From Escherichia coli (GTDB lineage: Bacteria > Pseudomonadota > Gammaproteobacteria > Enterobacterales > Enterobacteriaceae): a DNA stretch of 333 bases. Below the pieces are notes generated by a model. That model was given only the letters and a program-made list of their open reading frames with translations. It was not told the DNA's origin and made no database searches. This document shows positions 1-333 of the stretch, piece by piece. Within the stretch, counting starts at the first letter, position 1, and each line of letters begins with the position of its first letter. The stretch lies in assembly GCF_003334765.1 (NCBI RefSeq), contig NZ_QOWT01000139.1; one strand, given 5' to 3'. The position numbers and the translations under genes were made by a program.

Positions 1-192
1 CGTATTCACCAACAACATCCGACATCCCGTCTTTTTCCGTTCTGTACCGGTAAATACCGCTGGCACGGCAGTGCTGAGGCGTATACCGGTCGTGAAGTGC
101 AGGATATTCCCGGTGTGCTGGCTGTATTTGCAGAACGCCGTAAGGACAGTTTTGGCCCGTATGTCCGCCTGATGAGTGTCACCCTGAACTGA
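1..192 (+). CDS. yeeT: DUF987 family small protein (YeeT-like), 5'-truncated by the window edge; C-terminal 63 codons plus TGA stop
   Basis: Frame 1 is open from position 1 to the TGA at 190-192 and translates to RIHQQHPTSRLFPFCTGKYRWHGSAEAYTGREVQDIPGVLAVFAERRKDSFGPYVRLMSVTLN*. This matches my recollection of the C-terminal 63 residues of the 73-aa E. coli YeeT, so the start would lie about 30 nt upstream of the window. Identification is from memory, not a search. Confidence 0.85.
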   Translation, partial: RIHQQHPTSRLFPFCTGKYRWHGSAEAYTGREVQDIPGVLAVFAERRKDSFGPYVRLMSVTLN

Positions 193-200
193 GTCAGGGC

Positions 201-217
201 ATTCTGATGAGCAGAAT
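201..217 (+). repeat. Short inverted repeat ATTCTG-N5-CAGAAT in the yeeT-cbeA spacer; potential 6-bp stem / 5-nt loop in the mRNA or a small dyad site
   Basis: Directly visible: 201-206 ATTCTG and 212-217 CAGAAT are exact reverse complements separated by ATGAG. The stem does not extend (200 C vs 218 T) and no T-run follows, so it is not a canonical intrinsic terminator. The repeat is certain; any function is speculative. Confidence 0.3.
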
Positions 218-255
218 TATCGCCACTACCGGACCATTCTTAACCGATTTTCTGT

Positions 256-260
256 GAGGA
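256..260 (+). promoter_or_regulatory. Shine-Dalgarno sequence (GAGGA) for the cbeA GTG start
   Basis: GAGGA at 256-260 is complementary to the 16S rRNA 3' end; a 7-nt spacer (TTTTATC, 261-267) separates it from GTG 268. Confidence 0.65.
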
Positions 261-267
261 TTTTATC

Positions 268-333
268 GTGTCAGACACACTCCCCGGGACAACACTTCCC
301 GACGACAATCACGACCGCCCCTGGTGGGGGCTG
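268..333 (+). CDS. cbeA: Type IV toxin-antitoxin antitoxin CbeA (YeeU family), N-terminal 22 codons only; 3'-truncated by the window edge
   Basis: GTG at 268-270 is the first plausible start after the in-frame stop at 241-243 and sits 7 nt downstream of a GAGGA. Translation is (M)SDTLPGTTLPDDNHDRPWWGL, open to the window end. This matches the N-terminus of YeeU/CbeA as I recall it, including the N-terminal extension that the shorter paralogs YfjZ and YafW lack. The position immediately downstream of a yeeT-like gene fits the known yeeT-cbeA order. Confidence 0.85.
   Translation, partial: MSDTLPGTTLPDDNHDRPWWGL

Follow-up and report, generated by a model that had tools for sequence, protein, structure and literature searches.

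Assignment of an Escherichia coli yeeT-cbeA junction to the island-borne gene block of the type IV CbtA/CbeA toxin-antitoxin pair

Introduction

Is yeeT, which encodes a small DUF987 protein and adjoins the antitoxin gene cbeA, a working part of the toxin-antitoxin system beside it, or is it separable from that system? This question is raised by a stretch of 333 nucleotides from an E. coli assembly (GCF_003334765.1, contig NZ_QOWT01000139.1), hereafter called the window. An earlier, sequence-only reading assigned the window to the yeeT-cbeA junction of a "CP4-44-like cryptic prophage" toxin-antitoxin module.

The pair itself has been characterized in E. coli K-12. The toxin CbtA has two independent targets, MreB and FtsZ, the latter bound at the H6/H7 loop, and it thereby blocks both division and elongation (PMC5624674). 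The antitoxin CbeA attaches to the filaments of both targets and favours their bundling; the toxin is thus neutralized without contact, the hallmark of type IV (PMC5624674). The three K-12 antitoxins neutralize their toxins, YfjZ also neutralizes the non-cognate YkfI, and the operon is autoregulated by neither toxin nor antitoxin (PMC5371832).

Results

The window joins the 3′ part of yeeT to the 5′ part of cbeA

Frame 1 of the window is free of stop codons up to the TGA that closes yeeT (1-192) and translates as RIHQQHPTSRLFPFCTGKYRWHGSAEAYTGREVQDIPGVLAVFAERRKDSFGPYVRLMSVTLN, followed by the stop; read from base 1, the yeeT frame opens with RIHQQHPTSRLF and ends in LMSVTLN. Translation from the GTG at 268 to the 3′ edge (268-333) gives VSDTLPGTTLPDDNHDRPWWGL. 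When 5426 complete E. coli genomes were searched by megablast, 14 complete chromosomes matched with 100% identity over the 333 bases (E=3e-173), and the annotation under all 14 reads "DUF987 domain-containing protein" and "cbeA". A match to the window was found in 4809 of the 5426 genomes, with a median of 3 places per matching genome. The exact matches, the Pfam hits of the encoded proteins (described below) and the same order and strand put this observation far beyond chance. The identification of the two partial reading frames as YeeT and CbeA/YeeU, in the known order and orientation and both on the plus strand, was thus borne out. The caution that the window fixes neither locus nor strain was also justified, given the 14 identical genomes and the several places per genome. 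The features of the window are listed in Table 1.

Table 1. Features located in the 333-nt window
Feature	Position	Strand	Remarks
3′ part of yeeT (DUF987)	1..192	+	Codons 11-73 plus TGA stop at 190-192
yeeT-cbeA spacer, 75 nt	193..267	+	From a 12-copy E. coli alignment; the last ~35 nt are the conserved portion
Shine-Dalgarno sequence of cbeA, GAGGA	256..260	+	7 nt before GTG; kept in 12/12 aligned copies
5′ part of cbeA (yeeU), GTG start and first 22 codons	268..333	+	Full gene is 375 nt
Mini-ORF, 16 codons, MSRIIATTGPFLTDFL then stop	207..257	+	Within the spacer; rejected as a gene
Inverted repeat ATTCTG/CAGAAT, 6 bp with 5-nt loop	201..217	.	Short hairpin, putative

We therefore regard it as close to certain that the window is the yeeT-cbeA junction of a conserved block, antirestriction-RadC/JAB-DUF987-cbeA-cbtA, which carries the type IV CbtA/CbeA pair. 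The module is already annotated in thousands of genomes, and both its gene order and the toxin-antitoxin mechanism have been published; as had been stated from the sequence, this is a known module and not a novel system.

Full-length genes belong to the expected protein families

Full-length genes for the protein tests were taken from an exact-match locus, that of strain FDAARGOS_1261 (L001). The yeeT coding sequence is annotated there at 11971-12192, its start lying 30 nt upstream of the window, and is followed on the plus strand by cbeA at 12268-12642 and, directly downstream, by the toxin gene at 12689-13066. Note that the cbtA start is 356 nt past the 3′ edge of the window because the rest of cbeA intervenes. 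YeeT (73 aa) matches DUF987 (PF06174) over positions 1-65 of 65 (E=2.2e-39, 133.7 bits). CbeA (124 aa) matches CbeA_antitoxin (PF06154) over positions 1-100 of 101 (E=6.9e-54) and aligns over its full length with the solved YeeU-type structures 2INW and 2H28 (E~1e-79), and the toxin matches CbtA_toxin (PF06755) over positions 1-112 of 112 (E=5.5e-63). No NCBIfam model was hit by YeeT, CbeA or CbtA; the RadC protein encoded upstream of yeeT passed the curated TIGR00608 threshold of 133.85 bits with a score of 149.1. The order of antitoxin then toxin on the same strand, by which CbtA/CbeA type IV pairs are recognized, was found in the genomes of identical sequence. Specifically, five exact-match genomes have a CbtA-family toxin directly after cbeA and a RadC/JAB gene immediately before yeeT, as the sequence-only reading had predicted for the two flanks.

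Variation was seen at the 5′ end of cbeA in other copies: at L015 (868-1230), an in-frame deletion in the N-terminal tail gives a gene of 363 nt vs 375 nt, and at L016 (715-1137), cbeA is an annotated pseudogene with an internal stop. In K-12 CP4-57 (L005, 4920-5869), the antirestriction and RadC-like paralogues yfjX and yfjY are now annotated as lfgA and lfgB. LfgB has been described as a protease with the antitoxin MqsA as its substrate (PMC10846083), so that one may ask if the RadC/JAB gene adjoining yeeT encodes a protease as well.

The module is a CP4-44-type allele with paralogues in K-12 and on a plasmid

We compared the module with its named relatives. The K-12 CP4-44 genes yeeT-cbeA-cbtA (b2003-b2005) have the same order, strand, GTG start and GAGGA site, and the DNA is 97% identical to the window (321/331 aligned bases, with 10 substitutions and a 2-nt indel). 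Protein identity to the CP4-44 set is 100% for YeeT, 91.8% for CbeA, 89.5% for CbtA and 98.6% for RadC/YeeS, and the C-terminus of CbeA differs between this allele and K-12 CP4-44. The solved YeeU/YfjZ structures 2H28, 2INW, 2EA9 and 2JN7 differ by few substitutions from the CbeA studied here, of which the window covers the first 22 residues.

K-12 holds three paralogous copies, in CP4-44, CP4-6 and CP4-57, so that the several K-12 paralogues named in the earlier reading were all recovered. The CP4-6 (ykfH-yafW-ykfI) and CP4-57 (ypjJ-yfjZ-ypjF) copies lie in paralogous RadC-DUF987-antitoxin-toxin blocks of the same Pfam families. On the other hand, their DNA is only ~74% identical to the window, and this within the DUF987 gene alone, and protein identity to the present set is 58-66% for DUF987, antitoxin and toxin. 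Furthermore, their spacers are 18 and 37 nt long vs 75 nt here, and their antitoxins, of 105 aa, are without the N-terminal ~20 residues of CbeA. The same five genes, in the order antirestriction-RadC-DUF987-YeeU-CbtA, are also found on the conjugative IncHI1A plasmid pNDM-CIT. This plasmid allele is of the CP4-6 type, with an 18-nt spacer and identities of 63% for YeeT, 67% for CbeA and 61% for CbtA. Plasmid matches to the window were few (55 records), several of them megabase-sized.

Presumed growth regulation and possible mobile-element functions of the pair

CbeA and CbtA of this allele share only 91.8% and 89.5% identity with the proteins tested in K-12, whose activities we assume for them. 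By this analogy, CbtA would bind FtsZ and MreB and stop division and elongation, and CbeA would bundle the same filaments, cancelling the toxin without touching it. A different role, in which the pair serves mainly in anti-phage abortive infection or in stabilizing the island and not as a growth regulator, has some points in its favor. The pair is carried on mobile islands and on a conjugative plasmid, adjoining antirestriction genes, and the proteins that the F-type conjugation (type IV secretion) machine was found to translocate include CbeA, YfjZ and YagB (PMC11288057). However, none of the PADLOC defence models matched YeeT, CbeA, CbtA or RadC, and phage defence by the pair was shown in none of the cited experiments. 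We consider such a role unlikely, though it deserves mention, and keep to the filament-targeting activity known from K-12.

YeeT is conserved but probably stands outside the toxin-antitoxin mechanism

YeeT is identical to the K-12 protein, and the gene differs from that of K-12 by 8 synonymous and 0 nonsynonymous changes. The dN/dS ratio was 0.05-0.13 against eight other copies and 0-0.13 across copies overall. yeeT is a real gene under strong purifying selection. An antisense ORF (6-182, minus strand, 58 aa, GTG-initiated) lies wholly inside the selected yeeT sequence and was taken as a chance frame. The DUF987 family is small, with 178 representatives at E<=0.001 among 1.84 billion protein clusters. 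Two very long proteins also match short pieces of YeeT, namely P0181 (1077 aa, in 10 stretches) and P0199 (4115 aa); these matches cover YeeT residues 11-31 and 22-54 and may be repeats or spurious.

The fold of YeeT is predicted with confidence, and searches with it returned no significant match among solved structures (PDB) or viral structures (BFVD). YeeT, YkfH and YpjJ had been proposed as prophage antirepressors of the FsoA/GfoA/Rem-like kind, and derepression of dicBp, the target assayed, was obtained with none of them (PMC10448788).

YeeT could act within the toxin-antitoxin system as a third functional component, e.g., a regulator or helper of CbeA. In agreement with this, cbeA is always immediately preceded by yeeT, both in E. 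coli and on pNDM-CIT, and the selection described above is strong. However, the toxicity of YkfI was unchanged when the three upstream genes, ykfH included, were co-expressed (PMC5371832). Furthermore, at eight distant DUF987 loci (35-46% identity), none of the eight has a CbeA or CbtA relative, as examined by recorded Pfam hits and tblastn with a positive plasmid control. An obligate partnership of YeeT with the pair is therefore unsupported by these eight loci. The only distant locus with recognizable neighbours, L022 (1636-5172, contig of Logan SRR26329184; DUF987 identity 37%), has RadC, ArdC and an antirestriction gene in place of CbeA and CbtA. Its full order is RadC - DUF987 - ArdC (ArdcN + MPTase-PolyVal) - unknown - Antirestrict - RadC, an arrangement that associates DUF987 with antirestriction clusters instead of the toxin-antitoxin pair. 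Participation of YeeT as a third component thus appears quite improbable; YeeT probably lies outside the toxin-antitoxin mechanism and appears to belong, as a separable member, to the block of small "establishment" genes of the island.

Exact-match copies lie in an island other than CP4-44

The genomic contexts of 5 of the 14 exact matches were inspected, one of which, FDAARGOS_1261, was traced upstream to the start of its island. The order in all five is Ag43 - DUF932 - antirestriction - RadC/JAB - DUF987 - cbeA - cbtA - DUF5983 - DUF957 - DUF4942. Beyond DUF4942, an IS110 fragment and then kpsF, of the kps capsule genes, follow in four of the five, and the secretion genes yghD/gsp in strain A20. 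The DUF5983 gene (yeeW-like; L001 13063-13239) overlaps cbtA by 4 nt and is a truncated pseudogene in all five genomes (L001, L002 and L018-L020).

Upstream in FDAARGOS_1261, yqgA, a tRNA-Phe gene and a tyrosine integrase gene are found about 64 kb before the window, with the pap fimbrial operon and Ag43 between the integrase and the module. The tRNA-Phe gene adjoining yqgA is, judging by K-12 synteny, presumably pheV. In this genome, the module marks the far terminus of a ~66-kb island inserted at tRNA-Phe, beside kps/gsp. More generally, the block antirestriction-RadC/JAB-DUF987-cbeA-cbtA almost certainly has this terminal position in P4-integrase-type islands of E. coli and its relatives.

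A source at the CP4-44 locus itself, in the K-12-like position after flu-yeeR-yeeS, would fit the 97% DNA identity and the identical YeeT protein, and in many genomes, the best match is annotated yeeT/cbeA at a CP4-44-like position. However, the K-12 order flu-yeeR-yeeS-yeeT-cbeA-cbtA-yeeW was not seen in the five exact-match contexts, where yeeR is absent, DUF932 and the antirestriction gene are present instead, and the region abuts kps or gsp. The traced island begins at the tRNA-Phe gene, and the K-12 copy is separated from the window by the 10 base differences and the 2-nt indel. We hence consider this source very improbable: the allele is CP4-44-like, and the locus of the exact-match copies is not CP4-44.

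The prophage label was also examined. No phage structural or lysis genes were found in about 110 kb of annotated context, and only 1 of 50,697 phage records had a match, a 3.2-kb unannotated fragment; a phage origin of the element was rejected, with this single fragmentary record as the only match. Because no phage structural genes are found in the vicinity and the module is all but absent from sequenced phages, the label is loose: the element is not a working phage, and "cryptic prophage" is a historical name. Of the description "CP4-44-like cryptic prophage", the likeness of the allele stands, but neither the locus, which for the exact copies is a tRNA-Phe island, nor the prophage does.

The yeeT-cbeA spacer is ordinary intergenic DNA carrying a ribosome-binding site

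The GAGGA sequence, with its 7-nt distance to the GTG, drives translation of cbeA. No promoter-like or terminator-like site was found on the plus strand of the spacer, and overall counts of such sites were near shuffled expectation. We infer that cbeA is probably transcribed by read-through from the upstream genes, in agreement with the remark that these genes seem to share an operon with the toxin-antitoxin genes (PMC5371832). For the spacer, Rfam returned only sub-threshold chance hits, and its RNA fold was no better than that of shuffled sequence (z-score +1.15).

The mini-ORF in the spacer was rejected as a gene, since it is disrupted in 5 of the 11 other E. coli copies. L010 and L012 have lost its ATG, L009, L012 and L013 carry a 1-nt deletion that throws it out of frame, and in L014 the segment is swapped for a different, longer sequence. 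In a four-way alignment, its ATG aligns with the start codon of yafW/yfjZ. That the spacer carries a regulatory element of its own, be it a structured RNA or a leader peptide with a stop codon overlapping the ribosome-binding site of cbeA, is extremely unlikely. In favor of such an element, the TGA of the mini-ORF overlaps GAGGA, the frame is intact in 6 of the 11 other copies with the stop preserved as TAA in K-12, and its ATG sits in the loop of the 6-bp hairpin. Against it stand the disruptions listed above (2 of the 11 copies without the start, 3 out of frame and 1 with the segment replaced), the absence of the whole segment from CP4-6 and CP4-57, the fold score and the lack of any Rfam family match. 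We conclude that the region, its ribosome-binding site aside, is ordinary intergenic sequence.

Several copies show further changes in this region. In L012 (NZ_CP172818.1), the hairpin loop at window 201-217 is inverted (ATGAG to CTCAT) with both arms, ATTCTG and CAGAAT, retained, a pattern typical of hairpin-templated (quasipalindrome) template-switch mutation; the inversion also destroys the mini-ORF ATG. The 1-nt deletion in L009 and L013 brings the spacer ATG in frame with cbeA, which, if used, would add a 20-residue N-terminal extension to CbeA; RefSeq annotates the GTG start. A common variant, represented by L014 (654-815, NZ_CP074031.1) and also by hits H63-H68, has a yeeT-cbeA spacer of 162 nt, in which a different, longer sequence stands in for the usual 5′ half and only the final ~35 nt, next to the GTG, are retained.

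Discussion

For the window itself, the result is a clean negative, in that no hidden RNA, peptide or new system lies within it. Beyond this, the window bears on the role of DUF987, a family found in most E. coli genomes. The selection on yeeT, a predicted fold unmatched among the structures searched, the antirestriction neighbours at L022 and the lack of a toxin-antitoxin link at all eight distant loci leave room for a role of its own. Rather than a bystander, YeeT/DUF987 could be an establishment or anti-defence factor of mobile elements, a tentative guess of low probability that we draw from gene neighbourhood only.

Follow-up and report, generated by a model that had tools for sequence, protein, structure and literature searches.

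The yeeT Gene and the Start of cbeA

The stretch of DNA analysed here, which as a whole is called the window (333 nucleotides), holds the 3' part of one gene, an intergenic spacer and the 5' end of a second gene on the same strand. Frame +1, read from base 1, has no stop codon before the TGA at 190–192 and encodes the 63 residues RIHQQHPTSRLFPFCTGKYRWHGSAEAYTGREVQDIPGVLAVFAERRKDSFGPYVRLMSVTLN*. These are codons 11–73, with the stop, of a yeeT-family gene (1–192, plus strand) whose first 30 bases lie upstream of the window, as given by the translation and by identity to RefSeq: the residues are 11–73 of WP_000692323.1, a 73-amino-acid "DUF987 domain-containing protein" (FDAARGOS_1261, locus L001). 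The second gene is cbeA (yeeU), coding for a type IV antitoxin, of which the window contains the 5' end (268–333, plus strand), encoding VSDTLPGTTLPDDNHDRPWWGL; this assignment comes from the translation and the RefSeq annotation, in which cbeA occupies 12268–12642 of L001 with its GTG start at window position 268. The window is matched at 100% identity by 14 complete E. coli chromosomes, and the layout yeeS-yeeT-cbeA-cbtA of E. coli K-12 is the same.

When the full YeeT protein is compared with Pfam, its residues 1–65 align with the entire model of PF06174 (positions 1–65 of 65; hmmscan, E 2.2e-39, 133.7 bits), and it also matches phrog_14887, a family with no known function, with an E value of 2.7e-38. 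These values place the DUF987 assignment far beyond chance and, together with the identity to WP_000692323.1, bear out the first-pass annotation, which had read positions 1–192 as a 63-residue fragment of the DUF987 protein YeeT. YeeT is a complete stand-alone DUF987 domain of 73 amino acids, and its C-terminal 63 residues are those encoded in the window. A YeeT-type DUF987 gene followed by cbeA is already known and annotated, and nothing in the 333 bases is new.

Other readings of the same bases were considered and set aside. A minus-strand open reading frame of 58 amino acids (6–182), contained within yeeT, was judged spurious in view of the Pfam match and the purifying selection on the plus-strand frame. 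Databases also hold proteins in which DUF987 appears to be fused to another domain (P0121–P0130 and A0A376U1S2). The yeeT frame is open for about 69 codons 5' of its ATG, overlapping the 3' end of the radC-like gene (L001 11764–11970), and this open stretch accounts for the chimeric reading frames, in which deletion junctions join pieces of DUF932, ArdB, Ag43 or RadC to an intact DUF987. Being deletion junctions or singletons, these "Rosetta-stone" fusions were rejected as functional.

The Spacer between yeeT and cbeA

The spacer (193–267) carries the Shine-Dalgarno sequence of cbeA, GAGGA, at 256–260. Its length is 75 nt in the window and 18–23 nt in other lineages (the IncHI-type plasmids L007 and L008), and the nucleotide homology to distant yeeT paralogues stops exactly at base 192, the last base of the stop codon. 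Non-coding readings of the window were discarded: no terminator-like site was found in it, the Rfam matches of the spacer and window lie far below the gathering scores, and the predicted RNA fold of the spacer is no better than that of shuffled sequences (z-score +0.91), so that no structure is predicted.

The part of the spacer just 3' of the yeeT stop (193–240) is a hotspot of insertions and deletions among islands that are otherwise more than 90% identical. About 40 nt of spacer are swapped for about 127 nt in L013 (2172–2300) and L014 (390–518), and L017 (444–1086) has an insertion of about 630 nt. On the minus strand, two sigma-70-like promoter matches fall at window positions 216–274, against 0.3 expected from shuffles: CTGACA-16-GAAAAT, from 274 to 247, and TTAAGA-16-GATAAT, from 243 to 216. 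These putative promoters, which are matches to the consensus, would drive transcription antisense to yeeT.

Abundance, Conserved Residues and Predicted Fold

The yeeT gene is abundant in its species, with a match in 4809 of 5426 complete E. coli genomes (89%), a median of three copies and a maximum of 15. The dN/dS ratios among its paralogues lie between 0.04 and 0.31 (about 0.14), a range shared by ArdB, RadC, CbeA and CbtA, and they indicate that yeeT encodes a real protein under purifying selection. An exhaustive HMMER search of 1.84 billion cluster representatives recovered only 178 DUF987 clusters at E ≤ 1e-3, many of which are fragments; conservation was counted on 45 diverse, full-length members chosen as representatives at 50% identity.

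In the alignment of these 45 members the conserved positions are A9, G27-K28-Y29-x-W31, G33, Y38, G40, A51 and E55-R56-R57-x-D59-x-x-G62-P-Y64. The motif positions are each kept in 35–43 of the 45 members, with the exception of P63 (32 of 45), and YeeT has G27, K28, Y29 and W31 as well as E55, R56, R57, D59, G62, P63 and Y64. The family is basic throughout, with a median pI of 9.4 and 80% of its members above 8. The 63 residues in the window include seven Arg, two Lys, three His, eight aromatic residues and one Cys. The description of the fragment as rich in Arg, Lys, His and aromatic residues with a single Cys is therefore correct as a count, and fails only if the Cys is taken as a conserved feature: position 25 (window 43–45) is Cys in 23 of the 45 members, Asp in 18 and Ser in four. 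The idea of a conserved cysteine was rejected for this reason, and because the position alternates among the three residues, a catalytic or metal-binding role for C25 appears unlikely from the alignment.

Several features of the family deserve mention in their own right. The Cys/Asp exchange at position 25 is unusual. Position 69 (window 175–177) is Cys in 28 of the 45 members and Ser in the island clade. A metagenomic protein of 159 amino acids (P0144) contains two DUF987 domains in tandem on one polypeptide, a duplication which hints that the domain may act as a dimer.

The structure prediction and fold comparison that had been proposed for YeeT yielded a very confident AlphaFold model (pLDDT 97) of a compact β1-α1-β2-β3-β4 fold, and searches of the PDB, AFDB50 and BFVD with it returned no significant relative outside DUF987 itself. 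The predicted fold of YeeT is an orphan, with no detectable relatives. Neither NCBIfam nor PADLOC gave a match to YeeT, and the 2024 survey of the y-ome still lists yeeT, ykfH and ypjJ as uncharacterised (PMC11551758), in agreement with the earlier statement that DUF987 proteins have no assigned function.

DUF987 in Enterobacterial Islands and Plasmids

Gene neighbourhoods were sampled through look-ups in IMG/VR and in plasmid, phage and metagenome collections. The island loci surveyed were L001, the IncHI-type plasmids L007 and L008, the Pluralibacter locus L021 and 12 IMG/VR loci obtained with YeeT as query; queries with distant members found the island gene order in 30 of 31 loci, and a scan of GTDB genomes contributed one island-type locus. 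Wherever the contig is long enough, the order is strict: an antirestriction gene (ArdB/KlcA-type), a RadC-like JAB gene, DUF987, CbeA and CbtA, often flanked by DUF932 and a GTPase upstream and by DUF5983, DUF957 and DUF4942 downstream. Whenever the contig of an island-type locus continues beyond DUF987, the next gene 3' of it is CbeA, on the same strand. In the CP4-57 paralogue set of E. coli, the genes yfjX-yfjY-ypjJ-yfjZ-ypjF have been treated as a single operon, lfgABCDE. MqsA binds the promoter of this operon, which lies 5' of yfjX, and oxidative stress induces it; the ypjJ gene has not been characterised (PMC10846083).

The divergence of these genes runs in parallel. Across 22 distinct islands, the pairwise identity of DUF987 correlates with that of CbeA (r 0.90) and CbtA (r 0.875) and less with that of RadC (r 0.58), the correlation between CbeA and CbtA being 0.94. 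In 16 of 231 pairs RadC is at least 95% identical while DUF987 is less than 80% identical, a discordance that never occurs for CbeA. These correlations and the absence of CbeA-type discordance imply that, within the island clade, DUF987 has been inherited as a block with CbeA and CbtA, from which it parts solely through clean loss. The co-divergence is real; it may reflect physical linkage only, yet it would also be expected from a functional tie.

The RadC-like gene is the outlier of the 22 island loci (L001, L007, L008, L012 ... L061). It is more conserved, with a mean identity of 85%, and it is discordant with ArdB, DUF987, CbeA and CbtA (r about 0.55–0.65 versus 0.74–0.94 among the others), which suggests recombination or gene conversion centred on it. 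At the head of the L001 island, a YeeP-like GTPase (5596–6468) gave weak PADLOC matches to LeoBC and LeoA (E 4.6e-08 and 5e-04), and the other eight island proteins tested had no match to a defence model. A copy on the IncF plasmid CP088843.1 (L064) was rejected as an example of a plasmid leading region: the segment comes from the chromosome, being a piece of CP4-44 that includes sbmC and yeeA and was captured beside ISEcp1-blaCTX-M-14. In the GenBank record of this plasmid (14296–15127) the antitoxin and toxin genes are both labelled "cbtA / toxin CbtA", an annotation error, since the first gene is the cbeA homologue.

DUF987 and the Toxin-Antitoxin Pair Apart from Each Other

Outside the enterobacterial islands the family is found in other company. 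A tblastn search with YeeT of 50,697 phage records (E ≤ 1e-3) returned only Klebsiella Drulisvirus and one E. coli fragment. The homologues, 46–48% identical, are carried by 69 genomes of lytic Klebsiella Drulisvirus (Autographiviridae). Where a record begins with the left end of the genome, the gene is found 2.4–3.7 kb from that end, upstream of the primase/helicase, in a group of small genes without known function that includes a DinI-like one. DUF987 occurs in 69 Klebsiella phage records, as against about 220–232 with the conserved neighbouring gene. That only about 30% of the records sharing this neighbour carry DUF987 marks it as an accessory early gene in Drulisvirus. In phage fHe-Kpn01 the homologue is g08, which was undetected in virions and, when screened in E. 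coli, was not among the toxic genes; g10, two genes further on, encodes one of the three proteins that were toxic (PMC7291057). Directly 5' of the DUF987 homologue stands a small gene annotated as DinI-superfamily or DNA-damage-inducible, both in this phage (L031 3033–3542, g07–g08) and in L005 (2122–2638).

Solitary DUF987 genes are also carried by Vibrio plasmids with conjugation genes, and in phage-like metagenome contigs DUF987 stands beside genes for Prim-Pol, dCMP deaminase, dUTPase, HNH and phosphoesterase proteins. Unfiltered profile HMMs for CbeA, CbtA, RadC and ArdB found none of the four in any of 12 solitary loci (all E > 0.7), several of which are on short contigs of 0.5–1.8 kb. 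Only six of the 45 full-length representatives are island-type, so most of the sequence diversity of DUF987 lies outside the clade linked to cbeA. One distant and otherwise solitary member, on a 1.8-kb metagenome contig (L022), has a DUF4942 fragment (1241–1393) about 1 kb downstream; DUF4942 also ends enterobacterial islands, and there may be some linkage beyond the island clade.

The toxin-antitoxin pair, for its part, occurs without DUF987. RadC directly abuts a gene of the YeeU-family antitoxin, followed by CbtA, in an Enterobacter plasmid (L027, 3460–4354) and in the E. coli plasmid pMTY18781-2 (L029, 3525–4333), and the DUF987 family HMM found no match in either of them even at E ≤ 10. 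Of 5426 complete E. coli genomes, 220 have a single copy of the RadC-YeeU junction of the second type, with both genes annotated as intact. Homologues of CbeA were found on 27 Aeromonas plasmids, one of them neighbouring an antirestriction gene that is next to traM/traI; DUF987 was found on no Aeromonas plasmid. Taken together, neither DUF987 nor CbeA/CbtA needs the other in order to persist, and their linkage is specific to one clade and dispensable.

YeeT and the Toxin-Antitoxin Module

The first-pass annotation had described DUF987 as syntenic with cbeA in each paralogous island and had regarded this as consistent with YeeT having a role, regulatory or accessory, within the toxin-antitoxin module, naming frequent occurrence of DUF987 away from cbeA/cbtA as the finding that would speak against such a role. 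The synteny holds in enterobacterial islands and plasmids and does not extend to the family, in which 39 of 45 representatives are not island-type and 12 loci are solitary; at this level DUF987 is indeed frequently away from the pair. The co-occurrence across genomes that it had proposed to examine is visible as the close correlation within the 22 islands, but not as an obligatory link (12 solitary loci, L027 to L029 and the 220 genomes). The role itself is not supported, given the modules that lack DUF987 and the DUF987 loci that lack the module.

The proposal deserves to be weighed in its fullest form, in which YeeT is a third component of the CbeA/CbtA type IV module and regulates the antitoxin or the toxin at the level of expression, stability or activity. 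It draws on the position of DUF987, which in all the enterobacterial island and plasmid loci examined that have the gene lies directly 5' of cbeA in the same orientation; on the correlation of DUF987 with CbeA and CbtA, much closer than that with RadC; and on recombination breakpoints that fall between RadC and DUF987 and not between DUF987 and CbeA. Moreover, the operon is not autoregulated by either CbeA or CbtA, which leaves a regulator missing (PMC5371832). Set against this are the intact RadC-CbeA-CbtA sets without DUF987 in L027, L029 and the genomes that share the junction, the 27 Aeromonas plasmids with CbeA homologues and no DUF987, and the representatives and solitary loci in which DUF987 stands away from CbeA and CbtA. 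In addition, published constructs of five genes that include ykfH or ypjJ (yafX-ykfG-ykfH-yafW-ykfI and yfjX-yfjY-ypjJ-yfjZ-ypjF) gave no better neutralisation of the toxin than did the antitoxin by itself, their toxicity being equal to that of constructs with toxin and antitoxin (PMC5371832). An AlphaFold2 model of DUF987-(G4S)6-CbeA built on 21 paired rows reached a mean pLDDT of 58 and a pTM of 0.41 and showed no confident assembly, a result of little weight since the CbeA half was itself poorly modelled. On balance, we consider a third component of the module unlikely; YeeT is more likely an independent accessory protein of mobile elements than part of the toxin-antitoxin module.

A Possible Role in the Establishment of Mobile Elements

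The explanation that we favour, as possible though somewhat short of probable, is that mobile elements carry DUF987 as an autonomous factor which acts early or in establishment, binds a target in the host and may have an anti-defence effect. According to this proposal, YeeT would be an accessory cassette of mobile genetic elements, small, basic and single-domain, which would be expressed together with entry or early genes, in the early region of lytic podophages and in the ArdB/KlcA – RadC-like JAB – DUF987 – CbeA – CbtA operon of the enterobacterial islands and large plasmids. The protein would bind a host macromolecule stoichiometrically and in this way help the incoming element to establish itself. 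Its most plausible effect would be to block a host defence or a stress response, and the CbeA/CbtA pair would not be served by it. From the size of the protein (73 amino acids) and the lack of a conserved Cys/His cluster, we infer that YeeT acts by binding rather than by catalysis.

The establishment model is the most economical because it accommodates the accessory early gene of the phages, the ArdB/KlcA and RadC neighbours in the islands and the precedents of early effectors and leading regions. As for these precedents, polyvalent proteins that act as early effectors of conjugative elements include RadC and CbtA/YeeV domains (PMC5512222), and an enrichment of anti-defence and toxin-antitoxin genes is seen in the leading regions of plasmids, where many of the families lack characterisation and some also occur in phages (PMC11541004). 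The early, first-entering position is found in the Drulisvirus phages, and it extends to the islands by analogy, through the adjacency to ArdB/KlcA and RadC; the island operon might be likened to a leading region, the part of an element that enters first. Accessory presence is seen both in the phages (about 30% of the Klebsiella records) and in the islands, one lineage of which has lost the gene. The absence of g08 from virions and its lack of toxicity would fit a host target that is non-essential, non-toxicity in a cloning screen being weak evidence. Three points fit the model less well. Known anti-defence proteins have no sequence or fold similarity to DUF987, the gene diverges in step with CbeA/CbtA in the islands nearly as closely as those two do with each other, and a function limited to entry less easily explains the constraint on the gene, because the E. 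coli copies sit in cryptic, largely immobile islands.

A broader and more doubtful version of the proposal is that DUF987 founds a new orphan-fold family of host-directed establishment proteins, acting against defence or stress responses and common to lytic Klebsiella phages, conjugative plasmids and the CP4-type islands of about 89% of E. coli genomes, and that it neighbours CbeA/CbtA as part of a shared "entry toolkit" operon rather than through a toxin-antitoxin function.

Other Activities Considered for YeeT

The conserved basic surface that would suit a host target equally allows YeeT to be a small nucleic-acid-binding protein that coats, protects or regulates the element's own DNA or RNA, for example as a regulator of the transcription or translation of early genes. 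We regard this activity as improbable.

It is also conceivable that YeeT is a partner, substrate or inhibitor of the RadC-like JAB metalloprotease (YeeS, YfjY/LfgB), whose gene is directly 5' of DUF987 in all the DUF987 island loci. In L021 the two reading frames overlap at the stop and start (RadC ends at 3552 and the DUF987 frame starts at 3549), and elsewhere the gap is only 9–13 nt. YfjY/LfgB reportedly degrades MqsA as a protease of poor solubility (PMC10846083), and for such a protein a small chaperone or regulator can be imagined. However, RadC occurs without DUF987 in L027 and L029, and DUF987 without RadC in all the loci from phages, Vibrio and metagenomes. Among the neighbours, RadC shows the lowest congruence, as seen in its low correlation and in the 16 discordant pairs, and the RadC-DUF987 fusions in databases are deletion junctions. 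A functional partnership with RadC is accordingly very unlikely.

Finally, that YeeT is a prophage antirepressor of the GfoA/FsoA/Rem type, which would inactivate a short lambdoid repressor, is highly improbable, for although it is a small protein encoded on mobile elements and weak BLASTP matches of YeeT, YkfH and YpjJ to FsoA of Fels-1 were obtained with relaxed parameters (PMC10448788), the three proteins had no effect on dicBp-lacZ, which Rem derepressed 165-fold (PMC10448788), the phage search with YeeT matched no Salmonella prophage, DUF987 occurs also in phages that are strictly lytic, where there is no repressor for it to counteract, and homology was rejected in a comparison with Rem (hhalign probability of 0.7% for the DUF987 profile; no BLASTP alignment).

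Implications of the Establishment Proposal

Having weighed these alternatives, we return to an establishment factor of mobile elements as the favoured explanation. What is added here to the known annotation is the clade-specific nature of the toxin-antitoxin linkage, a fold without known relatives and the accessory early homologues in phages. YeeT, YkfH and YpjJ belong to the y-ome genes of K-12, in a family that is multi-copy in most E. coli strains, and the DUF987 homologues of Klebsiella phages of the therapeutic type provide a tractable experimental handle. The question can now be put more sharply: does DUF987 help incoming phage, plasmid or island DNA past a host barrier? A positive answer would make DUF987 a new anti-defence family relevant to the spread of plasmids and to host range in phage therapy; with a negative one, DUF987 would be an ordinary conserved hypothetical protein.

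Comparison with Known Systems

With respect to the Pfam family DUF987, represented in E. coli K-12 by YeeT, YkfH and YpjJ, the window protein is a plain member that shows no difference: it is 96–100% identical to annotated YeeT-type proteins, and its gene likewise lies between a RadC-like gene and a YeeU-family antitoxin gene. The family itself has no assigned function.

The third components of other toxin-antitoxin systems, such as the SecB-like chaperone of TAC or the regulator PaaR of paaR-paaA-parE, resemble YeeT in being small and encoded directly 5' of the antitoxin in the same operon, and within the islands YeeT likewise co-diverges with the toxin-antitoxin pair. In contrast to these components, DUF987 occurs without the pair and the pair without DUF987; DUF987 adds no neutralisation in the published constructs and has no homology with chaperones or with HTH or RHH regulators. 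The antirepressors of the Gifsy, Fels and Qin prophages (GfoA, FsoA and Rem) are of similar size and are, like YeeT, borne on prophages or islands. They differ from it in that YeeT is inactive on DicA (PMC10448788), DUF987 is present in lytic phages and its profile has no significant similarity to Rem.

The comparison with proteins of anti-defence and establishment (ArdB/KlcA, Ocr, PsiB and DinI-like proteins) is the one that bears on the proposal favoured here. Although DUF987 has no sequence or fold similarity with any of them and is basic, whereas the classical antirestriction proteins that mimic DNA are acidic, it is also small, single-domain, borne on mobile elements and accessory or patchy in its distribution. 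Like them, it is early in lytic phages and common to phages and conjugative elements, and its gene has an ArdB/KlcA neighbour in the islands and a DinI-like one in Drulisvirus.

Follow-up and report, generated by a model that had tools for sequence, protein, structure and literature searches.

The spacer between yeeT and cbeA and its surroundings

What does the short stretch of DNA between yeeT and cbeA consist of, and does anything in it bear on the expression of cbeA? The window analysed here, a stretch of 333 nucleotides from Escherichia coli, carries on its + strand the 3′ part of a yeeT-like DUF987 gene (1-192, frame 1 being open down to a TGA at 190-192; RefSeq WP_000692323.1 in the identical D8 locus) and the first 22 codons of cbeA (268-333, + strand, with a GTG start at 268). 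The translation of the latter, VSDTLPGTTLPDDNHDRPWWGL, is the N-terminus of CbeA, in agreement with the RefSeq annotation. A gap of 75 nt (193-267) separates the two genes. These identities and coordinates had been proposed in a first-pass annotation made from the letters of the window alone, and both the translation and the RefSeq record of the D8 locus bear them out.

A chromosomal locus of E. coli D8 matches the window at 100% identity, and RefSeq annotates the same two genes there, a DUF987 gene and cbeA, with 75 nt between them. The island concerned is P4-like and adjoins the kps capsule genes; its genes code, in order, for a GTPase, Ag43, DUF932, antirestriction, RadC/JAB and DUF987 proteins, CbeA, a CbtA-family toxin, and DUF5983, DUF957 and DUF4942 proteins. 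The yeeT-cbeA region of K-12, in CP4-44, is 96.4% identical to the window and has a gap of 73 nt. The position equivalent to the GTG start of cbeA in the window is occupied by ATG in three other loci (L014, L023 and L026).

An observation was made in passing on a paralogous pair of MG1655, ypjJ-yfjZ (L004, 4579-4615). The annotated stop of ypjJ is placed 20 nt upstream of ATGAGTATCACCCTGAACTGA, which matches the normal C-terminus and stop of DUF987 genes. Because the annotated stop precedes the normal end, ypjJ looks frameshifted, and its true gap to yfjZ would be of approximately 17 nt, to be compared with 18 nt between ykfH and yafW.

The spacer matches both ends of a gene locus that has probably lost its interior

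When the spacer was used as a BLAST query, its matches split into two halves: query positions 2-39 hit the start of a gene that is intact in other islands, and positions 41-75 hit the region just upstream of cbeA. We use the working name geneX for this gene of 214 amino acids, found between the DUF987 gene and cbeA in related islands. DUF987-cbeA junctions were sampled at even steps down the BLAST ranking, over 5426 complete E. coli genomes, and ten junctions were aligned. The spacer of the window corresponds to both ends of the geneX locus, collinear and without the interior, and the split BLAST matches, as an independent check, agree with this alignment. Its parts were delimited by reference to three intact loci (L014, L022 and L011) and to one locus that keeps a 3′ remnant of geneX (L012).

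Positions 193-206 are a vestige of the DUF987-geneX intergenic region. They represent 14 of its native 18 nt, a 4-nt deletion having trimmed the geneX Shine-Dalgarno sequence GGAAGGAG to AGGG; the sequences used for comparison, upstream of intact geneX in L014, L022 and L011, are GTCAGGAAGGAGATTCTG, GTCAGGAAGGGAATTCTG and GTCAGTAAGGGCACTCTG. The full 18 nt are kept in scar copies L006, L008 and L010. Positions 207-231 are the geneX remnant itself, made of the ATG, codons 2 to 8 (MSRIIATT with the start) and the first base of codon 9. It is identical to intact geneX at 24 of 25 positions with L014, and at 23 of 25 with L011 and L022, and its peptide is the N-terminus of protein P0034. Position 232 is the deletion junction, a single base of ambiguous origin, as the half-matches end at 231 and begin at 233. 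The remaining positions, 233-267, correspond to the final 35 nt between geneX and cbeA and include the cbeA Shine-Dalgarno sequence GAGG (256-259), 8 nt before the GTG at 268. This segment is identical at 31 of 35 positions to the same 35 nt in L011, L012, L013 and L022; every sampled E. coli architecture class has kept the GAGG core with its TTTATC spacer, except L024, where the region is shorter. All these elements lie on the + strand. From the local alignments and the coordinates, approximately 632-634 bp are missing relative to the intact loci.

The remnant shows signs of decay. The vestigial Shine-Dalgarno sequence has suffered a 4-nt deletion in the window and in L009, and a 6-nt deletion in K-12 (3 of the 7 scar copies sampled); the start codon ATG has become AAG in L008 and L010, and L007 is frameshifted. 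We conclude that the yeeT-cbeA spacer is very likely a deletion scar within a polycistronic island operon, and we give this reading a probability of about 0.85. The label "untranslated spacer" given to the region by the first-pass annotation is right in that there is a gap; what the alignments do not support is a spacer as the primary feature, since they resolve it into the remains of a deleted gene and the ribosome-binding site of cbeA.

The series of events may be pictured as follows. The ancestral order would have been DUF987 (yeeT), geneX (214 codons for as many residues), cbeA and cbtA, with a gap of 18 nt before geneX and of 47-50 nt after it. A single deletion of some 632-634 bp would have taken out geneX from its ninth codon onwards, together with 14 nt beyond the stop, thereby fusing the translation-initiation region of geneX (193-231) to the 35 nt that close the geneX-cbeA intergenic region (233-267). 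The 3′ third of the present spacer, with its GAGG and 8-nt spacing, would direct initiation at the GTG on an mRNA presumably started upstream of the window. Only this 3′ third is probably still functional; the 5′ two-thirds are vestigial, and we infer that the scar as such has no regulatory role.

RefSeq carries no annotation under the scar, either in K-12 or in any RefSeq match examined, and a search of the literature found no paper describing the scar or the geneX family. We also noted an exact 8-nt direct repeat, CTGATGAG, at 169-176, near the end of yeeT, and again at 204-211, where it covers the start codon left over from geneX; chance is the probable explanation.

The geneX family

The product of geneX is normally 214 amino acids long. 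NCBI names it "antitoxin of toxin-antitoxin stability system". The family is large, with 2706 homologues at E≤1e-5, and identity of about 60% extends out to alphaproteobacteria (Methylosinus, Tistrella, Pleomorphomonas). Examples of the gene are found at 2501-3145 in L014, in L018 and in L021, and proteins P0014, P0034, P0097, P0116 and P0017 are examples of the family. Across 22 aligned homologues, alphaproteobacterial ones included, the N-terminus MS(R/K)II(A/S/T)TTVY is conserved, and it matches the eight codons retained in the scar: the piece left behind is part of a genuine, conserved coding sequence.

The gene precedes cbeA in E. coli, Salmonella and Citrobacter; its place in Klebsiella michiganensis is between cbeA and cbtA. 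In some E. coli clusters, geneX and CbeA are joined in frame into a product of 342-343 amino acids. The one Tistrella locus examined (L021) carries geneX alone in an ICE-like context, with neither yeeT nor cbeA nearby. The gene thus seems physically tied to the CbeA/CbtA module; adjoining cbeA, placed between cbeA and cbtA in Klebsiella and fused to CbeA elsewhere, it is a possible third partner in this type IV toxin-antitoxin family, and may merit attention on that account.

Searches for a known domain returned no match in Pfam-A, NCBIfam or PADLOC, and no sequence or profile match to the PDB below E = 0.49. The sole match was PHROG 5162, a family itself listed as of unknown function. An AlphaFold2 model built on the 22-sequence alignment had a mean pLDDT of 56, which is too poor for a fold search.

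Distribution and age of the deletion

A census of the 5426 complete E. coli genomes counted the scar junction in 3028 and intact geneX in 1942. An exact copy of positions 201-236 is present in 2514 genomes, mostly as the K-12-type locus inherited by descent. The order DUF987-geneX-CbeA-CbtA-DUF5983 is encountered in several E. coli lineages, in Salmonella enterica and in Citrobacter, so that an intact gene sits in related loci at the very position of the scar.

Gap lengths in the sampled junctions fall into classes: 73 nt in K-12, 75 nt in the window and L009, 78 nt in L007, 79 nt in L006, L008 and L010, 162 nt in L012 and L013, and a whole extra gene in L011. The junction is the same in all seven scars sampled, which differ by approximately 8.5% per site. 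The common junction, together with this divergence, points to a single old deletion, whose copies have diversified and spread since. Diversity among these seven copies is 0.085 for the spacer, compared to 0.147 and 0.12 at the third codon positions of yeeT and cbeA, respectively. The lower value in the spacer could reflect mild constraint or recombinational homogenisation, seven sequences not being decisive.

Junctions of the 162-nt class (993-1154 in both L012 and L013) keep the last 110 nt or so of geneX and the full downstream intergenic region. Their left breakpoint falls immediately after the yeeT stop codon. Judging from these sequences, a second deletion, independent of the first, would have produced this class. 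Such junctions are very common, as query positions 533-684 match unannotated DNA in many genomes.

Transcription across the junction

The first-pass annotation found by eye no good sigma-70 promoter and no terminator in the gap, and proposed co-transcription of the two genes from a promoter upstream of the window. Systematic scans led to the same result. The consensus scan detected no promoter-like or terminator-like site on the sense strand of the window, no + strand site reaching 9 matches of 12. In a relaxed enumeration, the best + strand sigma-70 match was 8/12 (TTAACC-18-TATCGT, 240-269), and a transcript from it would start inside cbeA, downstream of the start codon, whereas a promoter serving cbeA would have hexamers 16-18 nt apart and a transcript that includes the cbeA Shine-Dalgarno sequence. 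As to rho-independent terminators, none was found in the window. Neither the hairpin at 182-199 nor that at 201-217 is followed by a T-run, and the former is therefore not a terminator.

In the D8 island, the DUF932 gene, the DUF957 gene and those between them share one strand, with gaps of 15-91 nt. Strong terminator-like hairpins, with stems of 11-12 bp, follow Ag43 (L001, 3708-3734), the DUF957 gene (7513-7539) and the DUF4942 gene (8553-8579); weaker + strand terminator-like matches also occurred, in a simple scan, inside the DUF932-DUF957 string. The first two strong hairpins would bracket a transcription unit of approximately 3.8 kb containing yeeT-cbeA-cbtA. A simple scan of the 280 nt that follow the hairpin at 3708-3734 found no consensus sigma-70 promoter. 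In published work, the operon is listed as yeeRST-cbeA-cbtA-yeeW (PMC7660256), and the genes upstream are said to seem part of the same operon (PMC5371832). Co-transcription of yeeT and cbeA from an upstream promoter would therefore be the simplest and best-supported reading, one that fits both the sequence and these operon listings.

The spacer might instead hold a transcription start, either a weak sense promoter serving cbeA-cbtA or an antisense promoter directed into yeeT. For a sense start, the best candidate is the 8/12 match described above, with its start inside cbeA. In favour of the antisense version, two 9/12 sigma-70-like matches are present on the minus strand, CTGACA-16-GAAAAT (274 to 247) and TTAAGA-16-GATAAT (243 to 216), compared to 0.3 expected in shuffles of the window. 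However, the -35 hexamer CTGACA is the complement of cbeA codons 1 and 2, individual hexamers match the consensus at only 4 or 5 positions of 6, and over the 5.2 kb of the island the count of such sites is that expected by chance (6 found, 5.4 expected). We consider a start within the spacer, in either direction, to be unlikely.

The 16-codon open reading frame is a probable by-product of the deletion

Fusion of the two ends of the geneX locus left a 16-codon open reading frame on the + strand, at 207-257, which reads MSRIIATTGPFLTDFL and ends at a TGA (255-257) overlapping the cbeA Shine-Dalgarno sequence. We regard it as accidental. A translated and meaningful frame would be either a small protein, or a leader that terminates in the cbeA Shine-Dalgarno sequence, couples ribosomes to cbeA and sets the antitoxin level. 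Its ATG does have an AGGG upstream, and the frame is intact in 4 of the 7 copies (window, K-12, L006 and L009). The stop, 10 nt before the GTG, has a geometry that could in principle couple translation. Against this, the start has become AAG in L008 and L010 and the frame is shifted in L007, so that neither start nor frame is conserved across the seven copies, as would be the case for a functional small frame; moreover, the vestigial geneX Shine-Dalgarno sequence before it has lost 4-6 nt in three copies (the window, L009 and K-12). In the intact loci, the geneX stop is 47-50 nt before cbeA, and overlap of a stop with the Shine-Dalgarno sequence, with the coupling that might result, is therefore not ancestral. 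The K-12 small-ORF ribosome-profiling supplement of Stringer et al. contains neither the peptide nor its coordinates, an absence that weighs little as prophage genes are poorly expressed. Taken together, these data make a translated and meaningful frame very unlikely.

A related proposal would be that the deletion was not neutral, synthesis of CbeA having become coupled to the 16-codon leader in the islands that carry the scar, K-12 CP4-44 included, with the leader set directly against the cbeA Shine-Dalgarno sequence and its ATG lying in the loop of the dyad described below. If so, islands of the scar type and of the intact type would set different CbeA:CbtA ratios. We hold this to be very doubtful.

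Two further observations concern reading frames in this region. In L007 (993-1070), a 1-nt deletion sets the vestigial geneX ATG in frame with cbeA, with a possible extension of CbeA by 20 residues at its N-terminus. In L011 (1011-1694; strain 219 and its relatives), TGC stands in place of the TGA that normally ends geneX; this adds 13 codons up to a TGA located inside the cbeA Shine-Dalgarno sequence and gives a product of 227 amino acids. Starting from this longer gene, we considered whether the 16-codon frame could be an in-frame fusion of its first and last codons, and rejected the idea. The 227-residue form is a read-through of the normal 214-residue gene, and the 3′ half of the spacer is consequently ancestral intergenic DNA, not coding sequence.

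The inverted repeat probably belongs to the start region of the lost gene

An inverted-repeat scan recovered the dyad that had been pointed out by eye, ATTCTG-ATGAG-CAGAAT (201-217, + strand; arms 201-206 and 212-217), which is a perfect 6-bp repeat with a 5-nt loop. Its parts have a plain origin in the geneX locus: the left arm is the spacer between the Shine-Dalgarno sequence and the ATG of geneX, the loop (207-211) holds the ATG, and the right arm lies in codons 2 to 4 (aGC AGA ATt, Ser-Arg-Ile).

It had been suggested that this dyad forms a small RNA stem-loop or binds a protein. As a functional element, it would act either as an RNA hairpin modulating the translation or stability of the cbeA-cbtA message, or as an operator bound by a regulator. 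The repeat is perfect, and in dinucleotide-shuffled spacers a perfect 6-bp repeat with a loop of 3-8 nt occurs only 5% of the time. The proportion rises to 34% in shuffled 333-nt windows, however, and the repeat is barely beyond chance. The predicted RNA hairpin is weak (−4.3 kcal/mol, z = −1.16), 21 of 200 shuffles folding as well. Folding of the whole junction, a check recommended in the first-pass annotation, gave z = +0.36 and +0.58, no better than shuffles.

The dyad failed the test proposed in the first-pass annotation, conservation among orthologous spacers. All six pairs are kept in the window, K-12, L006 and L009, and in intact loci L014 and L022. A single pair is lost, without compensation, in L007, L008, L010 and L011, that is, in 3 of the 7 scar copies and in one locus with the whole gene. 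Elsewhere the dyad is degenerate, with 4 of 6 pairs in Salmonella and Citrobacter, 2 of 6 in L024 and Klebsiella, and 1 of 6 in Tistrella, and junctions of the 162-nt class lack it altogether. With 2 of their 12 sites variable, the arms have a diversity of 0.063, which cannot be told apart from the 0.089 of the rest of the spacer (16 of 67 sites). The commonest allele does have a perfect dyad, within the exact 201-236 copy found in the 2514 genomes, and common descent predicts the same.

The properties of a structured cis-regulatory RNA are missing here: the junction folds no more stably than its composition accounts for, there are no compensatory changes, and there is no Rfam family, the only Rfam match being a chance snoRNA at 19.7 bits for a gathering score of 100. 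The dyad also lies some 50 nt upstream of the cbeA Shine-Dalgarno sequence, which it does not sequester. Nor does it behave as a toxin-antitoxin operator palindrome, as the inverted repeat is not conserved among orthologous loci and has no promoter to overlap. By qRT-PCR, no autoregulation was observed for the type IV operons encoding CbeA/CbtA, YafW/YkfI or YfjZ/YpjF (PMC5371832), and with this the main reason to expect an operator at this place is gone. A functional dyad is highly improbable in our view; it would rather be the start region of the lost gene than a regulatory element, as far as sequence comparison can tell.

Another inverted repeat, CCCTGA-N6-TCAGGG, extends across the yeeT stop (182-199) and has a predicted energy of −9.2 kcal/mol (z = −2.25). 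Only with the 4-nt Shine-Dalgarno deletion, in the window and L009, is the right arm TCAGGG unbroken; the other five copies, K-12 included, do not have it.

Direction of the event

The N-terminus encoded by the retained codons is shared with alphaproteobacterial homologues, where it is conserved, and geneX is found in Tistrella away from yeeT and cbeA; from these two points we infer that the scar derives from a deletion and not from an insertion of geneX. The reverse history, with a 75-79-nt spacer as the ancestral state and geneX inserted into some islands, could invoke the K-12 paralogues ykfH-yafW and ypjJ-yfjZ, where only 17-18 nt follow the DUF987 gene without any trace of geneX, but it is hardly credible: the scar carries the first eight codons of geneX, with the N-terminus shared by Tistrella, Methylosinus and Pleomorphomonas, the sole Tistrella locus examined (L021) has no yeeT or cbeA nearby, an insertion cannot account for a pre-junction sequence that encodes this N-terminus and has its own Shine-Dalgarno sequence, and a second, different truncation of geneX, which keeps its 3′ end (the 162-nt class), is present at the same site.

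Meaning of the scar and comparison with known systems

The scar is an unannotated instance of a familiar kind of feature, a mundane gene remnant, and is of little consequence for biology at large; it nevertheless clarifies a much-used model locus. Since the yeeT-cbeA gap of K-12 is the remnant of a conserved island gene, the CbtA/CbeA module of K-12 is a reduced version, the full module with geneX being present in roughly one in three complete E. coli genomes. In studies of cbeA-cbtA regulation, the dyad and the 16-codon frame should accordingly not be taken as designed features.

Among known features, the closest are the annotated remnants of the CP4-type prophages of K-12 (ykfN, of 63 nt, psaA, of 14 nt, yoeD and ypjI). 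In these as in the scar, a few codons of a once-intact island gene persist between intact neighbours, and the islands are of one P4-like family. Unlike them, the present scar is unannotated, keeps its start codon, and is fused to the ribosome-binding region of the next gene, from which the fortuitous 16-codon frame results. The intercistronic region of yeeRST-cbeA-cbtA-yeeW in K-12 CP4-44 is also close: it has the same genes in the same order, no promoter or terminator motif, and the cbeA Shine-Dalgarno sequence at its 3′ end. The window differs from it in being a D8-type allele (75 instead of 73 nt), in an island next to the kps capsule genes. The operon status of CP4-44 comes from database listings quoted in papers.

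CbeA, a type IV antitoxin, is not known to bind DNA. The dyad resembles the operator palindromes of type II toxin-antitoxin systems in being a short inverted repeat that precedes an antitoxin gene; it differs from them in that it is not conserved and overlaps no promoter, and in that no autoregulation was detected by qRT-PCR (PMC5371832). Lastly, the 16-codon frame looks like a translationally coupled leader, being short and having a stop that overlaps the Shine-Dalgarno sequence of the next gene. In contrast to such leaders, it was made by a deletion, lacks an intact start or frame in 3 of the 7 copies, and corresponds to nothing in the intact loci.

Follow-up and report, generated by a model that had tools for sequence, protein, structure and literature searches.

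The CbtA/CbeA pair of Escherichia coli is a type IV toxin-antitoxin system, and its antitoxin has been studied in K-12, where CbeA counters CbtA toxicity and bundles FtsZ and MreB (PMC5624674, PMC5371832). The K-12 cbeA gene (b2004) lies on the cryptic prophage CP4-44 (NC_000913.3, 2077112) with yeeT upstream and cbtA downstream, and it starts with a GTG codon behind a 7-nt spacer. Two further K-12 genes, yfjZ on CP4-57 and yafW on CP4-6, belong to the Pfam family of CbeA and share its fold (PDB 2EA9, 2JN7). Both occupy the operon position of cbeA, flanked by a DUF987 gene upstream and a CbtA-family toxin gene downstream, and their Shine-Dalgarno (SD) sequences are similar to that of cbeA (-6.5 and -6.4 kcal/mol, respectively). 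Unlike cbeA, however, yfjZ and yafW start with ATG, lack the N-terminal tail of CbeA (14 alignment columns) and follow much shorter intergenic spacers. A set of YeeU-family genes from other Enterobacterales, for example Citrobacter, Trabulsiella and Klebsiella (L011-L014, L020, L024 and L026), resembles cbeA in that a non-ATG start, in this case TTG, is followed by a variable tail and then by the motif WWGL. The SDs of these TTG-start homologs (AAGGAG or AAGGAGG) are clearly stronger, with a median of -8.4 kcal/mol and a lowest value of -12.1 kcal/mol, whereas the GTG of cbeA has no compensating SD. More generally, GUG is the start codon of about 14% of E. coli genes (10.1101/063800). In these genes, as in cbeA, fMet-tRNA reads the start codon and an SD precedes it by 5-9 nt, and no feature was found that would distinguish cbeA from them. 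The GTG start of cbeA is already known in that it is present in public annotation, while the papers found to name the gene alongside a start codon or GTG say nothing on the cbeA start.

We analyzed a 333-nt stretch of E. coli DNA, referred to here as the window, whose identity is 100% to strain D8 (NZ_CP010151.1) and 96.4% to K-12 MG1655. Of 5,426 complete E. coli genomes, 4,809 contain sequence like the window, with 13,039 occurrences in total. On the plus strand, the window comprises the 3' end of yeeT, which encodes a DUF987 protein (last 63 codons and the stop TGA at 190-192; positions 1-192), the annotated 75-nt yeeT-cbeA intergenic region (193-267) and the first 22 codons of cbeA (268-333). 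The yeeT assignment follows from translation and from the RefSeq CDS at 2971-3192 of locus L001, which is 100% identical to the window, as well as from K-12 yeeT. The first 22 cbeA codons, the GTG and the 7-nt spacer are identical to those of K-12, and the neighboring genes are the same. The two loci differ in the SD (UGAGGA in the window and D8, UAAGGA in K-12), in the in-frame stop codon upstream of cbeA (TAA versus TAG) and by a 2-nt intergenic indel; the complete CbeA proteins of D8 and K-12 are 93% identical and differ at the C-terminal end.

For domain searches, full-length CbeA was taken from L001. The protein matched PF06154 (CbeA_antitoxin) with E = 6.9e-54 over residues 18-117, covering model positions 1-100 of 101, and it matched the solved YeeU structures 2INW (E = 3.6e-79) and 2H28 (E = 2.3e-78) in alignments that start at residue 1. 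The open reading frame directly 3' of cbeA (L001 3689-4066) matched PF06755 (CbtA_toxin, E = 5.5e-63), and NCBIfam contained no match for CbeA, YeeT or the protein encoded upstream of cbeA in alternative contexts. We identify the gene as cbeA (yeeU), which encodes the antitoxin in the CbtA/CbeA type IV pair carried by CP4-44-like E. coli islands. Contigs with E. coli- or Citrobacter-like cbeA also turned up in GTDB representatives labelled Collinsella, Lachnospiraceae, Arthrobacter and Chryseobacterium (L006, L007, L009, L010, L059 and L070), and their presence under these foreign labels is probably due to contamination or mis-binning.

In the frame of cbeA, a TAA stop codon at 241-243 is followed by eight codons (CCG ATT TTC TGT GAG GAT TTT ATC) and then by GTG at 268-270, from which the frame continues as TCA GAC ACA CTC and translates as (M)SDTLPGTTLPDDNHDRPWWGL. 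A sequence-only reading of this DNA had placed the TAA in frame with GTG268, and a reading-frame scan found its coordinates to be correct throughout; the span that it had singled out, 256-270 (GAGGATTTTATCGTG), contains the SD core, the 7-nt spacer and the start codon. The same reading had regarded GTG268 as the sole start ahead of the recognizable CbeA N-terminus, and this codon is indeed the only canonical in-frame start between 244 and 333. Near-cognate codons occur in frame within this interval at ATT247, at ATC265, which had been overlooked, and at CTG331, which lies past the conserved WW; from 271 to 330, neither a canonical nor a near-cognate codon is in frame. RefSeq starts the cbeA CDS on the GTG268 codon in D8, in two MG1655 records including NC_000913.3 (b2004), and in a locus that has another gene upstream. 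The constructs of PDB 2H28 and 2INW begin MSDTLPGTT, an N-terminus that simply follows the annotation. The Pfam CbeA domain starts with residue 18, which requires initiation to take place upstream of position 319.

Main initiation at some other codon, be it ATC265, ATT247 or one beyond the tail, is highly improbable. ATC265 (265-267) lies within the spacer and would use the same SD at a 4-nt spacing, and in an alternative upstream context the cbeA frame remains open for more than 40 codons upstream. Measured relative to AUG, however, AUC and AUU initiate at only 1-2%, compared with 10-100% for GUG and UUG (10.1101/063800). ATT247 additionally has a poor SD (-3.2 kcal/mol). The upstream ATG of the open-frame contexts is without an SD (+0.4) and lies in non-homologous sequence. 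Downstream of the tail, the next in-frame GTG is codon 26, and initiation there would remove the invariant WWGL.

The SD element UGAGGA at 255-260 forms 6 bp, one of them G-U, with the 3' end of 16S rRNA (...CCUCCUUA) at -6.0 kcal/mol, and is separated from GTG268 by the U-rich 7-nt spacer UUUUAUC (261-267). The UAAGGA of K-12 gives a duplex energy of -5.9 kcal/mol. This SD had previously been described as strong; it is present and well placed, but its strength is average when set against 19 neighboring island genes (median -6.4, range -0.3 to -10.7 kcal/mol), and as it is also weaker than the SDs of the TTG-start homologs, the description was rejected. A score at least as good is reached by about 9-11% of positions taken arbitrarily, or of NTG codons, from these loci. 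Folding of the intergenic region was no more stable than that of shuffled sequences (z = 0.07), and the mean probability of being unpaired was 0.41-0.47 across the SD and start, so that the site is partly accessible and no stable structure is predicted to mask initiation. A riboswitch or other structured RNA was also considered and rejected: no Rfam family reached threshold, and the sole match, to a eukaryotic snoRNA model, scored 19.7 bits where the gathering cutoff is 100 and is attributable to chance.

The codons following the GTG provide a comparative test of the start. Codons 2-18 (271-321, SDTLPGTTLPDDNHDRP) encode an N-terminal tail that is variable, specific to the clade and not part of the Pfam CbeA domain. 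The invariant motifs of the CbeA/YeeU domain begin with WWGL, encoded by codons 19-22 (322-333). A metagenome scan with the pattern TRAGGAYTTTATCNTGTCAGACAC, in which the first base of the start codon was left free, returned 120 loci. The free base was G in 119 of these and A, giving ATG, in one. Of the 108 metagenomic loci with enough flanking sequence, 100 retained an open reading frame of 100 aa or more from the start codon. Intact copies carried tails of 18, 17 or 13 residues, all in frame. Among 78 unique sequences WWGL was invariant, and W/x-G-L was conserved over 70 family loci; the CbeA tail is absent from YfjZ and YafW and is much more variable than the core. The ratio pN/pS was 0.42 for tail codons 5-18 (pS 0.29) and 0.17 for the core. 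By this pattern of substitution and length variation, the 17 residues that follow the GTG behave as coding sequence translated in the GTG268 frame. Polymorphism within the tail was seen at residues 6 (P/S/H), 10 (H/L/Y/P) and 15 (H/N/D), along with in-frame deletions of one and five codons. Separately, the remaining 8 of the 108 metagenomic cbeA copies (L086-L205) were broken soon after the start by a frameshift, premature stop or insertion, a sign that the antitoxin gene decays from time to time.

Substitutions at the start codon itself point in the same direction. ATG takes the place of GTG268 in locus L009, in the one metagenomic locus and in three complete E. coli genomes, and for one 31-nt haplotype in complete genomes there are 709 places with GTG versus 3 with ATG. 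RefSeq starts the CDS at the ATG allele, for example in E. coli CE0011b. These ATG alleles favor a role of the codon as initiator, since a change from GTG to ATG is silent at a start, while an internal change from V to M at precisely this codon would be an odd coincidence.

Of 119 related metagenomic loci, 58 have a stop codon as far upstream of the cbeA start as the TAA, and the other upstream contexts are without it. In 61 of the 119, a different gene, not yeeT, lies directly upstream of cbeA. Homology between the contexts breaks off approximately 25 nt before the GTG (about 243-244 in the window; also seen in L207 at 807-1500, L087 and L089), and the part that is shared includes the SD. In L207, the one annotated example, a 215-aa protein labelled as an "antitoxin of toxin-antitoxin stability system" is inserted between the DUF987 gene and cbeA. 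The shared stretch of about 25 nt, with its SD common to different upstream gene contexts, marks the initiation region that belongs to cbeA itself.

This arrangement bears on whether cbeA translation is coupled to that of an upstream reading frame, with ribosomes that finish yeeT or a 16-codon small ORF (sORF) re-initiating at GTG268. The sORF (MSRIIATTGPFLTDFL; 207-257 on the plus strand) starts 15 nt past the yeeT stop, and its TGA (255-257) overlaps the cbeA SD. Coupling would be helped by this geometry, in which the frame from ATG207 terminates within the SD, 10 nt upstream of the GTG, and the G-to-A difference of K-12 preserves both the stop of the sORF (as TAA) and the SD (as UAAGGA). 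However, an ATG-started sORF occurs in only 34 of 119 related loci, 24 yeeT-type loci being without the ATG and 61 having the different upstream gene; the SD of the sORF is weak (-3.9 kcal/mol), and 75 nt separate the yeeT stop from the GTG. In addition, the construct used for initiation-site mapping by INRI-seq, which carries a 30-nt 5' UTR, omits the sORF start, yet produced a peak at cbeA. No conserved stop-start coupling, meaning an upstream ORF that ends within a few nucleotides of the start, was found, and we consider re-initiation a very remote prospect for this gene. As a coupling device or a small gene in its own right, the sORF was rejected, being missing from most related loci and unannotated in K-12.

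Published data on initiation sites concern the K-12 gene. In INRI-seq, ribosomes stalled with retapamulin gave a peak at the K-12 cbeA start in four of five replicates, a weak signal barely over the threshold of 5 CPM (PMC9825163). Table S2 of that study lists 0, 5.8, 7.4, 8.0 and 8.1 CPM for the start at 2077112 and scores it TRUE, and no other cbeA site appears anywhere in the complete Table S3 (PMC9825163). INRI-seq is a cell-free method in which the construct has a 5' UTR of only 30 nt and, for cbeA, the K-12 allele; its assignment window of 12-18 nt makes GTG268 and ATC265 inseparable, a point in favor of the neighboring codon. In the Ribo-RET values of Meydan 2019, as tabulated in PMC9825163, the peak for cbeA is 0, and there is no cbeA entry in the supplements of either an N-terminomics study (TRAINSPOTTER) or a tetracycline TIS study; no in vivo evidence for the cbeA start was found across these Ribo-RET, N-terminomics and tetracycline TIS supplements. 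Operons of the CbtA/CbeA type have low transcription (PMC5371832), and the absence of cbeA from in vivo data sets is probably due to low expression.

Taken together, GTG268 is very probably the true initiation codon of cbeA. The assignment made in the sequence-only reading agrees with RefSeq, with the Pfam and PDB matches, with the comparative data and with the in vitro peak in K-12. It is annotation, conservation and coding signal together that make the case, as the SD by itself is only mildly above chance. We infer that GTG268 is used in vivo. Pairing of UGAGGA at 255-260 with the 3' end of 16S rRNA would position the 30S subunit, and fMet-tRNA would then read the GUG 7 nt downstream. The product would begin fMet-Ser-Asp-Thr-Leu, with the variable 17-residue tail preceding the conserved domain, and the mature N-terminus would probably be Ser2 after removal of Met, as expected from the specificity of methionine aminopeptidase. 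The combination of GUG with an average SD would be expected to give a moderate rate of initiation. GTG268 is an ordinary SD-led GUG start with nothing unusual about it; a dual-frame AUGUG/GUGUG initiation site of the type described in PMC9841429 is absent, the window having GUGUCA rather than GUGUG. A sound annotation of the cbeA start is useful for cloning, tagging or modelling CbeA and matters little otherwise.

The sequence-only reading had further proposed that non-ATG initiation may matter for the stoichiometry of antitoxin to toxin, and had suggested comparing the start codons of the cbeA, yfjZ and yafW orthologs. In that comparison, cbeA has GTG, and both yfjZ and yafW have ATG. A selective account would hold that the GTG is real and has been selected as a weak start, setting the level of CbeA relative to CbtA without transcriptional autoregulation. 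GTG is nearly fixed in the cbeA clade, as described above, non-ATG starts occur in at least two clades of the family, and GUG and UUG initiate at 10-100% of AUG, with GUG the less efficient of GUG and AUG (10.1101/063800). Translational set-points could also matter here, as neither toxin nor antitoxin autoregulates these operons (PMC5371832). The diversity of the start base was compared with that of 92 synonymous third positions in the 78 unique sequences. The start base had pi = 0.026, with 45% of the synonymous positions being equally or less diverse, and near-fixation of GTG can thus be attributed to common descent; selection for GTG is not a claim that can be made. Against the selective account there are also the ATG alleles at the cbeA start, which occur in intact loci, and the ATG starts of the paralogs. 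Further, CbeA is thought to stabilize FtsZ and MreB polymers rather than to bind the toxin CbtA directly (PMC5624674), so that a strict ratio of antitoxin to toxin would be less relevant than in type II systems. We consider selection of the GTG as a weak start unlikely, and a role of the GTG in antitoxin-to-toxin stoichiometry is unsupported.

Initiation per transcript also bears on this account. When INRI-seq peaks were divided by transcript abundance, the ratio was approximately 0.07 for cbeA, 0.065 for cbtA, 0.11 for yafW with its ATG and 1.5 for the toxin gene ykfI, values that were obtained in vitro with leaders cut to 30 nt and should be read as indicative only. The value for cbeA is close to that of cbtA and not far from that of yafW. 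Such ratios give no sign of a handicap for the GTG gene or of a consistent excess of antitoxin over toxin. The CbtA-family toxin genes that we examined have ATG starts and weak SDs of -2.9 to -4.3 kcal/mol (L001 3664-3691, L005 1545-1572, L003 1429-1456 and L004 1668-1695 on the minus strand). Despite such weak toxin SDs, INRI-seq gave 94-131 CPM for the toxin gene ykfI and 10-26 CPM for its antitoxin gene yafW.

A broader version of the dosage idea extends to the family as a whole. Inferred starts in 70 family loci of other Enterobacterales were ATG in 51, TTG in 14 and GTG in 5. It is conceivable, though decidedly doubtful, that the identity of the start codon in YeeU/CbeA genes is an evolved dosage knob for the antitoxin in operons without transcriptional autoregulation, with settings of GTG and an average SD in cbeA, TTG and a strong SD in the homologs from other genera, and ATG in yfjZ and yafW, and that the GTG of cbeA keeps CbeA low relative to FtsZ and MreB. 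If true, this would be a minor instance of tuning through the start codon in a type IV toxin-antitoxin system. The apparent TTG-start YeeU clade (L011-L014, L017, L019, L020, L024, L026, L031, L032, L034, L045 and L061) includes Mixta, Pectobacterium and others besides the genera named at the outset, with SDs of -8.3 to -12.1 kcal/mol, and in several of these loci TTG is the sole candidate start.

Finally, the yeeT-cbeA intergenic region was scanned for promoters and terminators. The plus strand gave neither a promoter nor a terminator match. On the minus strand there were two sigma-70-like promoter matches (274 to 247 and 243 to 216), each with 9 of 12 positions, compared with 0.3 expected from shuffled sequences, and one of the two overlaps the conserved SD and start region of cbeA.

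Follow-up and report, generated by a model that had tools for sequence, protein, structure and literature searches.

A near-identical in-phase nine-nucleotide repeat in the leader of the antitoxin gene cbeA: a probably incidental, allele-specific feature at which in-frame 15-nt deletions end

At the start of the antitoxin gene cbeA (yeeU), which belongs to the CbtA/CbeA type IV toxin-antitoxin pair, the tripeptide Thr-Leu-Pro occurs twice in close succession and is encoded by two almost identical stretches of DNA. The question raised by this locus is whether the repeat records an internal duplication, serves the protein or its expression in some way, or is a coincidence of one allele. The DNA analysed (the window, 333 nt in its whole length) is made up of the following parts:

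1..192, + strand: 3' end of the DUF987 (yeeT-like) gene, assigned from the DUF987 CDS in the identical D8 record and the ORF listing.
193..267, + strand: yeeT-like/cbeA spacer of 75 nt, holding an upstream ORF and the cbeA Shine-Dalgarno sequence.
268..333, + strand: first 22 codons of cbeA (yeeU) with GTG start, MSDTLPGTTLPDDNHDRPWWGL, assigned from PGAP, translation, the 2H28 match and the conservation profile.

The window was 100% identical to the chromosome of E. coli D8 and spans the junction of a DUF987 (yeeT-like) gene and cbeA in a CP4-44-like island; related sequence was present in 4,809 of 5,426 complete E. coli genomes, with a median of 3 copies per genome. The order of genes in the D8 island is Ag43-type autotransporter, DUF932, antirestriction, JAB/RadC-like, DUF987 (yeeT-like), cbeA, CbtA-family toxin, DUF5983, DUF957 and DUF4942, matched in K-12 by yeeS, yeeT, cbeA, cbtA and yeeW. 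The DUF987 gene ends in ...RLMSVTLN with the stop codon TGA at 190-192, and the product of K-12 yeeT is the same DUF987 protein (WP_000692323.1). The GTG at 268 is the start chosen by PGAP in the identical D8 record and is preceded by the Shine-Dalgarno sequence GAGGA at 256-260, 7 nt on its 5' side. Residues 1-18 form a variable leader rich in Thr, Pro and Asp, after which W19-W20-G21-L22 open the conserved PF06154 core. In D8 the complete gene (L001 4268-4642) lies directly upstream of the CbtA-family toxin gene (4689-5066, same strand), an arrangement also found in K-12. The D8 protein (124 aa) matched the YeeU structures 2H28 (E=2.3e-78, residues 1-117) and 2INW (E=3.6e-79), precomputed PF06154 hits were present on all close homologues, and the identical D8 gene is named cbeA by PGAP; by this family match, D8 CbeA is a putative CbtA antitoxin.

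Several observations were made in the same region. An extra gene of about 640 nt lies between the DUF987 and YeeU-family antitoxin genes at L003 1332-1976 (annotated as "hypothetical protein") and L005 1828-2460 (annotated as a frameshifted "antitoxin of toxin-antitoxin stability system"), and is missing from the island type of the window. Where metagenomic alleles have a longer spacer between DUF987 and cbeA, a gene of 37 residues giving no Pfam hit is called in it and begins at the end of the DUF987 gene (L009 138-251, L010 138-251, L012 74-187). The spacer of the window holds an upstream ORF of 16 codons (207-257, + strand, ATG…TGA, MSRIIATTGPFLTDFL*), the stop codon of which (255-257) overlaps the cbeA GAGGA (256-260); the K-12 version ends in TAA. 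In some alleles this ORF is in frame with cbeA and the annotated products start with MSRIIATIEPFLTDFCEDFIVSDT… (protein clusters P0012, P0032, P0064, P0080), apparently through a 1-nt shorter T run, as judged from the proteins; translational coupling to cbeA and a start-site annotation artefact are both possible. Two minus-strand sigma-70-like promoter matches (274-247 and 243-216; 2 versus 0.3 expected in shuffles) would, as predicted consensus matches, drive antisense transcription into the DUF987 gene. A 22-codon ORF on the minus strand (240-308) was rejected, being short, antisense to the well-supported cbeA and without support of its own.

The repeat itself comprises the following features:

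277..285, + strand: repeat copy 1, ACACTCCCC, codons 4-6, Thr-Leu-Pro (ACA CTC CCC).
292..300, + strand: repeat copy 2, ACACTTCCC, codons 9-11, Thr-Leu-Pro (ACA CTT CCC).
277..308, + strand: imperfect tandem array of period 15 found by TRF, 2.1 copies with one 1-nt indel, score 41.

The two copies match at 8 of 9 positions, or at 9 of 10 when the next base, G (286/301), is counted, and both are in phase with the GTG at 268, giving VSDTLPGTTLPDDNHDRPWWGL by translation and the leader peptide MSD-TLP-GT-TLP-DDNHDRPWWGL in the window. The repeat had been singled out in a preliminary description as a near-identical in-phase 9-nt repeat encoding TLPG-TTLPD, and its coordinates, its 8/9 match and its phase were all confirmed. 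When units of 15 nt are set in register, the identity is 9/15 and falls entirely within the first 10 nt, the last five positions matching at 0/5. The repeat is part of the published sequence of cbeA/yeeU, a characterised gene with solved structures, and is thus already known.

Whether such similarity exceeds chance was found to depend on the statistic chosen, and the tests disagree. In the window, 5 pairs of 9-mers agreed at 8 or more of 9 positions, against 5.6 expected from dinucleotide shuffles; at least one 8/9 pair within 30 nt was present in 35% of dinucleotide shuffles, and in 16% when the pair had to be in phase. A search of the window for direct-repeat families reported none. A tripeptide recurring within 10 residues was obtained in 21% of whole-protein shuffles and in 2.3% of shuffles of the 19-residue leader. 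TRF joined the two copies through one 1-nt indel (period 15, 82% matches) with a score of 41, obtained at a relaxed threshold, the stated default of the tool being 50. This score was reached or exceeded in 74 of 20,000 shuffles of the whole window, in 66 of 20,000 shuffles restricted to 268-333 and in 105 of 20,000 codon permutations of the cbeA part, and in 34.6 kb of real island DNA arrays at this level occurred solely at this site, in two loci. For one pre-specified window the similarity is therefore nominally unusual (about 0.4%), and marginally so; since an E. coli-sized genome contains about 14,000 such windows, about 50 chance cases are expected in it. In Thr/Pro/Asp-rich tails, short in-phase repeats this similar arise by chance dozens of times per genome. 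The preliminary description had allowed that the similarity might lie within chance expectation; the repeat stands only marginally above it, with a verdict that changes with the statistic.

The leaders of related proteins were compared next to that of the window. A search of a collection of 5.8 billion proteins returned 1,868 relatives, and leaders were inspected for the best 120 of these, in which the protein is highly conserved except between MSD and PWWGL, where it varies. The leader forms among relatives include TLPGTTLP (K-12/D8), TLPGTTHP, TLSGTTHP, KLSGITHP, ALSGTMLP, TLHETNYP, TLHETNHP, SRHETNYP and others, and the Shigella YeeU (2INW) has TLPGTTPP. Among six allele classes, the DNA identity of unit 1 to unit 2 was 8/9 in K-12/D8 alone; it was 6/9 in TLPGTTHP and TLSGTTHP, 4/9 in KLSGITHP and ALSGTMLP, and 2/9 in TLHETNYP (the APEC paralogue). 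By majority rule the leader reads TLPGTTHPDD (codons 9-11 ACG CAT CCC), and its commoner Thr-His-Pro unit 2, ACGCATCCC, lies two bases from copy 2 of K-12/D8. The leaders of Enterobacter, Citrobacter and Yersinia among the best 120 of the 1,868 relatives are 15-17 residues long (for example MSNKIPSVNHDIAEPWWGL) and align to that of E. coli in MAFFT with a single 3-residue gap; no repeat was present in the leaders of other Enterobacterales among those 120. The repeat structure is thus not common to orthologues and paralogues, being lost both in same-length alleles and in other Enterobacterales. The earlier suggestion of a small internal duplication is not demonstrated by this evidence: the same-length leaders of other alleles align without any repeat structure. 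The companion suggestion, that the leader sets YeeU apart from YfjZ, held in so far as YfjZ is without a leader and failed in so far as the leader is not specific to YeeU: leaders of 15-19 residues are general in the CbeA-like clade (Enterobacter, Citrobacter, Yersinia), so that the YfjZ type is the short exception.

Other variation in these proteins was recorded. The leader indels of protein clusters P0035, P0040 and P0064 (minus 1 or 2 codons) fall in a repetitive run of GAC/AAC codons. In E. coli TOE17 (L008 381-773, NZ_CP069093.1) one extra A follows GTGTCAGAC and shifts the frame, so that PGAP places the start farther upstream, at a GTG within the Shine-Dalgarno region, with the product VRTLSCQTTLPGTTPPDD…. 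The CbeA proteins of D8 (L001 4268-4642) and K-12 (L002 3266-3634) are identical over their first 97 residues and then show a few substitutions, ending in …VYPTLAPATTS and …VYPTPEMKN, respectively. A small set of C-terminal tail types (PEMKN, PETKK, APATTS) recurs among homologues, a pattern suggestive of mosaic recombination between copies of the island.

Alleles lacking one unit, which the preliminary description had not foreseen, were found in addition. The feature is given here in one of its registers:

283..297, + strand: the 15 nt missing from short alleles, one register, from alignments of L004, L005, L006 and L007 to K-12 and D8.

The protein cluster P0058 has the leader MSD-TLP-DDNNDRP…, exactly five residues shorter; an exact-product search for P0058 matched no contig. 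A 102-nt "deleted" probe returned by megablast only undeleted alleles, each split into two pieces. Junction probes of 46 nt were therefore built so that undeleted alleles drop below the E-value limit, and the one-unit probe gave full-length ungapped matches in 62-70 of 5,426 complete genomes; the short allele, encoding MSD-TLP-DDNHD..., is accordingly carried by about 1% of complete E. coli genomes. A search of complete E. coli genomes for an expanded allele with three units found none. Copy number of the unit is thus polymorphic, as one versus two units.

Short alleles were aligned at four loci, which present four flanking backgrounds and two junction registers and are all in frame. The allele of strain 14EC033 differs from K-12 by the 15-nt gap and one other difference over the 186 nt compared (76 nt before the start codon, mostly spacer, plus the first 110 nt of cbeA) and keeps ACACTC with the C of the first copy. 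In O104:H4 2009EL-2071 the same gap occurs in a D8-like background and ACACTT is kept, with the T of the second copy. The short allele of strain 317 keeps the C and has different downstream codons (NNDS), and that of AR_0085, ACACTCTCC, has the C of the first copy and lies in an island with an extra gene between the DUF987 and antitoxin genes. Deletion windows from 283-297 through 287-301 fit the alleles keeping CTC, and those from 277-291 through 282-296 fit the O104:H4 allele keeping CTT. In all four short alleles the end points of the gap lie inside the two repeat copies, and one hybrid copy remains. Since the two registers flank the single mismatch between the copies, at least two events, or else a later synonymous change, are called for; the number of events is uncertain because islands recombine, and fewer than four events may lie behind the four backgrounds. 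This is not phase variation, because the 15-nt unit keeps the frame and full-length antitoxins are encoded. The opposite polarity, with the short form ancestral and the two-unit form derived, was ruled out: a freshly duplicated 15 nt would be identical, the actual units have 6 mismatches in 15 positions, and the 14EC033 allele nests within K-12-type sequence.

An intact CbtA-family toxin gene lies downstream of three of the four short alleles, whose shortened antitoxin is thus presumably functional. At the 14EC033 locus (L004 2510-2902, NZ_CP024147.1) the short cbeA has a replaced, longer C-terminus and is followed by dsdC, with no toxin gene. Upstream of it are a transposase gene of IS30 and a transposase pseudogene of the IS911 family, and the locus has the appearance of a truncated island in decay that has kept an orphan antitoxin.

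The leader proved far more variable than the rest of the protein: 47% of alignment columns were variable in codons 4-13, as against 16% in codons 19-117, and positions 4, 6-7, 9-10, 15 and 17 were without a majority consensus, most of the core being at least 90% conserved. From summed Nei-Gojobori counts, pN/pS was 0.64-0.74 in the leader and 0.19 in the core. These values indicate that the leader is probably under relaxed constraint and evolves almost neutrally, tolerating substitutions and small in-frame indels; diversifying selection was ruled out by a leader pN/pS below 1. In an AlphaFold2 model built from a 57-sequence alignment (poor overall, with a mean pLDDT of 59.6), residues 1-19, which showed no secondary structure, and 119-124 were the sole segments with pLDDT below 50; the best Foldseek matches of this model in the PDB were 2INW, 2H28, 2EA9 and 2JN7 (probability 1.00, TM 0.47-0.64). 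In E. coli YeeU, 109 and 104 residues are modelled in chains 2H28_A and 2H28_B of a 130-residue construct; bounded from these chain lengths, and on the assumption of a complete 99-residue core, a minimum of about 8-13 of the 18 leader residues have no coordinates, so that the leader seems partly unmodelled in 2H28. In the Shigella YeeU (2INW), 117 and 116 of 133 residues are modelled, and the leader may be ordered over most of its length there. The YeeU structure was reportedly published by Arbing et al. in 2010.

Neutralisation of CbtA by K-12 CbeA, and likewise by YafW and YfjZ, is described by Wen et al. 2017 (PMC5371832), and K-12 CbeA is stated to neutralise CbtA and to bundle MreB/FtsZ (Masuda 2012, as cited in a later paper). 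As YfjZ neutralises CbtA without a leader, the leader should in principle be dispensable for antitoxin activity. The expectation in the preliminary description that this is a weakly important and probably disordered tail fits the variability, the pN/pS values, the low pLDDT and the cross-neutralisation.

The reading preferred here, with a probability of roughly 0.75, is that the repeat is real yet incidental, confined to one allele type in a near-neutral leader, without detectable function and with one mutational consequence. Codons 4-6 and 9-11 would merely happen to be nearly identical in the K-12/D8 allele; copies of 9-10 nt spaced by 15 nt could then misalign during replication or recombination, and such misalignment would delete exactly one 15-nt unit in frame. 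From the position of the gap ends we infer that slippage between the repeat copies caused the deletions. Some observations sit uneasily with this account. A similarity reached in about 0.4% of shuffles is an uncomfortable coincidence for a single window, and both base differences between unit 2 of K-12 and that of the majority go towards unit 1, a shift that may point to an origin by duplication or to a short templated conversion instead of coincidence. As to slippage, it should sometimes expand the array, yet no three-unit allele was seen, and the AR_0085 allele (ACACTCTCCGAC) may stem from a parent with a weaker repeat, in which case the 9/10 match is perhaps not needed.

The strongest competitor, possible but doubtful, is an old tandem duplication in which a single x-[IL]-P unit (15 nt, 5 codons) was doubled to TLPGT-TLPDD, the copies diverged, and the one-unit alleles are reversions. 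It would account for the period-15 TRF array at a score found in about 0.4% of shuffles, although that per-window figure is the chance level in a genome-wide scan; the similarity is moreover confined to 10 of 15 nt with 0/5 in the rest, and can be extended only through a 1-nt indel that breaks the frame. Leader lengths speak in its favour when counted to an NHD anchor, before which 8 residues (MSNKIPSV) stand in other Enterobacterales and 13 (MSDTLPGTTLPDD) in E. coli: the difference is exactly one 5-residue unit, the short alleles (MSDTLPDD) match the outgroup length, and KIP and TLP share an alignment position. The anchor itself varies, however (NND, NDD, HND, NNN), MAFFT favours a single 3-residue gap over a 5+2 arrangement, and leader lengths (15, 16, 17 and 19) grade into one another with no one-unit step. 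Every other same-length allele is, furthermore, far less similar from unit to unit, the majority leader reaching 7/15. An origin by old duplication is in any case compatible with a repeat that has no function.

A more consequential version was judged very improbable, namely that the two-unit leader arose from a 5-codon duplication of x-[IL]-P and that its length is recurrently toggled and selectable, tuning the antitoxin; if true, leader length may tune the partner specificity towards the several co-resident CbtA-type toxins, the stability, or the conjugative transfer of the protein.

A functional peptide motif, in which the doubled Thr-Leu-Pro acts as a bivalent contact to MreB/FtsZ, as a recognition or degradation tag, or as a type IV secretion signal, is hardly tenable. 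In its favour, two-unit DNA of the K-12 type is commoner than any other form (in about 2,800 genomes a 40-nt stretch lies one mismatch from the probe, as in K-12/D8), and translocation of CbeA via an F-like T4SS has been reported (PMC11288057). The motif is broken, however, in most paralogous alleles and in Shigella YeeU, the leader evolves at a pN/pS of about 0.7, and one-unit deletions occur in strains that retain the toxin gene. CbeA, YagB and YfjZ, with lengths of 122, 116 and 105 aa, were all recovered as translocated through the F-like conjugative type IV secretion system (PMC11288057), and since long-leader and leaderless members are both among them the signal for transfer probably lies outside the leader; the leaderless YfjZ both neutralises CbtA, according to PMC5371832, and is translocated, according to PMC11288057.

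A role in nucleic acid, with the copies serving as half-sites of an autoregulatory operator or as part of an mRNA signal tuning initiation at cbeA, is scarcely credible. In its favour, toxin-antitoxin operons are often autoregulated via repeats, and the repeat lies 9-33 nt past the start codon, a region in which initiation can depend on mRNA structure. Against it, the repeat lies downstream of the start codon and not at a promoter; at a spacing of 15 nt the two copies face opposite sides of the helix; paralogous islands with the same Shine-Dalgarno sequence and start do not conserve the repeat; the Rfam scan of the window matched no family (best 19.7 bits, with a gathering score of 100); the RNA fold of 235-333 did not improve on shuffled sequences (z = 0.30); and the consulted passages of the CbeA/CbtA literature, PMC5371832 among them, contain no report of DNA binding by CbeA. 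Sub-threshold Rfam matches (E up to 10) to eukaryotic/viral snoRNA and SECIS were taken as chance, and the window gave no plus-strand promoter-like site and no terminator-like site. A hairpin, GCCCCT-GGT-GGGGGC (317-331, + strand), on which the MFE and centroid folds agree, was noted in the R-P-W-W-G codons.

What the locus adds to knowledge is one modest item, a recurrent in-frame 15-nt indel in the CbeA leader bounded by the repeat. A natural leader-shortened antitoxin beside an intact toxin gene suggests that residues 7-11 are dispensable. In-frame loss of sequence between repeat copies, in a tail under weak constraint, is a textbook process, and the finding matters very little.

Compared with slippage or misalignment deletions in general, the short alleles likewise have gap ends within the copies, a remaining hybrid copy, both registers and a preserved frame; they differ in that contraction was seen here and no expansion. 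YfjZ (CP4-57) shares the PF06154 core and aligns to CbeA residues 19-117 (E=2.5e-41), residue 5 of the 105-aa YfjZ chains 2EA9/2JN7 aligning to CbeA residue 19, but it has about 4 residues before W-G-L as against 18-19 in CbeA and is without leader and repeat. YafW (CP4-6) has the same PF06154 core as CbeA and is, we assume, likewise a shorter paralogue than YeeU. The closest known system is cbeA of K-12 itself (CP4-44 prophage; PF06154; 2H28, 2INW), which has the same gene order as D8 (JAB/RadC-like, DUF987, cbeA, cbtA, DUF5983) and first 22 codons identical to those of the window in DNA and protein; D8 CbeA differs from it in belonging to another island copy, in its C-terminal tail and in a few core substitutions, and the two are alike throughout the coordinates of the repeat.
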